Shown here: positions 1 through 64,000 of the stretch, piece after piece
How positions within the stretch are numbered: position 1 is the first letter of the stretch
How the letters are laid out: each line of letters opens with the position of its first letter
Notes under the pieces: model-generated
Told to the model about the DNA's origin: nothing
Seen by the model: the letters and a program-made list of their open reading frames with translations, nothing else
Databases searched by the model: none
Program-made: the position numbers and the translations under genes
Origin: Obrimoposthia wandeli
Lineage: Eukaryota
DNA length: 64,000 nucleotides
Direction of reading: 5' to 3'
NCBI GenBank assembly: GCA_977020255.1
Contig: CDROCS010002814.1
Location: 1 to 64,000 of the forward strand

Positions 1-1
1 C

Positions 2-265
2 ATTTTCAGCGCATTATCCAACCGGCTAAATATCACCACGTTGATGGATGCCGAAGGCGAGCAGCTGACAGGCGAGAAAATACGTATGCCAGCAGCGAGT
101 TTTGGAGCAAGTCGCGATCGTGAACGACCTTATCAAATCGTTGATTCAGAGACGATCGTACCTATCACGGGCAGTTTGACACATAAATTAGGGCGCTTGC
201 AGCCTTACAGTGGCATGACCGGTTATAGGTGTTATTACCAGCTAATGCTATTGAAGAGACTATAG
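2..265 (+). pseudogene. Fragment of a lambdoid phage capsid-assembly S49 protease (gpC-like), entering from the left window edge and truncated
   Basis: The frame from base 2 reads IFSALSNRLNITTL...RPYQIVDSETIVPITGSLTHKLGRLQPYSGMTGY. This closely recalls lambda gpC (SYQVMNGIAVLPVSGTLVSRTRALQPYSGMTGY). Similarity ends after GMTGY (~230) and the frame stops at 263-265, before the catalytic region. Confidence 0.75.
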
Positions 266-301
266 CTGCAAGCGCTATACAAAGCTTGTTAAAATGCATA
301 T

Positions 302-1122
302 CTATTGTTCCTTTTTAGGCTTCACAAAAAGCTCTGGTTTGACAGCGTTGATTGTTTTTCTATGATCAGGGTCTAGACCTTTAATATCATAGAGTGAATT
401 GGTATTGAGAAGCTGGTCTATAGTCAGGTTCTTTGCTCCAAATATGTTCGCTCCAGATAGATTTGCCTTGTGGGAAACTGCTTAGCCGTCTGAGGATTCT
501 CTAAATTAGCATCAGTCAAGTTAGCCCCCCTGAAATAAGCTCGTTTTAAATTAGCTCCTATTAAGTTTGCCTTAGATAGGTTAGATTTAGTCAAGAAAGC
601 AAGCTCAAGAGATGCAAAACTTAAATCAATATTGGTTAAATTCAGTTGATAAAAAATAGCTTTTTTTAGCTTTTTCTTCCATTTAGAGATTAAAGTCTTT
701 GTTTTTTCTATAGCAAACGTACAAACTTTCTTTTCTCCGATTATTACTCTGAGTGAAATGTCAGGTCTGTAAATTACAGGTTCTTCAAGACAAAGTAGGG
801 TTTGCATCTGGTGAACGCCAGTCATTGCAAGTTTTGAATCAGATTCAAAAAGGGTATCTATTCTATTTATTTCAATCTCGATTTTTGCTCTATCATTGTT
901 TTGCACGCTAACAGAAAAAAAGTATAAAGTTAGAAACAGTGAAAAAAATGCAAGAGAAAAACTGCTAGGCTTACGATAGTCATCTGAGTTTTCTTCTTCA
1001 AAAGTATTAGGGTAGATTTTTCTGTATAAATATCTAAGTCCAGTCAAATCCCAAGCCAGCCAATGTAACTTTGGTTTCAAATTACTAATAGTTGTATTTA
1101 GTAAGTCCATATACTTCTCCAA
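302..1122 (-). pseudogene. Membrane-anchored pentapeptide-repeat protein, frameshifted at the 3' end
   Basis: ORF 424-1122 has an N-terminal hydrophobic segment and A(N/D)L repeats (SNLSKANLIGANLKRAYFRGANLTDANL). The repeats continue in another frame (KANLSGANIFGAKNLTIDQLLNTNSLYDIKGLDP) and then a third (EKTINAVKPELFVKPKKEQ*), ending at TAG 302-304. Confidence 0.75.
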
Positions 1123-1361
1123 TAATCCTTTAGTGAAAATGCGATATTATCAAAGCTTCTTCTTAGAAAAAAGCAGCTAATTAGAAATAAAATAGCACTA
1201 TTTATAAGAAAGAGTACTTTTTCAAACAATATTGGCTAGCTTTTAAACATACAAATTTTGGTTCAACTGATTAATTTTGTTTGTTCTCTGTACTTGGTTT
1301 CATTCTTTTGGCTTAGCGGTTTGGAAAACTATTGGAAAACGCAAATAAATTAAAAAAAGAC

Positions 1362-1397
1362 TAGCAACCTTGAAAGCCAGTCCCTATAATCCCTGCC
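1362..1397 (+). promoter_or_regulatory. Sigma70 stable-RNA promoter for tRNA-Val
   Basis: TAGCAA (1362-1367), 17 bp spacer, perfect TATAAT (1385-1390), then a GC-rich discriminator CCCTGCC, 15 bp upstream of the tRNA. Confidence 0.65.
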
Positions 1398-1405
1398 ACT
1401 TCTTT

Positions 1406-1421
1406 AGGACTATAGCTCAGT

Positions 1422-1454
<33 letters not shown>

Positions 1455-1482
1455 GGCGATTCGAATTCGCCTAGTCCTACCA
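1406..1482 (+). tRNA. tRNA-Val (GAC)
   Basis: 77-nt cloverleaf: acceptor AGGACTA/TAGTCCT, D-loop AGTTGGTTA, anticodon stem CTACC/GGTAG around TT-GAC-AT, T-loop TTCGAAT, encoded CCA end. Confidence 0.98.
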
Positions 1483-1536
1483 AGCATTCTCTGCATTGAT
1501 GTCTTTCTTGCTTTCAACACAGCACACTGAGAACAC

Positions 1537-2519
1537 ACAATTAGAAAGTTTGATTCCGGCAACTTCCAAGCCATTGTCCGTATCAACGGATTCACTCCCA
1601 AACATAAAACATTCCCCAGTAAGATAGACGCTACCCAATGAGCTGATGCTATTGAGCTAGAGCTTAATCGTTCTGCACCTTTGATTCTTCATGATTGACA
1701 AGTACTCAAGTGGACTGACCTAGTTGATAGGTATGTCATTGATGTTAATCAGTATCATCGAGGATACGCTCGTGGTGACAAGTACCGTGCATCCCAGCTC
1801 AAGAAAGCTTTCAAGCACTCCTTATTATCTGGCCTAACCTCTGATGTAGTGGATGAGTATAAGCGCGGCAGGTTGGATCAAGTTAGCTCTGGCACTGTGA
1901 AGCGTGAGCTTGGCTACATGCAAAGAGTGTTCTCCTACATCCGCAAAGACTTGCATTTAGATGCACCAGACATATTTCAACAGGTCCGCATGCCGAAAGA
2001 CTGTGAGCCTAGAGATAGGATTCCCAGTGAGGGAGAGTTCAAGCATATTCTTGGTGAGCTAAGAATACTCAAGTCTCCCATGTTGGCTGACCTAATGGTG
2101 TTGGCAAGAGAGACAGCGATGCGTAGGGGAGAGCTACTATCTATCAAGGTTGAACACTTGAACCTGCGTAACAAGACCCTTCTTATTCCTATTACCAAGA
2201 CTGACAAACCTAGAACAATCCCGCTCACTCCTGAAGCCCTAAAAGTCCTGTGTAAGTATGCGTCTATCAATGATCATTCCAGTAAGAGTGGATTGGTTAG
2301 TGGACGTAAGCTATTTCCTATTCAGCTTAACAGTGTGACTACAGCATTCAGGAGAATGACTGCTAAGCTCAAGCTCTCTGGTATTGTCTTCCACTCGCTG
2401 AGGCATATGAGGATCACTGAGTTATTTGAAATGGGCTGACTGAGCAAGAGGTGATGATTGTTTCAGGTCACACCACCAGCAGGATGTTAGCGAGAGATAA
2501 AGGGAATGAGTGTTTGTAG
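1537..2519 (+). pseudogene. Tyrosine recombinase/phage integrase pseudogene
   Basis: The frame from 1537 (TIRKFDSGNFQAIVRINGF...KTF) is continuous with ORF 1849-2439 but has TGA stops at 1639 and 1696. Motifs TAMRRGELL, TKT and FHSLRH are present. A frameshift at ~2437 moves LTEQEVMIVSGH into another frame, and the catalytic Tyr is missing (MLARDK). Confidence 0.88.
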
Positions 2520-3460
2520 CAAGTTGTTCCCTGTATAAGGGAATAAATAACCTGGCTATTCTAGATCACAACCGCGACAGGCGCTATTTTCAGTGTTTTC
2601 AGTTCGCTAAAACCTAGCAGAATATATACATATACCGCTAAAACAGTAATACCAAAGAGTATAGAAGATGCAGCGTTAAAATTTTGATTTGCTGTTCAGT
2701 TGTAGTTCATGTTATGAGAGTATTATTTGCTAACTAATTGAATATATTTGCTTTTAAGTAGTTAACTGTACGGGTGTCCCATACTATTTCTATTTTTCCT
2801 TGCGTTTGGGCTCAATAGATAGTGATCTTCAATCAAAAGAACTAAGTCATTTTTGGGTTTCTCAAAAAGCAAATTGGTATTCATATATTAGTAGTTTACC
2901 CGAATATATTGAGTCCGAGTAAAAAACATAATAAGTCAGAGCATTCGACGCTGCAGGCCATCACGAAACTATGAGGCTGTGTTAGCGGGGTTAAGTGCTG
3001 GATTAAAGAGTTTGTATGGAGATTGGGATAGACCGTTTTGAGCAAGGACAATGTGTTTAGTGAACACGAGAGTGGATACCTCGCCATAGTCAAGCTTCTC
3101 TATCTATCATTTTTTTGGAACCCTATAGCCGCTGGAGGTGATCCTCTTATGATAACGTTCCGCCTTTTGACACTGCAAAATTTAAGGTAGGAAACGATCA
3201 GAGGACATTCTTTACTTCAACTAGTATTTCTAATGATTGCATCATGTCGCGCTTGAGTCAGTAAAAATTTTTAAAGTATTGCTTATTCTAAAGATAATAA
3301 AGTTACATTTTAAAATTTTAATTCAGGGAAAGAGCGCTTAATTCCATAGGTAAAAATAATCACTTTGATCAAGCACTTTAGAAGCTCACAACTCAATCTT
3401 TTAATTAATAATTACAATTAATTTTTGCAAAGAATAAATAGAATTAACAGGTGAGAAATT

Positions 3461-6427
3461 ATGTCAGAGCTGTTGTCATTAAAAATTTCAAAAATATTCA
3501 AGCTTCCATTACATATACATATTGCGACTATGTTTATCCTTTTAACTTTAGCTCTGGGCTTTATTCAGGTTTGGTTTAACTATCAAAAGAACTCGGAGCT
3601 AATTAAGGAAAACTCTATTGTCCAGTATGAAAAAGTAATGCAGCGCGCCACTATGGATTTATCAGCTAAGTACCATCTTGCTGCTATGAGTGTCGAAATA
3701 ATGGCCCAAACCGAGCTGCCATTAGCAAAAACACTGGAAGAGCGTTTAAAATTTATACCTGTTTTGAATACGATTCTTGTTGGCAATAAGGCAGTAAGTG
3801 GCTTTGAAATTGGATATAAAAATGGTGATTTTTTTATTATACGAGTAATTGATTCAGAGTATATGCGTAAACAGTTTAACGCTCCTCCTAATGCAGCATA
3901 TTCAGTTGATGATATAAAAGCACCAAGTAACCCTGAGATAAACAGCAGTACAAGAGTCTATTACGATAAATATTTAAGTGAACTTAAACGCGTAAAGTTA
4001 AAGGGCATGACATACGACCCAAGGATAAGGCCCTGGTATAAGCTGGCATTAAAAACAGATGGTTATGCAACAACGGAGCCTTACTTATATTATTTTGTTA
4101 AAAAAGTAGGTTTATCGATTACCCTTGAAACTAAAATTGAAGGAGTAGTTATTGCAGCAGATATAGAACTGGATGATATATCTTCTATTTTAAAAGAAAA
4201 CATTATTACCCCATCATCTGAGTTAGTTTTGTTTGCTGAGAACGGTAAAGTTATTGCCTATAAAGACCCCGAAAAGTTAATTATAATGAATAGGCAAGGT
4301 GATAATAAAATAGCTGAAATTGGTGATCTACAAAGCAGTATTTTGAAAACTCATAACCATTTAATACAAGCTAAAGAACAACGAATTGATTTTGAATTTT
4401 CAAGTGAGCACTGGGGTGGTGCTGTTAGAAAATTTGACATTTATAAAGACTTTAAGGTTTTCTTTGCATTTATAGCCCCTGACAATGAATTGTTCTCTAG
4501 AGCAATAGAAATTCGCTGGCAGTCTAGCCTTGTGGCTTTAATGTTAATGTTAATAGCAGTCCTAATTGCTGGTTGCACCGCTTATTTAATAGCTAAGCCT
4601 ATTAGGCGTTTAACTTTACAAACTCGAAAAATTCGTCAGTTTGACTTTTCTTCAAGTTCAGTAGAGAAATCTGTTATCTCAGAAATTTCTATACTCTCTA
4701 GAAATATGGACGATATGAAATTGACCATAAGTCACTTCTTGACGATGATTAATTCACTTGCAGGAGAGGAAAATTTAGATTCACTACTTACCACTATTAC
4801 TCAGCAAACCCTAGAAGTTAGTAACGCAGATGCTGCAGTTTTATTTTTGCTGGATGAAGAGAGTGCCCACATCACTCCAGTTAGTGTAAAAATAGCGACT
4901 GAAATTGATGGTGAAATTTCCCTAACATCATGTGAGGTTGCGAATAATAAAAATTTCATTCTTGAATCTCTTGAACAAGGAGTACCTAAAGTTCATAAAT
5001 TCACAAAATGTGATGATGGATATAAATATATATTAGAGCCGTTTTTTGACAAATTCAAGACACAAAACCTGCAAGCCTTAACTTTGCCTTTGACTAACCG
5101 ATCTGGAGTTATTCAAGGAGTGCTATGTGTTATTAACGATTTTGATAATGAAAATACAGAGGACTTAGCGAATGAAGATAGAGTTAGTTTTATGCAAACT
5201 TTGTCTGGCTTCGCTGCCGTGTCGATGGAAAGTAGGTACTTATTAAAAAGCCAAGAAGACTTGGTGGCATCCATTGTACAATTAATAGCAGGATCTATTG
5301 ACGCGAAGTCTCATTATACAGCAGGGCATTGCAAAAGAGTTCCAGAAATCACAACAATGTTAGCAAAAGAAGCCTGCAGACAACAAGAAGGGGAGTTCAA
5401 AGAGTTCTCTTTAAATAAAGAAGAATGGGCAGAACTAGAAATAGCAGCTTGGCTACATGATTGTGGAAAAATAACAACACCTGAATATGTAGTGGATAAG
5501 GCGACCAAGCTAGAAACAATATATGATCGTATTCATGAAGTTAGAATGCGCTTTGAAGTACTCAAATGCAGCGCAGAAATAGAGTATTGGAAGTCTATAG
5601 CTGAAGGTGAAGATTTAAAAGCGATGAAAAAGATTTGGGATGAAAAAATCGTGGTAATAGATGATGATTTTGCTTTTGTTGCTCGTTGTAATGTTGGAAG
5701 TGAATTCATGTCCAGTGTTGATATGCATCGTATACAGGAAATATCTTCGGTTACTTGGAAAAGAACCTTAGATGATAGAGTGGGTATTTCTTGGGAAGAA
5801 AACGCTAGAAAAGGGAAAGTTCAAAAATCAAAACTACCGATAATGGAACCGCTCTTCGCTGATAAAATTGAACATATTATTGAAAGGCACCCTAAGGATG
5901 TGCTCACTGAGGACAACCCATGGGGATTTAATATGGAGTGTCCCGAACATCAGTATAACCGTGGAGAGATTTATAATCTTTGTATTAGTAAAGGCACTTT
6001 AAATACGGAGGAAAGATATAAAATTAATGAGCATATGGTGCAAACAATTATTATGCTTGATTCATTAAAATTACCTACAATGTTAAGTAATGTAACTGAG
6101 ATTGCAGGCGGGCACCATGAGAAGATGGATGGAACAGGCTTCCCCAAACGATTAAAAAGGGAGGAAATGTCAATTCAAGCTAGAATGATGGCTATTGCTG
6201 ATATTTTTGAAGCATTAACCGCTGCCGATAGACCTTATAAAAATGCAAAAAAACTCAGTGAGACAATTCAAATCATGAGCTTTATGAAAGCAGATAATCA
6301 TATTGATAGCGCCTTATTTGACCTATTTCTCAAAAGTGGTGTTTATTTAGAATACGCCAAGAAATACTTACCATCAGATCAGGTAGACTTTGTTGATATC
6401 AGCCATTATTTGAGTACTGTAGATTAA
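3461..6427 (+). CDS. Membrane sensor HD-GYP c-di-GMP phosphodiesterase (Cache-type periplasmic domain, HAMP, GAF, HD-GYP)
   Basis: Two TM segments flank a periplasmic domain with YDPRIRPWY (Cache). HAMP-like KPIRRL, GAF-like LPLTNRSGVIQGVL, then GHCKRV, WLHDCGK, HHEKMDGTGFP and AIADIFEALT. Confidence 0.93.
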   Translation: MSELLSLKISKIFKLPLHIHIATMFILLTLALGFIQVWFNYQKNSELIKENSIVQYEKVMQRATMDLSAKYHLAAMSVEIMAQTELPLAKTLEERLKFIPVLNTILVGNKAVSGFEIGYKNGDFFIIRVIDSEYMRKQFNAPPNAAYSVDDIKAPSNPEINSSTRVYYDKYLSELKRVKLKGMTYDPRIRPWYKLALKTDGYATTEPYLYYFVKKVGLSITLETKIEGVVIAADIELDDISSILKENIITPSSELVLFAENGKVIAYKDPEKLIIMNRQGDNKIAEIGDLQSSILKTHNHLIQAKEQRIDFEFSSEHWGGAVRKFDIYKDFKVFFAFIAPDNELFSRAIEIRWQSSLVALMLMLIAVLIAGCTAYLIAKPIRRLTLQTRKIRQFDFSSSSVEKSVISEISILSRNMDDMKLTISHFLTMINSLAGEENLDSLLTTITQQTLEVSNADAAVLFLLDEESAHITPVSVKIATEIDGEISLTSCEVANNKNFILESLEQGVPKVHKFTKCDDGYKYILEPFFDKFKTQNLQALTLPLTNRSGVIQGVLCVINDFDNENTEDLANEDRVSFMQTLSGFAAVSMESRYLLKSQEDLVASIVQLIAGSIDAKSHYTAGHCKRVPEITTMLAKEACRQQEGEFKEFSLNKEEWAELEIAAWLHDCGKITTPEYVVDKATKLETIYDRIHEVRMRFEVLKCSAEIEYWKSIAEGEDLKAMKKIWDEKIVVIDDDFAFVARCNVGSEFMSSVDMHRIQEISSVTWKRTLDDRVGISWEENARKGKVQKSKLPIMEPLFADKIEHIIERHPKDVLTEDNPWGFNMECPEHQYNRGEIYNLCISKGTLNTEERYKINEHMVQTIIMLDSLKLPTMLSNVTEIAGGHHEKMDGTGFPKRLKREEMSIQARMMAIADIFEALTAADRPYKNAKKLSETIQIMSFMKADNHIDSALFDLFLKSGVYLEYAKKYLPSDQVDFVDISHYLSTVD

Positions 6428-6818
6428 AGTGTAATGCGAAGCATGAATGATTAATTTAAAAGAATATGCTGAGGCTTTAGGCAATAAATGGCCATTATCG
6501 TGCTGGATAATTACCTCTGATAGATGTCTAAAGGTCTTCGGCGTATGTAGAGCTAATTTGCGTTTAAATGCTTTAAAAAAACAGAAAGCAGGATTTAAGT
6601 AAATTTATCAGTGTCGCGCTTGTTCAAATAGCTACGGGTATCGTGGCTACTTAGTTCATGCAAAAATTATAGGTTCAAAGGTGAATTACATTGGAGATAT
6701 GCAGTGCTTTCAAAACTCTAACTCATTGATTCCTTTGAATTCTGAAAACTCTATACAATCATAGGTTGTAGTTGTTTTTATAATTATATCAATAAGATAT
6801 GTAAAACTAGAAGTGATA

Positions 6819-6860
6819 TTGACATGCTAGAAGTCGGCAATTCGAATTTGCCTAGCCCTA
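6819..6860 (+). repeat. att-like degenerate copy of the tRNA-Val 3' half
   Basis: TTGACATGCTAGAAGTCGGCAATTCGAATTTGCCTAGCCCTA vs tRNA 1438-1479 TTGACATGGTAGAGGTCGGCGATTCGAATTCGCCTAGTCCTA: 5 mismatches. Confidence 0.88.
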
Positions 6861-7200
6861 ATGAATTATTTATTAATCAATAGCTTGAGAGTATTCAGTT
6901 ATCGCTCTCAGGTAATTGGAAAAAATACAGTATTTCTTCTTGCACATATTTTTTGTAAATACATTCAGTTTCACTCCCTTCTATAGCTTACTTTTTCATT
7001 ATCTCCAAAAATTATAATCATCTCTTTTACTAACCCATAATTTATCTTTTTAATTTATCTGTAATCTTTTAAAATATACATAGGAAAAATTTTTGACGTT
7101 TTGTTGTGTCAGTAAGATATAAATTGTGATTAATAATCCAATTTTTCATCACAAATTCCGTAAAATTAATTGATAGTTTTCTTTTGGTGAAAAATTAAAG

Positions 7201-8481
7201 ATGTTGAAGAATAAATTAAAAATATATGCAGAGCTTGACCTTGATGCTGTTTTCGAAGAATTTTATGATTCTATGCTGTCAAATCCTGATTTTTCAGTCT
7301 TCTTTAAAGATCAAGAACAAATCAAATCTCTGGTAAATCGCCAGAAAAAATTCTTGCTAGAAACAATGGAATCAGATGATGAAGTCATAAAGCAGCGCTA
7401 TATCGCTTTAGGGGAAATGCATCATAGCATTAGTGTCCCTTATATTGATTTCATGGCGGGTATGGGGATTCTTGAGCGGGGGATTATCCATTCGATCGTT
7501 CTGCAAAATACGCAGCGCGGTTTATTAGACTATTCATTTCAATTTTTCCATCACATCAGAGCTTTTACCGCTAAAGGTTATCTCAACAAAATGCTGTGCG
7601 ATGATATTGCTGATATAGATCTTTATCTTTCACATGTTAAGCGTGCCACAGAAATTGATACTCTGCTCGCGACTGAACGCATCATCTGGCTGAAAGATAT
7701 TTTACGTTCGATTAAGGTTGGAAATCGTTCTGCTGCACCTTCATTTAGTATGCCAGAAGGAATTGCCAATCAAATTAGTGCTGCTACTAAAGATGACCCA
7801 GTGTTAACGAGATATACTGATGATATTTCTACTCGTATGGAGATAAACGCTAGAAACCTTTTCTTCTTTCTTGAGAAAGAGAGCTATGAAGAGGTTTTAC
7901 CGCTTTACCGAGAGCTGATGAGCATTTATAAGCTGACGCTAATGCTCACTAGTGTAGTAACCATTGCATCGACTAACACTATTGTAGAAACTCTCTCGCA
8001 CGATAAGCTGACAGGGCTATTAACGCGACGAACCTACGAATCAATCATGAGCAAGGCGCTTGAGGTTGCAACGACTGAAGAATATGAGTTGTCGTTTGTT
8101 ATGGTTGATATAGATAGTTTTAAGCGTATCAATGATCAATATGGGCATGCTACAGGTGATGAAGTATTGAGTGGAATTGCGAATATACTTGCCAGTTCTA
8201 TACGCGCCACAGATTACGCATTTAGATTAGGTGGTGATGAGTTCTTGCTTTTATTGAAGGGCGCTCCATATTCGGTTGCTAATATGCTATCAGAGCAGAT
8301 ACGTAAGCAAATTGAAGGTTTGAGTTTTACAGCCAGTAATCAAGACGTTTTTTCAGTAACTGCCAGTTTTGGTATCTCTTGTTTCGTGCCCCCATTTGAT
8401 CAGCCTGTTTCAGAAATGGTGGCTGCAAGTGATAAAAATCTTTATCTGTCGAAAGAGAGAGGCCGAAATATCGTGAGCTAA
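7201..8481 (+). CDS. Globin-coupled diguanylate cyclase (N-terminal sensor globin, C-terminal GGDEF)
   Basis: The N-terminus has a protoglobin-like pattern (FEEFYDSML...FF...LGEMHHSISVP). The C-terminus has DKLTGLLTRR, DIDSFKRINDQYGHATGD, an RxxD I-site (RATD) and RLGGDEF. Confidence 0.85.
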   Translation: MLKNKLKIYAELDLDAVFEEFYDSMLSNPDFSVFFKDQEQIKSLVNRQKKFLLETMESDDEVIKQRYIALGEMHHSISVPYIDFMAGMGILERGIIHSIVLQNTQRGLLDYSFQFFHHIRAFTAKGYLNKMLCDDIADIDLYLSHVKRATEIDTLLATERIIWLKDILRSIKVGNRSAAPSFSMPEGIANQISAATKDDPVLTRYTDDISTRMEINARNLFFFLEKESYEEVLPLYRELMSIYKLTLMLTSVVTIASTNTIVETLSHDKLTGLLTRRTYESIMSKALEVATTEEYELSFVMVDIDSFKRINDQYGHATGDEVLSGIANILASSIRATDYAFRLGGDEFLLLLKGAPYSVANMLSEQIRKQIEGLSFTASNQDVFSVTASFGISCFVPPFDQPVSEMVAASDKNLYLSKERGRNIVS

Positions 8482-8569
8482 GCACGAAATGAAAAATCCG
8501 AATTAGTTGTATTTATTAAAGCATAGAAGACATTTCACTCGATATAGCACAGATCAAAGCGCTATTGTA

Positions 8570-8760
8570 TGTTCTGGTCACTCCAGTCGGGCATATTTCT
8601 AAAAGAACTTACAAATTCAATGGGCAATTGATCATAGTTAGCTGAGGGCAGTGGCTAATATTGTAATGTTTCATATATCTAGCCACATCATCGCGCATAT
8701 GAGAACACGAGAGCATGATATTAGTTCAGTCTGTGTTCAAAATATGGTGCGTTAACCTCG
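8570..8760 (-). mobile_element. IS3-family remnant (right end plus decayed transposase C-terminus)
   Basis: The minus strand reads HMRDDVARYMKHYN and, after a frameshift, LPSANYDQLPIEFVSSFRNMPDWS. This resembles IS3 OrfB ends (HMKQDVAAYMKYYNLERLHTANGDLSPIEYE). It terminates in TGACCAGAACA, an IS3-type ...CA end at 8570. Confidence 0.7.
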
Positions 8761-9334
8761 GCTGATCTAATTAAGGTTTTATCGTAAACATCATATAGCT
8801 TAATGCATTTAGTTTTGCAGATGAGAATATTCAGTATGTTTGCGACCTTTATAAAATGCATAAAAACGTGCTGAAGTTAGACAAGTTAAATGAGTTTTAA
8901 AAACCAGCTTATTTAGGTTCATAATTAGTTTGCGATAAAATTCTTACTATGGCCTAGCCAGCTATATACAGACAACCGAGATAGAAGGCTTTTTGAAAAA
9001 CATAAAATTGAATTTTTGAACTCAGTCATTGACATTTTACAAGTGAATTAGAGGAGACAATGAAATCTGTTCATAAAGGAGTTATTCCTCATCAAGTTAT
9101 CTTAGAAGTTCTAAAAGCCAAATTCTTGCTACCGCCAGTTAAGCATCATCCAACTTCGAATTAAACATACTATACGAACTTGTGGCACTCGGTTATCAGT
9201 TAATTTGATCCGTTTATAACAAATATTATCGTGATGCTGATTCCATCAGCACAATAATCTGTTTGGTATACATCAAGCAGAATAACTCTAACTTCCTCAG
9301 CTCACCATCAATTGATTTTACATACCTAAACTCT

Positions 9335-9367
9335 CTTAATATTTCTTTAAGAAACTTTCTTTATGCT
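9335..9367 (+). promoter_or_regulatory. OmpR-family (PmrA/QseB-type) direct-repeat box plus -10 element upstream of the hemolysin-like operon
   Basis: CTTAAT-N5-TTTAAG (9335-9351, 11-bp period) overlaps the -35 position relative to TATGCT (9362-9367). Confidence 0.55.
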
Positions 9368-9396
9368 GATTAACATCAACCATAGAGAGCATTCAT

Positions 9397-10080
9397 ATGT
9401 CAGCATTATTAGGAAGTTATCTAAAAGAGCCCGCCCATTCGCAAGTAATTGTTGTAGAGCAACGAGCGAATCAAGAAATTATTAGAAGCTTTACTAACTC
9501 AAGCTTTATGTCCGTTTATGGAGCAGATGTTAAAGATTTTTTGCCTCATTCGCTGGCGCTAATAGATCAAAAAAATCAGCTAAAAGCCACTATGGGTTAC
9601 CAATCAGCTGCCGAGCATTGTTTGTATTTAGAGCAGTATTTATCTAATCCAATAGAACAATGCATTGCCGAGCATCTTGATATAGATACTCCTCGTCGCA
9701 AGGATATTGTTGAAGTCGGAAATTTGGCATCGATCTCTTATGGAGGAACACTAAGATTAATTATTAACTTGGCGAATTATTTCAAGAATATAGGCTTTAA
9801 ATGGATGGTGATGACGGCTATCCCACAAGTTATTCGTGTTTTTCAAAAACTGGGTATTGAAACAGAGCTTGCAACTTTAACAAAAGCAAAAGCTGAAGCG
9901 GTTCGAAATTCAGAAAGTGATTGGGGTAACTATTACGAAAAACAGCCGTTTGTGGTTTGTGCAAACATACTAAATAGCGTCAATAGCTTAGAGAATAATG
10001 AGCTTATGAGAAAGATAATGCAGCATGTACAGCCGCCAGATAAAGACGTGAATTATCAGCTTTCATTGGGAGGGATCTAA
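9397..10080 (+). CDS. Thermostable hemolysin (delta-VPH-like) family protein, probably an acyltransferase-fold enzyme
   Basis: Family-like motifs LYLEQYLSNPIEQ, IVEVGNLAS and WMVMTA. First gene of the typical hemolysin/AMP ligase/TenA/SDR cluster. Confidence 0.82.
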   Translation: MSALLGSYLKEPAHSQVIVVEQRANQEIIRSFTNSSFMSVYGADVKDFLPHSLALIDQKNQLKATMGYQSAAEHCLYLEQYLSNPIEQCIAEHLDIDTPRRKDIVEVGNLASISYGGTLRLIINLANYFKNIGFKWMVMTAIPQVIRVFQKLGIETELATLTKAKAEAVRNSESDWGNYYEKQPFVVCANILNSVNSLENNELMRKIMQHVQPPDKDVNYQLSLGGI

Positions 10081-10081
10081 G

Positions 10082-11557
10082 ATGAGTAAATTACTGCAAC
10101 AGATAAATAAACAAGCACTAATAGCACCTTCTAGTATCGCGCTACAGGGTGAAGAAAGTTCTCTTTCATATAGTGGGCTCATTGATAGTATAAATAGTGT
10201 AGCGGCACAGTTATCAATGTTACAGGTGCGACATATTGGTATGTACTTGGACAATCAATTTGATTGGGTGGTGATTCAATTAGCGGCAATGCAAGCCAAA
10301 ATACCGGTCACTCCTATTCCGCTGTTTTTCAGTAAACAGCAAGTGACTCATACTTTAGCAAAAAGCCAAATAGATCTTCTATTTGTCATGGATCAGTCAC
10401 AGGTTGCCACGTTATCAGTCGCGCAAGTAGATTTATCAGATATCAGTGTCATGTGCTTTAAGTTGCATCGAGAATCAAAAGAACCTGCCTGGCCTCTAGA
10501 TACAGCTTTAGTGACTTATACCTCAGGAACAACCGCAGCTCCAAAAGGCGTATGTATTAGCTACAACCTAATCGATGATGTATGCCTATCGTTATATGAA
10601 AAAACTTGCGATATAGGCATTAGTCAACACTTTTGCCTTTTACCTTTATCAATTATGTTGGAAAACATCGCGGGGCTGTTTTTAGTGCTTTATAGCGGTG
10701 CAACAGCTGTGTTGCTGCCTGCAAAAACAAGAGGTTTAGCAGGCTCTCAAGGATTGGATCTAGTTGCGCTTAGCGCCCGCTTAAAACAATTTGAGCCGCA
10801 AAGTTTAATTTTAACTCCACAGTTATTAAAGGCATTAATTTATTTAAAGCAGCAAGGGAAAAGTTTTGATTATTTAAGGTTTATTGCGGTAGGTGGTGGT
10901 CGTGTGCCATCTGAATTGTTAGCCAGTGCACAGCAATATGGATTACCGGTCTACGAAGGGTATGGGTTGAGCGAATGTGGCTCTGTTGTGAGCCTAAATA
11001 CGCCAAATCAGATTAAATTCGGCAGTGTTGGTAAACCTTTAAAACATTGTAAGGTTTCAATAACAAGCTCAGGTGAATTATGTGTAGAAGGCGCTAGCAT
11101 GCTTGGCTATTTAGGAGAGAACCAAAGCGAGGAAGGTGCGGTTAATACTGGAGATTTAGCAGCAGTAGATAGTGACGGTTATCTACACATACAAGGACGA
11201 ACTAAAAGCGTACAAATTAATAGCTATGGGCGTAATTTTAATCCTGAGTGGATAGAGTCGCAAGTATGCGCAGCACCAGGAATAGTTCACTGTGCAGTGT
11301 TTGGAGATCAACGACCCTTTATCACCGCAGTGATAGAAACTTTACCCTTTGTAGAAGATGCTCAATTAGAGCAAATAATTCAACAGTTGAATGAGCAGCT
11401 ACCTGATTACGCAAGAATTAGGGCATGGATAAGACCTGCCATTCCCTTGGTACAACAAAACAATTTAATTACCAGTAACGGGCGGGTTAGACGCGCGGCA
11501 ATTTACACAAAATATCAAAGTGAAATAGATAATAAATACCTTACTTCAGAGACTTAG
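10082..11557 (+). CDS. AMP-binding (ANL superfamily) acyl-CoA synthetase-like ligase
   Basis: YTSGTTAAPKG P-loop, YEGYGLSE, TGDLA, GR hinge. The A10 region reads SNGRVRR. Confidence 0.92.
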   Translation: MSKLLQQINKQALIAPSSIALQGEESSLSYSGLIDSINSVAAQLSMLQVRHIGMYLDNQFDWVVIQLAAMQAKIPVTPIPLFFSKQQVTHTLAKSQIDLLFVMDQSQVATLSVAQVDLSDISVMCFKLHRESKEPAWPLDTALVTYTSGTTAAPKGVCISYNLIDDVCLSLYEKTCDIGISQHFCLLPLSIMLENIAGLFLVLYSGATAVLLPAKTRGLAGSQGLDLVALSARLKQFEPQSLILTPQLLKALIYLKQQGKSFDYLRFIAVGGGRVPSELLASAQQYGLPVYEGYGLSECGSVVSLNTPNQIKFGSVGKPLKHCKVSITSSGELCVEGASMLGYLGENQSEEGAVNTGDLAAVDSDGYLHIQGRTKSVQINSYGRNFNPEWIESQVCAAPGIVHCAVFGDQRPFITAVIETLPFVEDAQLEQIIQQLNEQLPDYARIRAWIRPAIPLVQQNNLITSNGRVRRAAIYTKYQSEIDNKYLTSET

Positions 11558-11613
11558 CCCAAAAAAGCATTTAAGTCTCAGACAATAATACTTATCAAAA
11601 GGAAGAAACAGTT

Positions 11614-12261
11614 ATGAGTTTTTTTAATGAATTACAGCAACAAACAGCCGCTGAGCAACAGGTATTTCTACAGCGTAAAATAATACAAGAAACATTGGCA
11701 GGAGAGGTGAGCCTTGAACGTTACCAGGCATTTTTAACTCAAGCTTATCATCATGTTAAACATACAGTTCCATTATTAATGGCCTGCGGCTCCCGGTTGC
11801 CTGCACGTCATCAATGGCTGCAAAAGCCGGTTGCGGAATACATTGATGAGGAAATTGGGCATGAACAGTGGATCTTATCTGATTTAAAACACTGCGGAGC
11901 TGATTCACTCGCCATCGAAAATAGCGCAGCTAATCAATATACGCAAATGATGCTCGCCTACGCTTATCATCAAATAGATCGTAATAACCCTCTGGCCTTT
12001 TTTGCAATGGTGCATGTGCTAGAAGGCACCAGTACGTCTCTTGCAACGGCAATCGCGGGTTTAGTACAGAACAAATTAAATTTACCGACTAAAGCATTTA
12101 GCTATTTGTTATCGCATGGCGATCTCGATATTGAGCATGTTAAGTTCTTTGAACTGTTGATGAACAAAGTAGTAGACCCACAAGATCAGCAAGACATTAT
12201 TGAAGCGACCAAAGTGTTTTATCATTTGTACGGGGAAGTACTAGATTCGGTAGCAGTGTAA
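11614..12261 (+). CDS. Heme-oxygenase-like diiron enzyme (TenA/PqqC/CADD superfamily)
   Basis: Helical protein with putative metal ligands DEEIGH, VLEG and HGDLDIEH (H-x3-D-x2-H, as in CADD). Confidence 0.82.
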   Translation: MSFFNELQQQTAAEQQVFLQRKIIQETLAGEVSLERYQAFLTQAYHHVKHTVPLLMACGSRLPARHQWLQKPVAEYIDEEIGHEQWILSDLKHCGADSLAIENSAANQYTQMMLAYAYHQIDRNNPLAFFAMVHVLEGTSTSLATAIAGLVQNKLNLPTKAFSYLLSHGDLDIEHVKFFELLMNKVVDPQDQQDIIEATKVFYHLYGEVLDSVAV

Positions 12262-13034
12262 TGAATGTTTTAATGACAGGAGCCAGTGGTGCAATCGGGC
12301 AGAAACTCGCCCAGTCCTTAGCAAAAGAGGGGCACAGCATATTACTTATTGTGCGTGAAGAAACAGTTGGCGAGACGTTACTGCAAAGCTTACAGCAAAA
12401 TGCCGATCAGCAACACTTGCTCATTGTTGCTGATATAAATCACCCTTCGTGCCGGCAGAAAATCGAACAGCACATAAAAGCGAAGCAGATTGATATGCTA
12501 ATTAATTTAGCAGGTATCAATCAGTTCGCACATTTCAATGAGCAAACGGACCAAGATGTCGAAAAGATTATCCAGACCAATGTAATCAGCGCAATGCTGC
12601 TTACAAAGCAATTATTAACACATTTTAGTGATCACCAAGAAGCAACTATTATCAATGTAGGCTCAACTTTAGGCGCTATAGGCCATCCAGGCTACGTAGC
12701 TTATTGCACGAGTAAATTTGCATTACGCGGGTTCAGCGAAGCCTTGGATCGAGAGCTCGCAGATAGGTCTATTCAAGTGAAATATTTCGCACCAAGAACA
12801 ACCCAGTCCTCGATTAACAGTGAGCAAGCGGTTGCAATGAATAAAACCCTAGGTAATACCGTGGATAGTGTTGAGCTAGTAGTGAATGAATTTATGTCTT
12901 TTATAAAAACACATCAAAAGCAACGTTATTTAGGTTGGCCTGAAAAATTATTTGTAAAAGTAAACGCTGTATTTCCATGCTTAGTGAGCATGGCTCTAAA
13001 AAGTAAACTAGCAAAAATAAAACAATATATTTGA
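12261..13034 (+). CDS. Short-chain dehydrogenase/reductase (SDR)
   Basis: TGASGAIG cofactor motif, NLAG, NVGS and catalytic YCTSK. The start overlaps the upstream stop (TAATG). Confidence 0.93.
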   Translation: MNVLMTGASGAIGQKLAQSLAKEGHSILLIVREETVGETLLQSLQQNADQQHLLIVADINHPSCRQKIEQHIKAKQIDMLINLAGINQFAHFNEQTDQDVEKIIQTNVISAMLLTKQLLTHFSDHQEATIINVGSTLGAIGHPGYVAYCTSKFALRGFSEALDRELADRSIQVKYFAPRTTQSSINSEQAVAMNKTLGNTVDSVELVVNEFMSFIKTHQKQRYLGWPEKLFVKVNAVFPCLVSMALKSKLAKIKQYI

Positions 13035-13154
13035 AATTAATTAACAACAGTCTGAACCATATTAAGCGTAAATACTTAATATCATGTAAGTGAAATATGA
13101 TTTAAGCAAGGCGTTTTACTAAGTGGTCCTATATTAAAAATTGAGGTAAAAAGC

Positions 13155-13799
13155 ATGAAAACTAAAACGATCATTGCAATATGTACATTAATGTCTATAA
13201 GTGTGCTTGGATCAGCTAACGACACTAGTATAGATGAAAAGAAATCAGTGTTACATTTGCAAAAACAATGGGCTAATATTAAGTATCAAACCCCTAAAAA
13301 AGAGCGTGAATTAGACTTTAAATGGCTATCAACAGAAGCCAGCCAAGCGTTAAATCTTTATCCTAACTCAACGGAACTTCTTATCTGGCAGGGAATTATT
13401 TTAAGTACCTATGCCGGTGAAAAAGGGGGGTTAGGAGCGTTGAGTATGGTAAAAAAAGCTAAGGTAATGTTTGAAAAAGCGTTAGATAAAAGCCCACAAG
13501 CCCTCCAAGGTTCGGCGTATACCAGCTTAGGTAGTTTATATTATCAAGTTCCCGGCTGGCCTCTTGGTTTTGGTAATGATAAAAAAGCAGAAAAATACTT
13601 ACTTCAAGCATTGAAGCTGAATCCTAACGGCATTGATAGTAATTTCTTTTATGGTGATTTTTTATTAGATCAAGGTCGTAAAAAACAAGCCAAAAAGGTT
13701 TTAATTAAAGCCTTACAAGCTCCGCTACGTGAAGATAGACCACTAGCAGATAAAGGCCGTAGGATAGAGATTCAAGCATTACTAAAAAAGCTTTCTTGA
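13155..13799 (+). CDS. Exported TPR-repeat protein
   Basis: N-terminal signal-peptide-like segment. TPR-like helices AYTSLGSLYYQVPGWPLGFG and KAEKYLLQALKLNPNGIDSNFFYGDFL. Confidence 0.8.
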   Translation: MKTKTIIAICTLMSISVLGSANDTSIDEKKSVLHLQKQWANIKYQTPKKERELDFKWLSTEASQALNLYPNSTELLIWQGIILSTYAGEKGGLGALSMVKKAKVMFEKALDKSPQALQGSAYTSLGSLYYQVPGWPLGFGNDKKAEKYLLQALKLNPNGIDSNFFYGDFLLDQGRKKQAKKVLIKALQAPLREDRPLADKGRRIEIQALLKKLS

Positions 13800-13809
13800 T
13801 AAAAGTAAC

Positions 13810-14003
13810 ACTGTTTAATAGAGATGAATTAGGCGGAGCCTAAATCATCAAGGGTAAATTCGGGCGTGAACTTGTTAATAGCCTATGTAACTAGAAATAC
13901 CCCGCTTCACGAAATGAAGGCGAGCCTAAGCGAGAGGGCTTGCCTCGGGGATCGTTATTCTGGTTAAGGTGAGTGCAACTTACCTTAGCCTTTAATAAAC
14001 AGT
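13810..14003. other. Structured GC-rich intergenic element with 14-bp imperfect terminal inverted repeats
   Basis: Ends ACTGTTTAATAGAG / CTTTAATAAACAGT (12/14 complementary). Hairpins at 13829-13843, a multi-stem at 13900-13950, and a 12-bp stem at 13962-13990. Confidence 0.5.
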
Positions 14004-14052
14004 TAATTGAAATATTTTGCTATAAATAGAACTATCAATGTAGGAAGCATAA

Positions 14053-14706
14053 GTGATTAAAGTATTATTGGTTGAAGATGATAAGCTGATAGGTCAAGGG
14101 GTTAAATTGAATTTACAGCTAAGAAATTATCAAATTGAGTGGGTACAAGACGGTGCCAATGCTTTAGCTAGCTTGAAGCAACTAGAGCCTGATTTAGTTA
14201 TTCTTGACTTAAATTTACCTAATGTCAGTGGTATGGAAATCCTTCGCCTTGCCCGATCACAAGGAATAACAACGCCTATATTAATACTAACAGCTAGAGA
14301 TGCAATTGAGGATCGAGTGACCGGGCTTGATAAAGGAGCGGATGATTATTTAGTGAAGCCATTTAGTATTGATGAACTTGATTCTAGATTAAAAGCTCTA
14401 CACAGGCGTTTTCACGGACGCAGCGAAGAGATCATCAATTTCCAAGAAATCAAAATAAATACGCAAGCGCGCCAGGTCTTCTTCCAAGGGGATTGTATTG
14501 AAACGAGTCGTAGAGAGTATGATTTACTCGCACTTTTTTTAGATAATGTAGGTAGGGTATTAAGTAGACGGCAAATAGAGGCGAGCTTGTATGAAGACGA
14601 TATTGAGAGTAATGCTTTGGAAGTGCATATTCATAATTTACGGAAAAAATTAGGTAAAAAATTGATTACAACCGTGAGAGGAGTCGGATACTTTGTTAAA
14701 GAATAA
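14053..14706 (+). CDS. OmpR-family response regulator, QseB/PmrA-like
   Basis: LLVEDD, phosphoacceptor LDLNLP, GADDYLVKPF, winged-helix EVHIHNLRKKLG and TVRGVGY. Confidence 0.95.
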   Translation: MIKVLLVEDDKLIGQGVKLNLQLRNYQIEWVQDGANALASLKQLEPDLVILDLNLPNVSGMEILRLARSQGITTPILILTARDAIEDRVTGLDKGADDYLVKPFSIDELDSRLKALHRRFHGRSEEIINFQEIKINTQARQVFFQGDCIETSRREYDLLALFLDNVGRVLSRRQIEASLYEDDIESNALEVHIHNLRKKLGKKLITTVRGVGYFVKE

Positions 14707-16084
14707 AGGGCAATCGATTTATCAATACCTATTAAAACGCATAATAGGTATCGTTGTTATTAGTGCGATTGTCATGATGACTAGTTCAATTTATTACCTT
14801 AATCATGAGACAGAAGAGGTTTTCGATGCATCTTTAATTCAAACCAGTTTTCTGGTTAAAGCCCTGCTGCCACCACAGTTGAATATTGGCTCTTTTGTTG
14901 TACCCAAAGATTTACGCTTCAATCAATTTGTTAATTCTGATAGTTACAATGTTACAAGTGGCGAAGAAGAGAATAACGAAAAGGTTAATAAATATGAAAA
15001 TGACTTGGCCATCATCTTACAAGACAAGCAGTTGAAAGTATTATTTTCTACGATTGATTCAGCAGTTGAACTTAACCTCATTCATGAAGGCTTTGATTAT
15101 TTTACAATAGCCGGAGAAGAATGGCGGGTATTGAGTCTTTTTGATAAAGATCGAAAAATTTGGATTTCAAGTTTGCACAAACGCGAAGTACGTGATGAAT
15201 TAAATTTATATATGATTTACTCAATATTACCCCCAATTATCGGGAGTACACTATTGCTATTGATGGCGACTTTGCTTGCCATCAAAAAAGGCTTACTTCC
15301 ATTAAAAAGAATCAGCCATGATTTGATTTCACGTGACCCAAATAATTTGGCTGCTATTTCAGAACATATGATGCCTAGCGAATTGAGGCAAATAGTGACT
15401 GCGCTAAACACTATGTTTACCAAAGTAGATACCACTCTTAACCGAGAGCGGCGTTTTACAGATGATGCGGCGCACGAACTGCGTACACCATTAACAGGAA
15501 TGCACTTGCAATTAAGCCTGTTAGAAAACAGCGAAGCCAAAAAGATGTTGGGGGAAGGCGTCGAAAGAATGATTCGTTTAGTCAATCAATTATTGCAATT
15601 GGTTAGATTAGAACCTAGTCAAAGCGACTTAATTACGACGCAAAGCTGTGATCTCAAGCAACTTTTAGCCAACTCTATTGCGGATAGTTATCCATTGGCG
15701 GTGCAAAAAAATATAGAAATTGAGCTTATTGCTGATACTTGTGTAAGTGTTAAAGGGAACTCCATTCTTATTGAAGTATTAGTTAAAAACTTGTTAGAGA
15801 ACGCGATTCATTACAGTATGGCAAATAACATTGAAGTTGTATTAAAAGCGGAAGCAAGCATTCATATTTTAATAGTAGATCACGGAATAGGGCTGTCTGA
15901 TATGGATAAAAAAAATGTATCTAGACGCTTTTACCGTGTGAACAAGAACGACGGACTAGGTTCTGGGCTCGGTCTCTCTATCGTCGATAATATTGTTGAA
16001 TTGCACCAATGGAAATGCAACATGTTAGATACGAAAAATGGCGGTTTAACGGTAGAAATAACGATGGGCAATACAAAATATTGA
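14693..16084 (+). CDS. Sensor histidine kinase, QseC/PmrB-like
   Basis: Two TM helices, H-box FTDDAAHELRTPL, N-box NLLENA, G-boxes DHGIG and GSGLGL. Overlaps the response regulator stop. Confidence 0.93.
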   Translation: MLKNKGQSIYQYLLKRIIGIVVISAIVMMTSSIYYLNHETEEVFDASLIQTSFLVKALLPPQLNIGSFVVPKDLRFNQFVNSDSYNVTSGEEENNEKVNKYENDLAIILQDKQLKVLFSTIDSAVELNLIHEGFDYFTIAGEEWRVLSLFDKDRKIWISSLHKREVRDELNLYMIYSILPPIIGSTLLLLMATLLAIKKGLLPLKRISHDLISRDPNNLAAISEHMMPSELRQIVTALNTMFTKVDTTLNRERRFTDDAAHELRTPLTGMHLQLSLLENSEAKKMLGEGVERMIRLVNQLLQLVRLEPSQSDLITTQSCDLKQLLANSIADSYPLAVQKNIEIELIADTCVSVKGNSILIEVLVKNLLENAIHYSMANNIEVVLKAEASIHILIVDHGIGLSDMDKKNVSRRFYRVNKNDGLGSGLGLSIVDNIVELHQWKCNMLDTKNGGLTVEITMGNTKY

Positions 16085-16265
16085 TATTCTTGGCTACATC
16101 GCCAAGTTAGCTGAGTCATTGGCTACGTATCTATCCTCTATTTGATTGGCCTGCTTTCTTACTGGCATTGAATTTAATAAAGTGAATAGATAATAAATGA
16201 AATTTAAAGTATGATTTTTAGCTCATTATATGTCACTACGCTATTTTTAGATGATTTAAACTTAG

Positions 16266-17351
16266 GTGTTATCAATGGTAAATTTTAAATTATTAACGCA
16301 CGTTCTTATCATCCCATTAATAGCGTTAGCACTAAATGGCTGTCAGCTAATTAGAGTTGAACAAGCCTCCTTTTCTCCTAGTAGCCCGCTTCGTTATAAT
16401 GAAAAAGCAGAGCATATTTTTAACCCTTTAGGTAAAGAGTTATTTGTCTTGAAGGATAAGGCTAATGGGCTGCAAGAAAGAGGCTTTAATAGGTTTTGTC
16501 AAAATACCAAAAACACTTATTGCAAAAATCGCTTACCTTATAATAGATTTGTTGGAATGAAAGGGTACTTTGATCAGAAAAAACCGATTAAAACAGACCA
16601 CAAGAGTTTTGCTTTTTATCCGGTCGTATTAGAAAATGGCAATAGATATTTTTTTGTCTCTTTGCAAAAAGAAGGGGGGAAATATGGAAAAACCTCTCCT
16701 ATTCGCTCTATCAGTTTAGATCAACATTATTTAGAAAAGCCGCTCATCAAGAATTCAACCATCACCGTTATTGGAGAGTACACGAGCTTTGGAAAAGATT
16801 TCTATCAGCTTAATAATGGTAATGCAGTAGAGAAAAGACAACTGGAATATATTCGTGCAATTAGCGCCAAATACCCAAACCAGGCAGAAGTGGGGGAGTT
16901 ACTATTAGGTACCTTTATTGAACGAAATGAGTTGTACAAATCTTATTTGATTTACCCAAAAGCCAACACTGAAAAAACCTATGGTGGGCAAAGTAATGTA
17001 AAATTGCTGATTGGAATTAATGATCAACACCAGTGGCTTCGCTTTAAAGTTAGCCATCTGGGGAACAAGAATTTAAATATAAAGTCTTTCAGTGTTATTG
17101 CTGATGAAATGACATGGAGGTCTCCTGATTTACAGTTTGAAACATCAAGAGTGGCACAAAAATATCAGCAGTCTTTTGAAATTACCGCGAATAATCAAGA
17201 GCTAGAATTAATAAGTGCACTGTCTGTCGCATCTAAAGCTACGCTGAAATTACATGGAAGTGAAAAATCTGTTTCGCAAATATTGAAAGAGCACCAAAAG
17301 CAGCAACTTTTTGATATTACCAATCTCTACCAACTATTAGCCAAGAACTAG
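16266..17351 (+). CDS. Hypothetical lipoprotein
   Basis: 361-aa ORF with a lipobox-like LALNGC after a hydrophobic stretch. No family recognised. Confidence 0.7.
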   Translation: MLSMVNFKLLTHVLIIPLIALALNGCQLIRVEQASFSPSSPLRYNEKAEHIFNPLGKELFVLKDKANGLQERGFNRFCQNTKNTYCKNRLPYNRFVGMKGYFDQKKPIKTDHKSFAFYPVVLENGNRYFFVSLQKEGGKYGKTSPIRSISLDQHYLEKPLIKNSTITVIGEYTSFGKDFYQLNNGNAVEKRQLEYIRAISAKYPNQAEVGELLLGTFIERNELYKSYLIYPKANTEKTYGGQSNVKLLIGINDQHQWLRFKVSHLGNKNLNIKSFSVIADEMTWRSPDLQFETSRVAQKYQQSFEITANNQELELISALSVASKATLKLHGSEKSVSQILKEHQKQQLFDITNLYQLLAKN

Positions 17352-17487
17352 TTAAGCGTGTTCTATTTGGCATTAACAGGCTCTGTTAAAGAGTTATGCG
17401 TTGTTAAACTCTAGTAAGATACTGCTTAGTTGATAGTAATCTTAATCAGGCCTATATACACTATAGTTTTTCCTAAGGGCTACTCCT

Positions 17488-17985
17488 ATGTTCTGTAAAA
17501 AAATCACCTGTTCATTTAAGTTAGCAAAATTGGCCGGTATCATAATATTGCCAATGTTATTGAGTGGTATTGGTATCAACTCAGTAAATGCAGAAGAAAT
17601 AGGCAGTGTTGATACCAGTTTTAAATTGATCGGTGCTAATCATAAAATTGTAATAGAAGCATTTGATGATCCTAAAGTGAGCGGCGTGTCGTGTCATTTA
17701 TCTCGAGCTAAAAAAGGCGGCGTTTCAGGTAGCCTTGGCCTTGCAGAAGATTCTTCTGATGCTTCAATTGCTTGTCGTCAAGTTGGGCCTATTAAGATTG
17801 AGAGTGAACTAAAAGACGGAGAAAAAGTTTTTAAAGAGCGCACGTCAATTTTATTTAAAACAATGCAAGTAGTAAGAATGTTTGATAAAAAACGCAAGGT
17901 ACTTATTTATTTGGTTTACTCGGATAAGCTGGTGGATGGTTCACCTAAGAATAGTATTTCAACAGTCCCCATCAGACCTTGGTAG
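17488..17985 (+). CDS. creA: CreA family protein
   Basis: [44 protein letters not shown] and [11 protein letters not shown]. Confidence 0.93.
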
Positions 17986-18036
17986 GCACGTTGAAAACGT
18001 GAGTGAAATTTAAGTTGCAAGGCACTGAGTAAACAT

Positions 18037-18867
18037 ATGCAAACATTAAAAAGACTATCAAACTTTATTTCCCCTCAACAGCTGATTAGCGATACTAGCG
18101 CACAATGGATTATTGAATGCTATGCATATGCATTGCAAAATTTTGATGAACAAGAGTTTTATCAACGCAGTGTATTAGTCAAACCTAGCAACCAGTTTTT
18201 TCCAGGAAAAGTTGCTAGTATTGAAGAGAAGGCTGAAAATATTTTCCAGCACTGTTTAAAATATTCAGGGTTACAGCATTGGCCGTTTCAGTTGTATCAT
18301 CCCGGTGAAAAGGCAGAAACGAGCCTGCATAGTTTTGGTTTTGAGGTACTTAAGCGTAATTCTGCAAATAAGCTAGATGACTTAGCCGTTAATGAAGCAT
18401 CACAGAGCCCCGCAATATCCATTTCACCTATCATGCTAAGTTACAATCCGCAGCAAACACTAAAGCCAGAAGACTTAGCGGCGAGCTATGCTCAATTACT
18501 AGCACAACACTTAATATTGCAAGCCAAGCAGCTGCCGCCAGGTGGAAAAGATTACTTTATAGAAGCAAGTGAAGTAGTTGGTGTTTTTATGGGCTTTGGC
18601 ATTGTTATGTGTAATTCTGCTTATACTTTTCGAGGAGGATGCGGTAGTTGCTTTAATGCAGCAGCCAATAGGCAAGCAAGCTTAGCGGAAGGTGAGGTGC
18701 TATTTGCGTTGGCACTGTATTGCCATCTGAAAAAAATTGATGATGGCGAAGTGACTCAGCATCTTAAAAAACATCTGAAACGTAGCTATAAAACAGCCGT
18801 TAAACAAGTGAGTAAGATGGCAGAAAGTAGTTTGTTAACTGCTTTGCAAAGCCAGCCATCAACTTGA
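18037..18867 (+). CDS. Conserved hypothetical protein, possibly a degenerate zincin-like fold
   Basis: Coding-like 276-aa ORF with LAQHL...PPGG...FMGFG and a Cys-rich CNSAY..GGCGSC segment. Confidence 0.7.
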   Translation: MQTLKRLSNFISPQQLISDTSAQWIIECYAYALQNFDEQEFYQRSVLVKPSNQFFPGKVASIEEKAENIFQHCLKYSGLQHWPFQLYHPGEKAETSLHSFGFEVLKRNSANKLDDLAVNEASQSPAISISPIMLSYNPQQTLKPEDLAASYAQLLAQHLILQAKQLPPGGKDYFIEASEVVGVFMGFGIVMCNSAYTFRGGCGSCFNAAANRQASLAEGEVLFALALYCHLKKIDDGEVTQHLKKHLKRSYKTAVKQVSKMAESSLLTALQSQPST

Positions 18868-18993
18868 TATTAGTATGACAGCTTGAAAAATCAGCATAAC
18901 AACTGTGCTCAATCATAAGCCGTTAAACCGGGCTCAATATACTCATTTACACGCTGATTAGCTGTTTGTTTGTATTTCAGTAAATGCCAGCAA

Positions 18994-19818
18994 TTAAATA
19001 TTGCTGGTTAATTTACCCGTGATTTCTAAGTTGACAGACTTATACAGTAAATCAAATTTATCGAGGTAGTTGGTAATACTCATGAAAGTTGCGGTTTTTA
19101 CTGTTGAGTTATGATCAGACGTGGTTACTCCGCCAACAAAAGCACTACCTAGCATCAGCTTAAATGGATTTGTGTGTACTTTTTGTGGTTTAAAATAGGC
19201 ATTATTATTGGCATATAATCGTTTGAGATTAGTTGTTTGATAGATAGCTGAATTTAGCATTAAAAGAGTATGTTCGGTACAGTTTTGAAATCGGCTATTC
19301 ATCGGGTTTGCGATAACCGAATAGTTTGAGTTGTGTAATTTTTGCGCTGCCCCAGAATGTATGGATTCTATTAAACGCTGTTGTACAGCTGGCGTTGGAA
19401 TACTTATGCCAGCAGTAAGTTGTTGTGCTCCCCAAAAAAAATCTACCGGATAATCAGTCACTAGGTCACTAATATGGGGCTGTTTATCACGTTGATACAA
19501 ATTATGAATAACGTAGCCTTTCGCTTTTTTACCACTTTTTAGCGTGATCTGTGAGTAAACAGCAATGGCTGTATGGGTGTATTTAATGCCTCTAGGTAAA
19601 TCTTTAGGGTCTTGTCCTACTCGGCCAATAATAAATGCTCTAGCCCCTTGTCTAGCGGCATAGTGTTCTACTTGTTTGGCGAAGTTAGAAATTTGTATAG
19701 CTGAATATTTTGCGGGCGTATTACTCTGGCTTCCAGCCATAACAGGAATGCAGGTAGTTAACAAAACGGTAACAATCGCGCTTTTTAATTTTGTAAAATA
19801 TTTTTTAAATGCACACAT
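18994..19818 (-). CDS. DUF2145 family exported protein (possible permuted papain-like amidase)
   Basis: Signal peptide, IIGRVGQD, YTHTAIA, HNLY, YSVIANP and FQNCTE motifs. Confidence 0.78.
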   Translation of the reverse strand: MCAFKKYFTKLKSAIVTVLLTTCIPVMAGSQSNTPAKYSAIQISNFAKQVEHYAARQGARAFIIGRVGQDPKDLPRGIKYTHTAIAVYSQITLKSGKKAKGYVIHNLYQRDKQPHISDLVTDYPVDFFWGAQQLTAGISIPTPAVQQRLIESIHSGAAQKLHNSNYSVIANPMNSRFQNCTEHTLLMLNSAIYQTTNLKRLYANNNAYFKPQKVHTNPFKLMLGSAFVGGVTTSDHNSTVKTATFMSITNYLDKFDLLYKSVNLEITGKLTSNI

Positions 19819-19860
19819 ACTAATATCCTTTTATTATTTAAAATCAGCTAGAAAATGACA

Positions 19861-20181
19861 CTATTGCATTGCTTGTGTTGGTGGTGGGTCTTGAGTAATT
19901 ACCATATCAGTCACTTCAAGAGGCTCATAGCCTTGGGCGGATTCCAGTAGCTTAGATCCCGCTGTTGCACTGGCAACACCGACAGAACCCACCACAATCA
20001 ATGGCAGTGCTACAGCGCTAGCAACTGCTTTAGCTGTGCCTACTACCATATGAGAACTCGCTAAAGCACTATGCTTACTTGCCTGTGCTGAGTGGTTTGA
20101 AGAGCCTGGAGCTGCAAAAGCGAGTGAAGGGACCAAAGTGAGTGTTGCGATAGCGGTTAGTTTTTTGATAATTGATTGCAT
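19861..20181 (-). CDS. Small exported Ala/Ser-rich hypothetical protein
   Basis: Signal peptide ending SLAFA, followed by a hydrophobic AVALPLIVVG segment. Co-oriented just upstream of DUF2145. Confidence 0.72.
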   Translation of the reverse strand: MQSIIKKLTAIATLTLVPSLAFAAPGSSNHSAQASKHSALASSHMVVGTAKAVASAVALPLIVVGSVGVASATAGSKLLESAQGYEPLEVTDMVITQDPPPTQAMQ

Positions 20182-20309
20182 AATATTTACCTTTGAAGTT
20201 ATTAGGAGTGCTTGTTGAGAAAATCAATTATTCATTTAACTAGACTAAAGATAAACTTTGTTGTTTGTTGTATAGTTACCTTCCACCTTAAGTATAGAAA
20301 TACAATACT

Positions 20310-21041
20310 ATGAGCCAAGTTGAACAGATTACTTCTATTGTTAAAGGATTACTTAAGCAGCAAAGAATTACTTATTATGATCTGGCAGAGGCATTGGCAA
20401 TGAGTGAGGCTAATGTAAAGCGTATGTTTGCCAAACAAGCTATTAGCTTGCAGCGATTAGAGCAAATATGTAACGTCTTAAAGTTAAGTATGAGTGAGTT
20501 ATTTTTGTTAATAGAAAGGCAAAAAGAGCAAGTGACGACTTTAACGAAAGAACAAGAACAACAGCTAGTTAAAGATGTCAGGTTACTATTAATCGCTGTT
20601 TGCGTTAGAGACGCTTGGACAGTTGAAGAAATTTTGCACCATTATCAAATTGGAGAGCATGAGTGTATACAATTATTAGCTCGCTTGGATAAACTGAAAA
20701 TGATTGAGTTATTGCCGGGCAATCAGTATCGGTTACTAATAGCACAAGACTTTAAGTGGCTACCTAATGGACCTTTAGAGCGTTACATCACACACTATGT
20801 AATTAAAGATTTCATGGCGGCTGGATTTAAAGAAGCTGAGAGTTTCCGCTTTTATATGCCAGGGACATATTCTGTAACATCAGTAGACTTTTTGCGCAGG
20901 CGTTTAGAAGAGCTAACCAGAGAAGCCGCTAGCTTAAACGAGCAAGATGCAAAATTACCCGTGAGTCAAAGGCAGCGTATTGGCTTATTAGTTGCTATGC
21001 GCCCTTGGGAATTAGAGCAGTTTCAGAAACTACGCAACTAA
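20310..21041 (+). CDS. XRE/Cro-C1 family transcriptional regulator with a C-terminal domain
   Basis: HTH ITYYDLAEALAMSEANVKRMF...ISLQRLEQIC. Divergent from the DUF2145 pair. Confidence 0.88.
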   Translation: MSQVEQITSIVKGLLKQQRITYYDLAEALAMSEANVKRMFAKQAISLQRLEQICNVLKLSMSELFLLIERQKEQVTTLTKEQEQQLVKDVRLLLIAVCVRDAWTVEEILHHYQIGEHECIQLLARLDKLKMIELLPGNQYRLLIAQDFKWLPNGPLERYITHYVIKDFMAAGFKEAESFRFYMPGTYSVTSVDFLRRRLEELTREAASLNEQDAKLPVSQRQRIGLLVAMRPWELEQFQKLRN

Positions 21042-21164
21042 ACGATAGCATGGGTCGTGGATATAACAGCGGCTAAGAATGTTGCTTCATAACGGCGTTT
21101 TATCTGCTCACAGTTCCCCTTTTAATGTCTGCTTTGTGTCTGGCCATTATTTTGCCATCTAGGG

Positions 21165-21318
21165 TCATTGCTGTCCGGTTAAAAAATGTAAGCCCTTTAC
21201 TCATTGATTTGTGGTTTTCTATCATGGAAAAATAGATGTTTTTTAGCTAAGGAGTATTTTCCGTTAACGTAAAATTAATGAGTTAGAGAGCAACAAAAAT
21301 TAAACCAGACACTAATGA
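21165..21318 (+). mobile_element. MITE-like repeat, copy A (154 bp)
   Basis: TIR TCATTGCTGTCCGGTT ... AACCAGACACTAATGA, flanked by TCTAGG on both sides. Homologous to the copies at 25902, 26724 and 54162. Confidence 0.82.
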
Positions 21319-21431
21319 TCTAGGATGAGTTTTAGGGGAGGTTTCCGTCACACCTTTGTGTGAATTTAGTCAGTATTTTTTCATGTGAAGTCCCTTGGTA
21401 TAATTAAGCTGTTGTAAGAAAAATTAAAGGA

Positions 21432-21926
21432 ATGAAAATGATACGTGACGCACAAGAAGAAGATTGTCTTAATTTGGCCGTTTTGAGCTTACAGGTCTGG
21501 CTGAAAACCTATGCGATTGAAGGGATTCGAACTGAATATTCAAAATACGTCATTTCAACTTTTACAGAGCTATATTTTAAGGGTTTACTAGACAATCCGA
21601 ATTACCGTTTGCTAGTGAGCGAAGCAGAAGGGGTTCTTCAAGGCTTTATCCTGATCAATTTAGCGTCTCGCTTTGAAAGCGAAGTAAACGGGTTTGAAAT
21701 TGAAAAACTATACGTACATGAAAAATTTATCGGCAAAGGCTTAGGTCGGCAACTTATTTTCAATATCGAACAAAGGTTTGGAAATAGGTTTTGGTTATAC
21801 ACATGGGTTGAAAACGAATCAAATGAATTCTATAAATACTTGGGTTTTCAAAATATTGGGCAATTAAGCTTTCAATTTAATCATTCAACAATTGTAAATA
21901 ATGTATACGCTTTCAGTCGCGAGTAA
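21432..21926 (+). CDS. GNAT family N-acetyltransferase
   Basis: IEKLYVHEKFIGKGLGRQL acetyl-CoA motif and FYKYLGF. An extended -10 (TGGTATAAT) lies upstream. Confidence 0.9.
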   Translation: MKMIRDAQEEDCLNLAVLSLQVWLKTYAIEGIRTEYSKYVISTFTELYFKGLLDNPNYRLLVSEAEGVLQGFILINLASRFESEVNGFEIEKLYVHEKFIGKGLGRQLIFNIEQRFGNRFWLYTWVENESNEFYKYLGFQNIGQLSFQFNHSTIVNNVYAFSRE

Positions 21927-22004
21927 TATAGGTAGCCACGTAAATTCGTCGACGTACAATTAAAATGTAATATTTCTTCGCAGCAATTGTTACTCAATTA
22001 GCAG

Positions 22005-22149
22005 TTGACATTAATACGCCTACAAAAGATGATGAGCTTATGAATTTAAATCTTACGCAACAAATATTTCGAATTATCATCATTCCATAGGAATGGTGGG
22101 ATTTTTGACGCGTTTTTAATTAGTCAAACCCGCCCAAGAGGCGGGTTTT
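22005..22149 (+). promoter_or_regulatory. Putative ribosome-mediated attenuator: promoter, Ile-rich leader peptide (22040-22090), antiterminator and terminator
   Basis: TTGACA at 22005. The uORF reads MNLNLTQQIFRIIIIP*. Mutually exclusive hairpins end in AAACCCGCC-CAAGA-GGCGGGTTTT (22126-22149). Confidence 0.68.
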
Positions 22150-22192
22150 CTATTTCTGCCTCATTGGATGGTTCTTTGTTCTTGGAGGTAGT

Positions 22193-22723
22193 ATGAAAAA
22201 AATAGCAGTTTTCGGTAAGCCTGGAAGTGGTAAGTCCACTTTGAGTAAAAAACTGGCATTAATGACAGGCATAACATTGTATCAATTAGATTCAATTCTA
22301 TATAAAAAAAACGGAGATAGGGTCGATCGTAAAACTTACGATAGGGAGCATGATGATATATTATCCTCAGATAGTTGGATCATTGATGGTTTTGATCTGA
22401 TTGAACCGTTTAATAAACGATTAGATGCGGCTGATACATTGATTTACATAGACCTACCTTATTTTATAAGCTATTACTTAGTAACAAAGCGACTTTTAAA
22501 AGGTCTGTTGGTTAAGCCTGAAGGTTGGCCAGGTGGTAGTTCTGTTTTGAAAGGCAGTTTGCAAAGCTATAAATTCTTAAAGCTTTGTCCAAAATTTTGG
22601 AACGATGATCTTTTGCAAAGATTAGAAAAAATATCGACGAACAAATCTTTATATGTCATTAGGACCATGTCTGAACTAAATGAGTTCGTCTCAAAGAATT
22701 CGCAGCTTAACCCTCCTAGTTAA
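22193..22723 (+). CDS. Adenylate-kinase-like P-loop protein (FlaR/topology-modulation family)
   Basis: Walker A GKPGSGKST, WIIDG, ADTLIYIDLP. RBS GGAGG. Confidence 0.85.
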   Translation: MKKIAVFGKPGSGKSTLSKKLALMTGITLYQLDSILYKKNGDRVDRKTYDREHDDILSSDSWIIDGFDLIEPFNKRLDAADTLIYIDLPYFISYYLVTKRLLKGLLVKPEGWPGGSSVLKGSLQSYKFLKLCPKFWNDDLLQRLEKISTNKSLYVIRTMSELNEFVSKNSQLNPPS

Positions 22724-23116
22724 ACCAAGATAGTTACATTTATAAAAACGTTTGCTTTGTGTTTTTGGCCCATTGAAATAGACCGTTTTAGTGTAAAAGG
22801 CCCAAAGCAATTGTTTTTAATGTTAACTTTTACTTAGCTGTGAATGACTGTTTACTGAAATTTAATCTGCCTTAAGCATTTTTTAGTTTAAATATTTGAG
22901 CTGTCTAAGCCAACATTAATTTGTAAGCCTTTCAATCTTTTTTTTAATAATCATTCATCTTATTTTTTCTATTGCTTTCATTTGGAGAGTATTTATGTCT
23001 ATTGTGCTCAAATAATTTTTCAATTGTTTTCGTTTATGTGGACATTTGTGTCATTACCTTTTATGGTTAGGGGCTCCATTGAAAATATCTTAATAAAAAC
23101 AAGGGAATAACAATAA

Positions 23117-24133
23117 ATGAAGAAGATTTTATCTACTGCGATCGTATTAGCCGCTATTTCATCAGCTGCAGTATCTGCAGGTACTTTAGAAAACGTTAAA
23201 GAACGTGGCGTATTGAAGTGTGGTGTATCTCTTGGTCTAGCAGGTTTTTCTGTGCCTGATGATGCCGGTATGTGGAAAGGGCTAGACGTAGATTACTGTC
23301 GAGCAATTGCGACCGCTGTATTAGGTGATCCGGCTAAGGTTGAGTTTGTGCCACTTTCATCTAAAGTACGTTTAGAGGTATTAAAATCAGGTGAAATTGA
23401 TGTGCTTTCTCGCACCACAACCTGGACATTCACACGTGATACCAGTTTAGGTCTTAACTTTGCAGGTGTTAACTATTACGACGGCCAAGGTTTCATGGTA
23501 CCGACAGCATTAGGTGTGACTTCTGCTAAAGGCTTAGATGGCGCATCCGTTTGTGTACAAACAGGCAGCACAACAGAATTAAACTTAGCTGAATACTTCA
23601 AGCTAAATGGTATGAAGTATGAATCAGTACCGATTGAATCGCCAGCTGAGGCGCGCCAAAACTACATTGCAGGGCGTTGTGATGTATACACGACTGATGC
23701 TTCTGGTTTAGCTGCACAGCGTTCTGTATTTGAAACGCCAGCAGATCACTTAATATTGCCAGAGATCATCTCTAAAGAGCCTTTAGGTCCAGTAGTTCGC
23801 CACGGCGATGATCAATGGTTTGATATTGTTAAGTGGACTCACAATGTATTGTTAGCTGCTGAAGAAATGAATATTACTTCTAAGAATTTAGATGAGCGCG
23901 GTGCCAATAAAAATGATCCATCTGCGCAAGCACTTTTAGGTGAAGGTAATGCCAAGTTAGGTTTAATGTTAGGTTTAGAGAAAAAATGGGCTTATAACAT
24001 TATCAAAAATGTTGGTAACTATAGCGAGATTTTCGAGCGTAACGTAGGTAAAGAGACTCCGCTGAAATTAGAGCGAGGCTTAAATGCTTTATGGACCCAA
24101 GGTGGCATTCAATACGCACCACCAGTAAAATAA
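23117..24133 (+). CDS. aapJ: General L-amino acid ABC transporter substrate-binding protein
   Basis: GTLENVKERGVLKCGV, GLDVDYCRAIA, RTTTWT, YYDGQGF, ISKEPLGP and GLNALWTQGG. Confidence 0.92.
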   Translation: MKKILSTAIVLAAISSAAVSAGTLENVKERGVLKCGVSLGLAGFSVPDDAGMWKGLDVDYCRAIATAVLGDPAKVEFVPLSSKVRLEVLKSGEIDVLSRTTTWTFTRDTSLGLNFAGVNYYDGQGFMVPTALGVTSAKGLDGASVCVQTGSTTELNLAEYFKLNGMKYESVPIESPAEARQNYIAGRCDVYTTDASGLAAQRSVFETPADHLILPEIISKEPLGPVVRHGDDQWFDIVKWTHNVLLAAEEMNITSKNLDERGANKNDPSAQALLGEGNAKLGLMLGLEKKWAYNIIKNVGNYSEIFERNVGKETPLKLERGLNALWTQGGIQYAPPVK

Positions 24134-24164
24134 CTGCTCGATTGATTTAATACTAGCTTCCTAA

Positions 24165-24191
24165 TAAAAGCCTCTTCTTAGAGGCTTTTTA
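24165..24191. terminator. Bidirectional intrinsic terminator between aapJ and the MCP
   Basis: AAAAGCCTC-TTCTTA-GAGGCTTTTT between convergent genes. Confidence 0.85.
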
Positions 24192-24207
24192 ACACTCTTT
24201 TAAAAAG

Positions 24208-25854
24208 TTAATGTTTGGCTTTGCTAGGCTCCGCTAAGCTGAACTTACTGACATTGCTTTCAAGTGTGTGTGACAACTCACCTAAATTATGAGTAGTTTC
24301 AGACACTTCAACAATAGAGCCTTGGTTGTCAACCGCCATTTTTTGAATCTTCTGCACTTCTTGATCAATCTGCTCACTATCTTGTGTTTGTGATGCTACC
24401 GCTGATTCAAGTAAATTTAGTTGCTCAACGGATGCCTTAGCGCCTTCATTAAGTTCATTTAATGGTTGTACCATTTCGCGAATTAATAAAATACCCGCTT
24501 CTAACTCTTCTCTACCGCTGCTGATACGCTGTACAGATGTATCTGTTTCTTGATCTATAGCATCTATTACTGCGTTTATTTCAGAAGTGGCGGCTTCAGT
24601 ACGTAAAGCTAAATTGCGCACTTCATCTGCTACTACTGAAAAGCCACGGCCGGACTCGCCAGCTCTAGCCGCTTCTATTGCGGCATTAAGCGCTAGTAAA
24701 TTGGTCTGTTCCGCTATTTTTCTAACGGTGGTCACGAGAACCCGTACGGAAACTGAACGCTCTTTTAAAGTATCTACCGCTTGAGCAGAACTTTTGATTG
24801 ATGCTGAAATTACATCAAATTCTTGGGTGGCACGTTCAATAAGCTGTTGGCCAGTTGCCGCGAGCTGTTTGGCATTATCTGCTTGCTCTTTAGCCTGCGA
24901 AGTTGTTTGATTCGCGGCCGCGCTCTGTGCTGAGAAATGGCTAACAGTACTAGCAATGCTATTTACTGCTTGTAATTGCGTGCTGGATATTGACGCCATT
25001 TGCTCTACTGAGTTATCAAGAGATTGGCTAGAGCCCTGAACTTGCATTGCTGATTGACAGATAGTTGAAATAAGATTGCTAAGCTCTGAACTCATTAAAG
25101 AAAATGCGCTAATCAGTTCACTTAGTTCGTCATTACCAATTACTTTTTGATCAAACCGTAAATCACCTTTACTCATTTTTTTAGCGACAATAACTGCCGC
25201 TTGTATAGGGCGTACAATACTGCGACTGACAAACAGTGCTAGCAAAAATCCAATAACAACCGCTGTAATAGAAAGGGCAGCCATTAAATTAATTGAGTCA
25301 GAGCTATTCTTTTGGATTTGGGTAAAGCTATTTAAAGTCGATTGGTTTTGCTCACCTATATACTGTTGTATAGATTGTAATAAGGCGTTTAGCGCAGGGT
25401 GAGTATTATCGTTAAATTGGCTGAGCGCGCTTTCTGGATCCCACTCAACAAAATCAACTGTTTTAAGAAATTCTGTTGAATAGGTACTGCGCATTTGGAC
25501 GATATTCTCTAGCTTAGCATTTACCATTTTGCCGTTGCGCATCGCTAAACTATTGAGAATTTCATCTAACTCTTTATTGTATTCATCCATTATTTTATAG
25601 AGTATTACGCGCTCATCTCTATCTTGGTTGTTTAGTATGAGCAATAAGCTAATAGCTGAGGCCTGCGCTAAACGTTGCACATCAGCGGCGATGACGCCTT
25701 GTGCAACATCTTGAGTTATTAATTTTTCAGAGAAATGTGAAGAGCGCTGTAAATTGGTAATAGCTAATACAGAAATAATAATCAGTAAGGCGAGTAAGCT
25801 GACATAGCTTACTGTTAAGCGCGTGCTGATTTTGAAATTTCTTAGAAATGACAT
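24208..25854 (-). CDS. Methyl-accepting chemotaxis protein (4-helix-bundle sensor, HAMP)
   Basis: Two TM helices, HAMP, and the signalling tip [34 protein letters not shown]. Confidence 0.96.
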
Positions 25855-25901
25855 AAACTTCTCCGATAGGGCGACAATAGAGTTTAACTAATTTAGTAAG
25901 C

Positions 25902-26006
25902 ACATCTGCGTCCGGTTTATTTTTTGTTGTTCTTTAAACCATTGATTTTACGTTAATCACAACTCAATGAGTAAAGAGCTTACACTTTTTAACAGGACAG
26001 CAATGT
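25902..26006 (-). mobile_element. MITE-like repeat, copy B (internally deleted, 105 bp)
   Basis: Keeps both ends (CGTCCGGTTT ... AACAGGACAGCAATGT) and GAGTAAAGAGCTTACACTTTTTAA, but lacks ~50 bp of the centre. Confidence 0.75.
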
Positions 26007-26425
26007 AGTCAGTATACAAATAATTGATAGATATGAATTATCTGCATTTATTGAAATAAGTGCGATTAAGCTCAAGGTAATCAATAAATATGTAGGGATT
26101 ACTTATCTAGTGTTCAGCAAAACTTAGATACTTTTAAAATATATTCTTATATTAGGATTGTAGAAAGAACAAATAGTTTAAATTATGCGTTCTATTTAAC
26201 TGTATATTAGCAGTTTATTTAACGCGAAAGGGGGCTATGCACTAATAATATTAGCTAAGACTACAATTATAATCGCATTATTTTAGATGATGCTTAATGT
26301 TTGTAAACTACTGGTTAATAAAAATTAATGTAAGATGAAGAAGCGCTGCAAGGGTATTGGTATAACTTTAATGAGTAAGTATTTTTTGTTTTCAATATTC
26401 ACTAAGAGCGGCTTATTAGGATATG

Positions 26426-26671
26426 TTAATTAAACGAGACCTTTTGAAAGTGTGGGTTTTGAATACTTACTTGCAAAGTCAGTATCGAATCTAGAACGAC
26501 CAGCGCTTCACCGTTCTCTGTCTTTATTTTAATTAGTTCTTCGCGCTGTTGATTACGTTGAGTATCTACAGCGATCCCCTGAATTATATTGCCTGTTTTT
26601 AAAGTCAATTTAACTGGGTAATTAAACATACAAACAATCTCAATATAATCATAGTCAGCGCAGCTAATCAT
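26426..26671 (-). CDS. rof: Rho-binding antiterminator Rof (YaeO)
   Basis: MISCADYDYIEIVCMFNYPVKLTLKTG, typical of Rof. Confidence 0.9.
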   Translation of the reverse strand: MISCADYDYIEIVCMFNYPVKLTLKTGNIIQGIAVDTQRNQQREELIKIKTENGEALVVLDSILTLQVSIQNPHFQKVSFN

Positions 26672-26723
26672 CTAATTTATCCTTGAAAAATATATAACTG
26701 AGCAAAGAAGGCTTTGCTCAGTG

Positions 26724-26876
26724 TCATGAGTGTCCGGTTTAATTTTTGTTGTTCTTTAACTCGTTGATTCTACGTTAACGACAAGTGTTATTCGGCTGAA
26801 AAAATCCAATTTACTATGCTAGAAAACCACAAATTAACGAGTAAAGAGCTTACACTTTTTAACCGGACAGTAATGA
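26724..26876 (-). mobile_element. MITE-like repeat, copy C (153 bp)
   Basis: The reverse complement matches copy D with about 11 differences by eye. Flanked by CTCAG on both sides. Confidence 0.85.
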
Positions 26877-26921
26877 CTCAGCTTATTGCCCTGTAGGCAT
26901 TCACCTATCTTGAGATGAAGG

Positions 26922-27806
26922 TTATTTACTGGCCGTTTTAGCGCTCTTAACTACAAACACTACACCTATGACAGTCAGTGCAGAGCCAAAAATGGCGATT
27001 AATCCCAGCTTCTCGTCGAAAATTAGCCAAGATTGAAAAACAGCAGCAGGCGGTACTAAGTAGAAATAGCTGGTAACTTTTGCGACTTCCCCTTCACGTA
27101 TCATATAAAGTAATAACAATATTGCCAAAACCGACAAACCTAATATTAGCCAGCTCATGGCCGCAAAAAGCTCAATAGTGTAGCTAACCTGCTGTTCTTC
27201 GAAGCTAAAAGTAAGTAAGGCGACCACTACTATAGCGCCGACATATTGATAAAAAGAGCCGGTTAACAGTGATACATTACCCGCTAACTGCTTTTGTAAA
27301 ACGGTGCCAAGAGAGATACAAAGCAAAGCGATAACACATGCTGCTATTCCCAGTGGGTTCATTTGACTAGCATCGACATTGGCGCTGTCTAAAATGACTA
27401 AACTAATCCCGGAAAAACCTAAAGCTAAGCCAATTAATTGCTTAGCGTTAAGAGATTGATTTAAAAATAAGCGACCAATAATTGTGGTGATTATGGGCTG
27501 TAGCCCTACAATTATAGCGGAAATACCTGCAGGTACTCCCAGTTTAATCGCGAAAAATACTCCGCCTAAATAGCCGCCATGTATTAAGCTCCCTATTAAT
27601 ACTTGCTGCCAACTCTGTGTTGTATTAAGCCATTGCGATTTGTAAATTTTTAGTAAGAACCAAAAAATTACAATCACTACACAAAAGCGTACAAAAAGCA
27701 TAAAAAACGGTTCTATGTAGGGAAGTCCATATTTGGCACCAATAAAGCCTGTGCTCCATAGCCATACAAAGACGAGCGGGATCGCGCGGGTTAATTTGAA
27801 AGACAT
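26922..27806 (-). CDS. DMT/EamA family transporter
   Basis: About 10 TM helices; LWSTGFIGAK, PFFMLFVRF, GGYLGGVFFAI and VTSYFYLVPP. Confidence 0.92.
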   Translation of the reverse strand: MSFKLTRAIPLVFVWLWSTGFIGAKYGLPYIEPFFMLFVRFCVVIVIFWFLLKIYKSQWLNTTQSWQQVLIGSLIHGGYLGGVFFAIKLGVPAGISAIIVGLQPIITTIIGRLFLNQSLNAKQLIGLALGFSGISLVILDSANVDASQMNPLGIAACVIALLCISLGTVLQKQLAGNVSLLTGSFYQYVGAIVVVALLTFSFEEQQVSYTIELFAAMSWLILGLSVLAILLLLYMIREGEVAKVTSYFYLVPPAAVFQSWLIFDEKLGLIAIFGSALTVIGVVFVVKSAKTASK

Positions 27807-27809
27807 TGC

Positions 27810-28742
27810 CTATCCTTGGGTAATATTCTGCTGTAATACAGAATTGAAGATATTGATTAATGATCGGTTGTTGGAACGCTTACTGGAAATTGCTTTAAAA
27901 GTATTAATATATCCATATTTAGCGGCTAGTAAGGGACGTAATTGCGAACTTACTCCCCATTGCTCAACTAGCTGACTCGGCAAGTATCCTAAGTAATGCC
28001 CACTAAGTATCAATGACATACGTGCTTCTTGGTGATGTGCTTGGCAAGCTATCTGCCAGTTCTTCATTTCTGCGAACGGTTCTTGTCCCGCTCTAAGTCT
28101 GGGTGATTCTACAAACTTATAGTCAGAAAAATCAACACAATTAACCTGTGAATCCGACAAACTAAACAATGGATGCTTTTGAGAGCAGTAAAGTTGCATG
28201 CGTTCGGTAAATAAGTCTGTGGCATCAAGTTGCGCTAAATCTTGCATAGGCACAGTAATACCTATATCAGCTGCTCCTTCAATAACGGCACTGACAATCG
28301 CGTTCGATTCCATAACACTGATGTTTATATTAACTTTGGGAGCCAATTTTAAAAAATCATCGATGGCATTAACGATGCAGTAGTTATCTATGCCTAAGGT
28401 ATGTTCAGCGCAAATCACATGTAATTCTCCTAGCAGTAATTGGTGAGAATCGTTGATAGTATTACGAAATTTTTGTAGAGCAGATAATAGCTCTAAAGAT
28501 GCGTCATACACTAATTTTCCTTGCTCGGTGATATAGAAGCCCTTACGGCCACGCTCACACAAGCGCATATCTAAACGTTTCTCTAAATCAGACAAGTAGT
28601 TTGAAATAGTTGAATTGGCTAGGTTTAATTGAATTTCTGCGGCGCTTATACCATTTGCATCAACCACTGCTTTAAAAATGCGCAATAATTTTATATCTAT
28701 ATCAGCGAGCTGCCCACTTAAAGCGATCTTTTTGAAGCCCAT
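27810..28742 (-). CDS. LysR family transcriptional regulator
   Basis: HTH DIKLLRIFKAVVDANGISAAEIQLNLANSTIS, LEKRL and RGRKGF. Start placed at the ATG after AGGAGG; the ORF track starts at 28775. Confidence 0.92.
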   Translation of the reverse strand: MGFKKIALSGQLADIDIKLLRIFKAVVDANGISAAEIQLNLANSTISNYLSDLEKRLDMRLCERGRKGFYITEQGKLVYDASLELLSALQKFRNTINDSHQLLLGELHVICAEHTLGIDNYCIVNAIDDFLKLAPKVNINISVMESNAIVSAVIEGAADIGITVPMQDLAQLDATDLFTERMQLYCSQKHPLFSLSDSQVNCVDFSDYKFVESPRLRAGQEPFAEMKNWQIACQAHHQEARMSLILSGHYLGYLPSQLVEQWGVSSQLRPLLAAKYGYINTFKAISSKRSNNRSLINIFNSVLQQNITQG

Positions 28743-28912
28743 CAATCCTCCTGATAAATACTTTTGTTTATCCAATTATAAATCTTTAGATAGTATTATA
28801 TAAACAAGAATAAAAATAATTTATAAAGGCGTCAATCAACATTGAAGTATAAACGTCATTTTTGAGTTCTCTTTATTGAAATTAGCTAAAGAAACTCATA
28901 GCGGAGTCAAGC

Positions 28913-30400
28913 ATGAGCCAGCAACTTATTAATAAACTACAAGATCCACAGTTACTTAAACAGCAAGCTTTTATCAATGGTCAATGGGTGGATGCAAAAG
29001 ACAACACAACTTTTGATGTCGTCGATCCTGCAACAGAGCAGGTGCTCGCAAAAGTGGCTAATCTAGGCGCGATACAAACAGCACAAGCCATTGATAACGC
29101 TTATGCTGCAATGTGCGAATGGCGCGCTAGAACACCAAAGAACCGCAGCGAAGTACTAGAGAAATGGTTTGCTTTAATAGTCGCCAATACCGAAGATTTA
29201 GCCATCATCATGAGCGCTGAAAACGGTAAAACGCTAACAGAATCACGTGGTGAAGTTGCTTATAGTGCTTCATTTCTCAAGTGGTTTGCAGAAGAGGGCA
29301 AGCGAGTATACGGTGATATAGTGCCCACTGCACAAACGGATCGACGAGGAATTGTGGTTAAGCAACCTATTGGTGTGGTTGCGGCCATCACACCGTGGAA
29401 TTTCCCTAGTGCAATGATCACCCGAAAAGTTGCGCCAGCGTTAGCAGTCGGTTGTGCTGTGGTGTTAAAGCCTGCCGCTGAAACGCCTCTTTCAGCGCTA
29501 GCATTAGCTGAGTTAGCTTCACGTGCAGGTTTGCCTGCTGGGCTTTTAAACATCGTGACAGGTGAAGATGCTGTGGCAATTGGTGCAGAGCTAACCTCCA
29601 ATGTAATCGTAAAAAAATTAACCTTCACAGGCTCCACACCGGTTGGAAAAATATTGATGGCGCAATGCGCTGCAACCGTAAAACGTACTTCGATGGAGTT
29701 AGGGGGAAATGCACCAATTATTATCTTTGATGATGCAGATCTTGATTTAGTTATGCCAGGTATTATTAATGCTAAATTTCGTAACAGTGGCCAAACGTGT
29801 ATCAGTGCCAACAGATTGATAGTACAAGAAGGTATTTACGCTGAGTTTGTGAAAAGATTAAAAGCTGCCACAGAGAATTTTTCATTTGGCGCTTTCACTG
29901 AAAACACTAGTACACATGGGCCACTTATTACTGCAAAGGCCGTTATGGGTATTGATAAGAAAGTACAGGAGGCAGTAGCCCAAGGCGCTGAGGTTGTTTG
30001 TGGTGGAGAAATAGCCAAAGGTGCAGGTTATTTCTACCCGCCAACAATCCTTACAAATCTAACCGATAGTATGACTATTTTTAAAGAAGAAATTTTTGGT
30101 CCTGTTGCCGCAATATACAAATTTAGCACACAAGAACAAGCCGTTAAAATGGCTAACGATACTCAATTTGGGCTAGCTGCTTATTTTTACACAGAGAGTA
30201 TGCGCAGAAGTTGGAGTGTATCAGAAGCATTAGAATACGGTATGGTTGGTGTCAACGAAACAGCTATTAGTGCTGAAATGGTCCCTTTTGGCGGCGTTAA
30301 AGAATCGGGTCAAGGAAGAGAAGGCTCCAAGTATGGCTTAGATGATTATTTAGAAATCAAGTATATCTGTATGGGTGCATTAAACGAGAAAAGCGCGTAG
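28913..30400 (+). CDS. gabD: NAD(P)-dependent succinate-semialdehyde dehydrogenase
   Basis: ITPWNFP, FTGST, ELGGNAP, catalytic GQTCIS, EEIFGP, FGGVKESG and EGSKYGLDDYLE. Confidence 0.93.
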   Translation: MSQQLINKLQDPQLLKQQAFINGQWVDAKDNTTFDVVDPATEQVLAKVANLGAIQTAQAIDNAYAAMCEWRARTPKNRSEVLEKWFALIVANTEDLAIIMSAENGKTLTESRGEVAYSASFLKWFAEEGKRVYGDIVPTAQTDRRGIVVKQPIGVVAAITPWNFPSAMITRKVAPALAVGCAVVLKPAAETPLSALALAELASRAGLPAGLLNIVTGEDAVAIGAELTSNVIVKKLTFTGSTPVGKILMAQCAATVKRTSMELGGNAPIIIFDDADLDLVMPGIINAKFRNSGQTCISANRLIVQEGIYAEFVKRLKAATENFSFGAFTENTSTHGPLITAKAVMGIDKKVQEAVAQGAEVVCGGEIAKGAGYFYPPTILTNLTDSMTIFKEEIFGPVAAIYKFSTQEQAVKMANDTQFGLAAYFYTESMRRSWSVSEALEYGMVGVNETAISAEMVPFGGVKESGQGREGSKYGLDDYLEIKYICMGALNEKSA

Positions 30401-30509
30401 TGGTATTTACCTGTCATCTAGATGAACTATCTTTGGTAACTATTAGATAAGTAAAGAATAAGAATGTTAAAGCTGTCTTCAGTTTCAAAAATTAATGAAG
30501 GAAATAATA

Positions 30510-31802
30510 ATGAACAATGAGCAACTACAACAGCGTAAAAACAAAGTCATCGCCCGTGGACAAGGTAATCTATATCCCGTTTATGTAGAAAGAGCACTTG
30601 GCTCAGAATTATGGGATGTTGAAGGTAAGCGCTTTATTGATTTAGGTGCAGGTATTGCCGTGTGTAATACTGGCCACAGCCATCCTAAAATAGTGGCAGC
30701 AGCAAAAGAGCAGCTTGATAAGTTCAGCCATACTTGTGTGATGGTTAATCCTTATGAAGTCGCGGTAGAACTGGCTGAAAAGCTGGTAGAAATAGCACCA
30801 GGGGAAAGTGAGAAAAAGGCGATATACGTATCAACAGGTGCTGAAGCGGTAGAGAACTGCGTTAAAATAGCGCGTGCATATACCGGTCGCAGAGGCGTTA
30901 TCGCGTTTAATGGTAGTTTTCATGGGCGCACTAACCTTACGATGGCACTAACAGGTAAAATATCACCTTATAAAAACCTATTTGGCCCTTTCCCTGGAGA
31001 GATCTTTCACGCGCCTTACCCAATAGACATACATGATATTAGTGTTAAAGATTCACTTAAGGCATTAGATAATCTGTTTAAAGTTGATATAGCGCCTTCT
31101 GACGTCGCAGCTATTATTGTTGAGCCTGTACAAGGTGAGGGTGGATTTTATGCTGCTCCTAAAGCTTTTTTACAAGCACTTCGTAAACTTTGTGATCAAC
31201 ATGGTATTGTGTTAGTAGGCGATGAAATACAAACAGGCTTTGGACGTACCGGTAAAATGTTTAGTTTCGAGCATGCGGGGGTTGAGCCTGATCTCATGAC
31301 AATGGCTAAAGGAATAGCAGGTGGTTTTCCACTGGCAGCAGTGGTGGGTAAAAGTGAAATAATGGATGCGCCTTTGCCAGGTGGTTTAGGTGGCACTTAT
31401 GCGGGGTCGCCAGTGGCTTGTGCAGCAGCCTTAGCAGTGCTTGAAGTGATAGAAGAAGAACATTTGATTTCACGTGCTCAAACCATTGGCGATATGTTCA
31501 ATCACTCTCTAAGTGCTTTACAAGCACAATACCCTTCGTTGATCAGCGAAGTGCGTAACCAAGGTGCAATGATAGCGCTGGAGTTAATGCAAAATGGTGA
31601 TGTTGAACAACCCAATACACAGCTAACGCAAGCGATTATTGCAGGCGCTGCTGAACGAGGGCTAGTGTTATTATCCTGCGGTTTTTATAGTAATGTGATT
31701 AGATTTCTGCCCGCATTAACTATGAGTGATGCACTAGTTACAGAGAGCTTAGAGAGCTTTGTTAGTTTGTTTAAATCAGCGGCAAAAAAAGTTGCTGTTT
31801 AG
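30510..31802 (+). CDS. gabT: 4-aminobutyrate--2-oxoglutarate transaminase
   Basis: TGAEAVEN, FHGRT, EPVQGEGGF, DEIQTGFGRTG and PLP lysine AKGIAGG. Start at the ATG after AAGGA; the ORF track starts at 30495. Confidence 0.93.
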   Translation: MNNEQLQQRKNKVIARGQGNLYPVYVERALGSELWDVEGKRFIDLGAGIAVCNTGHSHPKIVAAAKEQLDKFSHTCVMVNPYEVAVELAEKLVEIAPGESEKKAIYVSTGAEAVENCVKIARAYTGRRGVIAFNGSFHGRTNLTMALTGKISPYKNLFGPFPGEIFHAPYPIDIHDISVKDSLKALDNLFKVDIAPSDVAAIIVEPVQGEGGFYAAPKAFLQALRKLCDQHGIVLVGDEIQTGFGRTGKMFSFEHAGVEPDLMTMAKGIAGGFPLAAVVGKSEIMDAPLPGGLGGTYAGSPVACAAALAVLEVIEEEHLISRAQTIGDMFNHSLSALQAQYPSLISEVRNQGAMIALELMQNGDVEQPNTQLTQAIIAGAAERGLVLLSCGFYSNVIRFLPALTMSDALVTESLESFVSLFKSAAKKVAV

Positions 31803-32166
31803 CAGTCTTAATTATCTAGTAATAGCTTCTAATGTTAGCTTTTTTAAAAGTGATCTTTCGAGTTTCGAACACTGTGCTAGCTATTACTAGTTTTAATGAT
31901 CTTCTATGTTTTGTCCCTCCCCGTAAATGCAGGGAGGGTAGTGGTCATGTGAAATAAACAGCCTGTAAAGTGTCATTGTTAATGCGCTTAAGTATTGAGC
32001 TAAGTTCCAAGCAGTGCGGATACTCTCCTCTTTTTAAAACCTGGAGAACACTATTCGATAATATTGCCAATCGTTACAGTTGTTAAGCGATAGCTGTTTC
32101 AGGTTTTATAGGGGAAACTGACCGTTGGCAAATTTATTAGCTCTATAACCATTGATGTTATGTTTT

Positions 32167-32194
32167 GACCTCAGACCTCAGACTTCAGACCTCA
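32167..32194. repeat. Heptamer tandem repeat (GACCTCA)x4
   Basis: GACCTCA GACCTCA GACTTCA GACCTCA immediately past the dgkA stop. Confidence 0.85.
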
Positions 32195-32197
32195 AAT

Positions 32198-32590
32198 TTA
32201 AGCCAAATAACTTTGTATCAATGGAAGATATATTAAAAACCAAGTGATAGCGGCTAAAAATAAACTAATGAAAACAGCAGCAGAACCCATATCTTTAGCC
32301 GCTTTACTGAGTATGTGAAACTCTTTACCAAAGCGATCAACCACGGCTTCAACAGCTGAATTTAAAATTTCAACAATGATGACTAAACCAACGCTAAAAA
32401 TAAGCACTACTTTTTCTAGATTTGAAACGTCACTGATAAGTGCAATAATCGTGGCAATAACAAATAACACAGTTTCTTGTCTGAAAGCAGCTTCGTTCTT
32501 CCAAGCATAGGTAATGCCTTGCCATGAATATCCAGCAGCTTTGATGACTCTTGTAATGCCTGTTGCAGGTGGCGGTATTTTTTGGCTCAT
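32198..32590 (-). CDS. dgkA: Diacylglycerol kinase
   Basis: AAGYSWQG, EAAFRQE, EILNSAVEAVVDR and KAAKDMGSAAV. Confidence 0.95.
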   Translation of the reverse strand: MSQKIPPPATGITRVIKAAGYSWQGITYAWKNEAAFRQETVLFVIATIIALISDVSNLEKVVLIFSVGLVIIVEILNSAVEAVVDRFGKEFHILSKAAKDMGSAAVFISLFLAAITWFLIYLPLIQSYLA

Positions 32591-32644
32591 GTTGTATCTC
32601 AATAATAGGGAATGATGTGAATATAAGAAAATTATTTATGGCCG

Positions 32645-33784
32645 CTAATTTTTAATGGCGCGTAGAATGACAAATTTTTTACTAGATGCCATTTTCTGAC
32701 AATTGCCAAATAATTTTTTTAAGGTTTGCGCATAATCTAAATGAATATTACCTATTACCCAAAGCTCACCTTTAGGTTTTAATACCTTGTAAGATTGCTT
32801 AAACATTTGCTGAGCAATAAAATCACCGATGGTATTTTGCTGATGAAAAGGGGGATTGTTAAAGATAATATCTGCGCTTGCAGATTGGGTGGAGCTCAAA
32901 CAATCATCAACATGAAAATTAGCCTTATTGCGCTGTGCAAACATAGCTAAATAGTTATGCTGCGCACTGGCCACCGCCATATAAGATTCATCGTAAAATT
33001 CAATTTGCGCATTAGGGTTTTTTTGTGCAGCAACCAAGCCCACAATGCCATTTCCACATCCTAAATCAATAATCGTTTGTGCTTTATCACTGCTGGGTAA
33101 ATGCTCTATAAAAAAGCGACAACCAATATCCAGTTTACCTTGAGAAAAAACATTGGCGTGATTTAATATGTTCCAGTTTTTTTCTTCAAGCAAAAACGTC
33201 TTTGGGAAAGGGTTGGGTTTAACCACTAATTGCGGATTAAACTGCGCAAATATAAGTCGCGCTTTTTTCTTCGCTAGAGACGTTTTCGTATCGCCAATTA
33301 CCGTTTCAAATAGTTTTAAAGTTGACGTATGAATCATCTTTACCATTGCCGCGCCAATAACCACACTTTGAGGATTTAGATGCTCACGTAAACGATGCAG
33401 TTGATCTTCTAGCTGCGCCAAACTCTTTTGCACTTTTATCAGTACTAAATCATAAATGCCTACTAAAGGCTCAAGAGAATTGATCAAGTTAAGGGTAGTG
33501 AGTTTGTTGTTCTGTAAGTTTGCCGAAATTGCTTTTTGGGCAATAAAAGAATCGCTTAACATACTCGGCTCTAAATGATGTAAAGCGGTAGATAAAGCGC
33601 CAAACTGGTCGTTTATGATTAGTACTCGGCAATTTTTACACAGTGCTTTGGGATCAAGATCATTGACATAATCTAGTAATAATTCATCAGCAGCATCCCA
33701 AGCTCTTAGCGGGTCATTTTTGCGCAGCGGATATCGGTGTAGCGTAAAATCACCTTGAGGGACCGATAAAGTTGTATTTAACAT
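32645..33784 (-). CDS. rlmG: 23S rRNA m2G1835 methyltransferase
   Basis: LRAWDAADE, NDQFGAL, KKARLIF, NHANVFS, DLGCGNG and NPPFHQ. Confidence 0.92.
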   Translation of the reverse strand: MLNTTLSVPQGDFTLHRYPLRKNDPLRAWDAADELLLDYVNDLDPKALCKNCRVLIINDQFGALSTALHHLEPSMLSDSFIAQKAISANLQNNKLTTLNLINSLEPLVGIYDLVLIKVQKSLAQLEDQLHRLREHLNPQSVVIGAAMVKMIHTSTLKLFETVIGDTKTSLAKKKARLIFAQFNPQLVVKPNPFPKTFLLEEKNWNILNHANVFSQGKLDIGCRFFIEHLPSSDKAQTIIDLGCGNGIVGLVAAQKNPNAQIEFYDESYMAVASAQHNYLAMFAQRNKANFHVDDCLSSTQSASADIIFNNPPFHQQNTIGDFIAQQMFKQSYKVLKPKGELWVIGNIHLDYAQTLKKLFGNCQKMASSKKFVILRAIKN

Positions 33785-34055
33785 TTACGATTAAAGCTCT
33801 AAAAAATATATGAAAGGATTTTAGCATAAAGTTAAATCATCTCTGTAACGATAAAATGGTAAATTATGATTAAAAACAGCAGACTGAAAAGCATAGACAA
33901 CAAGTACAGGGGAAAAGAGAAGGGAAGAGAACCGAAGCCTCATATTAGCATGAGGCAAGCAGTTGGTAGTTAACAATTTTCTTTCTATATTAAACTTTCA
34001 ATTATGTCTTTTAAAAAGATGTGCTCAATATGAAAACGAATTAAACAGTATTGAC

Positions 34056-35255
34056 CTAAAAGTAGCGGTCTAATGTGATTTTTAGGTAATCATCTTGATC
34101 AAAATTGACAAGTGGGTCCTGTTTACTGCCTGAAGCAAAAGCGCGTGCCTCAACTGAAACCTTCCAATTATCGCCAATGCGACGGTCAGCTTCTAATGAA
34201 AAACTATTACTATCATAATCTAAATCATGAATAACACCAGCTAACAAAGAAGCGCTTTGTGCGTCATTAAGCGCGAACCTTGCGCCGACACCAATATCAT
34301 TTTGCATGCTTGCATTAGCTGATTTACCACGCTGATCTTTGCCGTATTCAAATAAAATACCTAAATCGGTTGCCGACTCGGCTATTCCATAAAAGGTATA
34401 TTCGACACCTAACTGGCTTGCCCAGTAATTTTCGACAGGGTTTTCTTGGTAAATAACTTCTCCTTTAAATAACCAGCTATCAATAGTGGCTTGTACATCA
34501 ATTCCTACTTGTTCAATTTGTTGATAATGTGCACTTAAAACATTACCGCCATTTTTGTTAATGACTCGATACTGCGGGGTTCGATCTGTTCCTTTATACC
34601 AATGGGCGCCGATATCATAAACATCAAATGAATGGCTCCAGCGCATAGCTAAGTCGACATGTTTTTCATCGTTGCTTGCTTCAAAAGTAGTCTCGTCTTT
34701 ATCAACAATCAGAGCGGACCTAAGGCGACCATCCTTACCGGTATAGGTTTGCTCGCGAAAGCCTGGTAAAACATAGAAATCAAGAATACCCCAATCTTTT
34801 ACCAGTGATAGATTAACCATGGGCTGGCCTAATTTGTGCTCTTTATCTAATCCTTCTACACGATCTTTTTGGTTAATGACATCAACCAGGTTTTGAAACT
34901 CAGCTACTCCCCAAAACACCTTGCGGACACCGGTTCTTAATTCCCAGTCATTGCCAATGTGAACCCAGCTTAGCTCTCGAATATCCGCATGAGTGCGTTC
35001 GCCATCGCGTTGGTCTTTACGCAAAAAAGGCTTAAAAGTAAGGTTGTCTTGCTGATCGTTCCACTCCCAGTAGAATTCAGGTTCAATGGAGACCGATACA
35101 TTAGAGCGATAATCTTGATTGGCAAATTGGCCTTCATCAACAAAGTAATTGACTTCAGTGCTAACTTTACCAGTTGCTTCAAAAAAAAGTTCATCGGCAA
35201 CGGCAGGTTGCATAAGCAACCCACCACCGATCGCTAGACATGCGATCTTCTTCAT
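34056..35255 (-). CDS. Outer-membrane beta-barrel-like protein of the MMPL operon
   Basis: Signal peptide, DIRELSW, VFWGVAE, LGQPM, and a C-terminal aromatic residue (DRYF). Confidence 0.75.
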   Translation of the reverse strand: MKKIACLAIGGGLLMQPAVADELFFEATGKVSTEVNYFVDEGQFANQDYRSNVSVSIEPEFYWEWNDQQDNLTFKPFLRKDQRDGERTHADIRELSWVHIGNDWELRTGVRKVFWGVAEFQNLVDVINQKDRVEGLDKEHKLGQPMVNLSLVKDWGILDFYVLPGFREQTYTGKDGRLRSALIVDKDETTFEASNDEKHVDLAMRWSHSFDVYDIGAHWYKGTDRTPQYRVINKNGGNVLSAHYQQIEQVGIDVQATIDSWLFKGEVIYQENPVENYWASQLGVEYTFYGIAESATDLGILFEYGKDQRGKSANASMQNDIGVGARFALNDAQSASLLAGVIHDLDYDSNSFSLEADRRIGDNWKVSVEARAFASGSKQDPLVNFDQDDYLKITLDRYF

Positions 35256-35256
35256 A

Positions 35257-36054
35257 TTAACGTGCTCGTTTTAGCGTGTTTTTGTTAAAATCAGCAGAAG
35301 AAAGCCCCGTGCCAAACTTGTAACCTTTCCACTTTAAATCAGTACTTTTTTGATTTTGATGGTTAACCATTTTTGCCATATCTGCTCTCCAGTACTTTGC
35401 TTTGTACTGTTTGAAATCATGATTTGTTAAGGTCTTTAAAAGGCTGTCCTTACGATCGTAAAACTCAGTTTTAATATTGCGATATTCTTTAGTATCCAAC
35501 CAAACAATACGTCTGGTATAACCAGAATTTTTATCTACCGGATATTGCTCTATTACAAAACAAGAACCTAAATCACACGCTTCTTCTTTGACAAACTTGT
35601 AAGTATATTTTTCAATCTCAAATGAGGCTAAATCTTCAAAGGAAAATTCTGAACCCATAAAAGGGCCTGATTTATTTCGAGATGAAATACGTTTTACGCG
35701 CTTTAGGGCAGGTAAGTATAACCACTGATCATCGTTGCCCACGGTATGTGAGAAGCTAAGAAAAGCCGTTCCTTTCACATCGCGAGGTTTATCAAAGATA
35801 CTTAAGCTTTTATCACCGTCATTAGCGATTTCTAATGTTTTACTACGGATGTCACGGATACTTTCTTGACCTTGCTTGTTGCGCAGTACCATGTTCATTG
35901 AAGATACAATATCTACCCAGCCTTCATCACGTACCTTGGCCTCTTTTGAGATAGCCAAACCTTTTTCTTCAGCGGTCTGGGCAAATGCTGTACTAGCACT
36001 TAATGCTAATACAGAGCTGGCAACAATAGCAGTTGTTAAAGTTAAAAGTTTCAT
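35257..36054 (-). CDS. Outer-membrane lipoprotein-sorting (LolA-like) protein
   Basis: Signal peptide, PRDVKGTAFL, DQWLYLPALKRVKRI and FMGSEFSFEDL. Confidence 0.9.
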   Translation of the reverse strand: MKLLTLTTAIVASSVLALSASTAFAQTAEEKGLAISKEAKVRDEGWVDIVSSMNMVLRNKQGQESIRDIRSKTLEIANDGDKSLSIFDKPRDVKGTAFLSFSHTVGNDDQWLYLPALKRVKRISSRNKSGPFMGSEFSFEDLASFEIEKYTYKFVKEEACDLGSCFVIEQYPVDKNSGYTRRIVWLDTKEYRNIKTEFYDRKDSLLKTLTNHDFKQYKAKYWRADMAKMVNHQNQKSTDLKWKGYKFGTGLSSADFNKNTLKRAR

Positions 36055-38405
36055 TCTGTATTTCCTTTAGCAAGGTTAAGAGGAGTCGTTGGTGCTGTAT
36101 TTTGTTGCGCATTTCGCGCTTCTTTCTTGCCATCTAGCATCATAAGTAGTGGAGGTAAGAATAAGAAATCGACAATTAATGCAACCGCGATAGTGACGGC
36201 TGTTAGTAGACCCATATCGCCATTGAGCTTAAAGCTTGATTGAGCCAATACCATAAAGCCAGCTACTAATACTAAGGTGGTTACCCAAAGCGCACGGCCA
36301 ACACTATTGAAAGCATATTTAACCGCTTCTTCACTGCTTTTACCGTATTTATCTATAGCGTGCTTGTATTTAGATAGGAAGTGCACGGTATCATCTACCA
36401 CAATACCTAGCGTCATGCCGGTCACTACTGACAATGCTAAACCTACTTGCCCGTCTAGAAAATACCAAAGACCGAAGCCTACTGATGCAGGGATCAAATT
36501 AGGTAAAAGAGAAATAAAACCGTAGCGAACTGAGCGCAGTGCAAAGGCTAGTAGCAATGAAATTAATATCAATGCGACAGTCGTACCTAGCAACATGCTA
36601 TTAATATTACGTTGACCAATATGTGCAAACATAAGGGTAGGGCTGGCGATATCGATACTATAATCCGGTGCATTCTTAGCGAACCAAGCATACATTTTGC
36701 TTTCAATATCAATTTGCTGTGTTGAAGATAGATTTTTAAAAGTGCCGATAATGCGCGTTGAAGATTTATCTACGTTCAACTGGTTATTTAAATCAAGTCC
36801 GTAAGGAAGTGACATTTCATATAGCAGTAAGTATTGCGCAGATAAGTCTCTCTCTGCTGGCAGTTTATAATAAGCCTGATCATCAGCGTGCATATTCTTG
36901 TTTAGACGCATCAACGTATCTGAAATTGTGCTGACATGGTCCGTTTCAGGCAGTGATTTTAACCAAGTACTGAAATCACCAATCGCTGTAAGAAACTTAG
37001 GGTCGTTAATACCACTAGATACCTTACTATCTACTGATACTTCTATAGACGATAAACCAGATAGATTAGCTTCCATAAAGTCGGTTGCGGCTCGAAAGGG
37101 AACAGAGGTATCAAAGTACTCAACAAAGTTATCATCTAGTTTGTTTTGCGGTAAAAATGAGGCAATAAAGATAATGACTACCGCTGAAAGTGGTAAGAGC
37201 ATTTTACGTTTATTGACGACGAACTCAGCAAATTTTTCCATCAAATCGCTTTTTTTATTGGGAGATATTTTGCTCGTTTTAACTGGCAGTATCATCAATA
37301 AAGCAGGGAACACTGTAATAGAGAAGATGAACGCCAACATTACGCCTATCGCGACCATGTTGCCTAAATCTCTGAAAGGTGGGGAGTCAGAGAAGTTCAT
37401 GCTCATAAAGCCAATTGCTGTGGTAAGACTGGTCAATAAGATAGGTTTAAAGTTAATACGTAAACTTTCTTGTAGGGCATCTTTCTTTTCTTTGCCGTGA
37501 CGCATTTCATAATAGTAACTGGTTAAAATATGAATACAGTCGGCGACTGCTAAGGTCATAATCATAGTAGGCGCACTAGCCGATGGGCCGGTTAGATAAA
37601 AACCAAACCAACCTACAGTGCCCATTGTACCTGCAATACTAAAGATGATGACGATTAATGTCGCAAAAGTACCACTAAAGCTGCGTAGCAACAAAATCAT
37701 AGTGAGTAACACAATACCAAACATGGCAGGTACCAGCGTTGCGCTGTCCCCTAATGATGTTTCAGTAAAGGTGTTATTCATTATCACCATACCGGTTAGC
37801 TGTACTTCAAAGTTAGGAAACTTTTGTTCAAACTGCGCTTTGATTTCACGAACTTTTGCTGTGACTTCAGGTACTTCTGTAATTGGATTAACAGCTGGTA
37901 ATTGCACCGTGGTATTAACGATAGTGATATGACCCGTTTTAGATACAATTTTATTGAGTAATAAAGGATCAGTAGTCGCCACTTGTTTTATGCGCGCCAT
38001 ATCGGCGGAAGTTAATAGCTCTGGATCTAGCACTAAATCTTCTACGATTAAGTCATCTTCCTCAGCGATTGTATGCTGAAAGTTCGAAACAGAATCTACT
38101 CGTGTAGAGTAGGGTATCTGCCAAGATTCATTCGTCAGCCAATGAATTGCACTGAGGTTCTCAGGTGTAAATACGTCACCGTTTTTAGGGTTCAATATAA
38201 AGACAGCGTTATCACTTTTTGCGTAGACCTCCTGCATGGCCTCAAAATCAGTCAACTGCGGATTCTCTTCACTAAAGAAGACTTTGTAGTCTCCTTTAAA
38301 TACTAGTTTTTGAGCCCCGGACGCTGCGCCAAAGACAATACATATTGTCAAAAGCAGAACGATCCATGGCCGATTGAGTGCAAAATTATATATGCGTTCT
38401 CTCAT
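36051..38405 (-). CDS. MMPL/RND family transporter
   Basis: Two repeat halves, with TM4 LAVADCIH and TM10 GIVVDDTVH; TSLTTAIGF. Confidence 0.93.
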   Translation of the reverse strand: MRERIYNFALNRPWIVLLLTICIVFGAASGAQKLVFKGDYKVFFSEENPQLTDFEAMQEVYAKSDNAVFILNPKNGDVFTPENLSAIHWLTNESWQIPYSTRVDSVSNFQHTIAEEDDLIVEDLVLDPELLTSADMARIKQVATTDPLLLNKIVSKTGHITIVNTTVQLPAVNPITEVPEVTAKVREIKAQFEQKFPNFEVQLTGMVIMNNTFTETSLGDSATLVPAMFGIVLLTMILLLRSFSGTFATLIVIIFSIAGTMGTVGWFGFYLTGPSASAPTMIMTLAVADCIHILTSYYYEMRHGKEKKDALQESLRINFKPILLTSLTTAIGFMSMNFSDSPPFRDLGNMVAIGVMLAFIFSITVFPALLMILPVKTSKISPNKKSDLMEKFAEFVVNKRKMLLPLSAVVIIFIASFLPQNKLDDNFVEYFDTSVPFRAATDFMEANLSGLSSIEVSVDSKVSSGINDPKFLTAIGDFSTWLKSLPETDHVSTISDTLMRLNKNMHADDQAYYKLPAERDLSAQYLLLYEMSLPYGLDLNNQLNVDKSSTRIIGTFKNLSSTQQIDIESKMYAWFAKNAPDYSIDIASPTLMFAHIGQRNINSMLLGTTVALILISLLLAFALRSVRYGFISLLPNLIPASVGFGLWYFLDGQVGLALSVVTGMTLGIVVDDTVHFLSKYKHAIDKYGKSSEEAVKYAFNSVGRALWVTTLVLVAGFMVLAQSSFKLNGDMGLLTAVTIAVALIVDFLFLPPLLMMLDGKKEARNAQQNTAPTTPLNLAKGNTE

Positions 38406-38468
38406 GTTTACTCCATAGGTTTAAGTTTTAAATCTGATAATAAAAAGACTTTTGTCTTGTTAGTTTTT

Positions 38469-39215
38469 TTAAGGTGCGTTTTTTAAAGTTGCAATTTTTG
38501 CAACTTCCGCAGCAAATATTTCTGTTTTCATTCGAGCTATCGATGCCTTCCAATCAAAATCTTTCGCTAATGGCTGCCAGCACATACCATCTAAAATTAA
38601 ATTAATACTGTTGATTAATTCTCTTTCTACATTAAGTTGGGAGCGCAGAGAGCATGAGTTCATATCGCCCATCAGTAACAACTGGGTTCCAAAATCGAGA
38701 CTCCAGCACGCAAATGCCAACTGCTCAATCATCATGCCTTCTGGCAAAGTGCATTCACCCGAATCTACAGCGGTTCTGAAATGTGCGAATATAGGGGAAA
38801 GTAAAGATGTTTCGATTTGCTGGTGTTGTTGTTGGCGAAGTTCAGACGCTTTGAAAGCGCATCCTGCTGTTTTAACTGTAATACCAATCATAAAGTCCTG
38901 GGGGTTGGCCTGAGCGTTCAATAAAGAGCCAACATGTACAGCCAGTGCTTTTTCTCGACTACAGCCCTCAAAGGTAAGGGCTCGATTAAAAATTTCGGAG
39001 ATACTAGCCATATGTGCGTTGCAAAGCGCCAGAATAATATCTTCTTTACTGGTGAAATGATTGTAAACAGTGCCTTTAGAATAGGGGAGTTTCTTTACGA
39101 GTTTATCGATAGTGAGGGCGGCTTCACCCTCGCTAAGGATGATTTCTTTAGCACAGTTGAGCATTTCCAACTCTCTGGCATCTTTCTCTTCTTGACTAAA
39201 TATTTTGGGGCTCAT
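38469..39215 (-). CDS. TetR/AcrR family regulator
   Basis: HTH LTIDKLVKKLPYSKGTVYNHFTSKEDI. First gene of the MMPL operon. Confidence 0.93.
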   Translation of the reverse strand: MSPKIFSQEEKDARELEMLNCAKEIILSEGEAALTIDKLVKKLPYSKGTVYNHFTSKEDIILALCNAHMASISEIFNRALTFEGCSREKALAVHVGSLLNAQANPQDFMIGITVKTAGCAFKASELRQQQHQQIETSLLSPIFAHFRTAVDSGECTLPEGMMIEQLAFACWSLDFGTQLLLMGDMNSCSLRSQLNVERELINSINLILDGMCWQPLAKDFDWKASIARMKTEIFAAEVAKIATLKNAP

Positions 39216-39241
39216 AATTCACACAGTTGAATGTTTTATAG

Positions 39242-39314
39242 TGACGGTTCGTCAAATATAATCGGATCAAGCGAGGCTGTAAAGTGATAATTAGTTTATT
39301 TTGACGATCCGTCA
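39242..39314. promoter_or_regulatory. Two palindromic operator boxes TGACG-N3-CGTCA upstream of tetR
   Basis: TGACGGTTCGTCA (39242-39254) and TGACGATCCGTCA (39302-39314), both with TATA-like flanks, 60 bp apart. Confidence 0.78.
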
Positions 39315-39935
39315 GTATATAAGCAGTGGCGTTAAGAAGTGATTAATATAAACAGTATTTTTCCTTATATAAAAGACGCCATACACTACACAAACGGTTG
39401 AATCGCTTGGTTAGGTATTTCAAATGTAGAAGTAACCCAGCATTGTAATGCAATTAGCTCATGAAGCTAGTTACACAAAAATAAGGTATCTGTGTTTACA
39501 ATAGATTGAAAAAAATTGAATCGTTAACTGTTTCAATTAAGAGACATTGAATTATTATGCTTCATTTAACGAACTTCCAAGCACTTAAAGGCATTCTGAG
39601 ATTTTTACATTGGCAGGCATTCAAGAATAATGATCGGTTTAACTAGTGGTATTGAATTAGATATTACATAAGGGTTTGTAAGGGGTATCAATGTAATGAA
39701 TCATTTTTCCTCATAAAGCTGCTTCAACTAATAACTTAGTCAACATTGAGTTGAAGATGACTAAGGTCTTTGGCTAATTCATGACTAATTGTTGGATTTT
39801 TTTAAGTGTAATTTATTGCGCATTAACTTATCCCTCAGATATATTATAAGCAGTTAAACAATTATATTTACATCCTCGACTATATGAATATAGTGCATAT
39901 AAAGCTTCTGAGCGAAGCTTTATATTAGATTTTGG

Positions 39936-41579
39936 CTACACAACAAACTGGTTGGTAATCCATCTAAATTTATCAGATATATCGGCCACTATTTTGCTGT
40001 TAGTTTTTATATCTTCCACGTTAGTTACATTGACATCTGTAGATTTATTGATTGCCATTATATTTTGGTTAATTTCTTCAGCCACCGCAGATTGCTGTTC
40101 TGCAGCACTTGCTATAAGAACGTTCATGTCATTAATCGCCGCAATTGACTGTTCTATTTCATTTATGGCTTTTCCAGTTTTAGCGGCTTGCTCCACACAG
40201 TTACTCGCTTGTGTTCGCCCAGAAACCAGTACAGCAACAGCGTTATTCGCACCTGCTTGAAGTTTCTCTATCATGGTTTGTATTTGTTGGGTTGATTCTT
40301 GGGTACGCTGAGCAAGCGTTCTAACTTCATCCGCAACAACTGAAAAACCTCGGCCTTGGTCACCAGCACGAGCTGCTTCTATGGCTGCATTAAGAGCCAA
40401 TAAATTTGTTTGATCCGCAATGCCGCGAATAACTTCTAAAATTACGCCGATACTCTGACTGTCTTCCGCTAATAATTCTATAACCGTAGAAGTTTTCTCA
40501 ACTTCTGAGGCTAACATGTTAATGGAAGTAACAGTGTTATCGACTATGTTTAGGCTATCAGAGGTAAGTTGGTTGGCCTCTTGAGCAGAATTTGACGCAA
40601 ATTGTGCATTTTTCGCAACTTCTTGTACTGTCGCACTCATTTGATTCATGGCGGTCGCTACTTGTTCCGTTTGATACTTTTGATCGCTAACTGTTTGTTT
40701 AGCCTCTAGGCTAGAGTGAGATAAGTTACTTGCAGCGGTTGTGGCTTCCTCGGCAGAGGTAATTAAAGTAGAGAGAACTTCTTTCATGTTTTTTTGCATT
40801 AAGCGGGCGTTATCTGCCAAAACTCCAATTTCATCACTGTTGTAATAGGTAATAGGCTGAGAGTAATCGCTTTCAGCGATGTATGATATTGCGGAGGATA
40901 TAACATGCACTGGTTTTATAATCAAAAGGCTAGACATATAGAAAAATATACCGACAGCGACTATCATACTAACAATAACAGAGATAATAGTCGTTATAAT
41001 GACTGTCTTGGAGTCGTCCAATGCTAAAGTGGCGGCTTTTTCCATAATGGTATGTAATTCTTTACCGGCATCCGCTAATAGTTTACTCGGTGCACGATCT
41101 ATTCCAGATACTGCTTTATCCCCGATGGCTGTGCTAAAATTTGAGGCGACAAATTCGTCATAGCCTTTTCGATAAGCTAAGCCCATGGATTTGTGCTCTT
41201 TAGCAAAGTTACTAAGAAGTTGCTCAATCTGAGATTCTTTAACGTTGGAGCTATGCTTCGATTCTTTAGCTATTTTTGCTGTTAGCATTGAAATTTGTTC
41301 TTGCACTTGTGCTTCTTTTTTTTGAAATTTATCCCAATATTTATTGCGTTGTTTACTATCTTGTCCTCTGATTAATACATTTTTCCACTCTTGGACCTGA
41401 GTTTTAAAGCTACTTTCTATAACGGATACTTGGTACTGGTTTTTAGATTCGTGAAGAATCAAGTTTTGGTACTCCAAAATTTGTCCCCATAAACTAACAA
41501 TCCCCCAAATAACCATTACCATTATTATAGAGAGGCAAACTAAGAGCGTGGCTGACAGTTTTGCTTTAATCGTTTTCAT
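39936..41579 (-). CDS. Methyl-accepting chemotaxis protein
   Basis: Two TM helices, HAMP, and [34 protein letters not shown]. Confidence 0.96.
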
Positions 41580-42410
41580 AGATATCCTTTTTTATTGGAG
41601 TTCTTTTGAAAAAACATTTCAAGAGCTCTATTAACATAATATGAAAAGGCTAGTAATACCAGAAAAGAAAACCCTGTTGGTTCTGCATTTATTGTTCGTG
41701 CTTTAAGTGCTTTAAGCGGTAAAACTGGTGATGGCATTGAGTCTTGAAGAAAGCCTAAAGAGGCATCTAGGATGATATTATACAAATAGCCTACGAAGCA
41801 GATATAGAGAAAACTTTCTAAGATTGGAGTGCCTTAAGCAATCATAAATATTCCGTAAGTTGAGAAGTGATTAAAAGCAGTTAAGGTGATCATTGCGTTT
41901 GAAAAAATGCTCAAAGGCATTAAATAACATCAAATAATTACGAATAGCGATGAAGTATCAAAATTGGACTGACAACCAAAGTAGGTTATAAATTCGCTTA
42001 GATACGTCACCATTAAACACGCCGGACATTGATAACAAAAGGCATCTTCAATGACCCTATGGGAGAGTTGCTTTTAAACGCCTTACCAGTTTTGCAAAAA
42101 GGGGGAGAGTCATTTTCGTTCAATCTATAGCGACAGATAAAGAGTACAAGAATTTGATCTTTAACTTGTTGAGAATAGAAAACTCAGCAGCCGAGATGTT
42201 TCTAACTCCCAAAATTATGAATAAAGAAATGGTTAACTCCTTTCTACTAACATGTTTTTGCTATCAGTAGCCTGAGTAGGATATTCCACTAGTCTTCGCA
42301 TGATTTTTGCTTTGGACTTGCATTTCTGTGCATGCTAGATTTTAATAGATAATGTTTCGTCGGATTTTAAATGCATTAAAAACTTTCTAGGCGATTCAGG
42401 GGAGGGAATA

Positions 42411-45233
42411 TTGCACTCTAAATCATTATTTTATTTTTATTCATTTTGTAGTACTTGTAAAAGCGAGTTTTTTCAACGCTCTAGAATTCAAATTTTAAAA
42501 ACTTTATTTTTTTGTTTAGTTCTATTCTCAACACACATCTTCGCCTTAGATAAGGTCAAATTACAACTTAAATATCTCCACCAATTTCAATTTTCAGGCT
42601 ATTACGCTGCACTAGAGCAAGGTTATTATAACGCTGCGGGCTTAGATGTTGAAATCATTGAGGGGCAAAAGGGTGATGAGCCATTACAAGCCGTTGTCTC
42701 CGGTGATGCTCAATTTGGGATAGGAAGCAGCAGCTTAATTCTTGAACATAGCAAAAAAGAGCCTGTGGTAGTCTTAAGTGTTATTTTCCAACACTCTCCT
42801 TATACATTATTAATGCCAAAACTTTCAGACACTCAAAGCATTCATAATATTGTTGGTAAAAGGGTCATGATTGCTGACCAAGCTGATGAGTTAATTGCCT
42901 ATTTAAATAAAGAATCTATATCTATAGAACATTTATCTATGCTGCCCCATAGCTTTGATCCTAATGATTTAATGGAAGGAAAAGTCGATGGTTTTTCAGC
43001 TTATACTACTAATGAAACGGGCTATTTAGATAGGCAAGGTTTTAGCTATCATGCCTTTAGCCCACGTTCTGCAGGCATAGATTTTTACGGTGATAATTTA
43101 TTTACTAGTGAGAGAGAAATCAAAAATAATCCTGAACGGGTAGAAGCATTTAGAAAAGCCAGTATGCGTGGCTGGGCTTATGCTTTTAAAAACCCTCAGG
43201 AAACAATTGATCTTATTTTAAAAAAATATTCAACCAGAAATACCTCAGAACATCTCAATTACGAATACCAACAAATGGTCCCGTTAATTCAGCCCAAGTT
43301 AGTGGATATAGGTTATATGAATCCTGGCCGCTGGCGCCATATTGCAGATACTTATGCCGAATTGGGTATGCTAACGAAGAGCTATCAATTTGATGGCTTT
43401 TTATATGATAGAAATCCGCCTTTGAGCATGTTTTGGTGGTATGTACCATTTGCAACTCTGTTATTAATTATGCTACTCATCAGCGCAGTACATTTTCGCA
43501 ATAGAGCCAGAGAAAGGCTACTGGCACGAGAGGAAATAGAATTCCAAAATGTGATGTTATCTACTCAACAAGAAGCTTCTCGTGATGGCATGCTATCCAT
43601 TGATGTGGATGGTCGGATCATCTCGGCTAATAGGCGATTTATAGATTTGTGGCAAGCTGATGAGGCTATTATTGAGAGAGGCGACGATAAGGAATTATTA
43701 AACATTGTTGTTAAACAGCTTATGTACCCTGATGATTTCTTGAAGCGAATTAATGAAATCATTGAGCAACGAGAGCTAATTTGCACAGATGAAATTGCTT
43801 TTAAAGACGGTAGAACAATGGAAAGATACTCTGCGCCAATGATATCTAAATCAGGTCAATATACAGGAAGGCTATGGAGTTTTAGAGATATCACTGCGAG
43901 AAAAGAAGCGAATGAGGTGATATGGAATCAGGCGAATTTAGATTTTCTAACAGGTTTGCCAAACCGTTATCTTTTTTTAAATAGATTACAAACAGCCATA
44001 AAAAGCGCTGAAAATAAGCAGAATAAAATAGCATTGTTGTTTCTTGATTTAGATCAGTTTAAGGCAGTTAATGATACTTTAGGCCACCATGTTGGCGATA
44101 AATTAATTCAAGAAACGGCTAAAAGACTACTTATTTGTACTCCCGCTACGGATACCATCGCGCGACTAGGGGGTGATGAATTCACGATTATATTAGGGGA
44201 TTTAGCCAACTTGCAGGGGGTTGAAGATATAGTGAATAAAGCGCTTTACCAGTTATCGCTGCCCTTTAAAATTGGTAATGAATTAGTTTATATTTCTACC
44301 AGTATTGGTATCACTATTTACCCAGATGATGGTATTGACGCAAACTCTTTAATAAAAAATGCTGATCAGGCTATGTACGCTGCAAAGAATTCAGGGCGCA
44401 ATAAATTTAATTACTTCACGGCTCAGATGCATGAAAAGGTCATAAAGAGACTTAATTTAATCAATGACCTTCGAGATGCTTTAGAAAAAAAACAGTTTAG
44501 GCTGCATTATCAACCAATTATTCGCTTAGAGGACGGGGCTATTGTAAAAGCTGAAGCGTTAATACGCTGGGATAACCCTAGTCGCGGTCCAATAGGCCCT
44601 GATGAATTCATACCCTTAGCAGAAGAGACAGGTATGATTAATCAAATAGGTAACTGGGTTTTTCAAACCTCTATCAAGAAGCTGGCTTACTGGCGCACTC
44701 ATTACAACAAAGACTTACAAATCAGTATTAATGTATCTCCCGCTCAATTTGGTACCGCTGGAGGAATTGATCTTTGGAGCGAGGAATTAGAAGCACTGAA
44801 ACTCTCTGGTAACTCTCTAATAATAGAGATTACGGAAAGGTTATTGATGGAGCCTAGTCAAGACGTTTTTGAAAGGTTAATTGGTTTTTCTGATGCGAAC
44901 ATTAATGTTGCCTTAGACGATTTTGGTACAGGTTATTCTTCCTTAGCTTATCTAAATAGATTCGATATAGATTACTTAAAAATAGATAAGGCTTTTGTCT
45001 GTAATTTAAAGCCAAAATCTAACGACTTAGCGTTATGTGAAGCCATTGTAGTCATGGCTCATAAATTAGGCATAAAAGTTATCGCCGAGGGTATTGAAAC
45101 TCAAGAGCAGCTAACACTGCTAACGACAATAGGATGCGATTTTGGCCAAGGTTTTTTCATAGCGAAACCAATAACAGAAGCTGAGTTTGAGCTCCTGCTA
45201 AATGATAGCTATAGTGCGCTAGTTAGTAATTAA
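42411..45233 (+). CDS. GGDEF-EAL protein with an N-terminal NMT1/THI5-like periplasmic binding domain and a PAS domain
   Basis: LQLKYLHQFQFSGYYAALEQGYY (SsuA/THI5-like), TM helix, PAS (SANRRFIDLW...WSFRDIT), RLGGDEF, KAEALIRW, DDFGTGYSSL and AEGIET. Confidence 0.92.
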   Translation: MHSKSLFYFYSFCSTCKSEFFQRSRIQILKTLFFCLVLFSTHIFALDKVKLQLKYLHQFQFSGYYAALEQGYYNAAGLDVEIIEGQKGDEPLQAVVSGDAQFGIGSSSLILEHSKKEPVVVLSVIFQHSPYTLLMPKLSDTQSIHNIVGKRVMIADQADELIAYLNKESISIEHLSMLPHSFDPNDLMEGKVDGFSAYTTNETGYLDRQGFSYHAFSPRSAGIDFYGDNLFTSEREIKNNPERVEAFRKASMRGWAYAFKNPQETIDLILKKYSTRNTSEHLNYEYQQMVPLIQPKLVDIGYMNPGRWRHIADTYAELGMLTKSYQFDGFLYDRNPPLSMFWWYVPFATLLLIMLLISAVHFRNRARERLLAREEIEFQNVMLSTQQEASRDGMLSIDVDGRIISANRRFIDLWQADEAIIERGDDKELLNIVVKQLMYPDDFLKRINEIIEQRELICTDEIAFKDGRTMERYSAPMISKSGQYTGRLWSFRDITARKEANEVIWNQANLDFLTGLPNRYLFLNRLQTAIKSAENKQNKIALLFLDLDQFKAVNDTLGHHVGDKLIQETAKRLLICTPATDTIARLGGDEFTIILGDLANLQGVEDIVNKALYQLSLPFKIGNELVYISTSIGITIYPDDGIDANSLIKNADQAMYAAKNSGRNKFNYFTAQMHEKVIKRLNLINDLRDALEKKQFRLHYQPIIRLEDGAIVKAEALIRWDNPSRGPIGPDEFIPLAEETGMINQIGNWVFQTSIKKLAYWRTHYNKDLQISINVSPAQFGTAGGIDLWSEELEALKLSGNSLIIEITERLLMEPSQDVFERLIGFSDANINVALDDFGTGYSSLAYLNRFDIDYLKIDKAFVCNLKPKSNDLALCEAIVVMAHKLGIKVIAEGIETQEQLTLLTTIGCDFGQGFFIAKPITEAEFELLLNDSYSALVSN

Positions 45234-45512
45234 AGCTTGTGCCTCATACGTGTTATTGATGTTTTCTAAATACAATTATGCTCGCTGAACTCTTTTGGAT
45301 GTTACGGTATACCGAACTTCGCCAAGTAACTTGGGCTTGCGGCATATAAAATGTTTAACTAGGCTACAAGATAAGTTTCTAAACGTGTCTACTAATGATT
45401 TATTAAAATAATTATACAGATGTAGATATGGTGCGAAGATTAATGGGCATGTTAGTGACTAGATCAGGGTATCGTGCCAATTATGACGAGACTCTATGAT
45501 TTTTATAATATC

Positions 45513-45797
45513 TTAAGGGTGTATATGCCAGCATAATTTGGCTAAAATTTGGCTTTTTTTTATAGCGCCCATTTTCTCACTGGAAAGAGTGTCTAAGCCA
45601 TCACCTGACAACCAGTAATTCTGATTCTCATCAATAGCAGAAATGCGTTTAATAATTTCTGAATATTTTATGTGTTGCACAATCACGATATCATTAACTT
45701 TATACGGGTTAAAAAAGCTTTTAGCTGCAAAAATGTAATCACCGTGTTGCAAAGTAGGCGTCATGCTATTGCCAGAGATTCGTCGAAGGTAAAGCAT
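45513..45797 (-). CDS. sodX: Nickel superoxide dismutase maturation protease
   Basis: S26-like ISGNSMTPTL, IIKRI and LSGDG...SSEKMG, directly downstream of sodN. Confidence 0.88.
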   Translation of the reverse strand: MLYLRRISGNSMTPTLQHGDYIFAAKSFFNPYKVNDIVIVQHIKYSEIIKRISAIDENQNYWLSGDGLDTLSSEKMGAIKKSQILAKLCWHIHP

Positions 45798-45889
45798 AAG
45801 AATTGGCTTAAAGTGAGTAAATCATAGGAATAGAAAATACTCACAACAGCATTTTGATGCTATTGTGAGTCGTAATAACGTTAGCTTGA

Positions 45890-46387
45890 TTAGCCTAGTT
45901 TAGGGTAAACAACGCTTAGTGCAGGTGGGTAAGGGCAAGTTGCAGTGAAAGTTTCAACGCTTTTAGTTTTCCAGAAGCTTGTTGCAAATTGGTTTACTAA
46001 GTTAAGTAGTTCTTCCCCTGCAGCACGATCAATACCTTGCTTGCATTTAGAACCAGTTAACATGATGTTATGTACTAGCTCGTTAGTACCTGGGCATGCT
46101 TCAAACTGTGCAGCTTTAAAGTAATCGCCCCACATGATACGCACTTCTTGCTTAACTTTTTCTGCATGAATTTCTTTTTCAGAAACCAAACGAACAAGTT
46201 TAGCTTGATCTGCTAGAGTTAACTCTTTGCCATCAAGCTCAGCAATTTGATCCATGAAGCGAATAACAGTCAATGCAGCTAGCTGCATTGTACTTGGATC
46301 GTAGATACCGCAAGGCACGTCACAATGCGCGCTAACAGATTTAATGTTAAGTAAAGAATCTAGTGCAGTAGTAATTTGATGAATCAT
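45890..46387 (-). CDS. sodN: Nickel superoxide dismutase precursor
   Basis: Ni-hook HCDVPCGIYDP after a 20-aa propeptide. Confidence 0.96.
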   Translation of the reverse strand: MIHQITTALDSLLNIKSVSAHCDVPCGIYDPSTMQLAALTVIRFMDQIAELDGKELTLADQAKLVRLVSEKEIHAEKVKQEVRIMWGDYFKAAQFEACPGTNELVHNIMLTGSKCKQGIDRAAGEELLNLVNQFATSFWKTKSVETFTATCPYPPALSVVYPKLG

Positions 46388-46700
46388 TTTATTGCCTCTG
46401 AATATCTTGCTGTTACCAATTTATGTTAAGAGTATTTAATCTAACAACAGCGTTGTAAAAATATATAAATACGATGTTGGATAATACCTTAGTTTTTTAC
46501 TAAAGAATAACATCTAGTAGAATATTCGCTAAAATATTCAGATATATAATTAGTGCCGTCTTAATATACTCGATAACATACTGCAAAACAGAGTTTGGGG
46601 AGAGCAGGGGATTTTGAAAGTAAGTGCAACAATCAAAGTAGCTTGATGCACTTATTATAGGGGCGAAAAAGTGTAGATAGTAAAGCCTAAAACTTAGTTT

Positions 46701-46970
46701 TTAAGGCGCTGTTTTACAAGCTTCTTGCCAAAGCATGTTTATCCCTGATTTATCATCTTCGGATAATTTATCTACTGCTAATGCGCTTGCTAAGCTGCTG
46801 TGCATCGTATCGAAAAAATTCGCGTCGTTTTTTGCATCAGCCATCGACAGACTGGTATGTGCAATTAAATAGCTACAATAAAAGCGGCGATTGTCTTCAT
46901 CACAATCTTCTTGTGTTAACAACCATTGAAAAACATTTTCAGCTTGTGATGTGTTCATTCTAGAATCCAA
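46701..46970 (-). CDS. YfcL family protein
   Basis: Short helical protein with FYCSYLIAH...SL and LSEDDK; similar to YfcL-like proteins. Confidence 0.65.
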   Translation of the reverse strand: MDSRMNTSQAENVFQWLLTQEDCDEDNRRFYCSYLIAHTSLSMADAKNDANFFDTMHSSLASALAVDKLSEDDKSGINMLWQEACKTAP

Positions 46971-46973
46971 AAT

Positions 46974-47678
46974 TTAAGATAGTTTGTTCAATACAATCGA
47001 ATAGGATTGCCCGTCAGTTTCTATTTGTAGTAACTGAGAGATGACAAAATTATGTTTCGTTGAGAACCAAATATAAGTTTCTCTTTTAGCGTTTGCGCCA
47101 CGATCCAGTTTTAATTTGATGCTTTTCAAGTTGCCGATAGGCGTGCTGATAATTTCAGTGCCCAGCTCAATAAATTTCATAGTGTCAATTGAGTCTTTTT
47201 TGGCAACAGGGTAGCTAAAATTACCTCTTTGGCCACGTTGCAAATCCATTTGTAACTGTAATTGGTAACTTAAGCGATCCTGAGTGTTAGTTAATAACGA
47301 AAAGGTTTTATTATCACGGTTTGTGGCTTTTTTCTGTGCCCATTGAAAAGAGATATCACGTTTTTTCTTTTTGCCTAATACTTTACGCAAGTAATGATAA
47401 TTTTGTGGCTGTATACTATTACCTGATATTTTTAATTGACTGCTTTCTTCTATCGATGCTAAAAAAGAGCTAATGTTATCTTTAAGTAGCCATTGACCAT
47501 TTTTTTGCTTAGTTAAACTTCTTACAAGCGTTCCGTTAAAGTCAATTTTGGTTTTAATATTAGCGATGTAGGTTGCTTGAAAGGGCTCAATGGCAAAACT
47601 AAAGGTACTAAAAGTAGCAATTATCAATGCACATGCCGTTACTATTAGTTGGCGGTTGAAAATAAATTTTAAACTCAT
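46974..47678 (-). CDS. DUF3108 domain exported protein
   Basis: Signal peptide, QDRLSYQLQL, TPIGNLKSIKL and TYIWF. Usual position downstream of purN. Confidence 0.8.
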   Translation of the reverse strand: MSLKFIFNRQLIVTACALIIATFSTFSFAIEPFQATYIANIKTKIDFNGTLVRSLTKQKNGQWLLKDNISSFLASIEESSQLKISGNSIQPQNYHYLRKVLGKKKKRDISFQWAQKKATNRDNKTFSLLTNTQDRLSYQLQLQMDLQRGQRGNFSYPVAKKDSIDTMKFIELGTEIISTPIGNLKSIKLKLDRGANAKRETYIWFSTKHNFVISQLLQIETDGQSYSIVLNKLS

Positions 47679-47786
47679 AAATGCAAACCTTTTGTCATCA
47701 ATGTTTTAATAGATTAAGAGTCTCTGGCCAATCCCAGCTAGAAGCACTTAGGAAATACTATAAATTTAATTAACTACCATTAATGT

Positions 47787-48440
47787 TTAAATAGCGTCAA
47801 AGGTAAGTTGGAAACCTTTTTTACTGAGAAGTTCATCATCTAGCCATAATTTATCTTCACGACACTGCAATCGTTCTTCGCAAAACCACTTCACTACTTT
47901 AGGATAGGCTATGTGTTCTGTTTTATGGACTTTTTGCTGTAATGATGGTGCATCATCTGTTGCCGCTATCGTTACAATCGCTTGTAAGGCGACAGGGCCG
48001 CCATCTAACTCAGGTGTCACAAAATGGACAGAGCAGCCGTGCTCTTCATCTCCGGCATCTATAGCGCGTTGATGAGTGTCTAAGCCTTTATACTTAGGCA
48101 GTAAGGAAGGGTGTATATTGAGTATTTTTCCTGCAAAGTACTCAACAAATTCAGGCGTTAAAATGCGCATGAATCCAGCCAGTACGATGAGATCAACTTG
48201 AGATTGCTCTAGATTTTCGAGCAGTGCGCGATCAAAATCGTTACGGTTTAAATAGTGGGTGTGTTGCAGTACTTTTGTTTCAATACCTGCTAGCTTGGCG
48301 CGTTCTAGTCCATAAGCATCCTGCTTATTGGAAATAACTAACACCAATTCACCATCAATTTCTCTGCGGCTTACAGCATCTATAATTGCTTGTAAATTAG
48401 AGCCATTGCCAGATATTAGTACTGCAATACGTTTTTTCAT
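47787..48440 (-). CDS. purN: Phosphoribosylglycinamide formyltransferase
   Basis: LISGNGSNLQA, LAGFMRIL, NIHPSLLP and HFVTPELDGGP. Confidence 0.97.
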   Translation of the reverse strand: MKKRIAVLISGNGSNLQAIIDAVSRREIDGELVLVISNKQDAYGLERAKLAGIETKVLQHTHYLNRNDFDRALLENLEQSQVDLIVLAGFMRILTPEFVEYFAGKILNIHPSLLPKYKGLDTHQRAIDAGDEEHGCSVHFVTPELDGGPVALQAIVTIAATDDAPSLQQKVHKTEHIAYPKVVKWFCEERLQCREDKLWLDDELLSKKGFQLTFDAI

Positions 48441-48466
48441 TCAGCTTAAACCTTAAATAGCTAATA

Positions 48467-49516
48467 CTAATCAACAATTTCAACTTGTTCTTCGCTATCG
48501 GTTGCTGCGGCTATTTCGCCGATTAACCAAGCCGATTCGCCTTGAGCGTTTAAGCAGTCAATTGCTTGTTGTTGTTGATCAGCAGGTACGCAAATAACTA
48601 AGCCAACGCCACAGTTAAAAGTACGGTACATTTCGACAGAGTCAACATTACCGTTTTCTTGCAGCCATTGAAAAATAGCCGGCAGTGTCCAAGATTTTTT
48701 GTTAATAATCGCTTTACTGTTGGCGGGTAATACACGAGGGATATTTTCCAATAAACCACCGCCAGTGATGTGCGATAAAGCATTAACTTGTACTTCTTTA
48801 ATCAGCTTTAAGACAGACTTTACGTAAATTCTGGTAGGTTCTAGTAATGCATCTTTCAAAGGTCTGCCAGCTAGGTCTTGCTCTAAATCTGCATTGCTTA
48901 CTTCGATAATTTTTCGGATCAAAGAATAACCGTTTGAATGTGGCCCTGACGATGCAACACCAATAAGCGCGTCACCTGTTCTAACTTTAGAGCCGTCGAT
49001 AATTTCAGATTTTTCCACGATGCCAGTGCAAAAGCCGGCTAAATCATAATCTTCACCATGATACATACCTGGCATTTCCGCGGTTTCGCCGCCGACAAGT
49101 GCACAACCTGAAAGCTCGCAACCTTTACCGATACCTGCAACCACAGCTGAGGCTGTATCAACGTTTAGTTTGCCCGTTGCGTAATAATCTAAGAAATAAA
49201 GAGGCTCGGCACCGGCAACGATCAAATCGTTAACGCACATAGCTACTAAATCAATACCAATAGTATCGTGTTTGTTTAAATCCATGGCTAAACGAAGTTT
49301 TGTGCCCACTCCATCTGTACCTGACACAAGTACTGGTTGTTTATAACCTGCAGGTATTTCACATAAACCGCCAAAACCACCTAGACCACCAAGTACTTCA
49401 GGACGAGTGGTTTTTTTTGCGACATGTTTGATGCGTTCAACAAGTGCATTACCAGCGTCAATATCGACACCTGCATCTTTATAGCTTAAGGAGGTAGTAT
49501 TTGAATCGTTAGACAT
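48467..49516 (-). CDS. purM: Phosphoribosylformylglycinamidine cyclo-ligase (AIR synthetase)
   Basis: [37 protein letters not shown] and TFNCGVG. Start placed at MSNDS; the ORF track starts at 49537. Confidence 0.97.
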
Positions 49517-49762
49517 AACATAGACCTTTAAAGTCAAAACAGAGGAAATTGAGCAGTGAATTATTCGCGGCGAATATTAACAGATAGCAACAAAACATGC
49601 TAATAGCACTCGCGTAAAAATAGCAGATTTTAGCGCTTAAATAACTGACTTTGAAGTCAGCTATTACTTATGCATTTACTTGGTTTGTGAAATTACTTAG
49701 CAGACTTTAATCACACTTTTTGTTAGCATTTGTGCTTAAATTATTATGTAGAGTCAAATTAG

Positions 49763-50875
49763 ATGGAAATTTCGCAACGTTGGTTTTTACTAATCGTCAT
49801 CATTATCTTAGGCTATTTGCTTGTTTTGCTGGGGCCAATACTTTCCCCCTTTTTAGTGGGCGCATTATTAGCCTATTTAGCGGATCCTATTACTGATAAA
49901 TTGGAAACCTATAAATTAAGCAGAACAAATGCAGTGCTGGTTGTTTTTACTTGCATTATGTTTGTATTTCTACTGGCTTTTTTGATTATTCTGCCAAAGC
50001 TTACAGGTCAGCTAGGTGTTGTTATCAAGCAGATACCTTTAGCCTTAAATTTAGTCGAGCTAAAAGTGATGCCTTTTTTGCAAAGCAACCTTGGCTTAGA
50101 AACCGGTGATTTTGATTTTTCTTTCTTCAAGACGTTAATAACAGATAATTTTAAACAAACAGGTAGTTTAATTAACAATGTTTTATCGGGTATCGCTAGT
50201 TCTGGTTTAGCTATCGTAGCTTGGTTAGCAAATGTTGTATTAGTCCCTGTCGTGCTTTTCTATCTGTTGCGTGATTGGGACATAATGATAGAGAAAATTA
50301 ATCATTTGCTTCCACGTGATATAGAGCCAAAAATTAGTATTTTGACTAAAGAGTGCGATGAAGTATTAGGTGCTTTTATCAAAGGTCAATTCATGGTAAT
50401 GGTTGCTTTAGGTGTTGTTTATAGTGTTGGTTTGTGGTTTGTGGGCTTGGATTTAGCTCTCATTTTAGGAATGTTAGCTGGTGTGGCGAGTATAGTACCT
50501 TATATGGGGTTTATTGTTGGTATCATAGCTGCCGGGATTGCGGCAATGGTGCAATTTAACGACCCTAGTATTTTGCTTTGGGTTACGGTTGTTTTTGCAA
50601 TAGGCCAAGCGCTAGAGGGGATGGTATTAACTCCTTTGCTGGTAGGTGATAAAATTGGTTTGCATCCAGTAGCCGTTATTTTTTCGATAATGGCAGGTGG
50701 GCAGTTGTTCGGATTTATCGGTATATTGATTGCTTTGCCAGTAGCGGCGTTGATAATGGTGTTTTTGCGCCATTTGCACTTAGGCTACAAGCAAAGCTCA
50801 TTATACGATAGTGCTAAAGTGTTAGATATATCTGTTGAAGAAGCGGTACAAACACAAAGTGATACTGATGTATAA
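49763..50875 (+). CDS. AI-2E (PerM-like) family transporter
   Basis: PFLVGALLAYLADP, FYLLRD, IVPYMG, EGMVLTPLLVG, LHPVAVI and GILIALP. Confidence 0.92.
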   Translation: MEISQRWFLLIVIIILGYLLVLLGPILSPFLVGALLAYLADPITDKLETYKLSRTNAVLVVFTCIMFVFLLAFLIILPKLTGQLGVVIKQIPLALNLVELKVMPFLQSNLGLETGDFDFSFFKTLITDNFKQTGSLINNVLSGIASSGLAIVAWLANVVLVPVVLFYLLRDWDIMIEKINHLLPRDIEPKISILTKECDEVLGAFIKGQFMVMVALGVVYSVGLWFVGLDLALILGMLAGVASIVPYMGFIVGIIAAGIAAMVQFNDPSILLWVTVVFAIGQALEGMVLTPLLVGDKIGLHPVAVIFSIMAGGQLFGFIGILIALPVAALIMVFLRHLHLGYKQSSLYDSAKVLDISVEEAVQTQSDTDV

Positions 50876-50881
50876 CTAGAG

Positions 50882-50920
50882 TTTAAATAACCGTTCATAG
50901 TTAACAAACGGTTATTTAAA
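50882..50920. terminator. Bidirectional terminator (14-bp perfect inverted repeat)
   Basis: TTTAAATAACCGTT ... AACGGTTATTTAAA between the convergent AI-2E and dsbB genes. Confidence 0.8.
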
Positions 50921-50940
50921 TGCTTAGGGTTTTATACGCA

Positions 50941-51480
50941 CTAGTTATTAAATAAATGTAACCCGCGATCACGCTTTCCAAAAAACAAATTCAATAATAA
51001 TGATACGGCACCAAGTGCAATGATGAACCATGAGCAGTAAATTAATCCTTCTGCCATGGTGATTTCAAGCCATAACATAGGTGTATATCCGCAAGCTTCC
51101 CAAGCTTGAAATACACTGGGGATCCATTCATCAAGTGGTAACCATGTTGGAAAGTTAGGTTTAAAACCGCAGCTACCTTCTACTAAATTACGCTCTATCA
51201 ATAGTAAGTAATCTGATTTCAAATACAAACCTACACCACTTGCAATTAATAATAAGTTCATCAGATTTGCTAGTATTCTATAGTGACAAGCAAAGATAGC
51301 GATTAAAGCAGTTATCATCACTGAAAAGACAATGGCACGAATTTCAACGCAAAGCACGCAGGGGCCGTAGCCTAGTTGATATTGAAAATAAAGAGCTATT
51401 AACTCAAGGGAAAGAGCAAATAAGAAAATTAACAACCAATAGCCTGAAGAACGACAAAAATTAGCGGCTAGCTTTAGCAT
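50941..51480 (-). CDS. dsbB: Disulfide bond formation protein B
   Basis: PCVLC redox motif, a second Cys pair (GSC...AC), four TM helices and WLPLDEWIP. Confidence 0.93.
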   Translation of the reverse strand: MLKLAANFCRSSGYWLLIFLFALSLELIALYFQYQLGYGPCVLCVEIRAIVFSVMITALIAIFACHYRILANLMNLLLIASGVGLYLKSDYLLLIERNLVEGSCGFKPNFPTWLPLDEWIPSVFQAWEACGYTPMLWLEITMAEGLIYCSWFIIALGAVSLLLNLFFGKRDRGLHLFNN

Positions 51481-51801
51481 GAATTATCCTCAAAAAATAA
51501 TATTGTTATTATTGTTATTATATGAATTTTAAAAAATCGTTAACAAATATAGGATAATAAACAGTGTAAAATGAAAATCCACATGTTTACCATATACTTA
51601 TAAATGTAGTGGCGAAGATATTAGTGTTTTTTATTTCATTTGTCCATTATTCAAATTAAGAGTATGGTGCGCACTTAAGTATCGTTAACATGCCTCTAAT
51701 TATAACGACCTTTTTGCTACTGGCCAATATCAAAAAATTAAATTCAACTTTAAGCACACATCGCTTTCGTACGCCTACTTAGATGAGAGATTTAAAATTT
51801 A

Positions 51802-53157
51802 ATGCTACAACAGAAATTTATAACTGAGCTATCAAAAACAATTGCACTTGCCTGGCCTTTGGTTGTGGCGCAGCTTGCGGTGATTGCGATAAATACCACA
51901 GATGTCATTATGATGGGCTGGTTGGGTCCGCAGTATTTAGCGGCAGGCACATTATCAACCGCTATTATACACCCTGTGTTATTAGCAGGGCTTGGTTTAC
52001 TCAGTGTAGTGACACCGCTAGTTGCGCAAAATTTAGCTTCAAGGAACTATAAAGAGGTAAGGCGCACAACGCGTCAAGGTTTATGGCTGGCGCTGATGAT
52101 GAGTGCCTTGAGCGTACCTGTATTGATCAATATGGAGTTCTTAATCACGCTACTTGGCCTTGATACTGAGGTTGCAAAGCTTGCGCAAAATTACATTGAT
52201 ACCGCGATTTGGTATTTAATTCCGGTCTTTCTGTTTTTTGTACTCAGAAATTTAGTTTCTGCTCACAGCGATACTAAGTTCATTCTCAATATTACTTTAG
52301 TGGCAATCGCGCTGAATGCATTGGGTAATTATGCGTTAATGTTTGGAAATTTTGGTTTCCCTGAAATGCGATTACGCGGTGCAGGTATTAGTACTACAAT
52401 TGTTAATAGTTTTATGTTCTTGGCACTTTTAGCCTATGTATTACGACATCCTCGATACAAACGTTATTATATTTTAGTACGTTTATATAAACCGGATTGG
52501 AGTATCTTTACTAAGATTTTAAGAATAGGTTCTCCAGTCGCTTTAATGATTGCGTCAGAAAGTGGCTTGTTTTCTGTGGCAGCAATATTTATAGGCTGGT
52601 TGAGTACCTCAGAACTGGCGGGTCACGCGGTAGCACTGCAAATAACCGCTATCGCCTTTATGATCCCCTTAGGTTTATCGCATGCAACGACTATTCGAGT
52701 CGGTTATGGGTATGGTAAGCAAGATGCATTCGAATTGGCGTTAGCTGGATGGGTATCAATCGCTTTAGCGATTAGTTGCATGGTTGTTACTTTGTTAATT
52801 TTTTATATCTTCCCTGAATTCTTAATTCATATGTTTTTGGATCCTGCCATTGAAGCTAATGCACCTGCGATAGGTTTTGCACTGAGTTATTTATTAGTCG
52901 TAACGTTATTCCAAGTGGCCGATGGCGGTCAAGTAGTTGCGGCCGCCGCATTGCGCGGTATTAATGATACGAAAGTGCCTATGTATGTCGCTATTGTGGG
53001 TTATTGGATTGTCGGTTTGCCCGTGGGTTACTTGCTTGGATTTAACTTTGGTCTTCGCGGTGTTGGAGTATGGTTAGGCTTGGCAGCAGGATTAATTTTT
53101 GTGGCTATAGTGCTGATTTATCGTTTTTGGTCCTTAAGTCGAAAAGTGAAATTTTAG
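51802..53157 (+). CDS. MATE family efflux transporter (NorM-like)
   Basis: LAWPLVVAQ, DVIMMG, GAGIST, ELAGH, FMIPLG, FQVADG and LRGIND. Confidence 0.93.
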   Translation: MLQQKFITELSKTIALAWPLVVAQLAVIAINTTDVIMMGWLGPQYLAAGTLSTAIIHPVLLAGLGLLSVVTPLVAQNLASRNYKEVRRTTRQGLWLALMMSALSVPVLINMEFLITLLGLDTEVAKLAQNYIDTAIWYLIPVFLFFVLRNLVSAHSDTKFILNITLVAIALNALGNYALMFGNFGFPEMRLRGAGISTTIVNSFMFLALLAYVLRHPRYKRYYILVRLYKPDWSIFTKILRIGSPVALMIASESGLFSVAAIFIGWLSTSELAGHAVALQITAIAFMIPLGLSHATTIRVGYGYGKQDAFELALAGWVSIALAISCMVVTLLIFYIFPEFLIHMFLDPAIEANAPAIGFALSYLLVVTLFQVADGGQVVAAAALRGINDTKVPMYVAIVGYWIVGLPVGYLLGFNFGLRGVGVWLGLAAGLIFVAIVLIYRFWSLSRKVKF

Positions 53158-53164
53158 TTAAAGT

Positions 53165-54064
53165 TCAAACTAACGAAGTGGCTTGCTGCGCATTAAATTG
53201 CTGTTGTAGATAGTGTATTAGCCATTGGCTAATCTGTGCATCAGCATCATTTCGACGCTTGATAATAGAGATGGTTGATGCAGGTAGTACTTTAAACTCT
53301 TTTACCGATAATGATTTTAAGCCACAGCTGTATATTTTGAGTTGAGCTATATTTAACGGGATAATCGCCCAACCACCACCTTGTATCACCAGTGGCACAA
53401 TGTAGAAATAGCTATCAAGAAACCAATAATCAGCGCTAAGAGGTTGGTTATAGGGCTTGCCTTGTTTGCTGCAGTACACGTATTGGCGATGTTGTTGTAA
53501 ATCTGTGATGCTTATTTGTTTTAACTTAGCTAAAGGATGCTCTGGTGAGCACATTAGTACGTAGTCTAATCGGCCTATATCGATAGCGTATACGTCTTCG
53601 CTGATGGGGTTGTTCTGTACTAATAAACCTAAATCGGCTTGTTTATTTCTCACATAATCAATGATATCTCCCTGGCTGCCATTAATAAGAGTGAGCCTGA
53701 AATCAGGGAAGTTTCGTTCTATATTGAACAATGCTTGGCCTAGCGCTTGTTCAGGAAAAACTTCATCCATGGCTAGCGTTAACTCGAACTTTTGATCACT
53801 AACCAGTGTATTGATCCTTGCATCTAAATTAGAGCATTGTTGTAGCAGGTTATAAGCCTGCGGATATAGACTGCGACCTTTTTCAGTTAGCACAGGGTAA
53901 CGCTGGCTGCGATTAAATAATTCAAAACCTATATCTGTCTCTAAATTGGCTATTGCCGTACTAATACCTGACTGAGCTTTACCTAGCATTCTAGCGGCCG
54001 CAGAAAACGAGCCACTTTGTACTGTTGTAACAAAAGCTTGTAATTGATCTAAGTTCCAGCGCAT
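53165..54064 (-). CDS. LysR family transcriptional regulator
   Basis: LDQLQAFVTTVQSGSFSAAARMLGKAQSGISTAIANLE. Confidence 0.94.
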   Translation of the reverse strand: MRWNLDQLQAFVTTVQSGSFSAAARMLGKAQSGISTAIANLETDIGFELFNRSQRYPVLTEKGRSLYPQAYNLLQQCSNLDARINTLVSDQKFELTLAMDEVFPEQALGQALFNIERNFPDFRLTLINGSQGDIIDYVRNKQADLGLLVQNNPISEDVYAIDIGRLDYVLMCSPEHPLAKLKQISITDLQQHRQYVYCSKQGKPYNQPLSADYWFLDSYFYIVPLVIQGGGWAIIPLNIAQLKIYSCGLKSLSVKEFKVLPASTISIIKRRNDADAQISQWLIHYLQQQFNAQQATSLV

Positions 54065-54161
54065 ACATAATCCATCTGATATTCGTATGGTATCTAATTT
54101 TATCTATCTGTATAAGAACTATACCATGCTTTAATTGTTGGCATGAAATATTTAGCTAGTG

Positions 54162-54315
54162 TCATTGCTGTCCGGTTAAAAAGTGTAAGCTCTTTACTCG
54201 TTAATTTGTGGTTTTCTAGCATCGTAAATTGGATAGTTTTCAGCCGAATAATACTTGTGGTTAACGTAAAATAAATGAGTTAAAGAACAACAAAAATCAA
54301 ACCGGACACTAATGA
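54162..54315 (+). mobile_element. MITE-like repeat, copy D (154 bp)
   Basis: TCATTGCTGTCCGGTT ... AACCGGACACTAATGA, flanked by GCTAGTG / GTTAGTG. Confidence 0.85.
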
Positions 54316-54387
54316 GTTAGTGTTTTATTTATGTCTTTAAATTAACCCAGAACCTAAATATATGAAGCGAAGAGTGGATAGTAATAC

Positions 54388-55743
54388 ATGCAGACACAAC
54401 AGCCTCAATCTAGTGTAACAAAGCTATTTATCAGTCATGTCATGACAGCAATAATAGCGGTGATGATAAGTGGTATTTATGTCATCACTGACGGCATGTT
54501 TGTAGGCCACTATTTAGGTAAAGATGGCTTAGCAGCCGTCGGCATTGCTTATCCTGTCTTTATGATATTACCAGGCATTGGGCTGATGCTAGGGATAGGC
54601 GGCGGGGCGCTTATTTCAATTCACCGCGGGGCAAGCAATGTCGCAGCAAGTAATATTACCTTAACGACTAGCTTGACGTTGATTGTGTTGCTGTCATGTA
54701 TTAGCTTTTTCTTTTTGCAGTTGTTTAGTGACTTTTTATTACGCATGCAAAGTGTCGATTTACAGATACTGATTATGGGTAAAGAGTATTTAGCCGTATA
54801 CACATACGGGGCCTTGCTAGTTGTCGCCTCTAGCGCTCTCACGCTATTTATACGCAATGATAATAGCCCAAATATTGCAATGTTCATTATGGTTACAGGT
54901 GCGATACTAAATATTTTTTTCAACTATTTGTTATTAGGTGCTTTCTCGCTTGGTATTGCAGGGGCAGCTTACGCATCTGTGATTTCAATGACCGTTGTTT
55001 GTTTGTGCTGCGTTGGTTATTATTATTCGTCAATTTGTTCTTCTTTTATTAAATTTGATCGCTATAAATTCGATCGAGCACTAGCCTGCAATATTTTACT
55101 AACGGGAAGTTCGGTGTTAGCGATGTATTTATATTCCGGTTTTGTCATGGCGGTGCATAATAAGCTCTTTTCACAATATGGAAATAGTGGCAGTTTAAGC
55201 GCTTTTTCAATAGTGGGATATCTCATGGCAATTTATTACATGCTTGCAGAAGGTATTGGTAATGGAGTGCAACCATTAATAAGTTTTTTCCATGGTAAAA
55301 AAGACAGCTTGAGAAAACGCCAATTATTAAATGTATCTATCATCGTTGTCGCGCTATTGGGCATGTGCTATTACATGCTACTAAATATGTATTCATCATT
55401 CTTTATCAATCTATTTAATAGTGATATTGATGTCGTTACAAAAGCGACTACTGGATTGAACTATCATTTAATGGCTATGTTTCTGGAAGGCATAATCATT
55501 ATCGCGAGTGTGTATTTTTCTGCTATTCAAAGAGGTGCTACAGCCTTATTTATTGCTATTACAAACATGCTTGTGCAATTACCGCTGCTCTATTATCTTC
55601 CGAAAATATGGGGAGAGTTTGGTGTGTGGCTAGCATTACCTATCTCAAATGTAGTGATGATACTGCTAATAACTCCTTTGTTATATAAGGCTGTGATGGG
55701 TAAATATCATCACTGTAATGCCCAAATTAATTCATATAATTAG
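54388..55743 (+). CDS. MATE family efflux transporter
   Basis: DGMFVGHYLG, LAAVGIAYP, IRNDNSP, GIAGAA, GVQPLISF and GVWLALP. Divergent from the LysR. Confidence 0.92.
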   Translation: MQTQQPQSSVTKLFISHVMTAIIAVMISGIYVITDGMFVGHYLGKDGLAAVGIAYPVFMILPGIGLMLGIGGGALISIHRGASNVAASNITLTTSLTLIVLLSCISFFFLQLFSDFLLRMQSVDLQILIMGKEYLAVYTYGALLVVASSALTLFIRNDNSPNIAMFIMVTGAILNIFFNYLLLGAFSLGIAGAAYASVISMTVVCLCCVGYYYSSICSSFIKFDRYKFDRALACNILLTGSSVLAMYLYSGFVMAVHNKLFSQYGNSGSLSAFSIVGYLMAIYYMLAEGIGNGVQPLISFFHGKKDSLRKRQLLNVSIIVVALLGMCYYMLLNMYSSFFINLFNSDIDVVTKATTGLNYHLMAMFLEGIIIIASVYFSAIQRGATALFIAITNMLVQLPLLYYLPKIWGEFGVWLALPISNVVMILLITPLLYKAVMGKYHHCNAQINSYN

Positions 55744-55845
55744 TTAGCAGATAGCTGTATGTGTTTAAAATAATTATAAAACTTTATATTTCAAAACCAA
55801 TATATACAATGTGCATAATTGTTTGATTTAATCTAGGGGAATAGA

Positions 55846-56580
55846 GTGTTAACGCCTGAAGTTTTTTTATTGAGCTTTATAGTTTTGTTTGCGGGAGTAG
55901 TGCGTGGCTGCATTGGGTTTGGTTTCTCTGCTTTAGTTGTGGCCAGTGGAACACTTTTTATAGCGCCCTCTATAATCGTGCCTATGGTTGTCATCCTAGA
56001 AATAGTTGCCAGTCTTCATATGGCAGCTAGTACTTGGCGTCAGGCGGCAATGAAGCCGTTAGCTTACTTACTAATAGGTGCTGCCATAGCAACGCCATTG
56101 GGTGTTATGGCTTTGGTCGCTTTACCCGCGCAAGATATCAGATTACTACTCAGCGGTTTAATTTTACTGATGAGCCTGTTACTACTTTCGGGTTGGCAAT
56201 ATAAAGGGCGAGTTAATATCTTCAGCTATTTTATAATGGGCCTTTTTTCAGGGGTATGTAATGGTGCAGCGGCCGTAGGTGGATTGCCAGTGGCTGTTTT
56301 CTTGGCTTCTATGAGGTTAAGTATGGCGCAATTAAGAGCGACCTTAGTACTGTTCTTCTTAGCAACAGAAGTGGTTTTTATTGTCAGTGCATTGGGTCAT
56401 GACTTATATAATAAATCACTTTTTATTCAAAGTGCTATGATGATAGTGCCGATGACGTTAGGCATTCACTACGGTAGTCGATTGTTTAAAAAGCTCAATG
56501 AAAAGACTTTGAAAAGAGCGGTGATCGGGCTCTTATTTCTGCTATCTAGTGGGGGGTTAGTGAAAGGGTTGATTTTATAG
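55846..56580 (+). CDS. TauE/SafE (TSUP) family membrane exporter
   Basis: FAGVVRGCIGFGFS, GVCNGAAAVGGLP, about 8 TM helices. Confidence 0.88.
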   Translation: MLTPEVFLLSFIVLFAGVVRGCIGFGFSALVVASGTLFIAPSIIVPMVVILEIVASLHMAASTWRQAAMKPLAYLLIGAAIATPLGVMALVALPAQDIRLLLSGLILLMSLLLLSGWQYKGRVNIFSYFIMGLFSGVCNGAAAVGGLPVAVFLASMRLSMAQLRATLVLFFLATEVVFIVSALGHDLYNKSLFIQSAMMIVPMTLGIHYGSRLFKKLNEKTLKRAVIGLLFLLSSGGLVKGLIL

Positions 56581-56931
56581 ATCGAGTACTAAGCCTTCTT
56601 ACCCATATGTTTCAAGCAGTTTTAGGCGCTTATTTTATATAAGTGTAGTATTGACAGTTACTCTGCTAATAAATGTTAACAATTTTCTTGGCTTAAACCA
56701 AAACACTGCTAAGTATCGAGTTAGATGCCTCGAGCTTATTGAATGGCTGGTAGATGTAGGAGCTAGGCATTGTTGCCTAAAAACATGCCAGTAAATATGC
56801 AACAAATTAGCCACTATGGGAACTAGATACTTACCAATGAATTCGTGTAAGTTTTCTGGAAAGACTCTTACTGTTTTCAACATTATCATGCATATAGATG
56901 TAATAATATCCTATTATAAGGTCTTTAAATA

Positions 56932-57996
56932 ATGGTTACGGTTAATGTTATGGTTGACAAGAACAGCGGGTATAAAAAAAACAGCTACAGGAAAAACAGG
57001 GCGATTAAGTTTTGTATTACTTTATGGCTGAGTTGTTTTTTTAGTGTCAGTGTTAGTGCACAAAAACAGGTGCTCACATTAGGTACCGGTGGTGTGACAG
57101 GTGTTTATTACCCGACAGGTGGTGGGGTGTGTCGCATAGTCAATAAGTTAAGAGCAGAGCATGGTATACGGTGTGTTTTGCAGGCGACTAACGGCTCGGT
57201 TGCTAATATCATAAGAGTATTAGATAACAGCCTTGATATGGGTATTGCGCAGTCTAATTGGCTATATAATATTTACAATAATGATCAGTTAATTGATGAA
57301 GCCTATAAAAATCAGCCTCATAATGAAAGAAAAGAAGCCCTCAATAATCGATCTCTTAGAACCCTGCTCGTTTTATATCCTGAATACTTTACTGTCATAG
57401 TGCCTAAAAATTCGACGATAAAACGCTTTGATGACATTAAAGGTAAGCGTATTAGCATGGGCACAGAAGGTTCTAGTTTGCGCGCAACTATGAATGATTT
57501 ACTGGTAAAGAAGCAATGGCGTAAAAGTGATTTTTCCCAAGTGCTCAGCCTAGGTGCAGCAGAGCAGGCCAGTGCTTTGTGTGATGGGCGAATTGATGTC
57601 ATGATTTATACTGTAGGCCATCCTTCAGGCGCCGCTAGAGAAGCCACGCAAGATTGCGATAGCCGATTGATACCTATGCACGGTCCTGCGATAGAACGGT
57701 TACTTGCAGAAAATTCGTATTATCGATGGGCAAAAATTCCAGGGGCTATCTATAAAGGTAATATAAAATCAGTTCCCACTTTTGGGGTAAACGCGACATT
57801 GTTCGCAAGTACGAAATTATCAGAAGAAGCCGCTTATTCAATTGTAAAAACGACTTTGGAAAAGCTCAATGAATTCCGCAGTTTGCATCCCGCATTTGCC
57901 AGGTTAGACCCAGAACAAATGGTTAAAGGGCCTTATGCCGCCCCGCTGCATAAAGGAGCCCTTAGATACTTTAAAGAGATAGGTTTAATCGAATGA
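56932..57996 (+). CDS. TAXI family TRAP solute-binding protein (paralog 1)
   Basis: LGTGGVTGVYY, TNGSVAN, IAQS, ALCDGRID, VGHP, LHPAF and PLHKGA. The true start may lie a few codons downstream. Confidence 0.9.
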   Translation: MVTVNVMVDKNSGYKKNSYRKNRAIKFCITLWLSCFFSVSVSAQKQVLTLGTGGVTGVYYPTGGGVCRIVNKLRAEHGIRCVLQATNGSVANIIRVLDNSLDMGIAQSNWLYNIYNNDQLIDEAYKNQPHNERKEALNNRSLRTLLVLYPEYFTVIVPKNSTIKRFDDIKGKRISMGTEGSSLRATMNDLLVKKQWRKSDFSQVLSLGAAEQASALCDGRIDVMIYTVGHPSGAAREATQDCDSRLIPMHGPAIERLLAENSYYRWAKIPGAIYKGNIKSVPTFGVNATLFASTKLSEEAAYSIVKTTLEKLNEFRSLHPAFARLDPEQMVKGPYAAPLHKGALRYFKEIGLIE

Positions 57997-58022
57997 CAAA
58001 AATAGCAAAGTGGTGAGATTTG

Positions 58023-59582
58023 TTATGCATCAGATTGTTGTAACACTATTTGAAAATGCGCCCCTTGATCAGACTTAAGGCAAGCAATAGTGCCCTTTAA
58101 CAGCTGAGTAACAATGTTATAGCTAATATGCATGCCTAAACCGGTGCAGCCAATACTGCGTTTGCTGGTGGAAAATGGCTCAAAGACATTATTAAGCCAT
58201 TCACTGTCTAGTCCAACACCATCATCTGAATAATTAATGATTATTCTGTCATCTTCACAAGTTACCTCAATAGCAATTTGAACAGCGTCCCCTTGTGATG
58301 CGGGCGCGTGTATCAAAGAGTTAATGATAAGGTTATTAAATATTTGATAGTAGCTTCCTGGATAGCTGTTTAAAGCTAATGATGGCGGGCATTTAACTGA
58401 TACTTGAGTGCCACTATTGCGTAATTTGGGTTTTAATGAGAGCAAAATTTCTTGTAAATAATTAGCTAGATTAAATAAGCGCTTTTTCTCATGAGTTTGA
58501 TCAACCGAAACTTGCTTAAATGCCGTGACTAAGCTGGCTGCTCGTTCAAGGTTTTTACAAATCATTTGGCTACTTTCAATGGCGATATCAGCAAGCTCTC
58601 CTTGGTGTTTTGTCGCTTGTTGTTCAAGGTAAGAAGCGGCGGTATAGCCTATGCCAATAGGTGTGCTGATTTCATGGGCAACCCCCGCCACTAAATTACC
58701 TAATGACGCCATTTTCTTTGATTGAATGAGCTGTGTTTGCGTTTGTTTTAAGTTTTCAAGTGTGGCTTGTAGTTCAGTGTTTGCCTGTTGTAACTGTGCG
58801 GTTCTTTGCTCTACTATTAGCTCAAGATTTTCATTTAGGTGTGCAAGTTGCTGCTCGGCCCTTTCGCGTTTTTGTAAATCATCGAGCATGTTAGTACGCA
58901 TGCTATTGAAAGAATCTGTAACATTAGTCAGCTCATCTGGTTTTGCCGGTGTTTTTCTATTCAAAGCCAGTGCTGAAGTTAATCTATTTAAATGCAATGC
59001 TCTTGCATATTTGGCCATGGTGGCTAAATGCTGGGTAACCAAATGATGGAAAATAGATAATATAAACATAGAAACTAAGAATGTTTTAATGCCTTGTGAA
59101 AGTAAGATAACTAAAGCTTTACCCCACAATCTTGCATGCAAGTTCTCTAAGCTAATGATGATGCGAAGTGTGCCTAAATTGTAATTTTTATCATCTTGAG
59201 TGTGTGTTAATTGATAGCTTTTTTCGATAACAGATTTGCTAATTAGCCTGCCGCTGCTGTAGTGCTCTTTAAAAGGTGTGTCAACAGATACAAACTCAAT
59301 ATCTCGTAATTTGTTCATACCTTCTAGTTGTAACTGAATTTGTTCTGGGCTTATTTCCCACAAACTATTTTCTAAGCTCGCAAGAGAGCTTGATTCGATT
59401 TGTGAAATTCCCTCATCAATTGCTTTTCTCTCATACTGATAATCAAAATACAGCTGTGAGCTAGTCGCAAGTAAAGTGATTACTGAGCTACACAGGATGA
59501 TAGAGGCTAACAGTTTGATAGCCAGTGGGTTTTGCTTTTTATAAGCCGCGAAAAAACCACTGAGGTGCATGTATAGCTCCAT
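58023..59582 (-). CDS. Sensor histidine kinase (HAMP; no adjacent response regulator)
   Basis: Two TM helices, HAMP, KMASLGNLVAGVAHEISTPIG, NNLIINSL, DDGVG and GTGLG-like GCTGLGM. Confidence 0.92.
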   Translation of the reverse strand: MELYMHLSGFFAAYKKQNPLAIKLLASIILCSSVITLLATSSQLYFDYQYERKAIDEGISQIESSSLASLENSLWEISPEQIQLQLEGMNKLRDIEFVSVDTPFKEHYSSGRLISKSVIEKSYQLTHTQDDKNYNLGTLRIIISLENLHARLWGKALVILLSQGIKTFLVSMFILSIFHHLVTQHLATMAKYARALHLNRLTSALALNRKTPAKPDELTNVTDSFNSMRTNMLDDLQKRERAEQQLAHLNENLELIVEQRTAQLQQANTELQATLENLKQTQTQLIQSKKMASLGNLVAGVAHEISTPIGIGYTAASYLEQQATKHQGELADIAIESSQMICKNLERAASLVTAFKQVSVDQTHEKKRLFNLANYLQEILLSLKPKLRNSGTQVSVKCPPSLALNSYPGSYYQIFNNLIINSLIHAPASQGDAVQIAIEVTCEDDRIIINYSDDGVGLDSEWLNNVFEPFSTSKRSIGCTGLGMHISYNIVTQLLKGTIACLKSDQGAHFQIVLQQSDA

Positions 59583-60230
59583 AATCGTTAAAGTAAAAAA
59601 GAGATATTACCATGAAGCACTTACTAACCATTCAATAGTAAATGAATTCATGGTTGTTAGACTAAAAATGTCAGTCCTCTAGTGTATTCATTTGTGATTT
59701 CCTAGGTTGGGTTAAGTGGCATTGTTCTGCGAAGTGATCGTCATTACTCCCGTAAAATAAATGCTCTGTGAGCAATATGAATTTACAGGACACTTGAATT
59801 TAATTATTACGGCAAGCGTATTGTTAATGTACTCTGCTTGAAAAGCCCGCAATTAATAATCCAAGCGGCTCGTATTGCTACTCAAGAGGGTAATAAATAA
59901 ACTATCTTTAATTCAAATCAAGACAAAGTATCATTTTGGCACGTAAGGATACATATTTGGCACGTTTGATGTGAAACATAGCACTACAAATAGATATTCT
60001 TATTCCATAATTCATAAAATCTGAATTATTCCTTATGAGTAAACACGATCAAGCGCAGTATTGATCACAAGCTTTTAAGGGTGAGTCGTTAGGCATTGCT
60101 GCCAACCTATAAGGACGTAGGTATTAGTAATGTCCTCGCTTTGTTTGCTTAAGTTTAAAGGATTACGGCCTGAGCAGGCAGAATCTAATAACAGATACTT
60201 AATCTATCAGATAACAATAATAGGGTCTTT

Positions 60231-61232
60231 ATGTCTATCAATAAAAAATCTATCAAAAACCAACTAGCGACAACGCTTTTGTCTTGCAGTGTTGCTATTG
60301 CAGCATCATTTTCAGCCACAGCTTTCGCAGCAGATGAGACTTTTGTCACTATCGGAACCGGCGGTCAAACGGGTGTTTATTATGTAGTGGGTGGTTCTAT
60401 TTGCCGCTTAGTTAATAAGAAAACTAAAGATCACGGTATCAAATGTACGCATACTACAGGTGGCTCGGTAAAGAATATTAATGGTATTCGCTCTGGTAAC
60501 TTAGATATGGGTGTTGCTCAATCTGACGTACAATACAATGCTTATAATGGCACAAATGCAGATCAATTCCCCGATGGTGCTTACAAGGACTTGCGTGCGG
60601 TTTTTTCAGTACACGGCGAGCCTTTCACCGTTGTGGCGCGTAAAGATTCAGGTATCAAGACATTTGATGATCTCAAAGGGAAACGTGTAAACGTTGGTAA
60701 TCCAGGTTCAGGCCAGTTAGCAACAATGAAAGTGTTGATGGCTAAGAAAGGCTGGACAATGGATGATTTCAAATTAGCTTCACAATTGAAATCATCTGAG
60801 CAAGCTCAAGCGCTATGTGATAACAATGTTGATGCAATTATCTTTACAGCAGGACATCCAAACGGTTCTATTAAAGAAGCAAGTACTTCTTGTGATGTGA
60901 AGCTTATCAGTGTTCAAGGTCCGGTTATCGATAAGTTAATTTCCGATAATGCATATTATGCAAAAGCGACTATCCCAGCTGGAATGTACAACGGTACTGA
61001 TGAAGATATTACTACCTTTGGTGTAGGAGCTACATTTGTAAGCTCAACGGCTACAAGTGAAGCGACTATGTACGAAATCGTTAAATCTGTTTTCGGCAAC
61101 TTCAAGCGTTTCAAGAAGTTACACCCTGCGTTTAAAGGTCTGAAAAAAGAAGATATGGTTGTTAACAACCTATCTGCTCCGTTACATGATGGTGCGGTTA
61201 AGTACTTTAAAGAAGCTGGTTTAATTAAGTAA
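60231..61232 (+). CDS. TAXI family TRAP solute-binding protein (paralog 2)
   Basis: Signal peptide, IGTGGQTGVYY, GGSVKN, AQSD, VGNPGSG, GHP, LHPAF and PLHDGA. Confidence 0.95.
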   Translation: MSINKKSIKNQLATTLLSCSVAIAASFSATAFAADETFVTIGTGGQTGVYYVVGGSICRLVNKKTKDHGIKCTHTTGGSVKNINGIRSGNLDMGVAQSDVQYNAYNGTNADQFPDGAYKDLRAVFSVHGEPFTVVARKDSGIKTFDDLKGKRVNVGNPGSGQLATMKVLMAKKGWTMDDFKLASQLKSSEQAQALCDNNVDAIIFTAGHPNGSIKEASTSCDVKLISVQGPVIDKLISDNAYYAKATIPAGMYNGTDEDITTFGVGATFVSSTATSEATMYEIVKSVFGNFKRFKKLHPAFKGLKKEDMVVNNLSAPLHDGAVKYFKEAGLIK

Positions 61233-61246
61233 TAGCTTTTTAAGTT

Positions 61247-61270
61247 GGGCGGCGCTTAGCCGTCCATTTC
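61247..61270 (+). terminator. Intercistronic hairpin (terminator or mRNA stabiliser)
   Basis: GGGCGGC-GCTTA-GCCGTCC followed by ATTTC, between the SBP and the permease. Confidence 0.55.
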
Positions 61271-61426
61271 TAAATCGTCTATTTCTAAAATATAGCGATA
61301 CACGGTTTTACTTAGTTAATTTCAACTTTAGAAAAAGAATTGCTGTTGATTTAAGAAAAACCAAGTTCATTGATGTGATTTCTTTGGTATACAGCAATTT
61401 TTATAGCATGTAACTGAGGATCTTTC

Positions 61427-64000
61427 ATGAGTGAATCAACTCAAAGTAATCAAGCTAGTAGTGCAGAATTAGAGGAGCTAGTTGCCTCATCCGACACGGG
61501 CGGTCGTAACCCAACCGGCGCGGTAGGTAAATTACTAGCAGGTGTAGCACTGACTTGGGCTTTGTTCCAAATCTGGATTGCATCACCACTACCTTACATC
61601 ATAGGGGTAGGGGTGTTTAATGACACCGAATCTCGATCCATCCATTTAGCTTTTGCTATCTTTTTAGCGTTTACCGCGTTTCCGGCGGGCAAAAAATCTC
61701 CACGACATTATGTACCTGCCACTGATTGGCTTTTAGCGATTGTAGCTTCGGCTTCGGCTTCCTATCTGTTTATTTTTTATGAATCACTATCAAACAGACC
61801 GGGTAATCCAAACTCGTTTGACATTGCAGTTGCGTGTATTGGTATGGTGCTATTACTGCTTGCAACCGTGCGCTCACTAGGCCCGCCTTTAGCGATAGTC
61901 GCTTTGGTGTTTTTGCTTTACTGCTTTGGCGGTCAAAGTATGCCGGGTATTTTAGCTTGGAAAGGCGCTACTTTTGGTGCAGTGGCTGATAACCAATGGA
62001 TATCAACAGACGGTGTATTTGGTGTGCCTTTAGGTGTATCAACTAAGTTTGTGTTCTTGTTCGTATTGTTTGGTGCATTGCTAGATAAAGCAGGTGCGGG
62101 TAACTATTTTATCAAAATTGCCTTTGCAAGTTTAGGCCATTTACGCGGTGGTCCTGCAAAAGCTGCGGTGGTTGCATCAGCAATGACGGGGCTGATTTCA
62201 GGATCTTCTATTGCGAACGTAGTAACCACCGGTACCTTTACGATTCCGATGATGAAGCGGGTGGGCTTTTCTGCTGAAAAGGCAGGTGCGGTTGAGGTTG
62301 CATCTTCTGTAAACGGGCAAATCATGCCACCAGTAATGGGTGCGGCGGCTTTCTTAATGGCAACCTCTTTGGATATGGCATATTTTGATGTCGTAACCCA
62401 TGCCTTTTTACCCGCATTAATTTCGTATATTGCATTGGTGTATATCGTACATCTAGAGGCGATGAAAGCGAATCTTAAAGGGTTACCACGTCGTAGCGAG
62501 CCAAGCCCTTTTTTAGTCTTCATTTTTAAGTTTTTATTGGGCTTTGCTTCAATATCGGCGGTGGGCTTTGCGGTCTATTTTGGCTTAGGTTGGTTGAAAC
62601 CTATAGCAGGTGATTCATCAAGCTGGATTGTTGCATTATTGCTAGGCGGCATTTACGTTTACTTAGCGAAAAGCTGCTCGCAATATCCTGATTTAGAAAT
62701 TGATGATCCCAACGCACCGATTGTAGAATTGCCTGAATTAGGCCCTACCATCAAATCTGGTTTTCACTACATATTACCGGTTGTAGTGCTCGTTTGGTGC
62801 TTGATGGTTGAGCGTTTAAGCCCAGCTTTATCAGCATTTTGGGCAACCGCGTTGATGATCTTCATTTTGTTAACACAGCGTCCTCTGTTTGCTTTTTTTA
62901 GAAATAGAAATGATATAAAGGAAAAATTACAGCAAGGGTTTCAGGAGCTAATTGATGGGTTGATCGCCGGTGCTCGCAATATGATTGGTATTGGTATTGC
63001 AACCGCTGCAGCTGGCGTTATCGTTGGCGCCGTATCGCTCACCGGCGTTGGTTTGGTATTAGCAGAGCTTGTCGAAATTATGTCGATGGGTAATGTGATG
63101 CTGATGCTGCTATTAACAGCAGTACTGAGTTTGATACTCGGTATGGGATTACCCACCACCGCAAACTACATTGTTGTGTCCTCATTATTGGCGCCCGTTA
63201 TCGTACAACTAGGCCAACAAAATGGCTTAATAGTGCCTTTAATTGCGGTTCACCTATTTGTGTTTTACTTCGGCATTATGGCAGATGTGACACCTCCGGT
63301 AGGGCTTGCCTCTTTTGCGGCAGCAGCGGTCTCAGGGGGTGATCCGATTAAAACCGGCTTTGTCGCATTCTTCTATAGCTTGCGAACCGCCGCGCTGCCT
63401 TTCCTGTTCATTTTTAACACGGATCTATTACTGATCGATGTGACGTGGCTGGAAGGTATATTTGTCTTTATCGTGGCAACAGTGGCTATTTTAGTGTTTG
63501 CAGCTTCAACACAAGGGTTCTTCTTTGCCAAGAATCGCTGGTATGAATCTGTGTTACTACTCTTGATTGCCTTTACCTTGTTTAGGCCTGGCTATTGGAT
63601 GGATATGGTCTCTCCACGTTATGACGTAGTTGACCCTATTCACCTAGAAGAAACGCTTAAAAGCACACCAGTAGGTCAAGACATGCGCTTTACCGTGTTA
63701 GGTGAAGATGATGCAGGTGGTGAGCGTGAATTCGTCATTATATTGCCAATTGGTGAAGGTGCAACGGCCGCTGAAAAGCTAGAGAGCTCAGGTTTGTTCA
63801 TTATTAAAGATGATGAAGGTAAGTATGTTGTAGATGATGTTGGCTATGAAAGTGTTGCACAATCAGCAGGCCTTGATTTTGATCAGCAAATCTTAAAAGC
63901 TTGGGTGCCGATTGATCATTTGCCGAAACACTTGATGTATATTCCTGCATTATTAGTGTTAGGGCTCATCGTTGTTATTCAACGCAGAAGATACAAGAAT
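61427..64000 (+). CDS. TRAP transporter fused 4TM/12TM permease (TAXI-associated), running off the right edge of the window
   Basis: Not in the ORF track because no stop lies inside the window. ATG at 61427 after TGAGGA; reads MSESTQ..., GGPAKAAV, GSSIANV, GQIMPPVMGAAAF, GMGLPTTANY and DVTPPVG, and is still in frame at 64000 (QRRRYKN). Confidence 0.93.
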   Translation, partial: MSESTQSNQASSAELEELVASSDTGGRNPTGAVGKLLAGVALTWALFQIWIASPLPYIIGVGVFNDTESRSIHLAFAIFLAFTAFPAGKKSPRHYVPATDWLLAIVASASASYLFIFYESLSNRPGNPNSFDIAVACIGMVLLLLATVRSLGPPLAIVALVFLLYCFGGQSMPGILAWKGATFGAVADNQWISTDGVFGVPLGVSTKFVFLFVLFGALLDKAGAGNYFIKIAFASLGHLRGGPAKAAVVASAMTGLISGSSIANVVTTGTFTIPMMKRVGFSAEKAGAVEVASSVNGQIMPPVMGAAAFLMATSLDMAYFDVVTHAFLPALISYIALVYIVHLEAMKANLKGLPRRSEPSPFLVFIFKFLLGFASISAVGFAVYFGLGWLKPIAGDSSSWIVALLLGGIYVYLAKSCSQYPDLEIDDPNAPIVELPELGPTIKSGFHYILPVVVLVWCLMVERLSPALSAFWATALMIFILLTQRPLFAFFRNRNDIKEKLQQGFQELIDGLIAGARNMIGIGIATAAAGVIVGAVSLTGVGLVLAELVEIMSMGNVMLMLLLTAVLSLILGMGLPTTANYIVVSSLLAPVIVQLGQQNGLIVPLIAVHLFVFYFGIMADVTPPVGLASFAAAAVSGGDPIKTGFVAFFYSLRTAALPFLFIFNTDLLLIDVTWLEGIFVFIVATVAILVFAASTQGFFFAKNRWYESVLLLLIAFTLFRPGYWMDMVSPRYDVVDPIHLEETLKSTPVGQDMRFTVLGEDDAGGEREFVIILPIGEGATAAEKLESSGLFIIKDDEGKYVVDDVGYESVAQSAGLDFDQQILKAWVPIDHLPKHLMYIPALLVLGLIVVIQRRRYKN

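Follow-up and report, generated by a model that had tools for sequence, protein, structure and literature searches.

In the pvf and mbo systems, a haem-oxygenase-like diiron oxidase (HDO) acts together with an adenylating enzyme and a reductase. The ornithine-lipid and other aminolipid pathways (OlsB/OlsA) include iron-dependent lipid hydroxylases, and their N-acyltransferases have been annotated as "hemolysin" since the lipid products lyse red cells. In Vibrio cholerae, AlmEFG, acting under VprAB, brings an ANL-type ligase and an acyltransferase under PmrAB-like control for envelope modification. The ANL ligase, HDO and short-chain oxidoreductase (SDR) genes of the cluster described here resemble the pvf/mbo trio. 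They lie among seven open reading frames on the + strand at 9397-16084 of the window (the whole 64,000-nucleotide stretch analysed, from the Obrimoposthia wandeli assembly GCA_977020255.1), all at the positions that an earlier sequence-only reading had assigned to them.

The first gene (9397-10080) encodes a T_hemolysin protein of 227 aa (PF12261) and the second (10082-11557) an ANL ligase of 491 aa (PF00501 and PF23562). The two are separated by a 1-bp gap (TAA-G-ATG, 10078-10084), and the ligase reads as translationally coupled to the T_hemolysin gene. An HDO of 215 aa (11614-12261; Haem_oxygenas_2, PF14518) and a classical SDR oxidoreductase of 257 aa (12261-13034; adh_short, NF006565) follow, with stop and start overlapping as TAATG (12259-12263). 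The cluster continues with a secreted TatT/BstC-like TPR protein of 214 aa (13155-13799; TPR domains in Pfam/NCBIfam), an OmpR-family response regulator of 217 aa (14053-14706; Response_reg and Trans_reg_C) and a two-pass sensor histidine kinase of 463 aa (14693-16084; HisKA and HATPase_c). Sequence and Pfam/NCBIfam matches confirmed the seven genes, their common strand, the 1-bp gap and the overlap that had been reported.

The order T_hemolysin-ANL-HDO-SDR-TPR recurs in about 70 of the best 80 genome loci, whose carriers are a Nitrospiraceae MAG and members of the Gamma-, Beta-, Zeta- and Alphaproteobacteria, and it is also found on plasmids. A TPR orthologue is found in 76-77 loci. The regulator/kinase pair is present in 52 of the 70 assessable loci, while 18 of the 70, as well as the plasmid copies, are without the kinase. 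The conserved core consists of five genes, to which the pair is an add-on. This fixed order bears out the proposal that the enzymes and the TPR protein form one unit, and homologous clusters do not usually lack the accessory genes: nearly every complete locus has the TPR gene, and the pair occurs in the majority given above. The system is real and conserved, and the interpretation offered in the sequence-only reading is partly supported. The gene eptA lies inside the cluster in Solimonas and adjoins it in two Polynucleobacter loci, and three Zetaproteobacteria loci have an inserted gene for an outer-membrane barrel; both kinds of insertion are few, at three loci each.

The first protein matches PF12261 with an E-value of 1.6e-45 (155.5 bits against a cut-off of 27). 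All 17 aligned homologues match the model too, and the family, grouped at 50% identity, comprises about 2,200 clusters. Residues R101, E106-V-G-N-L110, W136, W176-G and Y179-Y180 are invariant. The best Foldseek matches to its AF2 model (pLDDT 89) are TofI, FeeM, MesI, LasI, BjaI and EsaI, the matches to AHL synthases and FeeM having E-values of 2e-6 to 1e-4, a target TM of 0.6-0.7 and an identity of 9-12%. None of the 17 members matched the Autoind_synth, FeeM or GNAT Pfam models at E up to 10, and a search of the PDB by sequence or profile returned no match. The predicted link to LuxI and FeeM is one of fold only, without sequence-family membership; the suggested kinship with GNAT, LuxI and FeeM proteins held in the structural comparison and failed in the sequence and profile searches. 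No signal peptide, amphipathic segment or membrane segment is evident in the protein. Given the LuxI/FeeM-like fold and the lack of such segments, a cytoplasmic acyltransferase is the predicted activity and is far more likely than a toxin, in agreement with the original suggestion, and "thermostable hemolysin" is the wrong name for this protein.

The T_hemolysin family owes its name to the haemolytic phenotype of its founder. That the first gene encodes a protein haemolysin or pore-forming toxin, with unrelated genes beside it, is a reading whose sole support is the Pfam name and the counting of T_hemolysin as a virulence factor in Vibrio and Aeromonas genome papers. The confidently modelled globular GNAT-like fold without an export or membrane segment, the translational coupling to a ligase gene, and a five-gene synteny fixed across classes, free-living autotrophs included, make this extremely improbable.

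The AMP-binding domain of the ANL ligase scores 148.5 bits (cut-off 29.9), and among solved proteins it is closest to MenE, oxalyl-CoA and feruloyl-CoA synthetases, FadD13 and NRPS A domains. Across 74 homologues the core motifs TSGTTxxPK, GYGLSE, TGD and GRxK hardly vary; in 72 of them the usual C-terminal G-K position reads G-R. In Pseudoalteromonas and Novosphingobium the ligase and the HDO are fused into a single protein, which implies that they act consecutively on the same substrate. The HDO (PF14518, E 8e-28, 97.8 bits against a cut-off of 28.9) is the most conserved gene of the cluster, and its ligand set E79/E80-x2-H83, E137, H168-x3-D172-x2-H175 is invariant in 74 homologues. It shares its fold family and a conserved His/carboxylate metal site with CADD, UndA, SznF, BesC and PvfB/MboA, but these characterised enzymes are only distant relatives. 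Profile matches were 9e-22 to 3dde, the closest solved protein and one without known function, 2e-5 to CADD and a non-significant 0.13 to MboA. A CADD-type pABA synthase identity was rejected, at 30 bits against the TIGR04305 cut-off of 200. The cluster also differs from characterised HDO systems in having no carrier domain. The SDR exceeds the NF006565 cut-off (295 bits against 238), and its nearest solved structures are a (3R)-hydroxyacyl-CoA dehydrogenase and 3-oxoacyl-ACP reductases.

The TPR protein carries an N-terminal signal-peptide-like segment and no lipobox. The best natural Foldseek matches to its AF2 model (pLDDT 91) are the TPAT transporter 8g52, BstC (7t1s) and TatT (3u64/4di3), with a query TM of 0.62-0.71, and BstC is also the best natural sequence match (profile E 1.6e-9). 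Pfam TAtT is matched by 7 of 14 TPR orthologues at E of 1 or less, although the protein in the window, at 15.4 bits, falls below the gathering cut-off of 26.5; some orthologues carry a TatT-family annotation. We predict a periplasmic protein of TatT/BstC type that binds hydrophobic ligands. The T components of TPR-protein-associated TRAP transporters include TatT of Treponema pallidum and BstC of Methylococcus, both periplasmic TPR proteins of similar fold; BstC is described as a sterol transporter protein. The cluster protein is shorter, and no adjoining genes encode TRAP membrane or binding proteins; TRAP transporter genes were found neither in the window cluster nor in the surveyed loci. 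The TPR gene is a core member with or without the kinase, being kept in the 18 kinase-less loci and on plasmids, so the earlier idea of a periplasmic co-sensor is weak.

Upstream of the first gene, on the + strand, lies the direct repeat CTTAAT-N5-TTTAAG (9335-9351), a candidate site for the adjacent OmpR-family regulator. It consists of CTTAAT (9335-9340), ATTTC and TTTAAG (9346-9351), giving TTAA-N7-TTAA with an 11-bp period. A candidate -10 hexamer read from the sequence, TATGCT (9362-9367, + strand), would with a 17-bp spacer place the -35 position inside the box. As read here, the promoter carries TTAAK-N6-TTAAK over the inferred -35, as do PmrA/BqsR-class targets. The box reported earlier is confirmed, its overlap with the -35 being deduced from TATGCT. 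Scanning for consensus promoters gave no canonical -35/-10 pair at the box region, as expected for an activator-dependent promoter.

In the AT-rich window, TTAAK-N6-TTAAK is not above chance (3 observed, 3.8 expected), and the significance of the box comes from comparison across loci rather than from this count. The box is identical in the closest MAG. Of the 51 sensor-bearing loci, 37 have an exact TTAA-N7-TTAA ahead of the first gene, against 0 of the 18 sensor-less loci (Fisher 2.7e-8, a value that overstates the association since the loci are not phylogenetically independent). The remaining 14 sensor-bearing loci have 7-9/10 matches to the box, 11 of them at the same place. The repeat is retained with varying spacer sequence among carriers that differ widely in G+C, with perfect copies in Aeromonas and Pseudoalteromonas. 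Its density is 0.008 per kb across the remainder of 1.37 Mb of loci, and about 1 Mb of high-G+C loci contains no further copies except a second upstream box in Thauera. A Vibrio parahaemolyticus plasmid copy keeps a 9/10 box and has no sensor. The distribution of the box between sensor-bearing and sensor-less loci is strong evidence of direct control of the operon, very probably exerted by the adjacent regulator through this predicted binding site. The claim that synthesis is governed by the adjacent pair is strengthened by this co-occurrence and by the BqsR-type form of the box.

The best NCBIfam matches of the response regulator are PmrA (221 bits, cut-off 330) and QseB (206 bits, cut-off 345), and those of the kinase QseC (224 bits, cut-off 475) and PmrB (173 bits, cut-off 314). 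All four scores lie below the equivalog cut-offs, and strict membership of PmrA/PmrB or QseB/QseC was rejected. "QseBC-like", as the pair had been called, is apt as a best-match label and fails as a family assignment. By sequence similarity the regulator falls in the PmrA/QseB/BqsR group of the OmpR family, and it is 43-51% identical to cluster-linked regulators in other classes. The gap between the TPR and regulator genes is 20-80 nt in most other loci, and the regulator is therefore probably transcribed from the first promoter. A second box-like repeat, TTAAT-N6-TTAAT (13992-14007, + strand), lies 46-61 nt upstream of the regulator gene and is a weak candidate for an internal autoregulatory site; the closest MAG retains it only in part. 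HETEE opens the periplasmic domain of the kinase, which is about 140 aa long. Of the 49 cluster-linked kinases, 43 have the motif HExxE-x-[FY]-[DS]-A immediately past the first membrane segment, and the domain is otherwise poorly conserved. A motif of the same type has been reported in the Fe(III)-sensing PmrB. HExxE may be a general trait of the kinase family and not a metal site.

We favour, with moderate confidence, a conserved five-gene biosynthetic operon for a putative oxidised N-acyl amphiphile, joined to a dedicated two-component switch; the operon probably makes an oxidised fatty-acyl compound. The ANL ligase would activate a carboxylate, most simply a fatty acid, to acyl-AMP or acyl-CoA. 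The HDO and SDR would then oxidise the activated chain with O2 and NAD(P), in the simplest reading to a 3-hydroxy or 3-oxo acyl unit, and the LuxI/FeeM-fold T_hemolysin protein would pass the acyl group to an amine. The resulting amphiphilic N-acyl compound could end up in the periplasm or at the outer membrane, to be bound or carried there by the secreted TPR protein. No carrier protein, flippase or exporter is found among the cluster genes, which leaves the route of a cytoplasmic product to the TPR protein unexplained. The QseC/PmrB-class kinase would read a periplasmic cue, and the PmrA/BqsR-class regulator, binding TTAAK-N6-TTAAG over the -35 here and in the majority of beta- and gammaproteobacterial carriers, would turn on the whole unit, its own genes included.

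One expression study, the only one of its kind, bears on the cluster. In Pseudomonas alcaligenes AVO110 shifted to fungal-exudate medium, the ANL, HDO, SDR, TPR and regulator genes rose 389-, 373-, 318-, 107- and 38-fold. Its authors interpret the genes as fatty-acid beta-oxidation and equate the cluster ligase gene ("fadD") with a gene that their earlier mutant screen found necessary for survival on exudates; the screen paper itself names "fadD" only. In such a catabolic or salvage role, the reading published for this species, the TPR protein would capture an exogenous hydrophobic carboxylate, the ligase would activate it, the HDO and SDR would oxidise it, and the two-component system would sense the substrate. 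The induction by exudates agrees with this, as do the authors' annotation, the requirement for growth and survival on exudates that they ascribe to the ligase gene, the membership of TatT proteins in uptake systems (according to the Foldseek match descriptions) and the likeness of the SDR to hydroxyacyl-CoA dehydrogenases. However, the conserved core is without a membrane transporter, thiolase, hydratase or acyl-CoA dehydrogenase, the first gene has a synthase-type acyltransferase fold, the cluster is retained in chemolithoautotrophic Zetaproteobacteria, and the haemolytic naming of the family's founder fits the making of an amphiphile better than its consumption. We regard catabolism as quite improbable.

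The same study bears on autoinduction, in which the cluster would produce, by a CoA-dependent, LuxI-like route, a diffusible N-acyl signal sensed by the adjacent kinase and possibly presented to it by the TPR protein, much as binding proteins work with partner kinases; the regulator, acting on the box, would close a positive feedback loop. The best structural matches include the CoA-dependent synthases BjaI, MesI and RpaI, and the synthase adjoins the sensor genes in most assessable loci and is preceded by the regulator's box. In Novosphingobium the enzymes are instead translationally coupled to another type of extracytoplasmic sensor, an ECF sigma/FecR/TonB-receptor trio, an arrangement suggestive of a product that is sensed from outside, and the V. 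parahaemolyticus plasmid box is compatible with control in trans. Yet in washed P. alcaligenes cells given fresh medium, expression of the operon rose more than 300-fold within 4 h, the kinase-less loci and plasmid copies contain the enzymes and TPR gene, the TPR protein follows the enzymes and not the sensor, the periplasmic domain of the kinase shows little conservation outside the HExxE segment whereas that of the enzymes is good (HDO, 45-60% identity), and the T_hemolysin protein stands outside the LuxI sequence family. Autoinduction is possible but doubtful. A bolder form, in which T_hemolysin is a new LuxI-fold synthase family that, with the ligase, HDO and SDR, makes a new self-inducing oxidised N-acyl signal from free fatty acids, handed by the TPR protein to the QseC-like kinase or to the sphingomonad TonB/FecR/ECF sigma system, is rather unlikely; if true, the "delta-VPH thermostable hemolysin" of Vibrio and Aeromonas virulence lists would be the synthase of that signal molecule.

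The kinase-less five-gene core, the HExxE motif and the medium-shift induction indicate that, for the favoured biosynthetic operon, an environmental cue fits at least as well as autoinduction. A cation, iron or envelope cue is somewhat more likely than the product itself. Envelope or cation hints come from the eptA and outer-membrane barrel insertions and from HExxE; the Novosphingobium trio speaks against an envelope-stress cue and for the sensing of an extracellular ligand.

A further possibility is that the product is an iron or metal amphiphile, a lipophilic chelator or surface ligand such as an N-acyl-N-hydroxy compound, formed by HDO N-oxygenation and then acylation. A PmrB/BqsS-like kinase would switch on its synthesis in response to periplasmic iron, and sphingomonads would both sense it and import it by way of a TonB receptor. 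The frequent HExxE motif combined with a BqsR/PmrA-type box, the receptor trio in the Novosphingobium operon, cupredoxin and "iron transporter" genes directly 3' of the Pseudoalteromonas kinase, the many iron-oxidising Zetaproteobacteria among the carriers in the best 80 loci, and N-oxygenase types among the nearest characterised HDO relatives (MboA, a weak match) all point this way. It is nevertheless unlikely: the TonB-receptor link is confined to a single lineage, siderophore synthetase, exporter and reductase genes are absent, and the MboA match is not significant. None of 77 promoters gave a Fur-like site better than background, a result of little weight given the consensus used.

Compared with known systems, the T_hemolysin model is closest in structure to the AHL synthases, including BjaI, RpaI and MesI, and to the N-acyl amino acid synthase FeeM, and an adjoining acyl-activating ligase would suit a CoA-dependent acyl donor such as those three use; the cluster differs in having no LuxR-type receptor and in its low sequence identity. 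The OlsB/OlsA, lipid hydroxylase and AlmEFG families were not detected here by sequence, and the likeness to them is one of design analogy only. The control region compares most directly with BqsRS (CarRS) and PmrAB of Pseudomonas aeruginosa, whose outputs guard the cell surface against cations. There an OmpR-family regulator binds directly repeated TTAAG over the -35, published for BqsR as TTAAG(N)6TTAAG, and the periplasmic part of the kinase bears an acidic xExxE motif. The cluster scores below the PmrA/PmrB and QseB/QseC cut-offs, has HExxE in place of RExxE and carries a different cargo of five genes, but its layout is alike: bqsPQ stand ahead of bqsRS, and the spermidine-synthesis genes ahead of pmrAB, each cargo forming a single autoregulated operon with its regulator and kinase genes.

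The cluster consists of seven genes, all on the + strand. It opens with a member of the T_hemolysin family (9397–10080; PF12261, Pfam E-value 1.6e-45), which is followed by an AMP-binding, adenylate-forming ligase (ANL; 10082–11557) and by a Haem_oxygenas_2 protein annotated as an iron-containing redox enzyme, here called the haem-oxygenase-like diiron oxidase (HDO; 11614–12261), both assigned by Pfam and NCBIfam. A classical SDR oxidoreductase (12261–13034; score above the NF006565 cut-off) and a TPR protein whose N terminus resembles a signal peptide (13155–13799) come next, and an OmpR-family regulator (14053–14706; Pfam and NCBIfam) and a two-pass histidine kinase (14693–16084) complete the set. 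The tight coupling described in the sequence-only reading is present in the sequence: a single base separates the T_hemolysin and ANL genes, and the HDO stop and SDR start codons share TAATG. On the 5′ side, a gap of about 915 nt (8482–9396), in which no ORF reaches 60 aa, separates the cluster from a globin-coupled GGDEF gene, and conservation of this gap in the closest MAG is limited to its last ~140 nt. On the 3′ side lie an unassigned ORF and creA. A search of the window against Rfam returned only a tRNA; neither the long gap 5′ of the cluster nor the one between the TPR and regulator genes gave an RNA element. Scanning the cluster for repeats and terminators showed nothing above chance. 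The host of the window is a member of the Oceanospirillaceae, with its nearest relatives in the Oceanospirillaceae and Neptuniibacter, and one MAG contig carries the same genes with protein identities of 87–99%. An origin in Legionella, suggested by G+C content and the box, was rejected in view of these relatives.

Further upstream, a tRNA gene (1406–1479) is followed by a short ORF of the phage integrase family (1849–2439, 196 aa), and the two may mark the boundary of an island that has integrated 5′ of the cluster. They are followed by the gene for a 988-aa dCache and HD-GYP-type protein (3461–6427) and by the GGDEF gene.

A peptide-pattern scan for T_hemolysin proteins, taking one genome per species, yielded 181 confirmed relatives, of which the best 80 loci were fetched. 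Among these 80, almost all complete loci share the order T_hemolysin-ANL-HDO-SDR-TPR; the sensor pair (regulator and kinase 3′ of the TPR gene) is present in 52, absent from 18 and cut off by a contig end in 10. The core is found without an adjacent sensor in Zetaproteobacteria, Solimonas and Steroidobacteraceae, and without the pair on conjugative Vibrio parahaemolyticus and mobilizable Citrobacter freundii plasmids (L081 and L082). The TPR protein of the window has orthologues in the fifth gene of these plasmids, labelled “hypothetical”, and in the “TatT component family protein” of Novosphingobium. The conserved core thus comprises five genes and not seven, the sensor pair being absent next to it in 18 loci and on the plasmids. 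The associated genes reported for V. parahaemolyticus RIMD include VP1729 (thermostable hemolysin), VP1731 (iron-containing redox enzyme) and the two-component gene VP1735 (PMC10469919), and thus the species that gave the family its name appears to share the same gene neighbourhood. The T_hemolysin profile as a whole matches 2,237 clusters at 50% identity. The core is widespread (181 species-level genome matches to one peptide pattern), mobile on plasmids and retained in very different lifestyles.

The sensor pair is associated with a conserved direct repeat, TTAA-N7-TTAA, upstream of the first gene. In the window this box reads CTTAAT-ATTTC-TTTAAG (9335–9351, + strand), and the hexamer TATGCT (9362–9367, + strand) lies 10 nt beyond it, which places the −35 position inside the box, as the sequence-only reading had proposed. 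A consensus promoter scan found no canonical −35/−10 pair at the box, a result compatible with an activator-dependent promoter. The window by itself shows no excess over chance, with three copies of TTAAK-N6-TTAAK where 3.8 are expected; two of the three fall in the two promoter-like gaps of the cluster, at 9336 and, upstream of the regulator gene, at 13992. Comparison between loci is decisive. An exact TTAA-N7-TTAA within 250 nt 5′ of the first gene is found in 37 of 51 sensor-bearing loci and in none of the 18 sensor-less loci (Fisher 2.7e-8, a value inflated by the relatedness of the loci). Of the 14 sensor-bearing loci that lack an exact copy, eleven match it at 9 of 10 positions and at an equal distance, whereas the best matches in sensor-less loci reach 6–8 of 10 at scattered positions; the sensor-less plasmid copy from Vibrio has a 9-of-10 box. 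The half-sites are constant and the spacer variable across Oceanospirillaceae, Pseudomonas/Stutzerimonas, Polynucleobacter, Accumulibacter, Thauera, a Burkholderiales MAG and a Nitrospiraceae MAG. Loci with a G+C content above 50% contain no further copy in the 20 kb covered for each, save for a second upstream box in Thauera. Aeromonas caviae and Pseudoalteromonas, which were fetched separately, have all seven genes and perfect boxes. The pattern, which extends across classes and promoter G+C contents of 26–72%, is not a product of chance despite the inflated P value.

A precedent for such a site exists in Pseudomonas aeruginosa, where the BqsR site TTAAG(N)6TTAAG overlaps the −35 element and activates transcription (PMC4358008). 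The cluster box is a candidate site of the same kind, and the sensor pair is most likely a regulatory add-on that would activate the operon through it. The best named matches of the two proteins are PmrA/QseB for the regulator and QseC/PmrB for the kinase; every score lies below its cut-off, and the proteins are not orthologues of PmrAB or QseBC. The gap between the TPR and regulator genes is 20–80 nt in most loci, and the sensor genes are thus probably transcribed from the boxed promoter, with positive autoregulation; in the window this gap is 253 nt and contains a weak second box. Conservation of the box means that the regulon of a PmrA/BqsR-class system could be predicted across classes.

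The signal perceived by the kinase may be hinted at by the motif HExxE-x-[FY]-[DS]-A, which stands immediately behind the first membrane segment in 43 of 49 cluster-linked kinases; the periplasmic domain outside this segment is poorly conserved. In BqsRS an RExxE motif is needed for Fe(II) sensing, and HExxE is the motif of the Fe(III)-sensing PmrB of Salmonella (PMC4358008). By this analogy the motif is a suggestive clue to metal sensing; it may instead be general to this class of kinase. Many Stutzerimonas genomes (loci L030, L033, L038, L051, L074, L077 and others; about 7.8–9.8 kb) have a second, divergent regulator/kinase pair directly upstream, whose regulator is ~35% identical to that of the cluster.

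Turning to the enzymes, the AlphaFold model of the T_hemolysin protein (pLDDT 89, pTM 0.86) has as its top PDB fold matches the AHL synthases TofI, LasI, EsaI, BjaI, MesI and RpaI together with FeeM, an N-acyl amino acid synthase, with generic GNATs next. The IVEVGNLAS motif forms a central strand, and E106-V-G-N-L110 is invariant. An exact-sequence look-up of the window protein returned no match, comparison with solved structures by single sequence and by profile gave nothing useful, and a permissive Pfam scan of 17 T_hemolysin members produced no GNAT or LuxI match. The earlier proposal of a LuxI/FeeM-type enzyme is accordingly supported by the fold match of the model and not by any link at the level of sequence; the predicted tie to LuxI and GNAT proteins lies in the fold and does not amount to membership of those families.

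All core motifs of the ANL are retained in 74 homologues, but the usual C-terminal G-K (residues 465–471) reads G-R in 72 of them. Among solved structures it comes closest to aryl and short/medium acyl-CoA ligases and NRPS adenylation domains. The HDO is the most conserved gene (45–60% identity across classes), with invariant residues E79/E80-x2-H83, E137 and H168-x3-D172-x2-H175. Its closest solved relative is 3dde, a structural-genomics protein of unassigned function, while its similarity to CADD is distant and that to MboA not significant. The two proteins are fused into a single 719-aa protein in Pseudoalteromonas (L084, 6522–8681; coordinates here and below are within the fetched locus) and are also fused in Novosphingobium (L085, 6627–8663), which argues that they act successively on one substrate. 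The HDO offers a clear example of a diiron enzyme of the haem-oxygenase-like type that is joined in some lineages to its partner ligase. The nearest relatives of the SDR are hydroxyacyl-CoA dehydrogenase and 3-oxoacyl reductases. For the TPR protein, 8g52 (TPAT-family transporter protein), 7t1s (BstC) and 3u64/4di3 (TatT) rank above other natural TPR proteins in comparison with its model (pLDDT 91), and the sterol transporter protein BstC is its best natural sequence match. The memberships that hold are PF12261, ANL, HDO, SDR and, as a fold only, TatT; assignment to specific named systems does not.

Several variant loci carry additional genes. In Solimonas marina (L042, 12761–14413) a phosphoethanolamine transferase gene of the eptA type lies between HDO and SDR, and in two Polynucleobacter loci (L036 and L037; about 7.0–8.4 kb) an eptA-type gene is found ~1.5 kb upstream of the cluster. 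An outer-membrane barrel gene sits between SDR and TPR in three loci of the Zetaproteobacteria. Genes for a cupredoxin and an “iron transporter” come after the kinase gene in Pseudoalteromonas. The TPR match in this locus (L084, 9565–10102) falls in two adjoining pieces without an annotated CDS, and the gene may have been disrupted once. On plasmid pLA3 of Novosphingobium pentaromativorans (L085, 10109–14601) the core runs, with 4-nt overlaps, into genes for a SAM methyltransferase, an ECF sigma factor, FecR and a TonB-dependent receptor, with no regulator box upstream. A classical siderophore cluster was considered and rejected, because Novosphingobium alone among the fetched loci has the TonB-receptor, FecR and ECF genes. 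A scan for Fur sites with a 19-base consensus, which carries little weight, found no promoter above its own background. A PNPOx-like and radical-SAM gene pair occurs inside the cluster of one Zetaproteobacteria MAG (L049, 12105–13570) and, in Thauera aromatica (L079, 6579–8026), divergently upstream beside the second box near 8144–8158; it may stand in for a pathway step without the need for oxygen.

Evidence for expression exists in Pseudomonas alcaligenes AVO110, in which the consecutive genes RS08440–RS08460 are annotated as an AMP-binding protein, an iron-containing redox enzyme, an SDR, a TPR protein and a response regulator (PMC8304167). These were induced 389-, 373-, 318-, 107- and 38-fold, respectively, 4 h after washed LB-grown cells were moved to fungus-conditioned minimal medium (PMC8304167). 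Compared by annotation only, their order and names agree with the Aquipseudomonas alcaligenes loci fetched here. The authors interpreted the genes as beta-oxidation and equate the ligase gene with the one that their earlier mutant screen had found necessary for survival on fungal exudates (PMC8304167); the paper on that screen gives the name “fadD” only (PMC6344628). Graded co-induction that includes the regulator is compatible with one autoregulated transcript. That the cells had been washed and given fresh medium makes an environmental cue more probable than a self-made signal of the kind implied by the auto-induction raised in the sequence-only reading. Such strong induction, together with the fitness effect reported by the authors in a biocontrol Pseudomonas, indicates a physiologically active system.

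The product of the operon is most likely an amphiphilic, oxidised N-acyl compound. We infer the chemistry of every step, as distinct from the synteny, folds, box conservation and induction, which are observed. The ANL would activate a carboxylate, and the HDO (with O2) and SDR would then modify the activated chain, the simplest proposal, given the relatives of the SDR and the ANL-HDO fusion, being a 3-hydroxy or 3-oxo acyl unit. The LuxI/FeeM-fold T_hemolysin enzyme could form the amide, the TatT/BstC-like TPR protein could handle the hydrophobic product in the periplasm, and the sensor pair would switch the operon on via the box. As to the role of the product, we place the envelope modestly ahead of iron handling, and iron handling modestly ahead of signalling. 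Other N-acyltransferases have been called “hemolysin” because their lipid products lyse red cells, and haemolysis that withstands heat, conferred by a cloned gene, is expected of a small amphiphile. If this proposal is correct, a “hemolysin” family of virulence catalogues is a small-molecule synthase, and “hemolysin” matches in Vibrio, Aeromonas and many environmental genomes need re-interpretation.

Literature searches found no paper describing the cluster or its product, and those on locus tags of V. parahaemolyticus or on a reclassification of T_hemolysin among the acyltransferases, like those on the product, returned nothing functional. In design the cluster resembles PmrAB/BqsRS-class operons, in which cargo and sensor genes are autoregulated together, and the LuxI and FeeM pathways of acyl-amide synthesis; its ANL and HDO also recall the pvf and mbo systems, where an HDO is paired with an adenylating enzyme.

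Follow-up and report, generated by a model that had tools for sequence, protein, structure and literature searches.

A likely isoleucine attenuator at the fringe of the P9 RNA family in front of a P-loop kinase gene

In the enteric attenuators of trp, thr, ilvGMEDA, ilvBN, leu, his and pheA, a short open reading frame with a run of codons for the regulating amino acid lies over the first of several RNA segments whose 1:2, 2:3 and 3:4 pairings exclude each other, and an intrinsic terminator precedes the regulated gene. Uncharged tRNA-Ile is also sensed by the T-box of ileS2 in Bacilli, where IleRS2 increases 70-fold with mupirocin (bioRxiv 10.1101/2022.02.09.479832), while in B. subtilis the TRAP system of trp controls both termination and the masking of the trpE ribosome-binding site. 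The RNA family P9 (Rfam RF00624), in turn, is filed as a Pseudomonas sRNA of unknown function that was detected as an RNA of ~130 nt on northern blots (Livny et al. 2006, PMC1524904). In P. aeruginosa it lies 44 nt upstream of a 405-bp gene and was found in exponential as well as stationary phase (PMC1524904); from its coordinates, we infer that it lies upstream of the PA1325-ilvA2 operon. In an EF-G mutant of P. aeruginosa, no genes are induced more strongly than PA1325-ilvA2, which is only an indirect hint that read-through rises when the charged tRNA is scarce.

The locus described here can be compared with each of these systems. It lies in a window of 64,000 nt (the whole stretch of DNA that was analysed), i.e., positions 1 to 64,000 of the forward strand of contig CDROCS010002814.1 in the Obrimoposthia wandeli assembly GCA_977020255.1. 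As in the enteric attenuators, an ORF with a codon run covers segment 1 of mutually exclusive 1:2, 2:3 and 3:4 helices, and an intrinsic terminator precedes the regulated gene. Unlike them, its leader mRNA is apparently leaderless, i.e., without a Shine-Dalgarno sequence and with the promoter at a fixed distance, the ribosome-binding site would be drawn into the decision by two additional segments, and what it controls is not a biosynthetic operon but a P-loop kinase that is mobile and stands alone. With P9 it shares two hairpins, the GGYGGG / AACCCRCC / GGYGGGUUU logic and a stretch of Ile codons, and the ~130-nt RNA seen for P9 on northern blots would fit a terminated leader. P9-type leaders resemble the T-box of ileS2 in that they also precede IleRS2-type genes, but in the T-box the tRNA binds the RNA directly, whereas here the inferred sensor is a ribosome that stalls on Ile codons, and the gene encodes a kinase, not an IleRS. 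As in the TRAP system, one decision would set both a terminator and a hairpin blocking the Shine-Dalgarno sequence through a chain of alternative structures; in contrast to TRAP, the sensor would be the translating ribosome and not a protein, and the Shine-Dalgarno mimic is itself part of the terminator. The features of the locus are as follows.

22005-22010, forward strand: -35 box TTGACA, together with the -10 box the best promoter-like site of 21300-23200
22028-22033, forward strand: -10 box GATGAT, separated from the -35 box by a 17-nt spacer
22040-22090, forward strand: leader peptide ORF of 16 codons, MNLNLTQQIFRIIIIP followed by a stop; the same ORF is kept ~150 nt before the kinase in 73 of 80 orthologous loci
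22073-22084, forward strand: run of Ile codons ATT ATC ATC ATT, four in succession in the leader ORF, the proposed sensor
22077-22086 with 22090-22099, forward strand: hairpin 1:2, -11.0 kcal/mol, 97.4% of cells paired in 74 sequences
22095-22100 and 22104-22109 with 22123-22134, forward strand: antiterminator 2:3, -14.9 kcal/mol, 92.4% paired
22126-22134 with 22140-22148, forward strand: intrinsic terminator 3:4 with U-rich tail, the element extending to 22155, -16.5 kcal/mol
22138-22144 with 22156-22162, forward strand: helix 4:5, GAGGCGG with the anti-Shine-Dalgarno (anti-SD) segment CUGCCUC, -12.3 kcal/mol, z -3.8
22156-22162 with 22185-22191, forward strand: helix 5:6, the anti-SD segment with the Shine-Dalgarno region of the kinase gene, -13.3 kcal/mol
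22193-22723, forward strand: P-loop kinase/NTPase, FlaR/adenylate-kinase-like, 176 aa, substrate unknown (Walker A, profile match, model fold)

An earlier note, made from sequence alone, had described this locus as a classic four-segment attenuator with an Ile-codon leader. The elements it observed (promoter, upstream ORF, helices and the 43 nt between base 22149 and the kinase ATG at 22193) were all found again base for base in the window sequence and this part held in full. Two of the features that define a leader-peptide attenuator are present, namely a short ORF in which codons for one amino acid follow each other and mutually exclusive pause, antiterminator and terminator helices. The 1:2, 2:3 and 3:4 structures fold as had been predicted: the antiterminator is the minimum-free-energy fold of 22091-22136, and none of 200 shuffled sequences folded as well as the terminator. 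The Ile codons overlap segment 1 of hairpin 1:2 and the ORF ends with UAG at 22088-22090. The Ile run by itself is not rare (four runs of four Ile codons were observed in the window against 3.5 expected), so the significance of the leader rests on its arrangement and its conservation in orthologous loci.

This conservation was assessed on 80 orthologues of the kinase (64-82% identity) from many gammaproteobacterial families and Mariprofundus. The same leader with its hairpins occurs ~150 nt before the kinase gene in 73 of the 80 loci. In an alignment of 74 sequences (A1), pairing is kept in 92-98% of cells for hairpins 1:2, 2:3 and 3:4, in part through compensatory changes. The antiterminator partners pair in only 32-50% of cells when slid against each other, and the invariant U at 22097 pairs with a segment-3 G or A alike. 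The terminator is 98% paired, one of its pairs being G-C in 37 sequences and A-U in 35. Over the helices, slid controls reached 32-68%; as many of the sequences are related, independent events are fewer than the covariation counts suggest. A lack of the leader in front of orthologous kinases would have refuted the earlier reading, and the opposite was found: leader, Ile run, the three alternative helices and promoter spacing are conserved before kinase orthologues in unrelated contexts. The comparison thus lends strong support, without expression data, to an Ile-codon leader attenuator controlling the kinase, and both the conserved IIII leader and the covarying helices sought among homologs were recovered.

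The number of segments had to be corrected from four to six. The sequence GAGGCGG, consisting of the last two bases of the terminator loop and segment 4, can pair with the anti-SD segment downstream of the terminator (helix 4:5), which in turn can pair with the Shine-Dalgarno region of the kinase (helix 5:6). Helix 4:5 is paired in 98.1% of cells in the 74 sequences as compared to 49-68% in slid controls, it covaries at two pairs (GC in 55 sequences and AU in 12; CG in 37, UG in 29 and UA in 7), and its covariation score was reached by none of 500 shuffles. Helix 5:6 folds better than all of 200 shuffles, but only 80.7% of its cells are paired in alignment A1; the anti-SD and Shine-Dalgarno segments covary across P9 subfamilies. 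From this conservation and covariation we infer that the switch probably comprises six segments and also gates the ribosome-binding site of the kinase. Beyond the kinase subtype, helix 4:5 beat shuffled sequences in only 8 of 38 non-kinase leaders, and our claim is restricted to the kinase leaders and a few further subtypes. As a property of all P9 leaders it is unsupported, and it also lacks support in the largest IlvA subfamily and in the IleRS2 subfamily.

The promoter is tied to the leader ORF by a fixed distance. TTGACA and GATGAT match at 10 of 12 positions, TTGA of the -35 box is invariant in the alignment, and the distance from the -35 box to the leader ATG is exactly 35 nt in 55 of the 74 sequences and 34-36 nt in 62. 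All 55 sequences with 35-nt spacing have A at position 2 of the -10 hexamer, and 54 of them have T at position 6. Since this hexamer ends 6 nt upstream of the leader ATG, transcription is expected to begin with the A of this start codon (22040), and given the fixed position of the -35 box the leader peptide is probably read from a leaderless mRNA. Both points are inferred without RNA data: the two public sequencing runs with this genome are DNA-only, with no RNA among them. Against this reading, GATGAT is a weak -10 box, and leaderless translation is uncommon in gammaproteobacteria.

In these loci the leader travels with the kinase and with no flanking gene. Comparing all flanking ORFs with each other by BLAST and counting the Pfam families of the upstream genes (97 families among 78 loci) revealed no conserved neighbour, and an operon partner can therefore be ruled out. 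In the window itself, a GNAT acetyltransferase gene (21432-21926) is located 200 nt upstream on the same strand. A metagenome scan added 33 loci with the leader before the kinase, one of them encoding a kinase of just 41% identity, and overall the unit is present in more than 100 sea bacteria. Among its cultured carriers are Marinobacter zhejiangensis, Marinomonas sp. MED121, Vibrio splendidus and Mariprofundus ferrooxydans PV-1. A quick tree of the kinase mixes families and orders, and the leader-kinase unit is most likely autonomous and horizontally mobile. Attenuation is not obligatory, as four orthologues lack the leader (L017, L026 and L055, located behind another gene, and L058, without any leader) and in one locus (L020) the terminator has been lost. 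An integron cassette was considered for the small genes that stand in rows on one strand in Vibrio loci, an idea that was dropped since no repeated attC-like sequences were found.

The RNA can probably be placed within an existing Rfam family, P9, a second correction to the earlier reading. The window RNA matches the P9 model over its full length with 42.3 bits (E 6e-8), just below the gathering threshold of 43, while three leaders of orthologous kinases (L009, L034 and L053) score 50.1, 49.6 and 44.6 bits, all above the threshold. It is thus best described as a divergent P9 subfamily at the fringe of the family, set apart by its leader peptide (R-IIII-P) and by the gene that follows. Leaders before genes for IlvA, SnoaL-like proteins and IleRS2 match P9 with 48-92 bits, the core members, which precede IlvA, with 82-92 bits. 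Related leaders in which nothing but the Ile run is retained are found before genes for IlvA (24 loci), type-2 IleRS (6), SnoaL-like proteins (5) and an AAA_33 kinase (3); the type-2 IleRS genes with P9-type leaders are six metagenome loci, and in one locus (L112) a leader of the kinase subtype, QRIIIIIS, lies before an IleRS2 gene. Because its members precede genes for IlvA, type-2 IleRS, SnoaL-like proteins and a second kinase family, we consider it likely that P9 as a whole is a family of isoleucine attenuators, a conclusion inferred from comparison without expression data. Literature searches on Ile leaders and mupirocin, P9 as attenuator, an ilvA2 leader, and topology modulation protein and isoleucine returned nothing relevant.

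Taken together, the element is most probably a transcription attenuator of the ribosome-mediated type, with the supply of charged tRNA-Ile as its signal and one P-loop kinase gene as its target. What the sequences show are the elements and their energies, how far the helices are conserved and covary, and the association with the gene. Where transcription starts, how the ribosome stalls, how the switch responds to Ile-tRNA, in which order the RNA folds and what the kinase does biochemically are inferences. Ile-tRNA is proposed as the signal because kinase leaders and the sister leaders before IlvA, IleRS2 and SnoaL-like genes have no peptide feature in common other than the Ile run (in which Thr, Val or Ala occurs now and then), and because IlvA and IleRS are among the genes these precede; by inference, this also supports the earlier note in its proposal that the kinase is induced by uncharged tRNA-Ile. 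With ample Ile-tRNA, the ribosome would reach the UAG and cover segment 2, so that the 3:4 terminator forms and transcription ends in a short RNA of ~110 nt; in any read-through transcript, segment 5 would pair with segment 6 and hide the ribosome-binding site of the kinase. With scarce Ile-tRNA, the ribosome would stall at the first Ile codons and cover segment 1, segments 2 and 3 would pair and prevent the terminator, and the free segment 4 would take the anti-SD segment (4:5), leaving the Shine-Dalgarno sequence open and allowing the kinase to be made.

The best family match of the kinase is the "DNA topology modulation protein" PRK08118 (NCBIfam), with 93 bits over the full length against a cut-off of 215. 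It is thus related to FlaR but lies outside the equivalog, and "FlaR-like P-loop kinase", the label given to it earlier, holds as a fair description. It resembles FlaR/PRK08118 and the adenylate-kinase fold in length (~170 aa), Walker A, the WIIDG strand and an ADT..I.LD.P motif, but differs from FlaR in invariant motifs of its own (KPEGWPxGSS, LCPKFWN) as well as in its score far below the cut-off. At E ≤ 0.001 it has 1441 relatives, the best 120 of which are 74-89% identical. The Walker A motif GKPGSGKS, D33, R46, H53, R76 and the KPEGWP loop are invariant, and an AlphaFold2 model (pLDDT 84) predicts an NMP-kinase fold; invariant Walker A and modelled fold together meet what membership of the P-loop NMP-kinase fold requires. 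Fold searches with the model gave Z scores of 12-13 to adenylate kinases, polynucleotide kinase and hCINAP, with 13.3 to both the short E. coli adenylate kinase and the C. thermocellum polynucleotide kinase. As these two tie on a generic NMP-kinase fold, no substrate can be called. Pfam gave only weak sub-threshold matches to AAA_18 and AAA_33. Based on Pfam and identity only, adenylate kinase proper was rejected (no ADK match, 13-20% identity to adenylate kinases). A sequence search of solved structures found no close relative of the kinase, matching only the P-loop region of AK9, and no match for the AAA_33 kinase of the sister leaders; PADLOC defence-system models gave P-loop noise only. 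To our knowledge, the kinase has no link to isoleucine.

Other explanations survive less well. The ~110-nt transcript might chiefly be a trans-acting small RNA, its place before the kinase being secondary, and in favour of this P9 has been seen as a stable RNA of ~130 nt in both growth phases and the window matches the P9 model. However, the conserved ORF with its Ile codons, the competing helices and the fit of the anti-SD segment to the gene behind it all point to a cis-element, and the genes downstream of family members are Ile-related, which makes this reading unlikely, although an additional role of the short RNA in trans is not excluded.

It is similarly doubtful that the leader encodes an arrest peptide, with R-IIII-P-stop as the motif by which a drug or metabolite is sensed directly at the ribosome, as in erm or cat. 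The kinase-subtype leaders, of 16-17 codons, do end in a strongly conserved R-I-I-I-I-P-stop, and the Ile run is preceded by a rare Arg codon, CGA or AGA; a C-terminal proline ahead of a stop codon is, moreover, known to slow termination. But the subfamilies have nothing except the Ile run in common, the remaining peptide and its end being entirely different, and the regulated genes include IlvA and IleRS. Furthermore, five kinase leaders (L001, L004, L005, L023 and L042) pass the UAG and end at a later stop, and the sequence CCAUAGG doubles as the loop and closing pairs of hairpin 1:2 and is therefore constrained by RNA structure.

The earlier note had also offered, as an alternative, that the leader is a relic whose original gene has been deleted; in this reading it once served an isoleucine biosynthesis gene and stands before the kinase by accident. 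The kinase indeed has no known role in isoleucine metabolism and sister leaders precede IlvA, but the pairing recurs in the 73 genome loci and the 33 metagenome loci in unrelated contexts, with fixed spacing, covarying helices and an anti-SD segment that fits the ribosome-binding site of the kinase itself. We reject this alternative, which fails on conservation and is all but excluded. That the terminator merely ends the upstream GNAT gene, the small ORF being a chance frame, can be dismissed with at least the same certainty, since in spite of the neighbouring same-strand GNAT gene in the window the upstream genes vary in nearly every locus (GNAT in only 4) while leader and terminator travel with the kinase.

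Under the attenuator reading, a conserved, horizontally spread kinase of unknown job is now tied to isoleucine supply. Since its expression appears wired to the charging of tRNA-Ile, we hypothesize that its job should relieve or exploit a shortage of Ile-tRNA. P9, so far an sRNA of unknown function, can be re-read as a set of probable Ile attenuators, with threonine dehydratase (IlvA), type-2 IleRS and uncharacterised small proteins of three kinds in its regulon. The switch also goes beyond the textbook attenuator with its apparently leaderless leader and a six-segment chain in which one stall would set both read-through and access to the ribosome-binding site. The earlier suggestion that the kinase phosphorylates an IleRS inhibitor or Ile analogue remains one possibility among several, without test data. 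In a bolder version, which is possible but no more than that, the kinase, the AAA_33 kinase and the SnoaL-like protein might be inducible resistance enzymes that inactivate natural IleRS inhibitors, perhaps of the mupirocin/thiomarinol class made by Pseudomonas and marine Pseudoalteromonas, with the Ile leader as a sensor of target inhibition. If true, this would explain the self-regulated single gene, its horizontal mobility, its frequency among marine bacteria and the leader type it has in common with IleRS2 of the mupirocin-resistant type, and a kinase that modifies an IleRS inhibitor would represent a new resistance mechanism with its sensor built in.

The promoter, leader ORF and isoleucine codons that an earlier note had read ahead of the kinase gene are each present in the window and, together with the RNA helices (named after the successive pairing stretches, segments 1 to 6, that form them), give the following arrangement.

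Features of the leader and kinase region
22005, + strand: -35 box TTGACA, read in the sequence
22028, + strand: -10 box GATGAT, after a 17-nt spacer following TTGACA
22040 (ATG) to 22088-22090 (stop), + strand: leader ORF MNLNLTQQIFRIIIIP, 16 codons, read in the sequence
22073-22084, + strand: Ile codons ATT ATC ATC ATT, read in the sequence
22077-22099, + strand: hairpin 1:2, terminator-like in the scan, -11.0 kcal/mol
22126-22148, + strand: hairpin 3:4 (terminator), terminator-like in the scan, -16.5 kcal/mol
22138-22144, + strand: GAGGCGG, pairing with CUGCCUC as helix 4:5, -12.3 kcal/mol, z -3.8
22156-22162, + strand: anti-SD segment CUGCCUC (segment 5), conserved, 3' of the terminator, with two alternative partners
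22156-22162 with 22185-22191, + strand: helix 5:6, anti-SD segment with the kinase Shine-Dalgarno region, -13.3 kcal/mol
22193-22723, + strand: kinase ORF, 176-aa P-loop protein, next ORF after the leader

A promoter scan ranked TTGACA/GATGAT as the top site of 21300-23200 (10/12 matches). Runs of four Ile codons are not unusual alone (4 in the window vs 3.5 expected), so that arrangement and conservation carry the case. The mechanism is very likely that of a classical leader-peptide attenuator, a conclusion that is computational only, without expression data for this genome.

A genome scan with one genome per species returned 162 stretches encoding relatives of the kinase, the best 80 of which (64-82% identity) were fetched; they include loci of Vibrio, Photobacterium, Grimontia, Shewanella, Marinomonas, Marinobacter, Colwellia, Paraglaciecola, Rheinheimera, Saccharospirillum, Alkalilimnicola, Endozoicomonas and Pseudomonas marincola, and of the zetaproteobacterium Mariprofundus. 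The conserved four-isoleucine leader envisaged in the earlier note was found before the kinase in 73/80 loci, as a 16-17-codon ORF ending in R-I-I-I-I-P-stop about 150 nt 5' of the gene and followed by the same hairpins, with the Ile-run variants IITIIP, ITIIP, IIIVP and IITVP. A Vibrio megaplasmid copy of the kinase (59% identical) also has the leader. Three loci (L017, L026 and L055) have none, and the kinase lies directly 3' of another gene. These kinases (around 2740-3000) are mutually close, 69-72% identical to that of the window, and start 20-30 nt past the stop codon of a membrane-protein-looking gene, and are therefore in an operon context. L058 is likewise without leader, L035 has a disrupted leader ORF, and the contig end truncates L047. 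A Thioalkalispiraceae MAG (L020:2880-3010) retains promoter and Ile leader peptide and has lost the terminator, segments 3-5 being gone and the kinase ribosome-binding site lying almost directly 3' of hairpin 1:2; we regard this as probably a constitutive form. No leader precedes a 45%-identical homologue on a plasmid of Nostoc sp. C052 (L082:2501-3566), which overlaps a GNAT acetyltransferase start by 11 nt.

When folded, the alternative structures drawn in the earlier note hold: the antiterminator 2:3 (-14.9 kcal/mol), precisely as drawn, is the minimum-free-energy fold of 22091-22136, and the terminator energy was equalled by 0/200 shuffles. Pairing and covariation were counted in an alignment of 74 leaders. 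Helix 1:2 is paired in 97.4% of cells, with mostly one-sided changes, the terminator 3:4 in 98% and the antiterminator 2:3 in 92.4%, while pairing fell to 32-60% when the 3' partners were shifted by 1-3 columns. In 3:4, one position pairs as G-C in 37 sequences and as A-U in 35, and a second as C-G or U-A. In 2:3, G or A of segment 3 stands opposite an invariant U of segment 2, whose second partner is an A of segment 1, and the segment 3 partner also pairs with C or U of segment 4, a linked pattern as expected if all three helices matter. Conservation and covariation thus show that helices 1:2, 2:3 and 3:4 are under selection. The CGA ATT A just 5' of hairpin 1:2 has no structural partner and yet is almost invariant, which suggests selection on the codons themselves. 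The Arg codon preceding the Ile run (window 22070-22072; alignment columns 95-97) is nearly always CGA; in L011, L034 and L056 it is AGA, with ATA, a rare Ile codon, after it. There may possibly be selection for a slow codon where the sensor begins.

The four-segment architecture originally proposed held only in part: its three helices are confirmed, but there are six segments rather than four. GAGGCGG, the 3' arm of the terminator plus the last two loop bases, pairs with the anti-SD segment in 98.1% of cells across the 74 sequences (slid controls 49-68%), with one pair G-C in 55 and A-U in 12 and another C-G in 37, U-G in 29 and U-A in 7; the anti-SD segment has A only where segment 4 has U, and the covariation score was reached by 0/500 shuffles. 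Helix 5:6 is paired in 80.7%, and its energy was equalled by 0/200 shuffles. In the remaining subfamilies, covariation links the anti-SD segment to the Shine-Dalgarno region of each one's own gene. Outside the kinase subtype helix 4:5 beat shuffles in 8/38 cases and is clear in some subfamilies only, being no better than shuffles in the largest IlvA subfamily or the IleRS2 subfamily.

We propose that a chain of mutually exclusive helices would link terminator choice to the kinase ribosome-binding site. In the OFF state (1:2, 3:4 and 5:6) transcription would end, and leaked transcripts would carry a masked ribosome-binding site; in the ON state (2:3 and 4:5) the site would be exposed. Without segment 1 the two are close in energy (ON about -27 vs OFF about -30 kcal/mol), and the ribosome's position may set the order of folding during transcription and so the choice between them.

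The distance from the start of the -35 box to the leader ATG is exactly 35 nt in 55/74 sequences and 34-36 nt in 62/74. Among the 55, the hexamer 17 nt past the box has A at position 2 in 55/55 and T at position 6 in 54/55. It ends 6 nt before the ATG, and the expected start site is therefore the A of the ATG. Non-kinase relatives have a similar layout, with TTGAC about 35-38 nt 5' of their ATG. The leader mRNA is thus likely leaderless, as inferred from conserved spacing in the absence of 5'-end data for this genome.

No flanking gene is conserved: among 81 regions (the window and the 80 loci) no neighbour cluster is common to more than 9, and the genes upstream in 78 loci belong to 97 Pfam families. 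A quick maximum-likelihood kinase tree, not from a careful tree search, intermixes families and orders, one tight clade joining Nitrincola, Marinimicrobium, Rheinheimera, Alkalilimnicola, Bermanella and Paraglaciecola. Since the leader is kept with the kinase while neighbours are not conserved and the tree is mixed, the two very likely form an autonomous, horizontally mobile, single-gene module. The alternative that the leader is a relic of a deleted Ile gene, standing by accident before the kinase, is therefore rejected, as the leader travels with the kinase. The hairpin could also be the end of the GNAT gene just upstream (21432-21926), but leader and hairpins go with the kinase while flanks vary, with GNAT neighbours in only 4/78 loci, and this reading is rejected too.

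In an Alphaproteobacteria-labelled MAG (L056), leader and kinase hardly differ from the Pseudomonas marincola pair (L034), either because the unit was transferred recently or because the MAG was misbinned. In P. marincola (L034:2660-2746) and Endozoicomonas (L074:2349-2438), tRNA genes precede the module by 130-570 nt and may mark sites of island insertion. No clear terminator was seen 3' of the kinase gene in 22724-23116; the gene that follows (23117-24133) has its own promoter-like site (23039-23067) and codes for a binding protein of the amino-acid ABC type, with no permease genes beside it. Its co-transcription with the kinase is neither shown nor excluded.

The window RNA lies on the margin of a family already in Rfam: P9 (RF00624, 'Pseudomonas sRNA P9') matches 22063-22149 over its full model length with 42.3 bits (E-value 6e-8), just below the threshold of 43 bits, which three orthologous kinase leaders pass, as do the IlvA and SnoaL-like leaders and one of the IleRS2 leaders (48-92 bits). 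Its consensus can be read as Ile codons. P9 was described as an RNA of about 130 nt in P. aeruginosa PAO1, 44 nt 5' of a 405-bp gene (Livny et al.), nearly equal to the 43 nt in the window. Going by coordinates on the PAO1 map, we infer that this gene is PA1325, in an operon with ilvA2. In an EF-G (fusA1) mutant of P. aeruginosa no transcript is more strongly induced than that of the PA1325-ilvA2 pair, which would fit a switch reading ribosome progress, the position of P9 before the operon being inferred. A metagenome scan with only the Ile run, TGGYGGG and AACCCRCC as pattern returned 80 loci.

Genes behind P9-type leaders in metagenome loci
FlaR-like kinase: 33 loci, one kinase only 41% identical
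Kinase-type leader, contig ending before the gene: 4 loci
Threonine dehydratase (IlvA), long form with regulatory domains: 18 loci
Threonine dehydratase, short form: 6 loci
IleRS of about 1043 aa, MupA/MupB-like type 2: 6 loci
SnoaL/DUF4440-like proteins, 131-135 aa: 5 loci
AAA_33 P-loop kinase, unrelated, 164-170 aa: 3 loci

One further IlvA locus (L152) was recognised by ORF list. The metagenome loci are L083-L162, and examples with genes other than the FlaR-like kinase are L093:5142-6817, L085:338-3564, L104:442-949 and L106:3267-3875. The SnoaL-like proteins fit PA1325 in size and position, and in L112 an IleRS2 gene follows a kinase-subtype leader (...QRIIIIIS). P9 thus appears to be an Ile attenuator family with a mixed regulon and not an sRNA.

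The top family match of the kinase is 'DNA topology modulation protein' PRK08118 (93 bits vs a cut-off of 215), with weak AAA_18 and AAA_33 matches. It has 1441 relatives at E <=0.001 (the top 120 being 74-89% identical). Among its invariant residues are the Walker A motif GKPGSGKS, R46, H53, W62, R76, D33 in an LDS motif past strand 2, a KPEGWPxGSS loop and LCPKFWN. The predicted model (pLDDT 84) has an NMP-kinase fold, its best structural matches, tied at Z 13.3, being a short E. coli adenylate kinase and a C. thermocellum polynucleotide kinase, followed by adenylate kinases and hCINAP; no close relative was found among solved structures. An invariant Asp past strand 2 is typical of hydroxyl-phosphorylating P-loop kinases (shikimate, gluconate, chloramphenicol kinases). 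By inference only, we rank first as a possible substrate a small-molecule hydroxyl on an Ile-related metabolite or IleRS inhibitor, the latter already suggested in the earlier note; a nucleotide and then 5'-OH RNA are possible in second and third place.

The nearest functional analogy is the induction of mupirocin-resistant IleRS2 in Bacilli by T-box and CodY. In the searchable literature we found neither P9 read as an Ile attenuator nor the kinase subfamily of leaders, their leaderless layout, a switch reaching the ribosome-binding site, or a regulon in which IleRS2 is joined by three uncharacterised small proteins. The leader peptides share the Ile run only and are otherwise wholly different (e.g., MNTFPHVNAIIITAIISLAG, ...GQIIITAIPVMAG, MNSLSITVISIIIIIQHRMVG). 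This common run, together with the genes controlled, argues more strongly than anything else for Ile-tRNA as the probable signal, and it indicates that the kinase shares a regulon with the Ile-charging enzyme and with the enzyme of the committed step in Ile synthesis.
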